From the NCBI GenBank assembly GCA_951406725.2, contig OX597824.1, positions 7,006,001-7,070,000 of the forward strand: a stretch of DNA of 64,000 nt, given 5' to 3'. A model generated the notes under the pieces. The model was not told where the DNA came from, did not search any database, and saw only the letters and a program-made list of their open reading frames with translations. The position numbers and the translations under genes are program-made. Of this stretch, positions 1 through 64,000 are shown piece by piece; position 1 is the first letter of the stretch; every line of letters starts with the position of its first letter. Source of the stretch: Octopus vulgaris (Eukaryota).

Positions 1-500
1 CAGAAGGACCAAACAAGGACAGACAAACGGATTAAGTCGATTATATCAACCCCAGTGCGCAACTGGTACGTATTTAATCGACCCCGAAAGGATGAACGGC
101 AAAGTCGACCTCGGTTGGAATTTGAACTCAGAACGTAAGTTGGAAGAGATACCTATTTCTTTACTACCCACAAGGGGTTAAACACAGAGGACAAACAAAC
201 GGATTAACTCGATTACATCGACCCCAGTGCGTAACTGGTACTTAATTTATCGACCCCGAAAGGATGAAAGGCAAAGTCGACTTCGGCGGAATTTGAACTC
301 AGAACGTAAAGACAGACGAAATTCTTATTTCTTGACTACCCACAAGGGGTTAAACACAGAGAGGACAGACAAACGAACTAAGTCAATTATACCGCCCCCA
401 GTGCGTAACTGGTATTTATTTAATCGACCCCGAAAGGATGAAAGGCAAAGTCGACCTCGGCGGAATTTGTTTCGTCCGGCGTGTTTAACGTTTCGAGCCT
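1..500 (-). mobile_element. Tandem array (~3 units of ~175-180 bp) of SINE family B body/tail
   Basis: The block ccccagtgcgtaactggtact..tcgaccccgaaaggatgaaaggcaaagtcgacctcggcggaatttgaactcagaacgtaa recurs at about 50, 222 and 396; the same sequence is dispersed at 16745, 21690, 46735 and 56103. Confidence 0.85.
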
Positions 501-640
501 TTCTGTCCGACGCAGTTTACGATTCGTCCAGCAAGTTCACCGCGATGACAAATAATGATGATGATGACGACGATGCGAAGAAGAAAGAAAAAAAGAACAG
601 TAACAACAATATCCAGCAAATGGAAGAAAAAAATAGCAGA

Positions 641-684
<44 letters not shown>

Positions 685-777
685 AGAAACAGCTGACGCC
701 ATTTGCCGACACGAAGTGGAGGGAAACTTGTCCGTTCTGACATGCCGCCAGCCTTCAATTCATTATTCATTCCTGCT

Positions 778-811
<34 letters not shown>

Positions 812-1150
812 TGTTGTCAAAACCTTTACCTATCGATAACAGCCAACAAACCACTGCCCCATCCCCCCCCCACCGCCCTTTTTCCATTTCACTAACTGAA
901 AACTTTTAACAGTTTTAATGATTCTGGTCACAGCTGCATTCCATAAAACAACAGTTAAAGCTCGTTGAGAGACAGAAAACAAAAACAAGAACAATAACGG
1001 TAAAATAGGAACGTTGATACAATCGCTTCGCTAAATCGGCCAAGAACACACACACACACACACAAATCCATTCCCCTTTTAATTAACAATTATACGTTAC
1101 GTGATCCGAAATCATCATAATCATTATTTATTATTATTATTATTATTATT

Positions 1151-1480
1151 GAGTGAGCGAGCAGAGCATGCCATCAAAGTGACACTGGGGTAAAATATAC
1201 GAAGCCCAATATACCCATCATGACTACCCGTCTGATAAGGGTACACCAGGCAAATGCCTCACAACCATATGTGCGCGACATGGTGATATCATATCAAGGT
1301 AAACAGCGCATGACCTTGCAGGTGGGGGCCCAGTTAGAATTTTCTTCAGGTTGAGTAGCCCATCCTGCTCAAAAGGTCCCTGAATAGGGGTTGTTTAAGG
1401 ATGTAAGAACCACCCATGTTTCCAGAGGTGAATTAATCAAACCCCAAAGAATCCCTCTCAACACATGGCTATGATGCTCC
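1151..1480. mobile_element. Probable retroposon-like repeat inserted in an (ATT)n microsatellite
   Basis: 330-bp complex segment bounded on both sides by (att)n runs; only one copy in this window, family not established. Confidence 0.45.
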
Positions 1481-1512
<32 letters not shown>

Positions 1513-1514
<2 letters not shown>

Positions 1515-2050
1515 ACCAGGAACCTTTCGTAACGCCTCCCCCCTTTTGGGAGGTTTTCATTGTTATAATCTTTCGTAGTTAAACTGTTTTTACACGGATT
1601 TTTTTTCACAAACGGACAAAACCCTTTGTAACTTTTCGTCTTGTTTTGTCCCTTTACGTGATAATTGATTTTTGTCAGCCCTTGTGGCCAATAAAAATAA
1701 TTAATTATTATTGTTATTATTATTATTGATGTTGGTGAAAGGTGGGTGAATGTTGGAAAGAATGGCAAGTGCGAAGGGACCAGTTCTGAGCGTGCACCTG
1801 TAAAAAAAAAAAAAGGGGAGGGCGGGCTCTTGCCCCGTTGATCAAGCAACGGGAATTTTGTGGGGGGTTTCCACGAGGACCTGAAAGCGCCCACCCCCCA
1901 TTGGGAGTTTAATTTATTTTTAATTATTTGTATTGTTTACACACTGTAAAACCCTTTGTATCATCCTGTTTTTTTGATTTTGTCTTTTATGTTGTTGCAT
2001 GTCCTTTAATGTTTTTTTGTATGTGAGCCCTTGTGGCTAATAAAAGAATT
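1513..2050 (+). mobile_element. Two 5'-truncated LINE 3' ends (possibly L1/Tx1-like) separated by (ATT)n
   Basis: Two related tails share aaaaccctttgta and end gcccttgtggc(c/t)aataaa (~1620-1697, ~1948-2047); a frameshifted ORF end ERWVNV/RMASAKGPVLSVHL* lies at 1737-1803; a similar tail is at 7985-8025. Confidence 0.45.
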
Positions 2051-3217
2051 TATCATCATTATTATTATTATTATCATTATTCTTCTTCTTCTTCTTCTTC
2101 TTATTATTATTATTATTATTATTGGAAAGTTCTCTTTAAACTGGAAAGTCGTTTGTTTATTATGACGAAGCGATGATTACGGAGTAAGCGAGAAAGCCTG
2201 TGTGTGGTCGCTCCATCTGCTAGAAAGTGCAGCTAAGTGTTCTTCAAAGAATATCCTTACTATTTAGCCGGGTGGGGAGCACCCCCCCCCCCCACAGAAA
2301 AAAAGTAACAGGAGAAAGTCAATATGGATCGTAGTCTCTGATATACAGAATGGATGGTTTGGTCACACTGGAACGCCTTTGATCACAGACGCGGTCGATC
2401 ATAGCGCACCCGTGGCTAAACAACAACAACAACAGTAGTAACAACTAAAAGCATTTAATCTTAAGCATTAATTCTTCCCCCCCCCCTTTTCTTTCGTCAA
2501 AATAATAGAATGCCGCTTGAGAAAGACTTGGCTGCTATTTCTAGAAACCGCGCGACCGGGCACACGCTCTCTCGTTTCAAGTTGGGAAAACAAAAAACAA
2601 GCACGAAAAAAAACTTCAAAAACAAAAAAAAAAAAGATAGAAAGGATTTTGACCATAGATTTCCTGCATCGAGACTGACCCAGGGCTAAACGACAAGAGC
2701 CGACACTTTACAACCAATTAGGCAAAAATGTTTAGCAAGATAATAAAGATACAAGTTTAAGATAAACATGGGAAATATCAAAGGTGAGACGAAAGAGAAA
2801 GGTGCAGGTGCGAGTGGGGGAGGGAATTACAGGTGTATATGTTTATTAGGTACGCTTAAAAGCAGGTAGTGTTTGTTGGTGGCTTTTGTTATAAAATCTA
2901 TATTGTTTTTCCATGGATAACAAACACGTGTTTCTTTTGTTTTTTCTTTTTACCTTCGTTATTATAAGCGCGTGTGTGATTCGGTACACATTCCGGTGCG
3001 CCTGGGTTTACGCGAATAAAGTGCGTGTGTCTGTCTGTCTCTCTCTCTCTCTCGTTTCCTGTTGCCTTGTTTAATAGATTTAGCAGCAGTCGTTTTAACA
3101 TCTGTTGGTTTTCCTCAGCATGCACACCATTATTCCTGCGAACATATAATATACACACGTATCTTTCTCTTCGTTTATCCTCCACTCACACACACAAACA
3201 TATACATATATGTATGG

Positions 3218-3218
3218 A

Positions 3219-3301
<83 letters not shown>

Positions 3302-3379
3302 ATAGATATCTATATCTATCTATCTATCTATATATATATATCTATCTATCTATCTATCTATCTATACATATCTATATCC

Positions 3380-3411
<32 letters not shown>

Positions 3412-3503
3412 ATAGATATCTATATATATCTATCTATATAACTATCTATATCTCTCTATCTATCTCTCTATCTATCTATCTATATATCTCTCTCTCTCTC
3501 TCT

Positions 3504-3560
<57 letters not shown>
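3218..3560. repeat. (TATC)n/(TA)n microsatellite
   Basis: Direct reading; explains the YLSI-type ORFs. Confidence 0.95.
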
Positions 3561-3562
<2 letters not shown>

Positions 3563-3662
3563 CTGATATTGTTGTTAAATGCTCGAAATATAGACGTCCT
3601 GTACCCCCCACCAGAAAAACACAACAACAACTGATGAAGGGTCGTTCTATTATAGTTGTATT

Positions 3663-3692
<30 letters not shown>

Positions 3693-3694
<2 letters not shown>

Positions 3695-3963
3695 ACCCCT
3701 TCGTTCATGAATGACCATGGATTGCACTAGAAAGTTACCCTCCTAGACACAAGTCCGTATTTTTTTATGTAAGACCAGCAGTTTCCCATGCATACCGGCC
3801 TCATGTCTCCACGCCACCAGTGTTATCAAGGGAAAAACAAAGGTCATACAGCAACAGTGACGTATATATTTATATATATGAACTGGAGCAACGTGAAATA
3901 TAGTGCCTTGCTCAAGAACACAACACGCAGCCCGGTCCGGGATTCGATATAACCTCACGATCG
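3693..3963 (-). mobile_element. SINE fragment (tRNA-derived, family E)
   Basis: Minus strand has B-box-like tcgaatcccggacc followed by gtgttgtgttcttgagcaaggcac; related degenerate heads near 12640-12740 and 63781-63900. Confidence 0.6.
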
Positions 3964-3991
3964 TATATATATATATATGTATATATATTTG

Positions 3992-4048
<57 letters not shown>

Positions 4049-4365
4049 CCTTTAAAATGTTTTAGGCCGAAGGCCGCGGCCTACAAGGTTTAAATAATGT
4101 AACACCCACCAAGCAAAACGGGATTGTAAAGAATTACCTGACTTGACAAAACAAACAATAAGTAAATTAATTATTATAATTATAAAAATTAATTCCATTT
4201 TCCTTCGTTTTTAATCTTATTTTTGTTTCTATCTTTATGTTCACGTTTAATACTTTTTTATTATATGCATGGCTTACATGCAAAGAAATAAAGTGCAAAC
4301 GCATACATATATGCACACAAACACACATATATACATACACACACATACACAAACATGTTATACAC

Positions 4366-4552
4366 ATAGGCGCAGGAGTGGCTGTGTGGTATGTAGCTTG
4401 CTTACCAACTACATGGTTCCGGGTTCGGTCCCACTGCGTGGCACCTTGCGAAAGTGCCTTCTAGTATAGCCTCGGGTCGACCAAAGCCTTGTGAGCGGAT
4501 TTGGCAGTCGGAAACTGAAAGAAGCCTGTCGTATACATACACACACACGTGT

Positions 4553-4629
<77 letters not shown>

Positions 4630-4800
4630 CGCCATAGCTTGACAACCAATGTTGGTGTGTTTACATCCCCGTAACTTAGCAAAAGAGACCGATAGAATAA
4701 GTACTAGGCTTACACAGAATAAGTCCTGGGGTCGATTTGTTCGACTAAAGGCGATGTTCCAGCATGGCCGTAGTCAAATGACTGAAACAAATAAAAGAAA
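4366..4800 (+). mobile_element. SINE family A (tRNA-derived, CORE-like), full length, with internal (GT)n
   Basis: Head ggcgcaggagtggctgtgtgg (A box), gggttcggtcc (B box), CORE-like gtggcaccttg..aagtg, tail gactgaaacaa; at least 9 homologous copies in the window. Confidence 0.9.
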
Positions 4801-4860
4801 AAAATACACACACACACACACATATATCCACATGCACATACACACACACATATGTATTTA

Positions 4861-4935
4861 GCAGAGGTAACAGAGTGACTCAAGGTCCGAGAGTTTCGTG
4901 CGCCGGCATGGACTCAACAATCAATTCCGATATAC
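4861..4935 (-). ncRNA. Degenerate hammerhead-like motif (Penelope-type relic)
   Basis: Minus strand reads gcac-GAAA-ctc-tcggacctt-gag-TC-actctg: stem III and GUC triplet are intact, but the CUGANGA core is disrupted. Confidence 0.35.
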
Positions 4936-5547
4936 TTATACACGTCTTTAGTTACCCGGAACTTTAAAAAAAACCTTCGGAATCTGTGAGTGAGCCGCTT
5001 CAGAACCACAAAGGCCAAATACAGCATACACATATATATACATATACCCATACGCATGCATACTGACGAGCAGGAATGCCTGAATACACACAAACGTGAA
5101 CGCATGCACGAAAACATATATACACACACGCATACATACGCAGAAACAGACGTATGCACATACATACACACGGATGCATACGCACCTGTATACACACGTA
5201 CACCTACATAAGTACAAACCTTCGTACATACAAATACATACACATACATATGCAGTGTGTGTGTATGTGTCTGTGTGTAGGTGGATATTGTTTTTGCTAA
5301 TTGTAAACAAAAGAATTTGCTTTGGCGAAAGGGCAAGGTGCGTGGAAGGAATTTAAACAGAGCGAAGTTAGAAGAAGAATTGGGTAAATATTTTAATGAT
5401 TAAAATAGCAAATAAAAGCCGCCAATTTGATCGGATTGAAATTCAATTTGTAGAAGTGCTTGCTTGGAGGGAAGAAAGAAAAAAAAGATACGTGAATGGA
5501 TCTTAGCCTCGTATTTTGAATTTCAATTAATAAACAGCACACGCTCA

Positions 5548-5965
5548 TACACGACACACACACACACACATACCCACACACATACGTACATAGTACATAC
5601 ATACGTACATACATACATACATATATATATACATACATACATACACCCAAGTACATACATATATACATACATACACACACACATACATACATACATACAC
5701 ACAAGTACATACATACATGCATACATACACACACATACATACATACACACACATACATACATACATACAAACATACATACATACATACGTACGTACGTAC
5801 ATACATACATACATAGACATACATACATACATACATACATACATACATACATACACACAAGTACATACATATATACATACATATACACACATACATATAT
5901 ACATACATATACACACATACATATATACATACATATACACACATACATACATACATACATACAGG
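5548..5965. repeat. (TACA)n/(CA)n compound microsatellite
   Basis: Direct reading. Confidence 0.95.
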
Positions 5966-6149
5966 CATACAGGCAGACAGACGGAATGACGGACATACGG
6001 ACAGATGATTATAGACAGAGATGTCAAAGTTGCCGCTTCGAACTCACTATCAAATTTTTCTGATAAAACTTTAATAATTACGTAAAAATGTTCACCAATC
6101 CTTCCTTTTAACGTGAGTCTTTCTCTTCGTGACACACACACTCGTGTAT

Positions 6150-6551
<402 letters not shown>

Positions 6552-6598
6552 ATTTCGCTTTTGAATTTATGTGAGTTCGTGTGTTGAAGCATATTTTG

Positions 6599-6826
6599 TT
6601 GTGTCTGGAGAGAGTCATTCTCTTTTGGTGCCTTATAAATTAACACACTCACCGGTAAAATTTCCACTTATTTCTTTTATTATTATTATTTTCTTCTTTT
6701 GCTTGAAAAGTTTGCAAGACGCAACGAAAATTAAAAATAAAAGTAAAAAAGAAATAAGCGGAAATTTTACCGGTGACTGTATTAAATTATAAGGCACCAA
6801 AAGAGAATGACTCTCCCCAGGCACAA
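6599..6826 (+). repeat. Fold-back element with degenerate hammerhead-like core at the apex
   Basis: Arms ~6599-6700 and ~6733-6826 are inverted (gagagtcattctcttttggtgccttataa / ttataaggcaccaaaagagaatgactctc); the centre reads TTGAAAA-gtttgc-aagac-gcaac-GAAA-att. Confidence 0.75.
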
Positions 6827-7519
6827 AAGTATATATATGTATGTGTGTGTGTGTGTGTTTATATAAGTTATATAAAGTTTATACACATATAAGTGTGTGT
6901 GTGTTTATATAAGTTATTAAAAGAAGTGTCATTTGTTTATAAGGAGAATATTTTGAAATATATTCAAACAGGTAATTCAAGAGGAAATAGGTTCGGATTA
7001 TTAAGCAGGTTGAATGATCGGGAACGGACAACTCAATCATCAGCCGTTCGATTTATATAATGTATAAAGAAGAAAAAGGAGAAAAAAATCTCTAGTTTCA
7101 TAACGGATCACTTCTCGAGGAATCAACAGAAATATAAGTGTGTTAGCGCACACACGCACACACACACACACACATTGCATACAGCGTCGTGTGTGTGTGT
7201 GTGTGTGTGTGTGCGTGTGTGTAAGGCTTAAGTATATTTCATTGATTAGGCGTGTAGTGGGAAATTACTATTCAAAATCCACATGTTTAGTGAAGTTGGT
7301 CGAAGCCTGATCATTTCCTTGGCTTTCACATTTTTATATGGTTATACCTTGGAGAATCCAAACCAAAAAGGAATTCGAGATTATCATTATTATCATCATC
7401 ATTGTTATTATTAATTATTATTATTATGCTCAACTTTTTTCAACAGGTGCGTGCGCGCGGTATGAATAGAGTCTACTTAAACTTACGCAAGTGTATACCG
7501 GTGCATATATCCGAGAACA

Positions 7520-7542
7520 CTTATCTATCTTCTCTATCTACA

Positions 7543-7615
<73 letters not shown>

Positions 7616-7872
7616 CTCTCTCTCTATCTATCTATCTATATATATATATATATATATACACCTATCTCTCTCTCTCTCTCTATCTATCTATATATATATA
7701 TATATATACCTACCTATCTATCTATCTATCTATCTACCTATCTATCTATCTATCTACCTATCTATGTATCTATTTATCCGTCTGTCTGTCAGTCTATCTA
7801 TCTATCTAGCTAGCTAGCTAGCTGCCTGTCTGTCTATTTGTTTGTCAGTCTATCTATCTATCTATCTATCTA
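7520..7872. repeat. (TATC)n/(TA)n/(TC)n compound microsatellite
   Basis: Direct reading. Confidence 0.93.
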
Positions 7873-8049
7873 TTTTTTACCCCCCCCCCCTTTTTTGTCC
7901 TGTTTCTTTCCTTTTACGATCCCTTTTGATCGAAAACCAAACCCCCTTTTTTTTACCCCCAAAAGAAAAGCTCGACCTTGTAATTTGTCCTGTCTGTGTG
8001 CAGCCCTGTGTGGCTAATAAAGAAACATATCTATCTATCTATAACATAC

Positions 8050-8105
<56 letters not shown>

Positions 8106-8242
8106 CAAACCGCTGTGTTATAGATGCTGGTACCAGATGAAATGGTTTGGGAAAATCCTACACAAGTTTGTTTTTACTTTTGTTCTCTCTGTCTCTTCCT
8201 TATTTTCTCTCCCGTCCCCGATCATCGCCTCGCTTCAAACAT

Positions 8243-8341
8243 GAAGAAGAAGAAGAAGAAGAAGAAGAAGAAGAAGAAGAAGAAGAAGAAGAAGAAGAAG
8301 AAGAAGAAGAAGAAGAAGAAGAAGAAGAAGAAGAAGAAGAA
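8243..8341. repeat. Pure (GAA)~33 trinucleotide repeat
   Basis: Direct reading; explains the poly-K and poly-E ORFs. Confidence 0.97.
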
Positions 8342-8614
8342 ACTGCATTTTATGATGTGGGAGTATTTCCTCATAAAAGCGATTCGGGGTGGGAAGGAAT
8401 CGTTCCATAAATCACTTCAGCTCTGCTGATGTTATTGTAGTTGTTATTGCTGTTATCGCCGTCATCGTCATCACCATCATCGCCATTATTATTATCATCA
8501 TCTCGATTAAAATAAGCACCCAAGTCGGAGGAATGAGGTCGATGCAATCGACAGCTTCCCTCCCACAAAAAGTGCAGGCCTTGCGTCGTCTATAATAAAA
8601 AAAAAAAAGAACCA

Positions 8615-8826
8615 GCACCACCACCGTCATCATCATCATCACCATCGTCGTAGTCATCATCATCATCATCACCACCATCGTCGTCGTCATCATCATCGTC
8701 ATCATCATCATCATCACCACCAACACCACCTCTACCACCATCATCATCGTCATCATCATCATCACCACCACCACCACCACCATCATCGTCGTCGTCGTCG
8801 TCATCATCGTCATCATCTCCATCTCC
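8615..8826. repeat. (CAT/CAC/CGT)n cryptic trinucleotide repeat
   Basis: Direct reading; lies between two family-B SINE tail fragments. Confidence 0.9.
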
Positions 8827-9227
8827 ATAAAATAGGTACCAGTTAAGTACGGCGGTCGAAGTGATCGACTTGTCTCTTTCCCGCAAAATCATCTTCGTTG
8901 TTATTGTTCCTATTGGTATTTGTTTGTTTGCTTTTTTTGTTTTACTTTTTCTGTTTTTCTTTTTTTCTTTCTTTTTGTTTTTGTTTTTGTTTTGGTTTTG
9001 GCAACAGAAAATAATCCCCTATCAGGTGTGATTAGAAGGATATTCGTTGTTTCTTCCGAATTCAGCGGCGTGTGGCACCAAGCAGAATGGTAAGAGAGAG
9101 ACGGTGAAAACACACCGTCTGTGCACACAAGAAGGAAACACAGAAGTGAGAAAGAGAGAGAGAGAGAAGGTGGGAGGGAAGGAGGGAGGAAGAGAAATAG
9201 TGGGAGAGAGAGAGAGAGAAATAGTGG

Positions 9228-9269
<42 letters not shown>

Positions 9270-10515
9270 TGGTGGGTGTGGTTTCGCAGAGCCGGAAGAT
9301 GCACAACTGTGGGGAAGGAATGAATGGAAAAGAAAGAAAAGAAAAGAAAAAAATATAAACAACTTTACGGGGAAACACAGCATGGCGAGTAATACTACTA
9401 CTACTACTATTACTACTACTGGAATAATAAGAATAATAATAAGAAGAAGAACAACAACAACTAGTGGAAGAATTCCGGTGAAGAATGAAAACAAAGGCCG
9501 GCAAAGAGCTCGGCGTTGTTCAACCTCCCTTCGTAATAAAGTCGACCTTCCTTAAAGTCCTGTGCGCTGGTTAACTACCTTACACATGTAGGTTTTCAGC
9601 CAGCTTTATACAGTCAATTGAGCCTACCTCAGTCAGACACACACCAGTTTAGAGCCACTCCAGTCGTGTCATTCTAGCTTCAACGGCTTACTTACTTACA
9701 ACCAGTTCCACTTAACGTTTTTTTTTTAGATAAACATAAAACGGCCAAGTTTTTTTTTTATACCCCCCTTCTGTGATTTCTGGCATTTCTGGACAAAACA
9801 AACTTAGGAAGAACAACAACAACAACAACAACAAGAGAAAGAGAGAGAAAGAGAAAGTGCGAGAGAGTAAGAAAGAAAGAAAGAAAAGTGCTCTGCTTCT
9901 TATTTCTCTGCACACAACTCGATGCGGCTGGCACTTAGCGCGCATCAAACTCTTTCTGTTTCTTCACTATCATCATCATTATCTTCTTCTTCTTTTCCTT
10001 CTTCTTCTTCTTCTTCTTCTTCTTCTTCTTCTTCTTCTTCTTCTTCTTCCACTTCTTCTTCTTCTTCACCACACACTACTTTCTTTCCAGAGAGGTTCTC
10101 TTTCATGGACGGATTACCATCTTCCCTCCTTTCCAAGAACGCATTACCAAGGATCATCTAATTTCCATAGGTGATTAAATGCCGATTCATTAAAAAAAAA
10201 ACCAAAAAAAAAAAAAAAGAATCTATACACGTTACATCTCTTTCTATATATTATAAAGGAAAACTAAAAAAAAGTCTACCAACTTAAGATTATTCACAAA
10301 AGGCAATTAACTATAAATTGTTACACCACAGGTAATACAAACAAAAACTTTTTTTGTTCTCAGTTTTTTGCACCTGTCTTTTTTTTCTCTTTTTTCTCTT
10401 CTCCCTCCCCCGATCCAGTTCCAACGAAAGGCCTTTTCTGTTGACAATTCCTTTCATTTTATTTTAATTTCATTTTTTTAATCATTATTATTATCATCAT
10501 CATCATTATTCGAGA

Positions 10516-10547
<32 letters not shown>

Positions 10548-11268
10548 CAATTACTTAACTATACTTTTATAACAATTCTGTTACCTATATTAACTTCCTA
10601 CTTTTCTTTTTCTTCTTCTTCAGAACATTAAAGCAATAACACACAAGCATATATATATATATATATATATATATGCAAGCATACATACAAGTGTGTGTGT
10701 GTGTGTATACGTACATACATATACATACATATACATACATGTATGTCCGTATGTATGTGTGTATATCTCTTTTATGTGTAAATTCTTCAAAGCAATTTAG
10801 GCGTGTATATGCGCTGATATGTGTTTCTACATACATGTAAATATAACTGTACATACAAAGTCATGTATATACATATGTCTATATATGTGTGAGTTGTGGT
10901 GTATGTATATGTATGTTTACGCATCTGTAAGTCTGTACGTGTGTGCATGTAGGTGTATGGATTTATGTATGTGTGGGTGGGTGCCAGGGTGCATGCATGG
11001 AAAACCGGCGTGGCCTGAGCATTAAGAAATTCCTAGTTAGTCTTTTCTTTTTTTTTATCATAGCCCCCATAGTATATAAACTTTGTGGGTGTAAATGAGT
11101 AGATGGAACCTATGCACACACCTGTCGGATGAAGTGTGGATGTAATTCCAAGGGCCAACCTTGACTACCCTCTGTCACGCAGATTAGGGGTGAAGGGTGC
11201 GTTTAGGGTACACGTGTCTGAGCCATATGCAGTCACTAACTGAAAGGGCATGTAGTTGAGTAGCTTCA

Positions 11269-11307
<39 letters not shown>

Positions 11308-11827
11308 ATGAAAGTACCTGTGCACATACACGCGCGAGTGCACGTCTGTATGCATGTGCGTGCATGTATACAAATATCTATGCATAAATACGTATGCTAT
11401 TGCATGTGTATACACACACCCATACACATCCATGCGAATGTATAAATATGTGCATATACAGTGAGCGTGTATGCATGCACCTGGGTGCATGTGCGCCCCA
11501 ATGTACTTGCATCTACGTGCACAATATGCATGCACCGAAACATGAACATGCGTGCACACAAAATACCACACCAACATAATTCCAACAAGACCCTTCAGAT
11601 GTCTGTTTGTATTGTTGTATATATATATATATACATGCAGTCGAGCTGCTAGTTTATGTTCCCAAACTTTCAGGTGTGTCGGCACGAGCCTGGGGGTGGG
11701 GGTTCGCGCGCGCGGTTGGGTGTCGATTTCGTTTTGAGTCGATAGAATTGTAAACATGCAATTCCATATTACAATAATTTAACTTATATACATACTGAGT
11801 GAGGAAGTGAGAGATAGTGCGTGCGTG

Positions 11828-11894
<67 letters not shown>

Positions 11895-12001
11895 TACATT
11901 AATTTGATTGGTTATTCAATACTTTTACAGTGTACAAATTTATTCTTTAATACGAATAGTATTGACAGTAACTTGGAAGTCTCGGCCAACTAAACCATCA
12001 A

Positions 12002-12039
<38 letters not shown>

Positions 12040-12163
12040 TATAAACTATATATATATATATATATAAATATATACACACACACACACACTATAACTATAT
12101 ATATATACACACACACTATAACTATATATATATATATATACACACACACTATAACTATATATA

Positions 12164-12202
<39 letters not shown>

Positions 12203-12204
12203 TA

Positions 12205-12246
<42 letters not shown>

Positions 12247-12902
12247 ATTGTCATATTGATTATGGATTTCTATATTTTCGAGATGCTGTCTTACTGAATC
12301 TGAATGTGTGTGTGTGTGTGTGTGCATTCTTGCTTATAGATATATGTGTGAGAGAAAGAGATGTGGAAATCGTTGAGTTGGCTGTTCCGTATGGCTCTAA
12401 AAAAGGATTTGGGCATCTGGACAAATGCCCTGCCCGTCAGTCAAGTACACTAAACTATATTTGTTGCGACAAACAAAATCGTTGTCAGTGCGTGTCGGCA
12501 CGCATGGAGCGGTTTCCAATTCACAAACCGACCAAAGGGTATCCTGATGGTCTCTGGTTGCACCACCGACTCGTTAACTCTTCTACTGTGCCAGGTGGTC
12601 ACCGAGCAGGTGCTCGGTCAGTTATAATGTCCGGTTTTAAGTGGACGAGAGAGGTACGCGAAATGAAGTGGAACGTTTAGTTCAACACGACTCCTGCAGC
12701 GGGAATCGAACGCACGGCCCTATGAACGAGAGCCCAGTTGCCCGCCTTCTCACATCGATCGAAGACCATACACATACACCTTATATGAGAACAGATCTAA
12801 AACTATCCACAAGTTTTGTGGAAGTTAGTAAAGTTACCAAACTAATCAATAACTTACATTATTTACATTTGATGGATATTTGTCCCCATTTTGTTTGTTG
12901 TT

Positions 12903-12948
12903 AACACAATATTTCGGCTGACATACCCTCCAGCCTTCATCAGGTGCG
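12903..12948 (-). ncRNA. Minimal type I hammerhead ribozyme motif (mirror copy)
   Basis: Minus strand reads cgcac-CTGATGA-a-ggctg-gagggtatgt-cagcc-GAAA-t-ATT-gtgtt; stem III palindrome AUAU. Confidence 0.7.
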
Positions 12949-13006
12949 TGGGGGAAATTTCGAACCCGGGTTCTCATTCCTAAGGTATTTTTCGATGTTG
13001 TTGTTG

Positions 13007-13048
<42 letters not shown>

Positions 13049-13186
13049 TCACTGCTTGGAATCGAACTTGGAATCTTGGGGTTTAGTAGCTCACGCTCTT
13101 AACCAGTATGCCATATGCCCGTGGACATGCCCTCGCCCGTGAGAGGATCCATTACAACCATTGGAAAAAACATCAACTAAACCCAC

Positions 13187-13259
13187 GGGCATATGGCGTA
13201 GTGGTTAAGAGCGCGGGCTACAAACCCCAAAATTCCGAGTTCGATTCCAGGCAGTGACC
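13187..13259 (+). pseudogene. tRNA-derived Pol III head (SINE head)
   Basis: A box TGGCGTAGTGG at 13194-13204 and B box GAGTTCGATTCC at 13237-13248; mirror copy on the minus strand at ~13046-13120. Confidence 0.8.
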
Positions 13260-13264
13260 TGAAC

Positions 13265-13310
<46 letters not shown>

Positions 13311-13372
13311 GTAATAACAATAACATCGAAAAATACGTTAGGAATGAGAACCCAGGTTCGATATTTCCCCAA

Positions 13373-13418
13373 GACACCTGATGAAAGCTGGAGGGTATAT
13401 CAGCCGAAACGTTGTGTT
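13373..13418 (+). ncRNA. Minimal type I hammerhead ribozyme motif
   Basis: gacac-CTGATGA-aa-gctg-gagggtatat-cagc-c-GAAA-c-GTT-gtgtt: stem I gacac/gtgtt, stem II gctg/cagc, loopless palindromic stem III (ACGU). Confidence 0.75.
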
Positions 13419-13720
13419 AACAACAAACAAGATGAGGAGAAATATCCGTCAAGTGTAAATAATGTACATAATTCCTCATCCCTTAAATATAGAACTGTGT
13501 AATCAATAACTCTGAGACTTTATATTAAGCTTTTACTCCTTTACATGATAAAAACAAAAACATTAAGAAGGGAAAACCATTACGAAGGTTTGCATTTGAC
13601 GAATTATTATAATTTCGAGTCAGTCATTTTGCCTTCAATATGGAAGACAAGCGTCAGACAACCAAAGACAACCTGGTTTATTTCTATTGTTTTCTTTTAA
13701 TTCGCAATATTTCCTAAATT

Positions 13721-14135
13721 GGGCCACGGGAGTGGTTGTGTGGTAAGTCGCTTGCTTACGAACCACATGGTTTCGGGTTCAGTCCCGCTGCGTGGCACTT
13801 TGGGCAAGTGTCTTCTACTATAGCCTCGGGCCGACCAAAGCCTCGTGAGTGGATTTGGTAGACGGAAACTGAAAGAAATCCGTGGTATATATGTATGTGT
13901 GTGTATATGTTTGTGTGTCTGTGTTTGTCCCCCCACCAACATCGCTTGACAACCGATGCTGCTGTGTTTACGTCCCCGTAACTTAGCGGTTCGGCAAAAG
14001 GAACCGATAGAATAAGTACTAGGCGTACGAAGAATAAGTCCTGGGGGTCGATTTGCTCAATCGACTAAAGGTGGTGCTCCAGCATGGCCACAGTCACATA
14101 ACTGAAACAAGTAAAAGAGTAAAGAGTAAAAGAGA
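13721..14135 (+). mobile_element. SINE family A, full length, CpG-rich copy
   Basis: Colinear with 4366-4800 and 63347-63775. Confidence 0.9.
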
Positions 14136-14480
14136 GAGTAAGAACTTTACTGTAGTTTGTGTGAAAAGAAAATTGCTCAAGGTAACATGTGTGCTTAACT
14201 TCCACATAATATTTTTCTTAATAAGAACGATGTTGAGTTTTTTTGTGAGGTTCACACAACAGTTTAGAACTGATTGTAAATACAATAGTTGACAGTTTAT
14301 TCAGATTTCTTTGTGCGTCACCTGAACTAATAGCCAAACAGAATATTTTTTTTAATGTATTTATTTAAACCGGGGAGCACTGCTGTGGAGTAGGCATACT
14401 CTACGACGAAACCAGGTCCCAGGTTGGACCAGCTGTTTGCAGTCGGAAATTCTGGCGAAAATCCTATCGAAATACTCTCG

Positions 14481-14527
<47 letters not shown>

Positions 14528-15144
14528 TGTGCTGTGATGCGATGATAAGGATGAAAGTGTAGAGAAAACAATACACTTTGTGTTTGAAGTTTACTGTTTT
14601 ACAGATGTATAGAATAAAGCGAACGTTTGCGTAAGAAGTTTGTTGTTTAATCAAGAATATCAGGTGTGAAGATAACTTTTCCCCTTCATCCTGTCGGAGC
14701 CATGTAAACCCTTAAAGAGGTCATAAGAGCTGTTCTGCATCCCCTGATTAAACGATAAATTATAAGATAAAAATAAAGGTAAAATACCTGTGATAAGAAT
14801 CTGATCTCTAGATAACAAGGGTTACCCCACGGCTGTCGATAGGAAACAGCTTATATATATATGATAGTATATAACGAAAGTTATGTTAAGGATATTTCGA
14901 TGCCGAAACTGATTCATAACTTTAGATCATAACCAAAGTTATCTTACGGAGATATCTTAGAGATACAAAGCTTATAGATAACTATAAGTAAAGTTGGCAG
15001 ATAACTAAAATTAATTGGTACTTTCGGAAATTTGAGCTGAAAACATGCTTCAAAATGTTAATATTTCAGAGTAAAACGAAATTCTTAACCTTATTCAATC
15101 TTTATTCCTTTCCTTCTCAGTATGTGTGTGTGTGAGGGTACTTT

Positions 15145-15339
15145 ATGTATGTATGTATGTATGTATGTATGTATGTATGTATGTATGTATGTATGTATGT
15201 ATGTATGTATGTATGTATGTATGTATATGTGTATGTATGTATGAGTGTATGCATATATCTATCTATCTACCTACCTATCCATCTATCTATTTCGCTAGCT
15301 ATCGATCTATATATCTATCAATATATCTATCTACCTACC

Positions 15340-15378
<39 letters not shown>

Positions 15379-15432
15379 CTGTATATATATCAATCTATCT
15401 ATCTACCTGTCTATCTACCTACCTATCTATCT
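15145..15432. repeat. (TATG)n/(TATC)n microsatellite
   Basis: Direct reading. Confidence 0.93.
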
Positions 15433-16744
15433 GTCTTGTTTAGGCCAAACCACTTGCGTATGTTTCTGTTAAATTCAACGATTAAACTTATAATCAGGCA
15501 CGGCATAATTTAATATAAGGTAGAGAACTTCGAACCAAACGTTGAAAATAAATAACAGATCTTTTGCTCTTTCCTATCACGAAGAGAATACCATTATAAT
15601 AGCGCTTTACGTTCTGCTTCGTTCGCAGAGTTTCGATTAATTTCTTTATCCATTTCTTGATAGCTTTTGAATGCAAAGAGAATTTCATAACGCAATCAAC
15701 AAGATAAATATACTTGGCAAACTTCTGTGGTTACAGACTGATATCTTATTGTAAAGTTTACGTTAGTTTTTGCACGTAACTACAAGAGAATACACACCAA
15801 TCAGACAATACTGATTTATCAAAATGTTGTGTTGGATATTTTTCATCGATTTTTTTTTTTTTTTTTTTTTCTTTTATTTAGCAAGATACACAGTGTCTAT
15901 TATGAGAGGCATATGATATAATCTATGAGCGTTACCGTTCTTGAGAAACTAATCAAAACATCAGTTGTCTGATGTATTACTGTCAGAAATGACTCATATC
16001 TCTGATCTGTCGCGTATGCTTTAAAATAATAGGAATTATGAATACTGTATATATGGATATATATATATGTGGATATATACATTATTTGAATCAGAGAAAA
16101 ATAAAAAATAAAGTGTTTAAAAAAACCAACAAACTATTCCTTGGTAAAAAAAAAAGCTCTTACCAAGTTTTGACTAAAAAAGGATTATCTATATTTAAAT
16201 TTCCTACAGATATCTAGTATTTGGTGTAAATGTGATTTTGGATAAATTTTGTCTACTCTTTATAGATAAAAAGATAATTGTGTTGTGTGTGTTTGTGAAA
16301 GAGAGTGAGTGAGAGAGAAATCGTTTATTATTTATATTGCATGCATATATAAATATATATCAATTCTAAACTAGCAAAATTCTTGTAAATCAAATGTTTT
16401 AGAGGCATTTTAAAGTTGAGATCGTAAACATGGATTGAACAATGCTAACATATTTTCAATATTTCCCGAACAACAGATATTTCAATTGAACGCCACAAAC
16501 TCGGCTTTCCAATAGTTTAAATTGAATAAACTCACATTGAAAAAAAGAACTAAACACTCCTGCCATGTTATATATACATCTCTAAGGAATTAATTACTGC
16601 TAGGCATAATTTTACAGAAAGAATTTTGATGTTTTTGTTCACTAGTATATTTATGAAATATCTTGGGGATTAATCAAATCTCCTTCATATTAATAAAATG
16701 CAGATATTTGTAATTCAGACATTAAGATTTTGACAGAAGGCTAG

Positions 16745-16918
16745 CAATTCCAAGGGAGGTATAAGTCGATTATATCGACCTCAATGCTCAACTGGTACTT
16801 ATTTTATTGACCCTGTAAGGATTAAAGGCAAAGTCGGCCTCGGCAGAATTTGAACCCAGAACAAAAGAGAGACGAAATGCCGTCAAGCATTTTGCCTGCC
16901 ATGCCTGCTCGCCGCCTT
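16745..16918 (-). mobile_element. SINE family B
   Basis: aactggtacttattttattgaccc..aaaggcaaagtcggcctcggcagaatttgaac..gctcgccgcctt matches the reverse complement of 56103-56270. Confidence 0.85.
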
Positions 16919-19900
16919 AATACAGATAAATATTACAACACCATCACATTAGAAGCGACTGACAGTTTTTACACAATGAAGGACTCTCAGTAAACGTCCT
17001 GTTGTTATTCTGAAATAACCTTAAGATAAAAACATCAGTTTAATAAATTTATAATCTCCATAAATGTATTTATTAATCAAAGTGAGATTACACCCTCTAT
17101 ATAATATAATTTGAATGATTTCAAAGATTATTCACTCAAGATTAGACCAGTCTTTATTAAAACCACGTATGAAAGGAAGAACATCGTGAAAGGAGTTGTC
17201 GTTGGTGTCTTCAAGTTTGCGATGGTTTGTTTTAGAGGCAGCAGTGGTTAATTCGTGATTTGGTCCTTTGACCCTATTTTTGTGCTTGATGAGCAAGATT
17301 CTTGATGTTAATTCGTATGTTGAAACCAATTTTGCTGTGTCGTACGAGAGACATTACGCCAATAAACCAATAACGCGTATACACCATTTTGTTTATGCAG
17401 ACGACAGCTCGTACGATTCTTACAATTGAGTGACGCTTGTTATTCATGAAAGAAAAGCTCAAGCCAATTGCTGAAGTGAAATTTAACAAACTTAAGCGGT
17501 GAATTTACAGCAATTGCTTATGTTTTACAAGATAAAGGAGGATTAATAGAAGAAATCAAAGAGATATCCCCAAATTCCATAAACGATTGATTGTTTTATG
17601 GTACATGTACGTTTAAGAATAAGTTTTAAAGCCTATCAATAATAATGGTTTCTCATTTAGGTACAAGGCCAACGTTTTTGAGGAAGGGGACAGTCAATAT
17701 CAGCTACCCCTCCCTTAGTTTTTGACTGGTACTTTATTTTATCAGTCCCGAAGGGGTGAAAGATGACGGCAACGGAATTTGAAACCAGAGCATAAAGAGC
17801 CAAAAGAAATACTGTAAAACATTTTGTTCCATGATCTTTAAGATTTTACCAATGCGCAATATCAATTATTGTTTATGATCTGTTGACATCTTCTGAAAGG
17901 AAGAACTGTCTGCTATTTTAAAACCATGATGTAGTTACAAACTATTTTCGTTGTTAACTAAAAATACCTAAACATTAATAACCACTTCGTTTTTAGGTCT
18001 ATTTTCTAGGCTGACTTGGGTTGCATAGATGTACCATTTAGGCACTGTTCTTCAGCAGATACCCTTCCCATGGTCAACCATTACCTGTGTTTCAACCAGG
18101 GGATTTTTTTACTCTATATGACTTCTAAGGCACCAAGCCAACGAACGATTTGTTGACGGGGAATTGACAACAAACGCCATCGTTTGTAGCTTGCCGATTT
18201 TCGGAGATACACAAATATGTAAATAAACACACGCACACATACAACAGGCTTCTCTCAGTTTCCCTTTACCACATTCACTTACAACGCCCTGATCGGCCCG
18301 ATGTTACCCGCACAAGTGGATCTGAAGTGAAATACTTAACCACAGAGTAATACCTGTGCTTATGTATACTCCTCAACCACATAACTTATTAATGTTTCGT
18401 TTAAACTGCTGTTGTTCAGGACATCAGTTACCGTCCATGCCCACCACGTTTTTCTACGTTATTTGGACGATTTTGCTTCTTTTTCTATCGTTTTGACCAG
18501 AATCATCTCCTTTTCATACATCAAGGGCAATTTTGTTCAAAGTACCTTTATTTTAAAACGATAGGATGTGATTTATCTACCACTTGTAGCATCTTAACAA
18601 CATCTTTCTACATCAGGGCCTATATTGTTGAATATCTCCAAGGAGACGTGGACACTCAAACCGCTACCAATAGAAACTAAATCTCCCTCAGATCACGCTC
18701 TATAGCCTTAAGAAAAACAGACAAACCTCTAATTTACATTATATAATACTTATTGATTATAATTTAAACATTTGAAAATGAAAAACTGTGATTTCTCTAC
18801 CAATGTCTCTATTAACTGCAATGGGGCTAAGTTCTACATGAACTGCATCGATTTCATTATTAAATCAATTATAGATAAATAGGAAAAAACAAGAGTGGAA
18901 AAAAAATGGACAAAGTAAAAGCTTGATCCACAATCTATTTGAAACCAACTCACCTGTGACCTTGCCTAGGTCTATAAAACGAACTTGTCTTACAGAGATC
19001 TATATGAAGACCTTCCATCAAAATCTGATGTTATTTTGTATTCCAAACACCAGATAAATAATGGCAAAGTTACTACGCCAAATTCTTCGTTGTTTTCAAA
19101 GTTAACAGAAAACAAGGACAGGGTTTTGTGTATTTCTGTAAAACTAACATTCACAGGCAAAACGAAAGTTTTCAGCTAATAAGAAATACAGGCCACTAGA
19201 TAAACATCAATGCCTTCCTAGGGAGTCAGGACCTTTGAATCATTCATACAATACTTGATTAGATTGGTATGGGCAGGGCATGAGAAGATGGGTGGTGCAA
19301 TTGAAAACAAAACCTTCAACACGGCAGTAAATAACTCACTTTAAATAGAACAGATTTCACCTTGGGTTATCAAAAAAAAAAAGGCAGATTGTATGTAAAT
19401 GTTCAAATATAAAATAACATGTTTCAATGTTTAACGAATATCCTCTGTACAATTCGTGACATTTTCAATGTTTGCTCTTCCAACAATAAGATTTGTCCAC
19501 ACAATATTTGAAACATATTTATCTAAATGCAAGAAAAAACAAAATAAAGTACATCAAGACAAAACAACAACAACAACAATAGTAATAATGATAATGATAA
19601 TAATAATAATAGTAATGGATAAATAAATAAGTAAAGTAATAAATGAGATCAAAGTAATATTTCTACTTTTTAGTGCATTATTGATTGTTAAGAAACTACT
19701 TTAGAAATCGATTATACAGAATGGAGAGATGCAATGACATATGCGGCTGGTATTGACATTGTAAGAAAATGTGGCAAAATAATAATAATAATAACAACAA
19801 CAACAATAATAATATTAATAATAACAACTGCAGCAGCAATAATAAAACAATGTTTATAGTTAGTGTAAATCCCTGGACATCATTTCAAAATGTACACACA

Positions 19901-20604
19901 CAAACGTACACACATATATATTTATATGTTTATAAATAAAACTCTATGCTTAAACCAAACATCAAAAGAGCCGTAGAGTTTCTAATTCATTAATTTCGAT
20001 TCATAAGAAAAAAGTCCATTTTATAATTCAAACAACACTCAGAGAAAAGAGCAACACAAACTCACAAAATGAAATGAAGAAGTTACATTAGAAGCAATTA
20101 TGATAAAATTATGATTCTATGCACACACAAATACACACACAAACACAAACACATATGTATATACACATACACACAAGCATGCTTACTGATTGTTTTATGT
20201 CCATTTTTTTCCATACTTGTATAGTTTGGACAAACACTGATTGCAGAGATGTTCTTTGAGAGCTGGGTGCTTCTCCTGTCAATAACCCTTCCTTGTATTT
20301 AAACATCCACGTGACCTTTGAACGTGCAGAGCTATGGGGCAATTTGTTAATTGGGGACATCAAGATAACATAATTGGTTTTGGTCACATGATTTTAGGTT
20401 AAGATTCAACATGCAAGTACTCACATGGAACACACATGAGGTGCGATCATGCAGTTTCCTTCGACTAACTCCACTTACAGAGCACTATTTAACCCAGGTC
20501 TATAACAGAAGATATGTGGCCAAAGTGTTACAGGTGAAATGGAACTTAGAGCCATGTGGTTAAGAAGCAAAATCCATACCTACACACTGCCTGACAGCAC
20601 CTGT

Positions 20605-21032
20605 ATAGGCGCAGGCTTGGTTGTGTGGTAAGAAGCTTGCTTGGCAACCACATGGTTCTGGGTCCAGTCCCACTGCATGGCACCTTGGGCAAACGTCTTC
20701 TACTGTAGCCTCAGATCAGCTGAAGCCTTGTGAGTGGATTTGGTAGACAGAAACTGGAAGAAGCCTATCATATATATATATATATTTGTGCTTGTGTGTG
20801 TCTTTGTGTCTGTGTGTGTACCCTGCCATCACCTGGCAACCGGTGTCAGTGTGTTTACATCCCTCCAGTAAGTAAGCAGTTCGGCAAAAAGGGACAACGG
20901 AATAAGTACTCAGGCTTAAAATAAACTAAAAAAAATAAAAAGGTACGGTGGGGGGGTTGATTCATTCGACTACAAATTCCTTATGGTAGTGCTCCAGCAT
21001 GGCCACAGTCTAATGATTAAAACAGGCAAAAG
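20605..21032 (+). mobile_element. SINE family A (diverged)
   Basis: ataggcgcagg head, gcaccttgggcaa core, gctccagcatggccacagtc tail. Confidence 0.85.
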
Positions 21033-21644
21033 AAATGGCATAAGGCATAAACATGTGTGTATATTAGCCACACACACACACACACACACAAGCATCATGA
21101 AGTGTGGTTAACTTGATAAAATGTTAAACTCTTATTGTCTACCGCATGAGCGTACATCCGGTGGCAATAATTGGTCTGCGTCTTAGAGCACGGTTCATTA
21201 CTCTGCCTTAGCGCCATGCTAATACAGAACATGCTGATGTGCTGCTTAAGTGAGAAGGAGATTCACTCGCAGCACCACAGACCTTAAAACGAATTAACAA
21301 TTTCCAGTGAGTTTAGCATGCCTCGTTGTTGTTCTTCTTCTTGTTATTTGTTTCACCTTCTCTGTTGCCAAGCAGGCAGAGCAGAGAAAATGGTTGTCTT
21401 CAGTTAAAATAGATTGGTGCAAACTCATAGTGCTTTCAACTAAAAGAGCAAAACGTTATCTTTGTAATACTTTAATGGATTCTCAGTTAAATCAAAATTC
21501 TACAGAAAACGAGAAAAAAGAAAATAGTTGTTATAACATGTATGCTTTTATATCACTAACAATCTCTTTGAATGGCCACATGTCGAGTCAGAAATATTGT
21601 ATCAAAATATAAAACACTTCTGCTATGAAATCAACATTATTCTT

Positions 21645-21855
21645 TTCTACTCTAGGCACAAGACCCTAAATTGTTGGGGAGGGTGCCAATCGACTAGATC
21701 GACCGCAGTACTCAACTGGTACTTAATTCATCGACCCCGAAAAGATGAAAGGCAAAGTCGACCTCGGCAGAATTTGAACCCAGAACATAAAGATAGACAA
21801 AATGTAGCTAACATTTCCCCTGGCGTGCTAACATTTCTGCCAGCTCACCGCCTTG
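21645..21855 (-). mobile_element. SINE family B
   Basis: caactggtacttaattcatcgaccccgaaaagatgaaaggcaaagtcgacctcggcagaatttgaac..ccagctcaccgcctt. Confidence 0.85.
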
Positions 21856-21949
21856 CACTCAACATATATTGAATTACTTAATCTATAGGCATAGCATCTA
21901 TGGTTAAGGAGCTTCCATTGTGATGGTTCAAGGTTCAGTTCCACCGCCT

Positions 21950-22282
21950 TTAGTCAAGCAAATCGACCCCAGGACTTATTCTTTGTAAATCTAGTACTTA
22001 TATCAGTCTCTTTTGCCAAACTGCAAAGTTACAAGGATGTAAACACATCAGCATCAGTTGTCAAGCAATGTTGTGGGGATGGGGACACAGACATACAAAC
22101 ATATACACACACATACATACATACGATGGATTTCTTTCAGTTTCTGTCTACCAAATCCACTCACAAGGCTTTGGTCAGCCCAAGGCTATAGTAGAAGACA
22201 CTTGCCCAAGGTGCCACGCAGTGGGACTGAACCCGTAATCATGTGATTGGTAAGCAAGCTACTTACCACACAGCCACTCCTG
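21950..22282 (-). mobile_element. SINE family A
   Basis: Reverse complement of the family A sequence. Confidence 0.88.
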
Positions 22283-22716
22283 TACTTGATACACACTTCA
22301 CAAAATCTCAGATATACTTTATAAAGTATTTCCTCACAGCCATAAATAACAATGACCAAATATCAGGATATCACATTATACATTCTGTTACCATATTTCT
22401 TTTCAGGCACACTGCCTTTGTTTCCATTCTCAATTTTATAAATAAGGAAGACTTTCATAAAATAACTTTGCCATTATTCTGCTGGTATTTGTCACATCAA
22501 TTGATGTGAAAGTTTGATGAGAGGTTTAATTCGTATCACTTTAAAACTAGAAGTTTGTACCATAAACCTATGACTGGTCTCAAGCAGGTTGGCAAGGGTT
22601 AAACTTAGAAAATGAGAATGGATTGCAACAAATTAGAATAAATGGAATGAATTTCATCTCTTACTTTTCCTCTAAATATGGGATTCTAAGTATTTTTCAC
22701 TTTGTAATCCACTTTG

Positions 22717-22739
22717 TAATAATAATAATAATAATGATG

Positions 22740-22797
<58 letters not shown>

Positions 22798-22812
22798 TAA
22801 TAATAATAATAA
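22717..22812. repeat. (TAA)n microsatellite
   Basis: Direct reading. Confidence 0.95.
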
Positions 22813-22995
22813 TAAAGAAAAGTAGAGAGATATGATACGTTGGTTTGGGAAGTTAAGCAGTTGTGGTTGATGAAAAAGGTGGTAGTAATACCAATAATTG
22901 TCAGAGCCCTGAGAACAGTGAACAAAAATCTCGAGAAGTATGTGGAAGAAATAAGGGCTGCAATAAGGGTGGAGCACTTGCAGAAAACAGCAAGG
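22813..22995 (+). mobile_element. Relic of an R4/Dong-like non-LTR retrotransposon (C-terminal restriction-like endonuclease region)
   Basis: Translation KVERYDTLVWEVKQLWLMKKVVVIPIIVRALRTVNKNLEKY...VEHLQKTA resembles the K..KY..L..E+..LW...V.V+P++IGALG...LQK.A end of RLE-clade ORFs; it directly abuts (TAA)n. Confidence 0.7.
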
Positions 22996-23275
22996 GGGCT
23001 TTCCATTGTGCTTATCAGAAAAGAAGGTGAATACCTGGTATGCATTGGAAAATTCTTCAAGACAGTCAAACATGAAACTGAATTTTCTAAAGCCTTAGAT
23101 TATTATTTTTTTTGTTTTAAGAATCTGCAATGCACCTAAATACCCTGGTGGTGCCAAAGTGCATCATAGTGAACTATCCGAAAACCACAGCTCTACATTG
23201 GCATTAATTGAGAAAGAGAGCAGAAGGATCATTCACCAAACATCTTTTCAGAATTTCAAACAGCATGTATATGTT

Positions 23276-23592
23276 CAGTGGCGGACTGGCCAGGTTGCCA
23301 GCTTGCCCGACAACATGTGGGCCCCTGCGCCATTACAATCTATATATGACGGCCCATGTTAATATCTAAGGGGCCCATCCCTTCAAGTTTGAGAATTTTT
23401 TTATTCACTCCTGGAAGAATGCATTAATTACTTCAGCCTGGCTGTGTTTGTAAACAGTCGAAAAGAATACTTTTAGCAAAAAACAAAAAAATTAAATGAT
23501 AGTATTGCAGTTGCAAGTAGGGCCCCTCGTAAATGCGGGTGAGCCCCCTTAGTCTCCTGGCAACCAATATTTTTAGACCCAGTCAGCCACTG
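23276..23592. mobile_element. hAT-type MITE
   Basis: TIRs cagtggcggactgg / ccagtcagccactg; near-identical 8-bp flanks tatatgtt / tatatatt; internal gggccc motifs. Confidence 0.8.
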
Positions 23593-24727
23593 TATATATT
23601 TACTTAGCACTGTCATCAATGACCTAAATATCCTGCAGTACTGAACTGTTGTTTGTATAGAGTAAGACGATATATTCGATTAGCATGGATAAAAAATACA
23701 GAACAAAAGACACATATTTAACTAAACCAATTAATAAAGAATGGCAAATAGCATTTAGCCAGAGAGCGTGTTTACTGTCAATTAATATCAATAGGAATTT
23801 AAATCAATTAGTCCTGATCAGTTCAATTATCATTTGCTCCTAATTCCTGCAGAGAGCCCAACAAACAGAAAACTGCAACTATTTCCAAAATATTACCAGG
23901 GCTTAATCCAATTGACATACATTTCTGTTGATGAATAATCTCTTTCTTTCCAGCTGTTGATTATTAGTTTAGCCAAGCATGAATCGGTATATAAGATGTG
24001 GCTGAATCTATTGTGAGGGTCATGACACCACCCATCTTCAACAAGGCAGGGCAAATTGTGTCCCTCTGTCTAATGGCCTCAATGAAAGAAGTTGTGTGGT
24101 GGACAAGACTGAAAGGGTTGAGGAAAGACACCTTCCTCTTCAGTTAAGTCCTAACTTTTTTTAAGGTCCACTTGGAAAGTAAATTGAGGGCGGAGATGGA
24201 AGTGCTACCCTGCAGTGAATTTGTGCAAAGATGGGTAAGAGTAACATAAATGGTTAGGGTGAATAGCTCTACAGAAGTATGCACCAATAGATTGGCGAGC
24301 ATGAGAGGGGGTTCATACATTTGGTGTTCAAGGGAATCCTGAATCTGTGGGGTTTCTTCATTGGCCCTTGTTAGAAAAACTGCATCATTCATCTTATCAC
24401 ATACTTTGTACACTACGAATACTTTTATTGCATTTCACCGTCATTTTCATTTGTTTTCTGACACCCTTTATGTGAATCCCCACAGGAATTGTCGTCTGTC
24501 CTTGACTTGCCCTCTCCCCATCTATGACCCTATGACTAAAAAAAGAAATTGTTATTAATATTAATATTATTATTATTATTATTATTATTATTACTGTTAT
24601 TATTGGGGTGATTCAAACTCCAACCTCTGACCACAGATGTGTTGCTTTTCACTTTGACTTATTCTACCTACTGTTGTGGACTTTGCTCCTCGGAGCTTGC
24701 GGGGATTCTCCCCACATCTACTGAAGT

Positions 24728-24905
24728 CATCCTTTAACGTCCATTTTCCATGCTGGCATGGGTTGGACAATTTGACTGGGGTCTGGGAAGCCAGGAGGCT
24801 GCACCAGGCTCCAATCTGATCTGGCAGTGTTTCTACAGCTGGATGCTCTTCCTAACACCAACCACTCTGAGAGTATAGTGGGTGCTTTTTACATGCCACC
24901 AGCAC
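24728..24905 (-). mobile_element. SINE family C 3' part
   Basis: tttaacgtccattttccatgctggcatgggttggac..ctacagctggatgc..cctaac.ccaaccact; homologous to 27123, 39244, 55075, 59975 and 62105. Confidence 0.85.
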
Positions 24906-25696
24906 AGGGGCCAGAGGTGGCTGGCAACGACCACGATTGGTTGGTGCTTTTTACATGCTACCAGTCAAGGTGGCCACATTTGGATGATGGTGCTTTTTAC
25001 TTGCCACTGGCACATGGATCACAGCTACAATTCCCATTTGATTCTGGTTTTGATGAAAATAAATGAATATATAAATGTTGTGCCCCAGGAGCCAATAACA
25101 ATGTCAATAACTAAAGAATTAAGCTTTTTCTAAGAATTTAACAACATGCCTACCACGTTCACACTTCCGATTAACTATTCTGGAAGCTACAACAAAGGAA
25201 ATGTTAAATAAAAGCTTTTCTTTTGCTTGGAAGTCCTTCAACTATGATAACACTCTTGTAACAGGAGATGATAAATACATCAAGAGATGCTTTTGGCTTC
25301 TGTGAGAAATAAATGTTGATATTGAAAATTACTGTTTTGAATAAGATGTTTTAAAATGCTTCTCAAGTCCAGCTCGGGAAAATAACAAGATGCTCTATAT
25401 TTATAGAAAAGCTTATCTATGCCAATTTTCAAAGCAACGTTACAAGGAAGTTTTACAAAATCTTCTCCAGAGACAAAAATTTTAAAGTAGACTAAGTCAG
25501 AGAAGTTTCTCAGAGTTGTAAAATAATGACATAATGCAGAGGGAAAGATTTCACTTTGAGAAATCTAGTGACATAATGTTTCTTTCAATTAAAGATAAAA
25601 AAAGATCTAAAAAGTAAGAGTCACGGACTCTGCATTCCTCTTAAACAAACCTAATCTTCGTTTGCTTCGTAACACCTAATTGCATAAAAAAAAAAA

Positions 25697-26107
25697 TTAC
25701 TATTTTTAAATCTCACAACGAGAGATATTCAGCAACAGTACTTTGGAGTAAAGATTGTTTGCCAGCATAACATGGCAGTCCTGGCTTAGGACGAATGTTG
25801 CTGTAATTTAGTCCCAGGAGATCAGTGACTAGTTGTCACTTTGGAAACGATATATTTCAAATGGGAATTAGGCAGCGCCACTTCTAGCCAAACAATTATT
25901 CTGTGCTGATGAAGAGAAATAACCCAGAAATCGTGATACACAGATATTGTTTTGAGCTGTGTAGGGATGCTAGATTCCCTTGTTTGAAAATATAAGGACA
26001 CAGATTGTGTCATATAACCAGCTGGAGACGATGTTTCCTGGGGCTAAATTACAGCAACATTAGTCCTAAACCAGGACTGCCATGCTATGTTGACAAAAAT
26101 CTTTACT
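25697..26107 (+). mobile_element. Penelope-type fold-back element with a hammerhead core at the apex
   Basis: Arms 25747-25905 and 25939-26107 are inverted; a direct homologue of core plus right arm lies at 57284-57541. Confidence 0.8.
25892..25950 (+). ncRNA. Type I hammerhead ribozyme motif (weak stem II)
   Basis: tctgtg-CTGATGA-agagaaataaccca-GAAA-tc-gt-g-ATA-cacaga: perfect 6-bp stem I, stem III AUC/GAU, AUA triplet; stem II poorly paired. Confidence 0.65.
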
Positions 26108-27122
26108 TGTAATTACATCTTTCAAAGTAACAATTTCATAATTGTTAATAGCAATATTTTATGCAGAAATCTTTTCTTAGACTTACACAAATTTATGGAT
26201 ATAATTCTTCCAGGCATTAACCTCATCATTTGAAGTGTAGCTCTTGCTGGTGCTGACATCTGACCATCAGCAGTTATTTGACTTATTTCTGGACATGTAT
26301 ACATGGTCCTAGAAACAATGGTTCTGAGTCAGATATGGTCCTAGATATACAATTATACCTGATGATGATTGTGATGACCACAATTGTAAAGATGTAAAGA
26401 TGTAAAGATTCAGAACACACATAGTAAAGACAAAGTTCACAAAATTATCGCCTTAATAGCAACAGCTCATCTCAATATTTAGACATTTAATCATATTTGA
26501 TCGGTAATGTGAAGATGCAAAGCTATAAAGACAGGGAATAACCAGAATCAGAGAATTCAATTAATTAAACTACCCCCGACCACCCAATCCCTGGATTGTG
26601 TCGATGGAAATAATCATTGTTGCTGTTGTTGTGGTTGTTTTCATAATTATCGTCATCATTATTGCAGTCTAATTGCTTTACAGTATTTAATTAAACACTG
26701 ATATGTTGAATGCAATCTCCCACCTGATTACGTCAAATAAATAATGGCAATATATGGAGGTGGATTTAGGCAACAATCCCCTTCTCTTTTATTTTTACCT
26801 TTATGACCAAAATAAGATGCTTTTGTTATCCTCCAAAATCAAAACATGTGAAAATGGAAATATTTTTGATGCCATAACACAAATGCAATTAATGTAGCCC
26901 TCACAAGAACATTCCCGGGATAAACATGAAGCCAATGATGGCTTTGAAAGTAAAGACATTGGCAGAGCAAGTGTGGTCTTTAGTTGGGTCAGTTTACATT
27001 TTGAGTTCAAATCACATCACACAGGGTTGGCTCTGCTTTTCGTCCTTCTAGTTGGGGGTCAATGAAATTAAGTACATGCCAAGGCCTGTGGGTTGTTCGA
27101 CTCTACCTACTCCCGCTCTGCC

Positions 27123-27256
27123 TTCATCATCATCATCATCCTCATTTAACGTCTGCGTTCCATGCTAGCATGGGTTGGACGATTTTGACTGAGGGCTAGC
27201 AAACCAGATGGCTGCACCAGGCTCCAATCTTGATCTGGCAGAGTTTCTACAGCTGG
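27123..27256 (-). mobile_element. SINE family C 3' fragment
   Basis: (cat)n followed by tttaacgtctgcgttccatgctagcatgggttggacg. Confidence 0.85.
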
Positions 27257-28386
27257 TCAAATGTATGAAATCATTTTGGACCTTAGAAGGAACCCCCCCA
27301 AAAAGTGTATAAGGATTAAAAATTTCCACTTGTATTCAACTGTCAATATGCAAAACAGTATTAATTAAAATAAAATTCTTGTAACTAGGAACTAATTTAC
27401 CTTTTTGGTTCATTACTTTGGAGATGATTATATTCTGTGCAAAATGGCTAACGTTTATTTTTAATTTATTTTTTTCCCTTCCGAACCAATTTGGGTTAGA
27501 CTTAAAATAGCACCAAAACCACAAACATTGCCAAAAAAGTCAAACTATTTTTCAAGTAACTGCTGCTACGTCGAGAAGTTAAGTAAATAAACCAAGAATA
27601 AAAGAGGAGCTGGAACGGCCAAACTTGAAGAAGTTATTTTTATACATTTCAACAAAGCAAAAAAAAAAAACATTTCATAATCTTTTACATTTAACATTAA
27701 GTGTAGGCCCACCACCACCACCACCACCACCACCACCAAACCACCATCACCACTATTTCCATCCCTTCTTCATTTGAATTAATAAACCAAGTTCTTTTAA
27801 TTCTTAGAGATTCTGTTTTTTTGGTATTGTTTCGAAATTATTATTGTTGTTACCAATGTTTCTGACATATTTATATTTCAATTTAAAAGCATTTTTAAGA
27901 AATTAAAATCTTAATTCGCTACACACACACACACACACGCACACACATGCACAAACACACACATAAATTAAACTTGTGGTAAGCCTCCCACATTTTCTTT
28001 AATGTAGTATATTTGAAGCACATGTTTTCATTTGTTTAAGTCCCATAAAGCCACAGCACCAACTACCTGTTGTGTAATTGAGCACTCTAAATGATCAATA
28101 TCTCACTGAGGTGGTCTGAAACTGTATTGCCTACGCTCATGTGTATATTTCTATAATATGTGTGTGTGTGAATAAGTGAGCATTGCATTTGACAGAGTAA
28201 TCTGAATGTTATTATTTATCACATCAACTTATTAACGTAACTTATGACGTCAACAACAGAAAAGCAAGAAGCAAAAAATTTTTTCTTGAAACAAGTTTGG
28301 AATTCTGGAACGAAAAGCAGAAAACTTGACCTCGCAAAAGCCTTAACCTAGCTTCCTCACATGCATGCATGTGCATGAGGTATGTG

Positions 28387-28544
28387 TAGGGGCAGACTGA
28401 GCCATTGGTCAATCAGGCATTTCCCAAGGGCCTGGAGCTCTGAGGGGCCCACACTCTACATGTTAACTCTACTGAAATACACTTTCAAAGAGGTCTGGTA
28501 AACAGTTTTGACCGAGGGCCCTTAATACTCTCGGTCCGCCCCTG
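28387..28544. mobile_element. hAT-type MITE
   Basis: TIRs taggggcagactgag / ctcggtccgcccctg; 8-bp flanks ggtatgtg / tgtatgtg. Confidence 0.75.
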
Positions 28545-29941
28545 TGTATGTGGATTGTTGTAATGAAAAGGAGTGGGACCAAATTATATACCAAAACTAA
28601 TTCCTTTTCATCAAAACAATCAAAAACATGGATAAATTTTCGTTAGTTACAATTTTCCTTCTCAGAGATTTCCATTAGAATTCTGCTCACATTTAGAATA
28701 TTTCACAGGAATATAAATATATCAACCCGAAGACTTTGCTGGTGCATTAATTTTATCAATCGGAGAAAGACAAAAGGCAATAATGCCCTCAGTGGGACTT
28801 GAACTCCGAACAACAGAGAGAACTAATTACTTAATTATGAAGCCAGTTTGTCCAACTCCCTGTAACCCAGCCAATCTCTAGATCCTGACTTAACATAATT
28901 CTCATCCAAACTAATTTAACATGTTCTCCTTCCCAGTATTCCACCAATATTTTCATACAGACTCTAAAATATCCTTGGGTTAAAAGGGTTAAGGTTGAGT
29001 AAACATTAGCCCTGATTTGCATTAAGAATTAAAACCATATTATGCAAAACGGGGCCTGACTTTTCACACAGTCAACAATCATTAGTTCGGAAGGCTCCCA
29101 ACCGTATTCATTCAATTTACTTCCTGAATAAGAATTTGAAAGCAAATTTAAATTCAACCCCCCACCACCACCACCACCAGTTTTGTTCAGTAATTAGAGT
29201 TTATACTCCAGCCATAAAACAATCAACAAAGAAGAAATTTAAAACAGAATTCTTCAACACTATTATGTTAAGTTCAAATAATAACAACAGAGAAAAAGTA
29301 AAAAGGAGCAAATACCAAAACTAAATGCAAGTCTTCTAAATTACACAGCTCCATTAGCAACATAGTATTAATTCCATGCCAGCATGGAAAAGAGAGAGAG
29401 ATGATAATGATGATGATATAGATTATTAAATCCAAGTGGCAGGAGACAGAAATGGTATTTTCAAGAAATAGAACTTCTTCAAATTTTTTCTCCCCTTCAG
29501 TTTTTTTTTCCTTTTTAAATTATAATTAGAAAAAAAAAATGTACAAATTCAAAATCTACAAAAATTTAACCACAAGATTAGAAGAAACTCGTCCCATGGG
29601 GTAACTTAATCCCAATTTCAGAATTCTTGCATTAATTACTGCACAGCTGATACACTGTTTTGTAGTTATGCCCCACACTGGTTCTATTAATTTTATTATA
29701 GAAACAAGATTCTGGGTTTCAAAGTTTGGAATTCAAAATCTCTCCAGATTCATTAGCAACATCAATAGCTCTATTATCTCTAACAAACTTCTCTTATAAA
29801 CCTCTCCTTTTAGCTTGCTAATAAATATACAAATATATATATATATATATATATAAGGATAAGATCGTTAATTTGAATTAAATAATGATCTTATCAAGTG
29901 GCCAGCATGGAAATAAAAACCTTCAAAGGTAATAATTATTA

Positions 29942-30224
29942 TTAAAATTATAAATTGGGGTATCTACGAGATACTGCCGTGCTGAAAATAGCAGCCAGGA
30001 TCTGACTCTAAAGCCACCTTAAGTGTTCATATAGCACAAGGGGAGAAGACAAAAAGACAAAATAAAACTAGTAATTATCCGGTAATTTTTTTACTACCTT
30101 TACTTTGTATTTTTTGTCTTCTCTCCTTGTGCTGTATGGGCATTTAATGTGGTTTTAGATTCAGAACCCGGCTGCTATTTTCAGCATGGTGGTATCTCAT
30201 AGATACCCTAAGTTATAATTTTAA
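29942..30224. repeat. Long inverted repeat (arms ~125 bp, spacer ~30 bp)
   Basis: tgctgaaaatagcagcc / ggctgctattttcagca and gcacaagg..gagaagacaaaaa / tttttgtcttctctccttgtgc. Confidence 0.9.
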
Positions 30225-30254
30225 ATATATACATACATATATATATATATATAC

Positions 30255-30305
<51 letters not shown>

Positions 30306-31412
30306 TGTGTGATCATTTGCTTTGTAGAACCTAACAATCTATGCTCGTGAGAGCCTACAATACTCAAACTTATATAGAGACAGCATAAAATAAAAATAAA
30401 AATAAAAAACCTGGCTTGATGTGATTAACTAAGTCATGTCATGATTTAATTAAATGCATTTGTTTGATAAATGTAAATAAGAATTTTATGCCAAGGTAAT
30501 ATAAATAAGGCAACAGCTTTTGCAAACACATTTCTACCTATTAAATATTAAAACTTTGATCTATTATGAAAATCAACTAAGTTTATAGTTTGTTATTGCT
30601 AAAAATGTCAAACTTTGATCTCTTGGCATTGTTTTCCTTCAGAATTCTCAGATATTGTGTTAGGAATTTTAATCATGAAAGAAAAATGACAAAAAAAAAA
30701 CCAACAAAGGTAATAAAATCTCAATCAACTATAAAACAGATTCTAAAACAAACAAACATCAAGACAGATGATATTATTTAACCCAAGGTCAGCCCTCATT
30801 GAGCAGACCTGTGCTCCAAGCATGATTCAGTTTTGGCCATCAATACATTTTGTGTGTCAGATCAGAGACTGTTACCTGATTTCATTACAATGGTACTCTG
30901 TTCCAATCATTGTACAGTGGCTTTACTGGTAGGGTGTAATTTGAGGGACAAGCGATATATTTCTAACAACCTGAATAGTCACATAGAGGTTCTTCTGTTG
31001 GTTTGGCAGGGCAAACCATGATAGAGTTAAGGAGCCACAGGTAAAATAAAAGACTTACAATAATGAGTCATTTTTCTAATAAGAATTTTTTAAAATATAT
31101 ATTACTATATTTTACCATAGATTATATTACAGTCATGGTGGCAATTAAGAAATAGAATAAGAACTTGCTTATCTATCATCTGGAGATTCACATCAGGATT
31201 TCCAGATGGTAATATATCAAATCAGACAAGTTTACCGTTATTCTAAGGTCTGCAGAAGAAAATGAGATAAAGAAAGGAAAAGAAGCTAATAAAACAAGAA
31301 TGGTATTTACATGAATAAACAGTCCAAAATATACCACTGAAGTAACGAATGAGCTAAGAATTTGAAGCAAATTTTAAGTATACAATAATAACGCCCACCC
31401 ACAATGCACTTC

Positions 31413-31478
<66 letters not shown>

Positions 31479-31824
31479 TACTGTTTTGTTCAGAGGTTTA
31501 CTTTGCATCCATATGATTTCAGGCAAGTGTTTTCAAGTATAACCCCCAAACTAAATAGAGCTCTGTATGAGAATTTGGTAGATGCCAACCGAGGGAAGCG
31601 CTTATTTTGTATGTTGGCTTTTATATTCATTGTGTAGTCTTCTCATTGGGTGCAGATTTTAAGCAAAACTGTTTTCCATTAAAAAAAAAAAATGTGAAGT
31701 TTTAAAAAAAAAGTTCCATTGCTTTATAATTGTCTATGAAAACAAATCAGGTTATTTCGCTTCGAAGGATAAGAGAAATATGTCCCTACTTAGAAACAAG
31801 TGAGGATTTTCAACAGCAAGAACA

Positions 31825-32194
31825 GTGGAGGTGCAATGGCCCATTGGTTAGGGCAGCGGACTCGCGGTCAGAGGATCGCGGTTTCGATTCCCAGACTGGG
31901 CGTTGTGTGTGTTTATTGAGCGAAAACATCTAAAAGCTCCACGAGGCTCCAGCAGGGGTTGGTGGCGACCCCTGTTGTACTCTTTCACTCCAACCTTCTC
32001 TCACTCTTTCTTCCTGTTTCTTGTCCCCGACTTCCTATGCAACCGCTGAGCCTGGATGTGCATTCATCCATCCGTTGATGCTCTCGGTGTCGGGGGGTTG
32101 ACCTGCTTTCTCTTCTGCAGGTCTTACGAATAGCAAAGGACCACGTTTCGGACTTCTCCCACTGCTCTGGGACGAAGACCGCTTCACTCAACAG
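31825..32194 (+). mobile_element. SINE family D (tRNA-derived) with a 14-bp TSD
   Basis: A box tggcccattgg, B box ggtttcgattcc; caacagcaagaaca is duplicated at 31811-31824 and 32195-32208. Confidence 0.88.
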
Positions 32195-32667
32195 CAACAG
32201 CAAGAACATGAAGCTTTAGAGAATCCACTTCAATGGATTATATTGTTAGCCATGTTAACATGGAAAAGTGACCATTAAAACAATGATGATGGTGCTAACA
32301 TTCTGAAGTAGATAAAATTATAAGGAAATTTCACAGGCAATAAGTCTTATAAGAATGAATTATGAACTGCTTGCTCATTGTTCATATATCTATAAAACCT
32401 GTCAGTTATAGCAGCTTGAAGGAAATGGATACAATGTCGAGATTTACTTAACTGTCTGTTTACAAAGCTAATTATCTATATATTGGTATTAGCATATAGT
32501 CTAGAATCCATTCCTTAGAGCCTCCACTCTTGACAGAGTTATAGAAATGCGGATATGATATAAAACATGTCTTGGTCATTTGGGACTTGATAGAGCACAT
32601 CATACACCAGTTCTAAACACTGCTGATTTCTTCAAGAAACAAATAATAAAACCAGCTCCAACATAGG

Positions 32668-32718
<51 letters not shown>

Positions 32719-32785
32719 TAATGTACTGTATTGGTCTGTGATAGGAAATTCAACAGAAAAAGTACTCCATTTAGTGAGAGATAAA

Positions 32786-33029
32786 TATTATTATTTAAAG
32801 ATCACAATACATGTATTAAAGTGCTACTAATAGTTTCATATGTTGAGAAGTACTCAGACATATTCTTCAGGTGCAAACTACATATCATAATGCGTTTCTT
32901 CTATTTATTCCATTTCTTTAGTTTGTTATGATACGTGGTTTGTACCTGAAGAATATGTTTGAGTTCTCTCAACATATGAAAATACTAGTAGCACTTTACT
33001 ACATGTACTGTCACCTTTAAGTAATAATA
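32786..33029. mobile_element. Fold-back element with two divergent hammerhead-like motifs
   Basis: Arms 32786-32890 and 32926-33029; each reads CTGAAGA-atatgt(t/c)tgag..ctcaacatat-GAAA..ta-gtagcac outward from the centre. Confidence 0.75.
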
Positions 33030-33765
33030 ATATATATATATAAAATATATATATGTACAGCATATATATAATTGTTAAAGAGGACAACAAACTTTAAGGC
33101 AAGGCAAAGATCTCAAGTCATATACATTATTATTATTGGAAAAATAAAATCCATCTAGACATGGAAATTGGGACATAAAACAATGATGACAAAAGGGTAT
33201 GTCATGTTCCAATGACAAGGGGTGGATGAACCCTAAGGGGTTCTGTAGCAAGATCAAAACCAGAACCATGCAACTGAAAACCAAATTCCTTGGCAATGTA
33301 GTAACAGTTAGAAAAAAAGCTATCAGACTGTTATACCATGATGTAGGTTTGTTCAAATAAAGTTGAGCAACACATCACAAAACTGTAGAACTTTTAGTGA
33401 TGCAAACGTAGATAAATTCCGATACAATTCAAATCAGATACTAACACTAAAAGTGACAAGTTGGTGCTTGAGAATTTAAATTTGACAATACTTCAGCATG
33501 TCTTTTTTTCTTTTGTGTGTGTGTGTGTGATGGGGATTCTGGAGATAAGAAATAGGCATAATAATGTCTGTGTGAGATTCTTTCACAAGAAGAATGTTCT
33601 TAGCAGAGTGAAAGGAATAAAATAAAGTAAAAAAGACGATGTGTTAGACGAATTCGTTCTTATTTTAGAGTTGTCAAACTTACTTTGAATCAAAAAATTC
33701 ATTCTACTAGTGTGACTTTCACATCCAGAAACAAAACTAAATGGTAACACTTTCCACAAGAAGCT

Positions 33766-33975
33766 ATCATCATCATCATCATCATCAACAACATCGTCAT
33801 CATCATCATCAACATCGTCATCATCATCATCGTCATCGTCATCGTCATCATCATCACCATCATCAACATCGTCATCATCATCATCGTCATCATCATCACC
33901 AACATCATCATCATCGTCAGCATCATCATCATCATCATCGTCGTCATCAACATCATCATCATCATCATCATCACT
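33766..33975. repeat. (CAT/CGT)n trinucleotide repeat
   Basis: Direct reading; explains the poly-D, poly-H and poly-M ORFs. Confidence 0.95.
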
Positions 33976-34121
33976 ATCAGCAGGAGCATCACATTTTATC
34001 TTAACCATCTAGCTCAACCCCACCTTTTCTTTTCTTTTTTTTTTTTTGTTTAAACTGATATAGGCTTGAATGGCATTGCAACACATCTTATACAGTTTAA
34101 TCCTGTAATATCATGTCTGTG

Positions 34122-34164
<43 letters not shown>

Positions 34165-34648
34165 AAACTTAATCTTATTATCCATATCTGCCAATGAAGA
34201 ATTACTGTAGTTGTCTGAACAATATTTCAACAGTAACAGACAACTGAAGCATCACCAGTAGAACTGTTAACATTATGATGTGCACTCTGTACTGTTAGAA
34301 GCCACAGCTCCTGAGTGTATTGAGTACACAGTCATGGCTAGCAGAACACACAGCTCATTGCAGGGGAAACCTAGGACACTAAATATTCATGACCAGTAAG
34401 CTCTTTGTCATCAATTCACCACACAGAAAGTTCACCGTCACCAAATAGTTTTTAACTATTAATGGTGAGACACTACGAATATATTTTCTTGGTAAACTTA
34501 CCACACATTGAACTTTCCTCATGGTGATCTTTCTTCACAGTGAATTGTTGGCAGTGAACTTACCTGTAATCCTGAATACTAGTCCTGTCAGTTGTTAACT
34601 AATTACTTGTTTTTATCCCTCATCGCATAATCATGTCAAGTTGGCGTA

Positions 34649-34746
34649 TTAACCTTTTCATTACCAACCCGGCTGAAACCGCCTCTGGTTCTGTAGCACA
34701 AATGTCTTCTTTTCAAAAATTCTGAATTAAAATCTTTCACCAAACT
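34649..34746 (+). mobile_element. Partial piggyBac-type MITE
   Basis: Matches the left end of 54636-54858 (ttaacc.ttc..taccaaccc.gctgaaac.gcctctgg). Confidence 0.75.
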
Positions 34747-35376
34747 ATTTGTGTGCACATGTGTATTTTTAGTGTTAAAACCCTACTGAAAAAACTGAAT
34801 AAACTTAGAGAGAACTTGAATATAATATTAAATGCAAAATTGACAGGTTGGTAATTAAGAATTAAATTTAAAAATTGTACAGTGCTTAAGTGTGTGTGTG
34901 AGTGTGTTTATCTGTGTGCATATTTTTCTAGTATCAAAAATAAGACAACCAAAATACATTCTACAAGCTTCTTTCATAATGAATTAGAAATCATAACTTT
35001 TAATTATTTAAACCTAATCCTATAACGAACACACATATTGATATCTACAAGGCTCTAACAGGCTATGGTTGCATCATATAATTGTATTTCTCTTTCCTGT
35101 CAAGGCTATATTACTTGAAGATATTATTCAGAATCTCTTTTCAATCAGGCCTGAAAAATGTCTTGGCCTTCGTCTAATTTAATAACTTTCAAAGCCATTT
35201 CACTTCATTCTAAATTGACTGCAGATTGCCTTGGATAATAATTAATAGAACAAAATTTTTCACTTAACCGACGTTTCTTTTCTAAGTTAAATGATTTTTG
35301 AAGCACCGACTTAATAGCACACAATGTTGGAGATATATGTAAGCAATCACAAACACCTACACACATAAGTACACAC

Positions 35377-35417
<41 letters not shown>

Positions 35418-35945
35418 GCACACACATGTAGCAGAATCAAAATCTTGAAACGGAGCAGGAATTTAGATATTTGCCTAAAGCTGTATCTTCAAAATATACA
35501 GCAATAAAAATTCTTATTATATTAATTGATATTCATGACAGAGAATAACAACGAAAATTATTAACTGTTTGTGACATAATTATCTTTTTACTTTTATATG
35601 AAATACTTGAGAGACTCGAGAAGAATGAGGAGGAGGAGAAGAAAACAAAAATCTTGTAATTAAAACTTTGTATAAAAATCAAAATAAGTTACGTATTCAG
35701 TAATTTAAATGTTTTATCGATTAGAAATTGCTTTCAGTATTAAAACGGTGTGACAGGTAATACAAATTGATTATACATCGCAGCAAAGAAAGCAATAGCT
35801 ATTAAAAAGAAAAACCAACGGAATTAAAACAATTATTTGATATAAAACATATCGGTACCAAGTCTGTTTAATTCATTCTCTACATATGCATATATTTATA
35901 ACATATAAGCATATGTATGTGTGTGTGTGAATGTATGTATATATA

Positions 35946-36093
35946 TTTTTCTCTCCTTGCTTTTGTGTCCCTTTCTGTAGAGGAGCGTAGGCTCGAAACG
36001 TAAAAGACTTTTTCTATTCCTGAGCGTTATACAAATACATCTGTTCGTTTTGTACACCACCTGTCTTCGTCTTTTGTTTTTTTCATAAAATCT

Positions 36094-36098
<5 letters not shown>
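35946..36098 (+). mobile_element. Penelope-type short repeat with a CUGUAGA hammerhead-like motif (35967-36008)
   Basis: cttt-CTGTAGA-g-gagc-gtag-gctc-GAAA-c-GTA-aaag; near-identical copy at 52075-52228 and diverged minus-strand copy at 59520-59685. Confidence 0.75.
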
Positions 36099-36141
<43 letters not shown>

Positions 36142-36231
36142 CATGATGATGATATACATATATATATATACACATATTTCTCTTTAATTTAATTAAAAAG
36201 AATAAAATATATTCTATATTGCTTTTTTTTC

Positions 36232-36251
36232 ATTTTTTTTTTTTCCAACAG
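36232..36251 (+). promoter_or_regulatory. Probable splice acceptor of the GPCR exon (implies ~600 nt of 5' UTR in this exon)
   Basis: Poly-T tract plus ccaacAG at 36250-36251, followed by non-repetitive sequence running into the ORF. Confidence 0.55.
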
Positions 36252-36852
36252 AAATTTTCTGGAATGTGATATGGGAAGTTTACCAGTCTCACCAAAACCT
36301 CCATCAACCTGAATAAAATACACAGAAGCCAAAAATTCAAGGCCATGGGTAAACCAATCAGGTGAGAATTGAAACACCGACAGCGGCACTGTTTCTCGTC
36401 TACTTAAGAAGACCAGCAAACTGTTTGGTTGCGGAAATGTAACATTGAAAGCCAACAGTGCGTCACTCGAGGAACATCAAAGAGAAGTGATACAGCATCA
36501 ATTAATATTAATCTCAATGAAAGAGATTCTGATGAAACGTAAAGTGGTTTTGAATATTTAGCATTTCTAATATTCAAAACAAAAATTCTTCTTCTTTCTC
36601 TCCCTCCCACCTCTTCCTTGGAAGATACTGCTCTCAAACAACAACAACCACTACTACTACTACTACTATCACCACCACCCATGGAAGATTGGATTAAACA
36701 CTTATTGGACATTTAAATCCATGAATAAAAAGAACAAGGTAACAGAAAATATATGCATGAATTTATCTGGATTATTTCTCATATTGGATTATAAATTCTT
36801 TTTCTGTTTTACTTTTTATTCCAAAGAATAACGGACCAACCTGCTCAGCATA

Positions 36853-38016
36853 ATGTTCTTAAATGATTCCTACGACAACATGGAATACGCAGCCAATATG
36901 TCACTGTGGGAGAATGTCTCCTCAATAGCCACAAGTCTGACTGACGTTACGTCAAACAACAGCACCTTTGAAGATCCAGAACGCAGTGGGTTTATGAAAT
37001 TCTCTGCTGTGTATGAGAAAGCCCATGGTTATATTAGTGTCACTGTTTGTATATTTGGAGTAATTTCAAACATATTGAATATTTTTGTGTTGACAAGAAA
37101 ACACATGATTTCTCCTACTAATTATATTTTAACAGCTCTAGCAATTTTTGATATGTTCACGATGACCACATATATCCCATATGCTACATACCTTTATATT
37201 TTTGCTTCTCCTAGCCAAAGTTCCTATCATCCATATGCATGGGTGCTATTCATTGTTATTCACAACAACTTTATCATAACTTGCCATACCATAGCCCTTT
37301 GGTTAACTGTCTCGTTGGCAGTTTTCCGATATATCTTTGTCTGTCATCACACACAAGCACCGACGCTCTGCAACTTAGCCCGCTCGAAACTCACAGTTTT
37401 GATAACAGTTGGAATAAACATCTTGTTTTGTATACCTAACTATGCACAATACGTCGTCAGCGAGATGCCACCAGACGGCGACCATACTTCATACTGGATA
37501 TCTCAACGGGATCTTCCGCCTATCTTTTTCACTATAACATATTGGCTTTTCGGTGTCTTGATGAAGGTAGCCCCGTGCACGTTTTTGACAATCCTCAGTG
37601 CTATCTTAATACATGCAATGCATAAAGCAGAAAAACGAAAAGCTCGTCTCCATTCACAAGGCTCCCGGGCTACACAAGAATCTTCTAGCACAGAAAGCAA
37701 CAGAACAACAAAGATGCTTATAGCGGTGGTCTTATCAGTGGTTATTACTGAGTTGCCACAAGGAATACTTGCTCTGATAAGTGGCATCAACCAAGATTTT
37801 TTCTCAAATGTTTATGTGCCTTTAGGAGATGTAATGGATATTCTGGTACTAATTAACAGTGCAATTAATTTTATTCTTTACTGTATTATGAGTCAGGCTT
37901 TCCGAAAAACATTCAGGACTCACATCTTTAACGTTTGTGTAAATAATGTTCGGAATCGAACTAACAAGAATGGCGTAACGTATAGTTCAATTCAAACAGA
38001 AGTGACACAAGTATAG
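36853..38016 (+). CDS. Rhodopsin-class neuropeptide GPCR, myosuppressin/DMSR-1/myomodulin-receptor-like (FMRFamide/sex-peptide receptor group), intronless CDS, 387 aa
   Basis: Seven hydrophobic segments; N-terminal N-glycosylation sequons (NDS, NMS, NVS, NNS, NST); group motifs HGYISVTVCIFG..N..NI.VLTRK.M.SPTN.ILT.LA..D, WLTV.LAVFRY, RTTKML.AV....ITELPQGIL and NSAINFILYC.MS..FR.TF. Confidence 0.95.
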   Translation: MFLNDSYDNMEYAANMSLWENVSSIATSLTDVTSNNSTFEDPERSGFMKFSAVYEKAHGYISVTVCIFGVISNILNIFVLTRKHMISPTNYILTALAIFDMFTMTTYIPYATYLYIFASPSQSSYHPYAWVLFIVIHNNFIITCHTIALWLTVSLAVFRYIFVCHHTQAPTLCNLARSKLTVLITVGINILFCIPNYAQYVVSEMPPDGDHTSYWISQRDLPPIFFTITYWLFGVLMKVAPCTFLTILSAILIHAMHKAEKRKARLHSQGSRATQESSSTESNRTTKMLIAVVLSVVITELPQGILALISGINQDFFSNVYVPLGDVMDILVLINSAINFILYCIMSQAFRKTFRTHIFNVCVNNVRNRTNKNGVTYSSIQTEVTQV

Positions 38017-38052
38017 AATAATTTAAATTAAAACAAAAAAAAAAAAAAATGG

Positions 38053-38069
38053 AATAAAAATGGAATAAA
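38053..38069 (+). promoter_or_regulatory. Candidate proximal polyadenylation signals
   Basis: Two AATAAA hexamers 40-50 nt after the stop codon; the A-rich context lowers specificity. Confidence 0.3.
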
Positions 38070-39243
38070 AAAAAATGAAAAAAAAATTCCAAATTCTAGA
38101 ACAAAGTGATTTAAAGTTAGTTATTTCTTCCAACTAAATCATTTCATTTTAGTAAACATTTAAAGTCATTTCAAAAACAATATGTGAACAGATACATGAA
38201 GAAATAACGAATATTAAAAATATCGAACAGATTTAAATCACGTCTGGCCCATTACCGAGGAGATATACTTAGCAGATAAACAACTGTTTCTCAAGGATTT
38301 GAGAAATCATTCGTAGATGGCGCTCATGTTCAGCACTTAGAAACCAAATACAAACAAAAAGCACTATCTTTATCTTTCCAATATTAAAGTATAATTTAAA
38401 CATTTAAATTTGGACTGTTTTGACAATAACTTCGTTTATGGTTGTTATGCTGATATTAGTAAATAAATTTATTTTCAAATTATCAAAAATTTAACTAAAA
38501 AACAAAAACAAGCCGTTATAACTTCGGATTTATTATTATCATCATTATTATTATTATTATCGGTTTCGTTTTGTTTTAACATTTATGGTCGTGAGTTTCC
38601 TTAACAGACAGACAGATATTAAATCGCTAAAGCATACTGATAGGAATTGTTAAAACAAAATGCGAAAAATAGAAGCCAAAATGCTACATAAAAGCTACAG
38701 AGATGGTTCGGTGAACCACGAAATACACCAAACCCGATCACTTTTTAAACCCCTGGGAAGCACAAGTAAGACCTGTATCGGAATGCTGTTCACATCTGTG
38801 TGACAATGCTGCTGCTGTTACGCACACACACATATGTACACGTACACACATACATACATTCAGAATCTGAGAATGCAGTCAAAAGAAGGTCATTTGACCG
38901 ATAGGCAAAATACCTGACCATTAACTCACAGACATACCGTTACTTCTCTTCACCTCACCTAACACTAGACTATGCTCCTCCTAACTAGCTAACTGCCTAC
39001 CTTTGCCACCCAGATCTTTTGTTTGTCCAATGCGCATTTCCTCTTGTCCTATCGCCCTTACTGAGTCTCCCCCTCCTGGACCCTGCATTAAACGCTTTGG
39101 TCAGTCCTTCCTTCTCAGAACAGTAAGCTTTAAGACTTCCTTCCCGCTATTCTTGAAGCTGGACATAACAATCCTGTCAACCTCACCAGCATGTGCAAAT
39201 CTATGAAACTCAAGAGCATTGACTGCCCTTCTCCCTTCAACTA

Positions 39244-39415
39244 TATCATCATCATCGTTTAACATCCGCTTTCCATGCTAGCATGGGTTGGATGATTTGA
39301 CAGAGGACTGGTGAACCAGATGGCTGCACCAAGTTTCAATCTGATCTGGCCGAGTTTCTACAGCTGGATGCCCTTCCTAATGCCAACCACTCCAAGAGGG
39401 GTTGGCATTAGGAAG
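39244..39415 (-). mobile_element. SINE family C fragment with a terminal 16-bp inversion
   Basis: Family C sequence ending cttcctaatgccaacc-actccaagagg-ggttggcattaggaag. Confidence 0.85.
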
Positions 39416-40409
39416 AGTGGTTATATATTATATAAAATGTAACATTGAGCTTGTTGGATCAGAAAATAGCAAAAGTCTCTGTAAAATTGAAGATAAATAA
39501 CACAAATATGAATCTGCGCAAATTTCTATATTTGAAAGCTGACCCCCAAAACATAGATCAATAAATAATATTAAGTATTTAATCAAAATTAATGTTTTTA
39601 ATTGTGCAATATTTTGCAATATTCTAGGATGTAACAGTGTTTGAATTTTGGTAGTTTTGGAAACAGGATTGTGTGAGAATTAGTACATATCAGGATAGAA
39701 GGTTGGCAGATGAGATGCCTCGTGGCATCTATGACACTGGCTTCTGCTCTGAGTTCAAATCTTGCCAAAGGATTTGACTCCAGTGAATGGCCCAGGCTAA
39801 TCACTTGAATGAAGGGCTAAAATTGATTACTGAATCTGTGATAAAGGGTGGAAAAGAAGGATTGCATGCAGGTGTCTGCAACTGAAATCAAACCATGACG
39901 ATAATGGATACAAAACAGGGCTTTTACATATATACATGTGTATGTGTGCATGTGTATATGTATGTATAATTTAATTGCAGACCATATAGAAATGCTGCAC
40001 AGTGTATACTAACAATAGACATAAATATGATTACAATCTAGAAAACAAATTTACATAGAGACATATTTGAAATTATATGTACATAACTACAAACCATAAA
40101 CAGTTTTATTTTTTTATTACTTCTTTTTTTTATATGCAACTCATGGGTAGATCTACTAGTTTATGTTGAAATTAATAAAAAAAAAAGTATAAATATATAT
40201 ATATATATATTTATCTGCTCGATATTTCCTTAAGGTATAAAGCCATTTTTGCTAATAGAACCGAATACGTTCGATTGACTCAACATAAATATATTATTTG
40301 CAGTACATTATTTTATTACCATTTAAGGAATGAAAACCAGCAGGATCGGAATTCAAGTGTAAGGCATTCCAGCTGAGTACTCATATTCCATATTGCTGTT
40401 CCTCTCACC

Positions 40410-40446
40410 TATGTATATATATATATATACATAAATAAATAAATAA

Positions 40447-40483
<37 letters not shown>

Positions 40484-40492
40484 CATAAATGA

Positions 40493-40586
<94 letters not shown>

Positions 40587-40620
40587 TATATATAAATAAA
40601 TTAATATATATATATATAGA
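40410..40620. repeat. (TA)n-rich microsatellite
   Basis: Direct reading. Confidence 0.95.
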
Positions 40621-41687
40621 CCACACACATATATGCATATACACGCATATAAATAGGTATATACATACACATCCAAATGATGTAATCACTCAATAAAAAA
40701 TTTTAATCGTAAATCTCTCAAAACAAGATGGAAAAAAAAGGGGGGGGTTGTTACAGTCATGTCGCAACACAGTAACCTGAACAGAGATGGCTTTGTAATA
40801 GACAACATCTGGTTCTGTTCATTGAGTGGGAAGGTTGCCTATAGTAAATGTACATGATTTACCAATGCAGTTAATCTGACATTGTACTAAGCAACAAATG
40901 TCCTGAGCATGTACCGAAAAAGTACACTGATGAACAATAAATGGGTTCTCTCTACAGTTACAGCGGTATCTAAGTATTTAAAATAAAGGGGTAAAGAAAA
41001 AGTGCCGTCGAAAGTATGTACCTTTGTAAAATGTGCAATTCTGGTTAGGGAAGCATTCCTGATATTAACTCTTTAGAGTTTTCAATACTCAGTCAAATGG
41101 TAATGCTTATTTATTCCCATTGTGTTGAATTCGGCATTATCTCATAGCTTCAAGATTTCCGTGATGTGATTGTTTATCTTGTGTGCTTTGCAGTAGAGTA
41201 GGCCCTACTAAAAGTAGGTGCCAAATGGTTGTGATAAACTGAGTGACAAGTTAAATCTACCACCAAATTAGGGCCCAATAGGATGTGAACTTAGAAATCA
41301 AAGGGCTGAAAGAAATGCTGCCAAGTGTCCAGTCAGATGTTCCTACAGTTTGACCAACTTAGATGATATTTTTTCATTGACCCATAAAAGGAAGAATGGC
41401 ACAGCTGCAGTGGGATTTGAACTCAGAGGGGAGAGAATTCAAACAAATACCATGAAGCATTTTGCCAATGCTCTAAGGGCTCTCCCTAAAAGTTATATTC
41501 TTCATTGATATGTATGCACTTTCCAAAACAATCTTGTACATCAAACTAGTGACAGAAACACAACACCCCCAAAACACACCCACCCACACATGTATGAATA
41601 TATATACAAATGCATATATATACATATGTATCAATACAGGTACACACACGCACATGTATATAGATATATATTCTTTTTCTTTTTTTT

Positions 41688-41892
41688 CTTTTACTTGTTT
41701 CAGTCATTTGACTGCAGCCATACTGGAGCACCATCTTAAGTCAAACAAACCGACCCCAGGACTTATTCTTTATAAGCCTAGTACTTATTCTATCGGTCTC
41801 TTTTGCTGAACCACTAAGTTACAGGGACATAGAAACACCAACATCAATCGTCAAGCAATGGTGGGGGCACCAACACAGACACACAAATACAT

Positions 41893-41955
<63 letters not shown>

Positions 41956-42100
41956 TACGACAGGCTTCTTTCAGTTTCTGTCTTCCAAATGCATTCACAA
42001 GCTGTAGTAGAAGACACTTGCTCAAGGTGCCACACAGTAGGACTGAGCTTGGAACCATGTGATTGGGAAGCAAGCTTCTTACCACACAGCCATCCACTCA
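41688..42100 (-). mobile_element. SINE family A
   Basis: Reverse complement of the family A sequence. Confidence 0.87.
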
Positions 42101-43553
42101 TGCATCATATATGTGTATGTATTGCACGATGGCTGTAAATGAGCATCACCATCATACAGGCAGTGTCCTTTATTTCCGATCTACTAGTGAAACATGTTAG
42201 GCAAAATTCCATCTGACCCAGGCCAGCAAGGGCAAGTGGGCACCCAAATGATGATGATGATGATGATGTGCATGCATGTGTGTGTGTATGTGTATAGAGA
42301 GAGAGAGAGAGAGCTTGGGAAAGAGACAGACATACAAAGAAGTCTTGTGAAGCAAAGTTATAACGGACATTTCCAAAATAGGTAATTGTTGCAATGGATG
42401 GAACTGAGATGTTTGTAATATTTGGATTCAATGCTTGTAAACTTAATACCTTCTTAATTAAACCACTTTAATCAGCATCTTCTGATTGAGCTGTCCTATA
42501 TTTGATATGAAATTACATCTTAATTAAATAAGAATAGAAGTCACACAGTGTAGTGTACCAAACGCTAATGTTACGTCCACGAAGCTCTCTATTTATGTTG
42601 TATAAACTACATCGTTACTTTTATATAAGTTTCTTGGAAATTAACAACCATGCTAATTATACATTTGCTTCTAATGCCTCCCTTCTGTTCATAAAACCCA
42701 CTATTTGATTACAGTTAATTATTTGAATCTCTCTAAGTGTTAAAACAATTTCAGCCAATCTAGAAAGCATTCATTAAAATCTGTGTAAAAATTCCGCAAT
42801 TGCCTGTGTATAATATTGGACATTAGAGAAAATGACTTAGGTTCTTTTCATTATTATAACTAAAACTAATTTATTTCTGCAAGCATTTAATATCAAAGAT
42901 AATTAATCAATTCCGTCTTCTGTAATTTAAAAATAAAACTTTATAACCACATTCGATTAAAATGAAATAATTTATGGACTGGATAAAAAATTAAAAAAGA
43001 CAAAAAATTAAAATAACCTACTTAAAATTCTTTATCTTGTCTAACATTTACAAATTAGATAACAAAATTAAATGAAATTTTAATATGCAATCACAGCTAA
43101 TAAAAACATTACAGGCAAGGTAGTTAATTTTTGATAGATATTTTGTTTTTGCTTGTAGGAATTAAAATGCAGTGTAGCTTTCAATTTAATTTATCCTTAG
43201 GAGCTAAATTCTTAGATAATACAATGGACAACAGCTATTTTCACCACTTTCTTAGTGCATACATCGTTTAAATTTTGTTGTACACAAGTTGCAAAAACAA
43301 AACATGGAGTCTTTAACCACAAAGTAAGATCAATCTTCTCATATCTGCGAAAATGCAAAATTGTTCAACATCTTCAGCGTGTTAATGATCTGTGTCACTT
43401 GAAATATAAGACGAAAAAGTATAAAGTGAAAAAAAAAGAAAAAGGTGATGTATTCATCAATTTCGGATATATTGCTATATCGATTAACGGTATAAAATTT
43501 TACAGGGAAAAGGAAATATTCAAACTGAACTCCCAACCACTGGATATGTTATG

Positions 43554-43590
<37 letters not shown>

Positions 43591-44173
43591 TGTTCAAATT
43601 GCAAGGATGTCACTTCATTTCAGGAGATTAAAGCAATTATTTAGTTGTTTGGAAAAAAAAAATTTTTTAAAAAAGAGAGAAAAAAAAAAAGAAAAATGCA
43701 TCCAGATTTTTTTTTCTTCCTTTCTAAGCCATTTCAGAAAATATGGCACCCTATAAATTTAGTTAACAACTAAATTTTGATGGATCGTTTCCGACACTGG
43801 ATACCGATATACGTTTCAGGCACAGGAAATTGGAATTTTACCCTGGACAGATTGTTTCTAAATATGAATTTCAACTTGATTTTTACAAGTGTTTTATCCC
43901 CAGTCAATAAATTCTTTTGGATAGCATACAAGTGGTCAGCAGTGAGATTTTCTTACCGATTGCTTAAAAACTCATCAGTCAACGAATATATCTTTAATTA
44001 TAACATTCTCTTAAAGCCAAACAGAACTAAAACCACAGTCTTTGTAAAAAAAAGAAGAAAAAAAAGAAAAGAAAAATGAAAGAAAAAAAAGAAAAAGACA
44101 AAAAAAAGGAATCATATGCCACAAAACTTTTCCACTAGTGATATTAATTATTTTTTTCCTAGTGTTACCCTTC

Positions 44174-44238
<65 letters not shown>

Positions 44239-44424
44239 CTCTAAGTATTTTAACTGTTATATAAAGTTGTTGTTTTTTATTTTGTTTTGGTTGTTTACCA
44301 TGTTTAGATACTTATGGTCAAATGTTAGTTCAAAAGTACCAGAGACGTATCAATATGTTTTTTTGCTTGCTCTGGCTGTAATACAATTTCTAAAAATGAC
44401 AGAAAAAAAATGAATGTGTGGGTG

Positions 44425-44455
<31 letters not shown>

Positions 44456-44458
44456 TTA

Positions 44459-44516
<58 letters not shown>

Positions 44517-44519
44517 TAT

Positions 44520-44570
<51 letters not shown>

Positions 44571-46734
44571 AATATATATATGTGTGTGTGTGTGTGCAAC
44601 ACAGACCAAGAGAAAAACAATGGAAGTTATCCTTGACAAAAATGTTTACAGGAATTGTATTTTGACTTCTAGAATGAGTGAAAAGTAAAAAATAAAAACA
44701 GAAACAGCTTTGCCAAAAAGCAGAGTTGAATTCCATGTAAACTGATATATTTGTTTATTAGATCAATATTATTGGAAACATTTATGTATGTGGAACCTGT
44801 TCCAGAAATACTCTACGACAATAATGGATATCATGTCTTTCACTTTGCTTTAGAAATTTAGAAAAAAAAAAAAAAAAAAAGTAACAAAAAATATGACTGT
44901 ACAAGTTTGTTGTTTTTGTTTGTTTTGTTAAGAAATAAAAGTGCACAGATTTATTCAAATTCTATAAAATGTTAAAATTTTCATCAAAGCTTTGCCAAGT
45001 GACTTGAGAAGATCATTATTCCTAAGAAGTTTGAATGACAATTAAACAACCACCAAACAAACACACACACACACACACACATACACACACAAAAGAAAAG
45101 AAAGAGGAAAATATATGAAATATAATCTAAGAATTGATATAAATTTTCCTTTCTAATATTTGAATAATATTTTTTGTTTTGTCTGAACTTAAAATCTTTC
45201 TGTAATTTTATGTTGAAAAATTGAAAACAATACAAAATAATCAAGTTATGTTACTAACATTACATTTTTCTTTTGGCTTTTTTTTTTTTTTTTTTGCACA
45301 TGAGAAACAACAAGTTTTTTGCCTCGTGAGAAACTAGGTACTATCTAAGGGACATTCCAAGAAGATTTCATAGGGGTACCTAACGAATAAAAGTGGAAAC
45401 TAAAAGCTTTTACACAGCAGCACTCTTTACTGAGAACAGTTGAGGAGTTATTTCCTCAGTAGGCCAGTAAAGAATAGTTACAGCATAATGTCTTGCCTTA
45501 TATTTCAAACTTAGAATGGTTGTTTTGGCCTTGTTGTTGTTGTTGTTGTGCTTCATAACGAGTGATATTTATCATATTGAACTTATGTAAACAAATTGCA
45601 TTACTATTTCATTCTGTTACAGAAATAAGCTTTGGGAAGAGATTCAAAATATGTGAAAGTAAGATGCTACTTTCACTTTCCATTTATATATATCGTTAAG
45701 ATGGAAGAAAGAAAAAAATAAAGAATAATTTACATTGCTAATGCGATTTAACTTCAGCAGAAAACTTAGTTTATCCTGCAACCAAAATATACCGTAATTT
45801 TTTTAAGTGTATGTCTAAGGAATAATTATGTTGTTTCATGATGTGAAAATGCAGTACTCAGGATCATACAGCCATGCATGCTTGAGTGTATATATACTTT
45901 GCATATATAACAGTGTGTGTGTACGTATATGCTTTGGGGAGGAGAGTAATATGCAGATGACACATGCAGTACATGATCGCAGGCCAAATATGAAGATTAC
46001 ATCATGTTGCTTAACATGTGTTCAAACTAATTCCCGGTGCCATGTAGCAATGCACAGATCCATTCCATTATTGCTTCATAACCCCTTCTGGAAAATACTT
46101 CTCAAAACAGACAATATAAGTGCCATAAAGACCACAGAGTACATGAAAAAAAGGGAACCAACAAAGAAGATACTACAGAAACACTTCTCAACCAAGGTTC
46201 CTCAGAATCTTAAGGTTCCATGAAAAGATCTTTAGGAATTCTATGAAAACTAAAACGGCTAATTACATGCCAATGCATTTTTGAGTCATTTTGGTGTGAT
46301 TTTGTAATACACCCTATGATAGGGAAACCTTGGCATTTGTGTGTAGTAAGGAGGTCCCATGGGGGAAAAAATAACCTCTTAAGAAGAAACTGAAAAAGAA
46401 TTCCATCTAAATAAAAATTTAAGAGATTTCTTACACGTTCTTTAGCACATCCCAGCCTTATGACATAAATCCATTATATTTGAAATATTTTTTAGAAAAG
46501 GTCTGAGGTCACCCAGTGAAAACTTTGGTAACCCACATTGAGGTTATGGCCCATCCGTTGCCAAGTCCTGGGTTATATTATAGATTAAATGGGCTAAAGA
46601 TTAGAACTTAATGAATCATGGTAACAGGCAAGAGTACAAAACTCCCAAGTCTTTACTCATCACAGAAACGGAACTTAACGCACTTGTCTGCTTACAGCAC
46701 AGTGCCCATCATCATCATCATCATCATTTTAATG

Positions 46735-46972
46735 ATAGGGCAGCAAGCTGGCAGAATCATTAGCATGCCTGGCAAAATGCTTAACGGTATTTCATCTGCA
46801 GTTATGTTCTGAGTTCAAATTCCATCGCGGTCGACTTTGTCTTTCAGCCTTTTGGGGGTCAATTAAATGAGTACTAGTTACGCACTGGAGTAGATGTAAT
46901 CAACTTAATCCCTCTGTCTGTCCTTATTTGTCCCCTCTATATTTAGCCCTCTGTGGGCAATAAAGAAATAAA
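46735..46972 (+). mobile_element. SINE family B, full length
   Basis: Head agctggcagaatcattagc, B box gagttcaaattcc, central gtcgactttg.ctttca.cct, tail agccctctgtgggcaataaagaaata. Confidence 0.87.
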
Positions 46973-47672
46973 TATTTTAATGATATAAAGTAATGAATTA
47001 ATATTAATGAATATAGCCTTAAAGTCCCTTAAACTACTGGATTGCAGTTTTCGGTAGTTTTTTTCCATTTGTTATTTGTAATCAGTATACACTATAAGTC
47101 AGAGGTCGGCAAGACGTGGGGTAAAAATGAAATTTTGGGGGATGATGAGGACTCATCAGACATAAGTAAAATTATATAAAAAAAAACATGTTCCCTGTTG
47201 TCTGTGATTTTCTTCCATTCAAATAAAAGGGTTATGTCGGCATAAATAAATATGTTTTGAAGTAAGTTAACAAAGGTCCCTGGCCCCTGCTCAAAGCTGT
47301 AGTGCTTTTAACATTGATTCATAGATGCATTGTGAGGTGTGTAAGGTATAAACTGAAGTAAAATGAAATCAGCAGCAACTGAAACTCGTATCTAAATTAT
47401 GAACTTGTGAAATGGTAAGATATTTCTTCACATGTTTCAAAAAATTTAATCTTCAGATAAATGGTTGGTCATATAATTCTTATTAGACTGGTAAAATCTG
47501 ATTATTTCAAACTCATACTCAAAGAACAACATAAAAAGATCTTTATTCAATTTGCTATTGATGGCAGTTGACCAATGACAGTTTAGAAACGACACAAAAG
47601 ATTTTCAATGGCAACTTTATAAAATTCAAGTAATCTTGAAGCAAAGATGTACAAAAAAAATCTTTTGCTGTC

Positions 47673-47739
<67 letters not shown>

Positions 47740-49346
47740 GCATCATGCACTGAAGTATGTTTGGTTTGTTTACTCTATATAAAAAAATTTGGTAAACTTT
47801 CCATTGATAATTCTTTCATTATCATATTTCCACCCAAACACATCACCTGCATCTCAGTTAATTTCGAAAATAACTTTGTCATCATTAAGCTGGCATCTGG
47901 AACGACTTAAAATAAAATTTCGATGGAAGATTTAGGGAGGGGGAAAAAAAAAGTGGGATCACTTTAAAACACCAAGTTTTTGTACACCAGAGCCAGGGAC
48001 AGTCTCAAGCAGACTGGTATTAAAATGACGAAGGGAGCATTTTCACAAGTACTGGTGGCGGTTGTACTCTTTCTACTCCAAGCTCCAAGAAAAAACAAAT
48101 GTTAAATTTAGCATAAGGGGCCCCAAAACATAATAAATTTAGTTTAAGTCAAAGAAACATTTTTTTTTTTGTTACAGTCCTGTCAAATCAAGTGACAGTA
48201 AAACATCTTACGAGGTGTCTTTCCATAATTGTGTTATAATGTTTTCAGAAAGTATGATCCTGCTAAAAAGATATCTACAACAATCTTATGATGAAGAATT
48301 TGTCTTTGTTTCTGTACAAATAATGTGTCAAAGACTCTTTACATTCTGTTAGATACGACTGTTAGCTCATTTATTATTACAAGTCATTAAAATGAACAGA
48401 ATGCAGAATTTAAAATCACAAATGTGAAGTACAATGCAAATGTTTAAATATTCTCTCGGGTTTATTGATTGGAAATCGCACCCACTTTGCTAGTATTGAC
48501 ACTTTATTGAACAGCACCGACTTAAATGGAACATGAAGGATGATGATCTCGCTGTCAGGGCCAAAGCGCCAACATTTGCAGAATGATGTTCTGCAATAAT
48601 AATCTAACTTAAACAAAAATGTCCACAGTGTGCTGCGCCAATCAAACAACATGTCATCTTTGGACTTTCAAAATTATGTCGGAATTGTTCATATAAGAGG
48701 AATTTGTTTACATAGCATTAATGTTTTGCGTGTTGTGTGTATACGAGGATAACTAGTTATTCTATAACACTCTCTCTCTCACTCTCTCTCTCTGTATATA
48801 TATATATATATATATGCATGCACACACACGTACATACAAAGTTATATGCATATATATATATGTGTGTATATATGTTTATGTGTGTATCAATGTGTACACA
48901 AATCTCTGTCTGTCTGTATGTATGTATGAATATATGTATGTATATACGTGCATGCACACACACATACATACATACAAAGTTATATGCATATGTGTATATA
49001 TGTATATGTGTGCGTGTATCAATGTGTACACAAATAGCTCTCTCTCTCTCTCTCTCTCTCCCTATGTGTGTGTGAGTGTATGTGTTTGTACAGGCACACC
49101 CCTACATCCCCCCCCAAACACACACACACATTTTTCAATGACTGTTTTCATTTTTCATTTACCAGCTACAGTATGCAACAGATAATGAAAAGCTGTTAAA
49201 AGTCAAACAATACCTGCATCGAAAGCGTTTTAAAGTAAGGAAGCCCTTACACAGAGTAAATTCTACTCTCTAGTCAACACAGGAATTTGCCCAAAGAGGA
49301 AAACGAGATACATACACACACACAAACATACATGCACATATGCATG

Positions 49347-49388
<42 letters not shown>

Positions 49389-49627
49389 CACATATATATA
49401 TTTCATGTTTTACTTGTTTCAGGCATTACACTGTTGCCATGCTGGAGCAGGCAAACAAATCAACCCCGATACTATATTTGTTTTTTTCAAGCCTGGAACT
49501 TATTCTGTCAGTCTCTCTTGCTTCAATGCTATTGTTATGGGGACATAAACACACCAATGCCGGTTGTTAAGTAGTGGTGGTAGACAAACATAGACACACA
49601 CACAAATACACACACATACATATATAT

Positions 49628-49930
49628 CACCGTGATCACTGTCACCATGACTGACCAGGCTATCAGATGTTGCTACTCGTCACTGGTCACAGTGTGCTTT
49701 GCATTGTTTTAGCCTTTAAATGACGCCACCCTGCTGGCTAAGCAAGCAGGCCAACAGAAGAAAGAGTGAGAGAAAGTTGTGGCGAAAGAGTACAGCAGGG
49801 ATCGCCACCACCCCCTACCAGAGCCTCGTGGAGCTTTAGGTGTTTTCGCTCAATAAACACTCACAACACCTGGTCTGGGAATCGAAATCGTGAGTCCGCT
49901 GCCCTAACCACTGGGCCATTGCGCCTCCAC
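49628..49930 (-). mobile_element. SINE family D head with an alternative 3' tail
   Basis: The 5' ~175 nt match 31825-32016; the 3' part is unrelated. Confidence 0.85.
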
Positions 49931-50763
49931 ACACACACACAGATATATATATATACAATGAGCTTTGTTCAGTTTCTGTCAGGCAAATCCACTTACAAGG
50001 TTTTGCACAACTCAAGGCTGTACTAGAAAACCCTTGCTCAAAGTGCCATGTAGTAGGAGCAAACACAGAACCAGGAGACTGGAAAGCAAACTTTAACCAC
50101 ACAGAATATGTGAGTGCGTGAGTATGTATGCATGAATGCATGAGTACACATACACACACAAACACATATATATATAATCAGATAAAGACAGCAGTTTCAT
50201 AATGAAGCTAGAAAACAAACACATGTTTACTTTGCAAGGGAGTGGTGGAGTGGAAAGGAGTCCAGCCGTGCTCTTCATACACCAAAGCAAATTTACAGGA
50301 TGTAGTTTTATTGACAGTGGTGAGAGCAAGCTGAGAGATGAGGAAACAAAACCCTGAGCTGAGAATTTGAATCGGAACAGACATGCAATGATAAATGACC
50401 TACCTGAAAGCAGGTAGTTTGATCTGGAGTAGATCGACAAATACAAAGTGATTAGCTGGGCTTCAGCTAAAATGCTTCCTCTACCGTTATGAATACGGCT
50501 GAACGGAATGAAATGGTAACAAATAAAAGGAATGATACTAATGGCCGCGCATAATGTAACTAGCAATATAATTTATAGACCGAATTGTGGTTAAAATGTT
50601 TGCAACAAATCTATATTTTTTTTTAGGAGACAGTATCAGAATATTCCAGAACTTCTCTTAATTAGCGCTTTAAGAGTTGCCGATGCCAAAAGTTTATGCT
50701 ATCATCATTGTGTCAGTAATTCCTATTACCATCGCTATTATTATTACTGCCATCCTTGTGGTT

Positions 50764-50798
<35 letters not shown>

Positions 50799-51159
50799 TA
50801 TTATTATTATTATTATTATTATTGTTATTATTATTGTTATTGTTATTAATTACTACCATTATTATCATATCGTCATCAACATTTAGAACATTATTCTGAG
50901 ACATTCTGTTATCTTTGTATTGCTTCCTCAATAACCATGAAGTGAAATGGGTAAAGTATAAACGATAATTTGTGCTCGGCGCTTACAGCGCATCTAAGCA
51001 TGTAGCAGTTAAATGAAATTTTTGATATCGACAATAAATAGAAATGAAATGTGATAAGTGTGCACAATAGTCACATACACATAGCTTTGGACAAAGACAT
51101 ACATGTACAAATATATATGTGTGTGTGTGTATACATACATACAAGAATTATAAAGATAT

Positions 51160-51210
<51 letters not shown>

Positions 51211-51569
51211 GATACGCATATTTATAAGCACACACATAAATACATACCTAATCATACTAGTACAAATATATGGATATCATACACATCCTATACAGATGAT
51301 ATATATATATGGAGAGAGAGAGAGAGAGAGAAAGAAAGAGTGAGAGAGATTCACACATGTACATGCAGGTGTGGAAATACACACACACACATACACACAC
51401 ACATATATATATACAAGCATGCATAGGTATACACTGCTACATGGTTGAATAGATGTATATTTCTATAAGAATAGAATACGCCAGTAAATATACTGTGTGT
51501 ATGCATTTGTGTCCATGTGTGAATTATACATGTATACACACACATAAATACATACACACATACCTATAT

Positions 51570-51570
51570 G

Positions 51571-51606
<36 letters not shown>

Positions 51607-51875
51607 CACACACATATATACACACACACATATATATATATACACACACAAATATACATACGCACACATATATACACATATATATATATACACACATATA
51701 CATACACACACATATATACATGCACACACATATATACACACACACATATATATATATATACACACACACATATATACATACACACACATATACACACACA
51801 CATATATATATATACATACACACACATATATATACATATACACACACACACCCAGACACACATACATACACATAT
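51570..51875. repeat. (CA/TA)n compound microsatellite
   Basis: Direct reading. Confidence 0.95.
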
Positions 51876-52074
51876 TTATTTATTCGTTTTAATAACAGTC
51901 TGACTCAGCTCCATATGCCACAAGAGTGTCTTTGGCATATCGGTCGTGCCAATATCGCCAAGAATTAAAGAACTGAGCCAAACTGTTATGGCAAAATACA
52001 TGCAACCCCTACTCAGGTGATGTGCAGGATGCCACATTCTTTCATTTGTCCACTCACTTGTGTGTATATATATG

Positions 52075-52228
52075 TCTCCTTGTTTTTTTCTGTGTCCCTT
52101 TCTGTAGAAGAGCGTAGGCTCGAAATGTAAAAGACTTTTTCTGTTCCTGAGTGTTATACTAATACATCTGTTTGTTTTCTACACAACCTGTCTTCATCTT
52201 TTGTTTTTTTTTTCGTAAACTCTCACTA
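52075..52228 (+). mobile_element. Copy of the CUGUAGA hammerhead-like repeat
   Basis: cttt-CTGTAGA-a-gagc-gtag-gctc-GAAA-t-GTA-aaag; colinear with 35946-36098. Confidence 0.75.
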
Positions 52229-52938
52229 TACATATAGACATATTCAGTGTATGCATATTATTCAGTTTGACAATAAAAGAGGAAAAGAGTATATTACATA
52301 TAATGTAGAGCGTATAATTTATCTATTTATTTAAAGTGAATTTCTGCCGCACCTTTGCGTCTCCTATCGTTACCATATTCAGACAACAACTCAAGCCTAC
52401 AGAGCATAACACTCGGGTCACAAGACAAAGAAATTCATTTTAAGTAAATAAAACACACACATATCAAAATTTTGATTTTCTTAATGCAGTTTGGTTGGGG
52501 GTGGGGGGCAGGTGTGAAGGTAATATTCCTGTTCAAAAAAACAAAAAGAAAAGAAAAGAAAATGATGATGTTGTTTTTTTTCTTTTGATGTTTAAACTTT
52601 TACAAGAAACGGATGTTGGAAAAGAAATTCCTCACAGGAAGGAGACATGTATTTGCAAATCAAATGGGCTTCTTTGTTGCTGGAAACCTTAGAATATCCC
52701 TTAAGACAGGAAACAAACAATGGATGTTGAAGGTTTCCAGTAATTAGTAAGTTCACAATCGGCATGTTTGCACGCTGTTGTCTAATTCGTACCAATCTCA
52801 CCTGTAATACCTGTAAGTATTCCCATAATGCAACTTATGACATGTCTCAAAGGCTTGATGACAACATCATAATCATATCTTATATAAGTCATAGATAAGT
52901 TACTGTTTTACATGAAGTGATGATGTATGTATGTGAAC

Positions 52939-52988
<50 letters not shown>

Positions 52989-52994
52989 TGTATG

Positions 52995-53041
<47 letters not shown>

Positions 53042-53106
53042 TTGATAAAAACGGTAAGATAACAAAAGAAAGAAAGAGACCTCGATATTATGTAAATAGA
53101 GGAATT

Positions 53107-53282
53107 TATCTGTAAAAGTGATATGTGACAATTATTCGGTAGCCAAGATAATGGTCATTTTCCATAGCGCTTTTCGATGGCTGGATAACTGAAGAGATGG
53201 TGGTCTAGATTTCCACCTAGGCATCCGAAACTTGGAGTTTTATCTTGGCTACTGAATAATTCTTGTCACATATTACTTTTAC

Positions 53283-53287
<5 letters not shown>
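53107..53287. repeat. Inverted repeat enclosing the hammerhead
   Basis: 53107-53151 (tatctgtaaaagt..gtagccaagataa) is the reverse complement of 53240-53287 (ttatcttggctac..acttttacagata). Confidence 0.88.
53184..53244 (+). ncRNA. Type I hammerhead ribozyme motif (best-formed in the window)
   Basis: gataa-CTGAAGA-gatg..catc-c-GAAA-ct-tgg-a-GTT-ttatc: stem I gataa/ttatc, stem II gatg/catc plus inner gtgg/ccac, stem III ACU/AGU with a 3-nt loop. Confidence 0.8.
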
Positions 53288-53377
<90 letters not shown>

Positions 53378-53837
53378 CATATATACAGTAATGCCTTGAT
53401 ATATGAGTTAATTTCTTCCCGGAGACCGTTTGGAAAGTGAAAACTCATAAAGCAGAACAATAATTTCCCATAGTAGCAATGTTATAAATGGTAATTCGTT
53501 CCCAGAAAAATATTTTACCAATAAATTTATAATAATTATAAATAAATGTCAATAAAACAACAGCAGAACTTAAAGAATATTTTATGTAGAGTAAAAAGAA
53601 TGTCAAGATTATTTATAATAAAAAATATTACTGCTATAATCGTTTCCTGAAACTCTTTCACTCACACGAGACTTGTGCACACCAACTCTTGGAGACGTGA
53701 TTGCTGATTCACAAGCACTTATAGATAGACTTGTAGATTTCTTTTTAACAAAACAAGTTGAGAGTTGTTGGCTTAGAAGAAGCTTTTTTTGGCTCACTAT
53801 AAACGTCTCAGTAACACAGTAGTGTTTGTTATGGTAT

Positions 53838-54232
53838 TCTTTTATTCGTTTCAGTCACTTGACTGTGGCCATGCTGGAGCACTGCTTATAGTCGAGCAAA
53901 TCGACCCCAGGACTTATTCTTTGGAAGCCTAGTACTTATTCTATCAGTGTCTTTTTGCCAAACTGTTTAGTTACAGGGACGTAAACACACCAGCATCGGT
54001 TGTCAAGCAATGTTGGGAGGACAAACACAGACACAAAAACACACACACACACACACATGCACACGCACACACACACAGAGACACACACACACACACATAC
54101 AATGGGCTTCTTTCAGTTTCTGACTACTAAAACCACTCACAAGGCTTTGGTCAGCGCAAGGCTATAGTATAATACACTTGCCCAAGATGCCACGCAGTGG
54201 GAGTGAACCCAGAACCATGTGATTGGTAAGCA
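53838..54232 (-). mobile_element. SINE family A
   Basis: Reverse complement of the family A sequence. Confidence 0.87.
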
Positions 54233-54635
54233 AAGATACTCTTGCATTTCATTCAAAATTTGGATCTTGTCCTTGAAAAATTTCACCTCACCATACAAAG
54301 GTGAGCAGAAAAATAAAACTCGTAAACCCAGGGTTACTAAAGCAGGTCCTTGTATAGTAAGGTATTATTGTATGTATGTATGTATATATATAGGTTATGA
54401 GCATCTAGATAAATAAGGAGTGTTATAATATGGAATACTTGCCCATGGATTTATACTGTGGCACTGAAACTGGAACCATATGGTTGAAGAGCAAGCTTCT
54501 TCAGTACACTGTTATCACTGCTCCTATCCACACAGCCATGTCTGCTCAAGTGTAGTGGTGCATGTATGCCCACATGTGAATGTGTGAGTCATCTGACACT
54601 GCTCTTACAATAGTTGAACATCAGCTCAGCTTTAA

Positions 54636-54858
54636 CCCTTTCGATACCAACCCAGCTGAAACTGCCTCTGGCTCTGTAGTACAAATGTCAGGTTTTCATA
54701 AGTTCTGAATTAAAATCTTCCACCAAACCTTAGACACAATTTATGTTCCTAACACTAGCTGAATAATAACTAAAGTTATTTTACTAAATTCTTTGTTATA
54801 TTTAAAATTAATTGAAAGAAACACAGACCATCTCAAAATAAATACAGTAACGAAAGGG
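54636..54858. mobile_element. piggyBac-type MITE
   Basis: TTAA on both sides (54632-54635, 54859-54862); TIRs ccctttcgatac / gtaacgaaaggg. Confidence 0.88.
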
Positions 54859-55074
54859 TTAAGTGAAGAGCTCCTATGGTCAAGGGGATTCCAGCTCTAA
54901 ATATATCAGGTTTTGGAGATCTAGGACAACATTCTACAATGTGACCATATAATTTCTTATCGTTATTGTTTTAACATCCACAACTCTATGTTTGCATGCA
55001 TGTATGTGTTGGAATGTGTGTGCATGTGTGTGTGTATGCATATATATATAACACCCATGCCAGTGGCACATAAA

Positions 55075-55240
55075 AAGCACCCAGCACACCCTGTAAAAAT
55101 GGTTGGCATTAGGAAGGGCATCCAGCCGTAGAAATCATAGCAAAACAGACAACTGGAACCAGGGCAGCTCTCCAGCTGGCCACCTCCCATCAAACCATCC
55201 AACTCATGCCTGTATGGAAAACAGAAGTTAAACAATGGTG
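55075..55240 (+). mobile_element. SINE family C 3' part
   Basis: ggttggcattaggaagggcatccagccgtagaaa..catgcc..atggaaa..gttaaac. Confidence 0.8.
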
Positions 55241-55247
55241 GTGATTA

Positions 55248-55344
<97 letters not shown>

Positions 55345-55351
55345 ATATATA

Positions 55352-55646
55352 TAGGCACAGGCATGGATGCATGGTAAGAAGCTTGCTTCTCAACCTCATG
55401 GTTCCAAGTTCAGTCCCACTGCATGGCACCTTGGGCTTTACTATAGTAAAATATTTGTTTTGTAGACTTAAATAACAGACAGGAGTGGCTGTGTGGTAAG
55501 AAGCTTGCTTCCCAACCACATGGTTCTGGGTTCAGTCCCACTGCATGGCACTGCGGGGAAGTGTCTTCTACTATAGCCTCAGGCCAACCAAAGCCTTATG
55601 AGTGAATCTGGTAGATGGAAATTGAAAGAAGCCCATTGTATGTGTA

Positions 55647-55690
<44 letters not shown>

Positions 55691-55868
55691 TGTGTGTCTG
55701 TGTTTGTCCCCACCATCATTTGACAACCAAAGTAGGCGTATTTACATCCCCGTAACTTAGTGGTTTAGCAAAAGAGACTGATAGAATAGAGTCAATTTGT
55801 TCAACTATAGGTGGTGCTTCAGCATGGCTGCAGTCAAATGACTAAAACAAGTAAAACAGTAAAAGAGA
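55352..55868 (+). mobile_element. SINE family A: partial head (55352-55446) plus full copy (55480-55868)
   Basis: Colinear with other family A copies; CpG sites mostly decayed. Confidence 0.87.
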
Positions 55869-56102
55869 ATATATATATATCAAGTCCCTTATCAAGGACA
55901 AGGGTTGTCTGAAGCAGCCTTCTTTATTTAAGATGGACAGAGATTTAGCTCCTATTTCTAAAAGATAAAGCAAGTGTATAGAGACTCAGCACACAAGTAT
56001 GTGTATGTGTAAACATGTGCATGAATGCACCATTATATATACAGGTATGTGTGGCACCATGTAGCACATGACAAAGCAAGGTTTTTAAATGATGGTCAGT
56101 AT

Positions 56103-56320
56103 GAGGCGGCGAGCTGGCAGAAACGTTAGCACGATGAGTGAAATGCTTAGCAGTAATTCGTCTGTTTTTACATTATGAGTTCAAATTCCGCCGAGGTCAA
56201 CTTCGCCTTTCTTTCTTTCGGCGTTAATAACTTAAGTACCAGTTGCATACTGGGGTCAATCTAATCGACTGCCCCCCACTCTCCCAAAATTTCGGGTCTT
56301 GGGACTAGAGTAGAAAAGAA
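56103..56320 (+). mobile_element. SINE family B, full length
   Basis: aggcggcgagctggcagaaacgttagc head, gagttcaaattccgccgaggtc B box, taagtaccagttgcatactgggg. Confidence 0.88.
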
Positions 56321-57283
56321 CAATAGTCAATATGCATACACAAGGTGAATGCCATTTACTGTGATCGTTTTGGAAACACAGCCATTTAGATAACAATAAC
56401 CAGATGACTGGATTAAGCAGAGGGGAAATAAGTATATGTTAGTCTTGTGGCACAAAGAGTATACATAGAACACACACACACACAAGCACGCACACACGTA
56501 CACACACGTACACACACGTACACACACACACACACACACACAAGTTTAGATTAAAAATGAGAGATATATATTTTTGCACACACCTCTATATTTGTATGTA
56601 TCAAAATATTCATAGACTCATATATACATCTATACACACATATAGAATGCTTTTTTTTTCCATTTACTGCATTCAGAACATACTTCATTTTCAGTTGCAA
56701 ACTAAAATAGCATACATTCACAAAACGCTGTATATGTATGTGTGTGCATCTGGTGCAAGTCTTGTGTGCATGTATATCTCTGTATGCGTGTGAGTGCATG
56801 AGTGTGGCCGCATGCATGTGTGTTTGCATTCATACGTATGTCTGTGTGTTCATTTCTGTTCATATGTTTATAATCTTCCATTGTCTGTCTTTTATCAGAG
56901 AACGGAAGTTGCTTTTCTATGTTGATATAAGAATCGAAATTTTACTGTCTAACAAGCACACACACTCAGACATATGTATTTAAACATTACAAAGCCACAC
57001 TGTGGGTAAAATAAGAATGTAAACACTTTATTTCTATACTGCTGATGTGCAGGCAAAAGAGAGAAGGAATCTCCCGATGGACCATTTCACAGTGTATTGA
57101 TCACTGCTCAGAGAAGACATATCTAGCTTCCTTCCCTAATTAACAGCATACTTGGATGCTGTACAATACAGTCATAAATTAGTTTAGCACCGTGGTGGAT
57201 CGCTCTACTCACATCTCCATCACTAAGCATCACTTAGGTTTTAATACTATGACACAATTTATTGCAATCCCTTCAGGCTACAC

Positions 57284-57541
57284 ACTAATGAAGAGAAATA
57301 ACCCAGAAATCGTGATACGCAGACGTTGTTTTGAGCTGAGTGGGGGTGCTACATTCCCTTGTTCAAAAATATAAGGACAACACAGATTGTGTTGTATAGC
57401 CAGCTGGAGATGATGTCTCCTGAGGCTAAATTACAGCAACATTCATCCTAAACCAGGACTGCCATGTTATGTTGGCAAATAATCTTTACTCCAAAGTATT
57501 GTTGCTGAATATCTCTCATTGTGGGATTTACAAATAGTAAT
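57284..57541 (+). mobile_element. Second copy of the 25.9-kb Penelope-type unit (single arm, mutated core CTAATGA)
   Basis: atgaagagaaataacccagaaatcgtgatac..ggctaaattacagcaacatt..ccaggactgccatg..atctttact matches 25909-26107 and the reverse complement of 25697-25822. Confidence 0.85.
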
Positions 57542-58394
57542 TTTCTAACATCATTTTCTATTCAACTTTCTGACCTGACCATATCACGGTACTTCTTACT
57601 TTACTCATCCCCCTCCTTTATGCTCTCTTCATACAATCACCATTTCTGACCGCTATGGTCACCTCTCCTGTATATGTATAGCATTGAGTCTCTTGCCCCG
57701 TATATAGCAGTCCTGTCTCTTTTGGTTACCCTTTTCATCCCCTGTCTATCCTCTTACACAGTGCAATGTGACATGTTTAAATCAAAGGTTTCTCTCTCGT
57801 GGTAAATGGCAGATTGGACTTTAATTATGTATGAAGTACTTTGCTGTATGGATTTTGAAGGTAGAAATTCTTCAAAAGCTCAAAAGAAATGATGCAAGCA
57901 TGTTCTGCAGGATGGATAATGCTAGCATATACAAACAACACAATAAGAGTTGAGTGCAAAAATAAGATGAAGAATAATCAGATGAACCAAGCAAACAGAC
58001 ATTTGCTTTCTGATATGAACATACGAGACATGTGCTTAAACAAATATGTGACCATCAAAGTGGTAGGTATCTTGAAAAGTAGAAAAGCTGGCAGAAGAGG
58101 TGAACACTGATCTCCAAGAAACAGGAACTCCTTAAGGAGTTGACTCATAATTGACAGAAGTAGCAAGACTTTGAAATGGAGCAGAACAGCACAACCAATA
58201 CAGGAATGGGGTAAAATGTGCATGATGATGTTGTTGTTGTCGATGATGGTGATTATGATAATGTTGATGATGTAGTCTTTAGGACACATACCATTGGAAT
58301 TCGATGCACTTCCTTGAGTTCGTGACTGAGGTCCAGGATTCTCACCAAGGGACCTCAATAACTACATAAGAGGCAAAGTTAAAATTCTTTTATT

Positions 58395-58683
58395 GTTTTG
58401 ATTGTTTCAGTCATTTGACTGCGCCCATGCTGGAGCACCTTCTCGTCGTACAAATCGATCCCAGGACTTATTCTTTGTAAGCCTAGTACTTTTTGTATCG
58501 GTCTATTTTGCCAAACTGCTATGTTACGGGGAAATAAACACACCAGCATCGGTTGTCAAGCGATGGTGAGGACAAACACACACACATATAAGACAGGCTT
58601 CTTTCAGTTTCCGTCAACCAAATCCAATCAGAAGGTTTTGGTCAGCCCAAGGCTATAGTAGAAGACACTTGACCAAGGTGCCA
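58395..58683 (-). mobile_element. SINE family A (5'-truncated)
   Basis: Reverse complement of the family A sequence. Confidence 0.85.
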
Positions 58684-59468
58684 CTTAAAGTAACAACATA
58701 CGTCAGTATGAAAAAGGTACGACAGAATCAAGCATCAGGAACAGACCAAACAATGCACATAGATACACAAGCATGCGCATGTACACACACACACACACAC
58801 GTCATCATCATCATCATCATCATCATTGTTTAACGCCAGTTTCCTTGCTGGCAAGAATATAACTAATTTCCAGACATAGATGTTATTTTTTCAGGACACT
58901 GTTACTTCAGGATGCCAATCTTTGCAGCAATGGCAAAATGGCTGTTATAAACACATGTGGCACTGGTGTAGCCGGTAGCTGCAAATAACATGTAGTCAAG
59001 GTGTGAAATGGCCAAGTTCATTTTTAGTGCAATTATTTGGATTTCTTCCAAAGGTTTTACAGAACGCAATGGAACTCAATTATGCTATAAAGCAGAGTGG
59101 TTGTAGGAATTAAGGAAAAGTACAACTGATTCCTTTCAACAGGTTAACAAGATATGATATATGCATGGGAGAGAAAGAGAGAGAGAGAGAAAGAGAGTAT
59201 GTCAGTGTACATGTGCGTGTATGTATGTCTGTGTGTGTGTGTGTGTTTAGCTTTACAACACTTGGTAACCAAATCCAAAATGGACATACGTGAATGTTAT
59301 CGTTTTAATTGTGACACTTGAAACTTGGGGACTATAATGCAAGAAACCTAAAGTAGTGTTTCAAATCCACAAAGAAAGCATTCATCCACTAACACTATAT
59401 TTAGTACTCAATCACACAGTTTGTTAGTAACATAGACACACACATTTTTATTTATTTATGTGTGTGCG

Positions 59469-59512
<44 letters not shown>

Positions 59513-59519
59513 GTTCAAA

Positions 59520-59685
59520 ATTGTACAAAAGAAAAATCTAAACAAAAGACAGAGACAGGTGAGGAAACAACAAACAAACAAAGTGTATAAGTTTGACAGT
59601 CAGGAAAAATAGAAGAGTTTTTGATGTTTCAAGCTGTTGCTCTTCTACAGAAAAGAATGAAGGAAAGCAGATGGAGAGAGGGGAT
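59520..59685 (-). mobile_element. Diverged copy of the CUGUAGA hammerhead-like repeat
   Basis: Minus strand reads tttt-CTGTAGA-a-gagc-aaca-gctt-GAAA-c-ATC-aaaa. Confidence 0.6.
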
Positions 59686-59912
59686 AAATGTGTCTGTATT
59701 TACAGTTACACACACACATATATATTTATAAGGGCAAAACAAAATTGAAGAATTAATTTGTTTGCCTAATAACATCATATATTACATAATCTTTACATGA
59801 ACTTCACAAGCCAAGGCTAGTATTCTGTTACAGAGGCAATTACATAAATACACTGAAACACCAAATCTTCAGAAGAAAATAAGTATCTAGACAATAATTA
59901 TTTACCAACATC

Positions 59913-60775
59913 CAGTGCTGGATTAACCATCAAGCACAAAATGCATGTGTTTAGGGCGTCAAAGGAATGTGGCACATCATCATCATCATCATCATTTAAT
60001 GTCTGTGTTCCATGCTAGCATGGATGAGACGGTATGACAAGAGCCTACTAAGTTGATCCCTGCACCAGCTTTGTGATTGTTATGGCAGGATTTTTACAGC
60101 TGGATGCCCTTCCTAACATCAACTGCTCAGCAGAATGGCACAAGCATAGGTGAGGTGAGTAGTGCTTTTTACATGGCACAAGCATAGGGGAGGTTAGTTT
60201 TGGCATGGTTTTTACAGCTGAATGCCCTTCTAAACACCAACAACTTTACAGTGTGGACTGGGGTACTTTTAAGTGGCACCTGCACTGACAGGGTCACCAA
60301 GTACTTGCAAAACAAAACCTTTTAAGAGGGGAGGAGGCATTGGAGGAGGTGATGATGAAAAGGTCATAATGAGACAGATACAGGTATCTTGCTATAGAGG
60401 AAGTACAAGGTTACCCAGAAATAGTAAATGGTTTACAGCACAAAAGAAATCACTTTAAACTTGTTAAAATATTTGAAGTGGTTTATATGGTTGGAAATAT
60501 AAATTTGAAGTGTCCATGGTGTCATAATGAGGATCTGATCCAAGAAGTTACAATTGACGGAAAAAAACAGGGCAAGGAAGCTTTACAAATATTAAACAAA
60601 GTGCAAGTATACAAAGATAGACATTATTTTCCATCTTACTGTTAACTTTGCTTCATGTTGTAAAATAAAAATTCATTTTATGGTTTATTATTGTTTATAT
60701 TTTGAATTACATATATATGGGGGCACCCAAGTCTTTTAAGTGTTTAGGGCCTCCATGGGTCTTAAGCTGGCCCTG
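59913..60775. mobile_element. hAT-type MITE interrupted by a SINE family C insertion (~59975-60300)
   Basis: Degenerate TIRs cagtgctggattaa / ttaagctggccctg; 8-bp flanks ccaacatc / acaacatc. Confidence 0.65.
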
Positions 60776-62104
60776 ACAACATCAGTTGGTTGACAGAGCT
60801 AAGTTGGACTTGTGAATAAACTTGAGAGAACATTATACAGCAGTTAAGGAAAGGAAAGCTATTATTTATCTTTCATCAGTGAAATGACGACAGAAAGAAA
60901 GGAGGAAGAAGAACAACTGTGGTCAGGATGTCAAAGGAAAAAAAGGAAGGTCTATGGCATGAGCTGTCTTACATCAGAGAAAATTCCAATTTAACAATGA
61001 TAAATGGTATAGAAAACAGTAGCAGAGACAGCAACATAAAATTTGGATTGAGACAAACACACACACACATGCTCACACACCAACATATAGGAATATATAA
61101 CTTATGTATTAACACCTAATCACGTATGCATCTACATCCATATGTTTAAGCATAAACATCTAGATCAGTGGTTCCCAAAGTGGGTGGTATTGCAACTCTT
61201 GGTGGGGGTGGAAATTTCCAAGGGGCCATTGAAGAAAAGGGGAGCAACAATGGGGTAGTGATTACAAAACCTTACGCTCGTTTTGAGGAATGCATTTGTA
61301 TTGGGCAAGTATTCCAGCCAATACAAATAGTCACATTTCCCTCATCAAAGGTACAACTAAATTGATTAAGATAGCTCAAAAATTGAGAAAGCCTTAAATA
61401 TTTTCCTACTTACAGAACTTGAAGTCATACCAAGTAATGTTACATTTTTTTTTTAAAATGTTATAGTATTTTTTAAAAAGTTTGCAAGGATATAGCAAGG
61501 CTTTGATAAAGGGACTTGACCTACGAAAATCTGTCACCCTCTTTGACTTTTGATTTTTGCTATATATATATATATATATATATTTTAGTCAGGGTGGAGG
61601 GCAGTACCCATGATAATCTGTAGAGCCAGCAAGATTTGTGGGAAAGGAGGAAGAAGGTATCCAGAAATTGGAAACTTGGTCCAAATGCAAGCAATAGGCT
61701 GGACCCTTCTAAAGAGATCCAGAGTGTTAAGTAGTGGTGTTCAACTGGACAATGGATTAAGTCTGCCACCCAGATAGACTATTGTGGGATCTAGACTTGG
61801 AATGCAAAATGCTGGAACACTTACTGCAAGGCATCCTGCTTGGTGGTCTTAGAATTCTGTAAAATCTACTTCTCTGACTTACTTTTGTTTTTTGAAGCCC
61901 CAAGAGATGAAAATTAAAACTGACTTCAGTGAAATTTGAACTCAAATTTCTGAATAATCAACAAAGTGAACACTCAGAATAATGATAGAAGAAGCTTCAG
62001 ATTCTAATAAAATATGCACACACTGATAGACTGACACACACATCTATACAAAGATATGTATGTGTGTATGAATGTATGTATGTGGGTGTGTGTGTATATA
62101 TCAT

Positions 62105-62270
62105 TATCATCATCATCATCATCATCGTCGTCGTTTAACGTCCGCTTTCCATGCTGGCATGGGTTGGACGATTTGACTGAGAGCTGGCGAGCCAGATGGC
62201 TGCACCAGGCTCCAATCTTGATCTGGCAGAGTTTCTACAGCTGGATGCCCTTCCTAATGCCAACCACTCC
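62105..62270 (-). mobile_element. SINE family C 3' fragment
   Basis: (cat)n followed by gtttaacgtccgctttccatgctggcatgggttggacg..gcccttcctaatgccaaccactcc. Confidence 0.88.
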
Positions 62271-62307
<37 letters not shown>

Positions 62308-62580
62308 TGAGTAGTTGAATGAATTATCTTGTTATGGATAATTCGGTTAACCGATACCTGGGTAGCAAATTTAATATTTGCTCCTTGGGATCCTGCTACC
62401 TTATATACTCCTTATTCCTTCGCAATTAGGAATATGCAGCCTTCGAAACATATGTCGAAAATAAAGGAATTTTGTTAATTCGTTGTTCAACTCCATTCTT
62501 TCATATATTTATATATATACATATATATATATATATACTCATATATATACACGTGTATAAATATATATATATATGTATAA

Positions 62581-62618
<38 letters not shown>

Positions 62619-62635
62619 TCATATATATACACGTG

Positions 62636-62677
<42 letters not shown>

Positions 62678-63346
62678 TATATATATACGCACACATAAAC
62701 ACACATTAATATACATTTATATATACATGCATACACACTCATACATATACATATTGACACTGTGTGAAATTTGTAATAAATCGTTTCTATAAAAAAACGA
62801 ATATCAACAATCTTCAGAAGATAATGATAATTAAATATTGCTTGTTAACATTTGTTCTGATACAAAGAAAGAAACGAAGTCGGTTTTATTTGTAGCATTT
62901 TCACAAATAAATCCGATTTACTGAAGACTTTCAAATAAAATTAGAGAAAGCACCAACGAAATTTAAGCAATCATTCTCACAAAGACATTTTGACGTGCCA
63001 GGTTATTAAAACCAAAATTCTGTAAAACATTAACTTTTGTAAAGTAAATATATTTATATGTCCAATGTTAGAAAAAAAGTAAAAAAAAAAAAGGGAAGAA
63101 ATCAATAAATAGATATGAACATACGAAGTGATCAATTCTGAGATAGTTATACAATAATAATTTACATTACTGTCAGAAAAGTTTTTAAATTTAGAATGTC
63201 TGGGTGATAAAATTATAATATTGCATGACAAAGGATATTGTGGAAGCTGCTGTCAAATTATGGAATATGAAACTTTGTTTTAAAATGAAGTTCAGCCGTA
63301 AAGCTAATAACCAAACATTATATGAGTCTTTAATTAAATTAATTAT

Positions 63347-63532
63347 ATAGGCGCAGGAGTGGCTGTGTGGTAAGTAGCTTGCTTACAAACCACATGGTTC
63401 CAGGTTCAGTCCGACTGCGTGGCACCTTGGACAAGTGTCTTCTACTATAGCCTCAGGCTGACCAAAGCCTTGTGAGTGGATTTGGTAGACGGAAACTGAA
63501 TGAAGCCTGTCGTATATATGTGTGTGTGTGTG

Positions 63533-63586
<54 letters not shown>

Positions 63587-63775
63587 TGTGTTTGTTCCCC
63601 CAACATTGCTTGACAACCGATGGTGGTGTGTTTACGTAACTTAGCGGTTCGGTAAAAGAGATTGATAGGCTTACAAAGAATAAGTCCTGGGGTCAATTTG
63701 CTCGACTAAAGGCAGCGCTCCAGCATGGCTACAGTCACACGACTGAAACAAGTAAAAGAGAGAGAGTAAAAAGAG
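63347..63775 (+). mobile_element. SINE family A, full length
   Basis: ataggcgcaggagtggctgtgtggtaag head through gactgaaacaagtaaaagag tail. Confidence 0.9.
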
Positions 63776-63780
63776 TATAT

Positions 63781-64000
63781 TGGTGTGTGGCTTTGTGGTC
63801 AGGGTGCTGCACTTACAATTGTGAGATGGTGGGTTCAATTCTCGGGTCGTGTGGTGCATTTTGCTCTTGAGTCACATTGTTACATGTTGCTCTGCAATTG
63901 CTTTCACATCTGACATGTAGCACACCACAGGCTTGTACAATCAATCGGGTGGAGGGTGGGAGCTTCTGTGCAGCGCATGCATTTCATCATTAGAAATAAA
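63781..64000 (+). mobile_element. Diverged tRNA-derived SINE (runs off the window)
   Basis: A-box-like tggctttgtgg and B-box-like gggttcaattct. Confidence 0.6.

What the first reader, a model, noticed from the sequence alone, without database searches (positions are those of the whole stretch)
12843..13511. Double-headed tRNA-SINE/hammerhead element inserted as one palindromic unit
Seen: two ~270-280 bp inverted arms point outward from a 58-bp spacer. Each arm is a tRNA-like Pol III head (A and B boxes), then (AAT)n, then a minimal type I hammerhead (CUGAUGA, GC stem II, GAAA, loopless palindromic stem III, stem I). One perfect 12-bp duplication (taatcaataact) flanks the whole 645-bp structure, so it integrated in a single event. 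Stem III is ACGU in one arm and AUAU in the other, which keeps the palindrome; this could be compensation or double CpG decay. Established: Penelope-like elements carry minimal HHRs with palindromic stem III that are thought to cleave as dimers, and they often form inverted structures. Inference: this is a Pol III-driven, ribozyme-bearing non-autonomous retroelement mobilised by Penelope enzymes, and it may make small self-cleaving or circular RNAs. I do not know whether this family has been described.
Basis: partly seen in the sequence, partly recalled or inferred. Interest (0 to 1): 0.82.

Follow-up and report, generated by a model that had tools for sequence, protein, structure and literature searches.

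The report
Octopus tRNA-headed Penelope-type SINE
This is one old, decayed copy of a very abundant octopus repeat that has a tRNA-like promoter at its start and a ribozyme-bearing Penelope-type end, so it is likely a SINE moved by Penelope enzymes rather than by LINEs; the back-to-back layout matches the ordinary insertion pattern of Penelope elements.

Summary
In detail: two inverted arms (12855-13124 minus, 13183-13466 plus, 90% alike outside the microsatellite), each with head, (AAT)n and minimal hammerhead, inside a 12-bp duplication. Contigs of four public runs laid on the locus show a very abundant Octopus family. Its copies end at two places 32 nt apart (13466 and 13497-98), which is the Penelope 'tail' signature. 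They begin sharply at the tRNA-like head (13182-13194). At other loci an inverted copy, usually 5'-truncated, abuts that head (9 of 15 joints shown). So the palindrome is the known Penelope insertion product, not a mobile double-headed unit. The ACGU/AUAU change is best read as CpG decay, which also hits the catalytic core. The two hammerheads lie on opposite strands and cannot form a cis dimer, so circular RNA is unlikely from this locus. The new part is a Pol III-type head on a Penelope-type end at family scale, for which 10 literature searches found no description (Repbase and Dfam could not be searched). Not shown: Pol III transcription, cleavage, an empty site, or the autonomous partner.

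The parts
12843..12854 (.). left copy of the 12-bp AT-rich target-site duplication
   Evidence: abuts the family's short 3' end; no empty site seen
12855..13124 (-). left arm: inverted copy of the element ending at the short 3' end (no tail)
12903..12947 (-). minimal type I hammerhead of the left arm; stem III AUAU, stem II intact, stem I 4 bp; predicted cut after 12908
12997..13044 (-). (AAT)n/(AAC)n linker of the left arm (approximate limits)
13045..13124 (-). tRNA-like head of the left arm; A box damaged
13125..13136 (.). likely junction filler; partly echoes the end of the inverted head; not covered by the repeated spacer sequence in runs X10 and X15
   Evidence: sequence; coverage implied; inference
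13137..13182 (+). repeated sequence upstream of the head, about 200-270 times rarer than the head in DNA runs; possibly the 3' part of a longer, perhaps autonomous, form
   Evidence: protein searches blank
13183..13261 (+). tRNA-like head of the right arm; A box 13194-13204, B box 13239-13247; family 5' ends cluster at 13182-13194
13262..13324 (+). (AAT)n linker of the right arm (internal, not a 3' tail)
13344..13499 (+). 52-codon frame open from an ATG through hammerhead and tail, also open in the left arm and in an O. bimaculoides copy; candidate N-terminus of the partner's ORF
   Evidence: 37 of 5000 shuffles give such a frame
13373..13418 (+). minimal type I hammerhead of the right arm; stem III ACGU; first stem II pair lost; predicted cut after 13413
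13467..13498 (+). 32-nt one-sided 'tail' between the family's two 3' ends
   Evidence: compare PMC11167929, PMC3846280
13500..13511 (.). right copy of the target-site duplication (one unassigned base at 13499)
   Evidence: contig X1 record 8 runs from the tail into the right flank

Best explanation
The locus is one old insertion of an abundant, non-coding Octopus repeat made of a tRNA-like head, an (AAT)n linker and a hammerhead-bearing Penelope-type end, which is likely transcribed by Pol III from the head and likely copied into DNA by the enzymes of an autonomous Penelope element. Steps. (1) Shown: most headed copies start within 13182-13194, 0-12 nt ahead of an A box. Inferred: Pol III makes a roughly 320-nt or longer RNA from there; there is no T4 run inside either arm. 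(2) Shown: copies end at two sites 32 nt apart, 53 and 85 nt past the predicted ribozyme cut. Inferred from the anole Penelope work: the RT-GIY-YIG protein binds this end, nicks AT-rich DNA on both strands and starts reverse transcription at these two internal sites. (3) Shown: insertions often carry an inverted second copy against the head. Inferred: one nick primed the right arm from the long end, running 46-58 nt past the head into upstream sequence; the other primed the left arm from the short end; repair joined them head to head and left the 12-bp duplication. (4) Shown: both arms have since decayed independently, largely at CpG sites. The hammerhead is likely a passenger inherited with the Penelope end, needing a partner molecule or protein, and is probably impaired in the right arm.
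For: (4 of 24 listed runs laid; 37,314, 40,398, 27,719 and 1,528 contigs): flanks at depth about 15-65, arms at 1e5-1e7. Loose ends behind 13497-98 in all four runs (524, 436, 415 and 31 contigs), behind 13466 in X10 (80), before 12854 in three runs (158, 118, 120; a mix that includes copies running on into the tail), and before 13182 in three runs (152, 141, 99). 9 of 15 joints shown join an inverted copy to 13182-13194. Other joints link head to body across internal deletions (13209 to 13387; in table 5c 13209 to 13363, 13212 to 13343, 13219 to 13462), so the fusion is family-wide. Depth rises about 200-270-fold from spacer to head. Literature: inverted head-to-head pLTR, 8-10 bp duplication and a 31-bp one-sided tail (PMC3846280); the same for Naiads (PMC8557442); tail equals the distance between two RT start sites, the first at +111-118 of the ORF (PMC11167929), against +123 and +155 from the ATG here. 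The hammerhead shows the listed min-HHR traits (PMC4209133). Penelope-like elements are 6.83% of the O. vulgaris assembly (PMC13282606). Copies exist in O. sinensis and O. bimaculoides annotations.
Against: No autonomous partner was found: three word-based searches, one phmmer search, two Atlas searches and Pfam gave only two small annotated proteins made from family copies. The head is not recognised as tRNA by Rfam or ARAGORN, and its likeness to the window's common SINE head is weak (E 0.15 and 0.79; of 1000 shuffles none beat the L head and 1 beat the R head). Pol III use is untested. No contig spans the whole unit and no empty-site joint is among the 15 shown (393 hidden). Joint sides are short (18-43 letters) at 80% likeness, so single joints can be wrong. 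The (AAT)n bins were skipped, so direct head-to-body continuity was not read. Summed contig depth is not a copy number.
Confidence: 0.68

Rival explanations
1. The arms are plain 5'-truncated 3' ends (pLTRs) of an autonomous Penelope element. The A/B-like boxes are a captured or chance sequence at the ORF-end/UTR border, and the sharp 5' boundary comes from a hairpin or template-switch hot spot for the RT, not from a Pol III start.
For: The spacer is repeated (about 190-380 times flank depth) and reads open into the head, with a stop in most copies at 13222; it looked to me like the last helix of a GIY-YIG domain (recalled, no call). Palindromes at the 5' ends of pLTRs are reported (PMC3846280). 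Rfam and ARAGORN see no tRNA.
Against: A 200-270-fold depth step within about 50 bp, landing 0-12 nt before the window's only strict A+B box pair, is hard to get from truncation alone. The spacer peptide found no relative.
Confidence: 0.2
2. The 645-bp double-headed palindrome is itself the mobile unit, moving as a MITE-like DNA element or as one fold-back RNA.
For: Long terminal inverted arms inside one duplication; the spacer is repeated; one head-to-head joint recurs in three runs (13120 to 13188).
Against: The ends are unequal (tail on one side only). 8 of 9 head-abutting joints shown have a headless, variably cut inverted partner. The spacer is about 200-270 times rarer than the head, and its repeated part stops near 13137 in X10 and X15 without crossing into the left arm.
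Confidence: 0.05
3. An ordinary LINE-mobilised tRNA SINE (head plus AAT tail) fused to a Penelope end at this locus only, then was duplicated in inverted form, or two independent copies inserted side by side.
For: Head plus (AAT)n looks like a complete simple SINE; the head aligns end to end with the window's common SINE head; the AAT bins could not be read.
Against: Head-to-body and inverted-body-to-head joints occur with many different breakpoints in two or three runs; one duplication flanks the whole unit and none was noted inside.
Confidence: 0.05
4. The element is a retrozyme that spreads through self-cleaved circular RNA, with stem III kept palindromic by selection.
For: Both stem III variants are self-complementary; animal retrozymes are proposed to derive from Penelope elements (bioRxiv 10.64898/2026.07.22.740005); tandem copies elsewhere in the genome were not excluded.
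Against: No head-to-tail repeat here, and the hammerheads lie on opposite strands. Among contigs laid on the left arm the AUAU form is at most 0.6-1.2% of all stem III depth, no more than independent CpG decay would give. Core CpG positions decay as fast as non-core ones. Family ends do not fall at the cut site.
Confidence: 0.04

Closest known systems
Insertions and pseudo-LTRs of endonuclease-bearing Penelope-like elements (A. vaga Pen2a, PMC3846280; anole PAc/Poseidon, PMC11167929; Naiads, PMC8557442; min-HHRs, PMC4209133)
   Same: Minimal hammerhead near the 3' end, two 3' ends 30-40 nt apart, inverted head-to-head partner copy, short AT-rich duplication, ORF start inside the repeat.
   Different: No RT or endonuclease; the pLTR promoter described for Pen2a is TATA/Inr type, whereas this family starts at a tRNA-like A/B-box head followed by (AAT)n.
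Schistosoma SM-alpha / Sj-alpha SINE-like retroposons (as described in the review PMC6765202 and in PMC8490949; the primary papers were not read)
   Same: A Pol III-type promoter and a type I hammerhead in one short non-coding retroposon.
   Different: Those occur as tandem repeats and are processed by the ribozyme, which leaves the promoter at the 3' end. Here the copy is not tandem, the head is at the 5' end, and the ends are Penelope RT-start ends, not cut sites. Sequence homology was not tested.
Animal non-LTR retrozymes (PMC7229834; bioRxiv 10.64898/2026.07.22.740005)
   Same: Small, non-coding, type I hammerhead, proposed dependence on Penelope elements.
   Different: Defined by head-to-tail repeats and circular RNA; no tRNA-like head appeared in the passages read; this locus is inverted, not tandem.
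TRIMp3 (Cassandra, Helenus, Ajax; PMC10886601)
   Same: A small-RNA-derived Pol III promoter placed in a non-autonomous element that depends on a retrotransposon class other than LINEs.
   Different: Those are LTR elements with PBS, PPT and 4-5 bp duplications; this would be the Penelope counterpart.
Short non-autonomous Penelope-like elements (Chlamydomonas MRC1 type, PMC8557442; Heliconius, PMC6685494)
   Same: Non-coding, share the 3' end with autonomous families.
   Different: No tRNA-like head is mentioned in the passages read.
Octopus tRNA-derived SINEs (Ohshima and Okada 1994, seen only as a reference-list entry)
   Same: The head aligns end to end, weakly, with the head of the window's commonest SINE.
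   Different: Body and 3' end share nothing with the window's SINE copies. Whether this family is one of the three of that paper could not be checked.

Membership tests
Penelope-like element insertion (EN+ clades) | Minimal type I hammerhead near the 3' end (extra base after the core, G-C first pair of stem II, palindromic 15.2-16.2) | tested here: met
   against PMC4209133; the G-C pair is lost in the right arm but present in 93-98% of family depth; no Rfam hit
Penelope-like element insertion (EN+ clades) | Two alternative 3' ends 30-40 nt apart, tail on one arm only | tested here: met
   13466 and 13497-98
Penelope-like element insertion (EN+ clades) | Inverted, usually 5'-truncated copy against the 5' end | tested here: met
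   this locus; 11 of 15 joints shown join an inverted copy to a direct one, 9 of them at the head
Penelope-like element insertion (EN+ clades) | Short duplication of an AT-rich target, confirmed by an empty site | tested here: inconclusive
   12-bp repeat at the read-defined ends; no empty-site joint among the 15 of 408 shown; run X10 also carries the left-arm end at this flank
Autonomous Penelope-like element | ORF with RT and GIY-YIG endonuclease | tested here: not met
   no ORF of 120 aa or more at the locus; only a 52-codon frame
Non-autonomous Penelope-like element | 3' end shared with an autonomous partner | tested here: inconclusive
   partner not found in protein searches or in the supplement of PMC8557442; no genome held
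tRNA-derived SINE | A and B boxes at tRNA spacing at the 5' end of the element | tested here: met
   (box patterns recalled); family 5' ends at 13182-13194
tRNA-derived SINE | Demonstrable homology of the head to a tRNA | tested here: inconclusive
   no hit in Rfam or ARAGORN; weak match to local SINE heads
tRNA-derived SINE | 3' end of LINE type (shared LINE tail, poly-A or simple repeat) | tested here: not met
   the (AAT)n is internal; copies end at two fixed non-repetitive sites
tRNA-derived SINE | Transcribed by RNA polymerase III | not testable with these tools
   only contigs were available; contigs cannot show starts or strand
Non-LTR retrozyme / SM-alpha | Two or more hammerhead units head to tail on one strand | tested here: not met
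   at this locus the two motifs are on opposite strands and no further copy lies in the window; arrays elsewhere not excluded
Non-LTR retrozyme / SM-alpha | Self-cleavage and circular RNA | not testable with these tools
   needs a cleavage assay and RNA reads
MITE / fold-back DNA element | Whole unit with symmetric terminal inverted repeats recurs at many loci | tested here: not met
   unequal ends and variable inner junctions

The most novel reading that the evidence does not exclude
A true Penelope-dependent SINE: a tRNA-derived Pol III promoter landed just inside the 3' end of an octopus Penelope element, and the short transcript it drives out-replicated its parent by some 200-fold to tens of thousands of copies or more. 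It would be the Penelope counterpart of LINE-dependent SINEs and of TRIMp3. Because Penelope enzymes insert it as ready-made inverted pairs, it would also seed the octopus genome with long double-stranded RNA substrates for A-to-I editing.
Probability: 0.5. Interest if true: 0.75.

Novelty: new variant of a known kind. Interest (0 to 1): 0.56.

Why it matters
SINEs are described as riding on LINEs (PMC10886601). An abundant Pol III-headed family with Penelope ends would show a third kind of helper. It also offers thousands of junctions between a template with a fixed 5' end and its inverted partner, which bears on the open question of how Penelope elements make inverted insertions and use two start sites. 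A read-through RNA of this locus is predicted to fold with 255 pairs between the arms, and the one RNA-like run shows T>C at 23% and 29% at two sites where three DNA-like runs show at most 1.1%, a hint that family transcripts are edited. The palindromic layout and the hammerhead are not new in themselves.

Tried and rejected
No whole genome is held, so copies could not be counted or aligned. Rfam gave no relevant family on 12300-14100, the right head or the left hammerhead; ARAGORN found 0 genes in the window. A hammerhead pattern found 0 matches in metagenome, prokaryote-genome and viral contigs, as expected for animal DNA. Free folding does not give the hammerhead or cloverleaf (z -0.40 to 0.64), which is uninformative for minimal motifs. 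One search used a structure string out of register on a two-sequence alignment and is discarded; pairs were listed directly. The idea that the spacer is the coding end of a GIY-YIG domain found no support and stays a lead. Three short motifs of the element are absent from the one supplementary file of PMC8557442. No RNA holder is listed on record; X15 is RNA by guess only. Stem III compensation and a mobile palindromic unit were considered and rejected. Ten literature searches found no description of this family or of a tRNA-headed Penelope-mobilised element; Repbase, Dfam, subscription papers and bioRxiv supplements were out of reach, and Lunse et al. 2017 was not held. Look-ups in earlier scan notes by place, sequence and a first word set were blank.

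Full report
1. The observation. The sequence shows two inverted arms, L at 12855-13124 (minus) and R at 13183-13466 (plus), 58 bp apart. Outside the microsatellite they match at 72 of 80 head columns and 130 of 145 body columns; 16 of the 22 mismatches are transitions and 8 are of CpG type. A perfect 12-mer flanks the unit (12843-12854, 13500-13511); 13 of 20,000 random pairs at that spacing do as well. Each arm has a minimal type I hammerhead: CUGAUGA, an extra A, stem II, GAA, a 4-nt palindrome, U17 and stem I. These are the traits listed for Penelope min-HHRs in PMC4209133 (parts 1-2 of 4 read). Rfam does not score them. The R head has the only strict A+B box pair in the window (patterns recalled). 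Rfam and ARAGORN do not call it a tRNA. Both heads are the best non-member hits of a profile built from 8 local SINE heads, but weakly (E 0.15 and 0.79).

2. The host. No genome is held. A 52-codon frame of R matches the first 36 residues of an Octopus sinensis predicted protein at 83% and a 51-residue Octopus bimaculoides predicted protein over its whole length. The family is therefore present in at least two Octopus species, and the window is most likely Octopus.

3. The family. Of 24 runs listed I laid 4 on 12700-13660 at 80% likeness: X1, X6, X10 (DNA by guess, three organisms) and X15 (RNA by guess). All are contigs. Flanks sit at depth about 15-65 and arms at 1e5-1e7. The ratios to flank are 4e4-9e4 for the head and 1e5-3e5 for the hammerhead; the tool warns this is no copy number, so I take it only as 'very abundant'. 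Most laid contigs are 90-95% alike to these arms, and the window holds no other copy.

3' ends: of 24 loose-end rows shown (1,524 hidden), the strongest lie behind 13497-98 in all four runs (524, 436, 415, 31 contigs). A second end lies at 13466 (80 contigs in X10), matched by 12854 on the left arm (158, 118, 120 contigs, a mixed set). These ends are 53 and 85 nt past the predicted cut. 5' ends: loose ends before 13182 in three runs (152, 141, 99), and a 200-270-fold step in depth from spacer to head. Joints: of 15 shown (393 hidden), 9 join an inverted copy to 13182-13194. In 8 of these the inverted copy is cut within the body, at several different places; 1 is head to head with a single base between. 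Two more join an inverted copy to a truncated direct one, 2 are internal deletions and 2 are switches between arms. Head-to-body joints across deletions show that head and body are linked elsewhere too. Sides are short (18-43 letters), but most joints recur in two or three runs.

Age: in X10 a single-depth contig with 8 substitutions and 1 gap in 165 bases of left flank runs on into the end of the left arm, so the insertion likely predates that organism's split from the window's. No empty site was seen and no contig spans the unit.

4. What the layout is. PMC3846280 (passages) describes the typical Penelope insertion as pLTRs plus an adjacent inverted pLTR, an 8-10 bp duplication and a 31-bp tail on one of the inverted repeats, most often head to head. 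PMC8557442 (passages) says the same of Naiads. PMC11167929 (parts 1-2 of 4) shows in vitro that the anole element nicks AT-rich DNA on both strands and starts reverse transcription at two internal sites, the first 111-118 nt into the ORF, and that the tail is the stretch between them. Here the two ends lie 123 and 155 nt from the ATG at 13344, in a frame that is open in both arms and in the O. bimaculoides copy (37 of 5000 shuffles). The same paper finds the hammerhead protein-assisted and not needed for insertion. PMC4209133 already notes min-HHR pairs 100-700 bp apart on opposite strands. A second, unrelated inverted pair with hammerhead-like cores lies at 32786-33029 of this window. The palindrome is thus the expected product of Penelope-type insertion.

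5. Stem III. The family form is ACGU. G-to-A at 13411 runs at 7-25%, C-to-T at 13405 (first stem II pair) at 13-39%, the core G12 site at 6-20%, and head and body CpG sites at 8-50% and 11-20%. Among left-laid contigs the AUAU form is at most 0.6-1.2% of all stem III depth; the partner site 13410 on the right arm was among the 48 hidden rows. This fits decay without selection. An R-L trans dimer has a C-A mismatch, and no single transcript holds both motifs in sense.

6. The spacer. Its right part (about 13137-13182) is repeated at about 190-380 times flank depth; coverage in X10 and X15 begins near 13137. It is best read as sequence upstream of the head in a rarer, longer form, with about 12 bases of filler at the junction. 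It reads open into the head up to a stop that 94-99% of family depth carries at 13222. That suggested the end of a Penelope ORF (likeness recalled), but four searches found no relative.

7. Comparison with what is known. It works like a Penelope pLTR in its ends and like a SINE in its start. It is not an autonomous Penelope element (no ORF), not a LINE-type SINE (wrong 3' end) and not a retrozyme at this locus (no tandem). Pol III plus hammerhead is known from Schistosoma SM-alpha (review PMC6765202, passages; PMC8490949, passages), which is tandem and ribozyme-processed. Pol III heads on non-LINE parasites are known as TRIMp3 (PMC10886601, passages). Retrozymes: PMC7229834 (passages) and bioRxiv 10.64898/2026.07.22.740005 (part 1 of 5). 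Cephalopod repeat surveys (PMC13282606, part 1 of 3 and the whole supplement; PMC8967140 and PMC6962438, passages) give only class totals. PMC6685494 (passages) mentions short non-autonomous Penelope elements. Ferbeyre 1998, Laha 2000, Lunse 2017 and Ohshima and Okada 1994 were seen only as citations. Ten searches found no account of this family. A consensus probably exists unlabelled in automated octopus libraries, which I could not search; supplements of the bioRxiv preprint could also bear on this. Unchecked notes from this scan report tRNA-bearing Penelope-type repeats in other animals; they are leads only.

8. Verdict. Real, and a new variant of a known kind: a non-autonomous Penelope-type family with a likely Pol III head. 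Confidence 0.68 in that mechanism; interest 0.56. The most novel reading, a true Penelope-dependent SINE, stands at about 0.5 and turns on finding the partner and the transcription start.

Noticed in passing
window 32786-33029: A second inverted pair (arms about 105 bp, 35 bp apart, 83% mean column identity) from an unrelated family, each arm with a hammerhead-like core and a long stem II; no clear target duplication found. Likely another Penelope-type inverted insertion.
   Followed up: partly
window 13364 and 13443 (run X15): T>C at 23% and 29% of depth in the RNA-like run against at most 1.1% in three DNA-like runs; 13 T>C places against 4 in each DNA run. A hint of A-to-I editing of antisense family transcripts; not matched to DNA of the same animal.
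   Followed up: partly
P0003 (O. sinensis LOC115224785 isoform X2): The first 36 residues of this predicted cysteine-rich membrane protein come from a copy of the family, i.e. a predicted exonised copy spanning the hammerhead.
   Followed up: partly
window 36832-38016 (+): Uninterrupted frame of 394 codons for a rhodopsin-type GPCR (Pfam 7TM_GPCR_Srw E 4.9e-37, 7tm_1 E 7.1e-16).
   Followed up: partly
window 4366, 13724, 20604, 22283, 42100, 54233, 55350, 55480, 58684, 63346 and others: About a dozen copies of one tRNA-headed SINE family of about 400 bp; a second tRNA-headed family at 31825 and 49930; further repeat families near 16-469, 16762, 21690, 46900, 56270 and near 24727, 27110, 39245, 62120.
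   Followed up: partly
window 13462-13469: The short 3' end (13466) falls near the centre of an 8-base palindrome, and some family contigs seem to repeat the last 8 bases there before the tail (joint 12854 to 13459, loose end at 13472).
   Followed up: no
family-wide: Internal deletion forms that join the start of the head directly to the body or tail (13209 to 13363 or 13387, 13212 to 13343, 13219 to 13462), some lacking the B box or the hammerhead.
   Followed up: no
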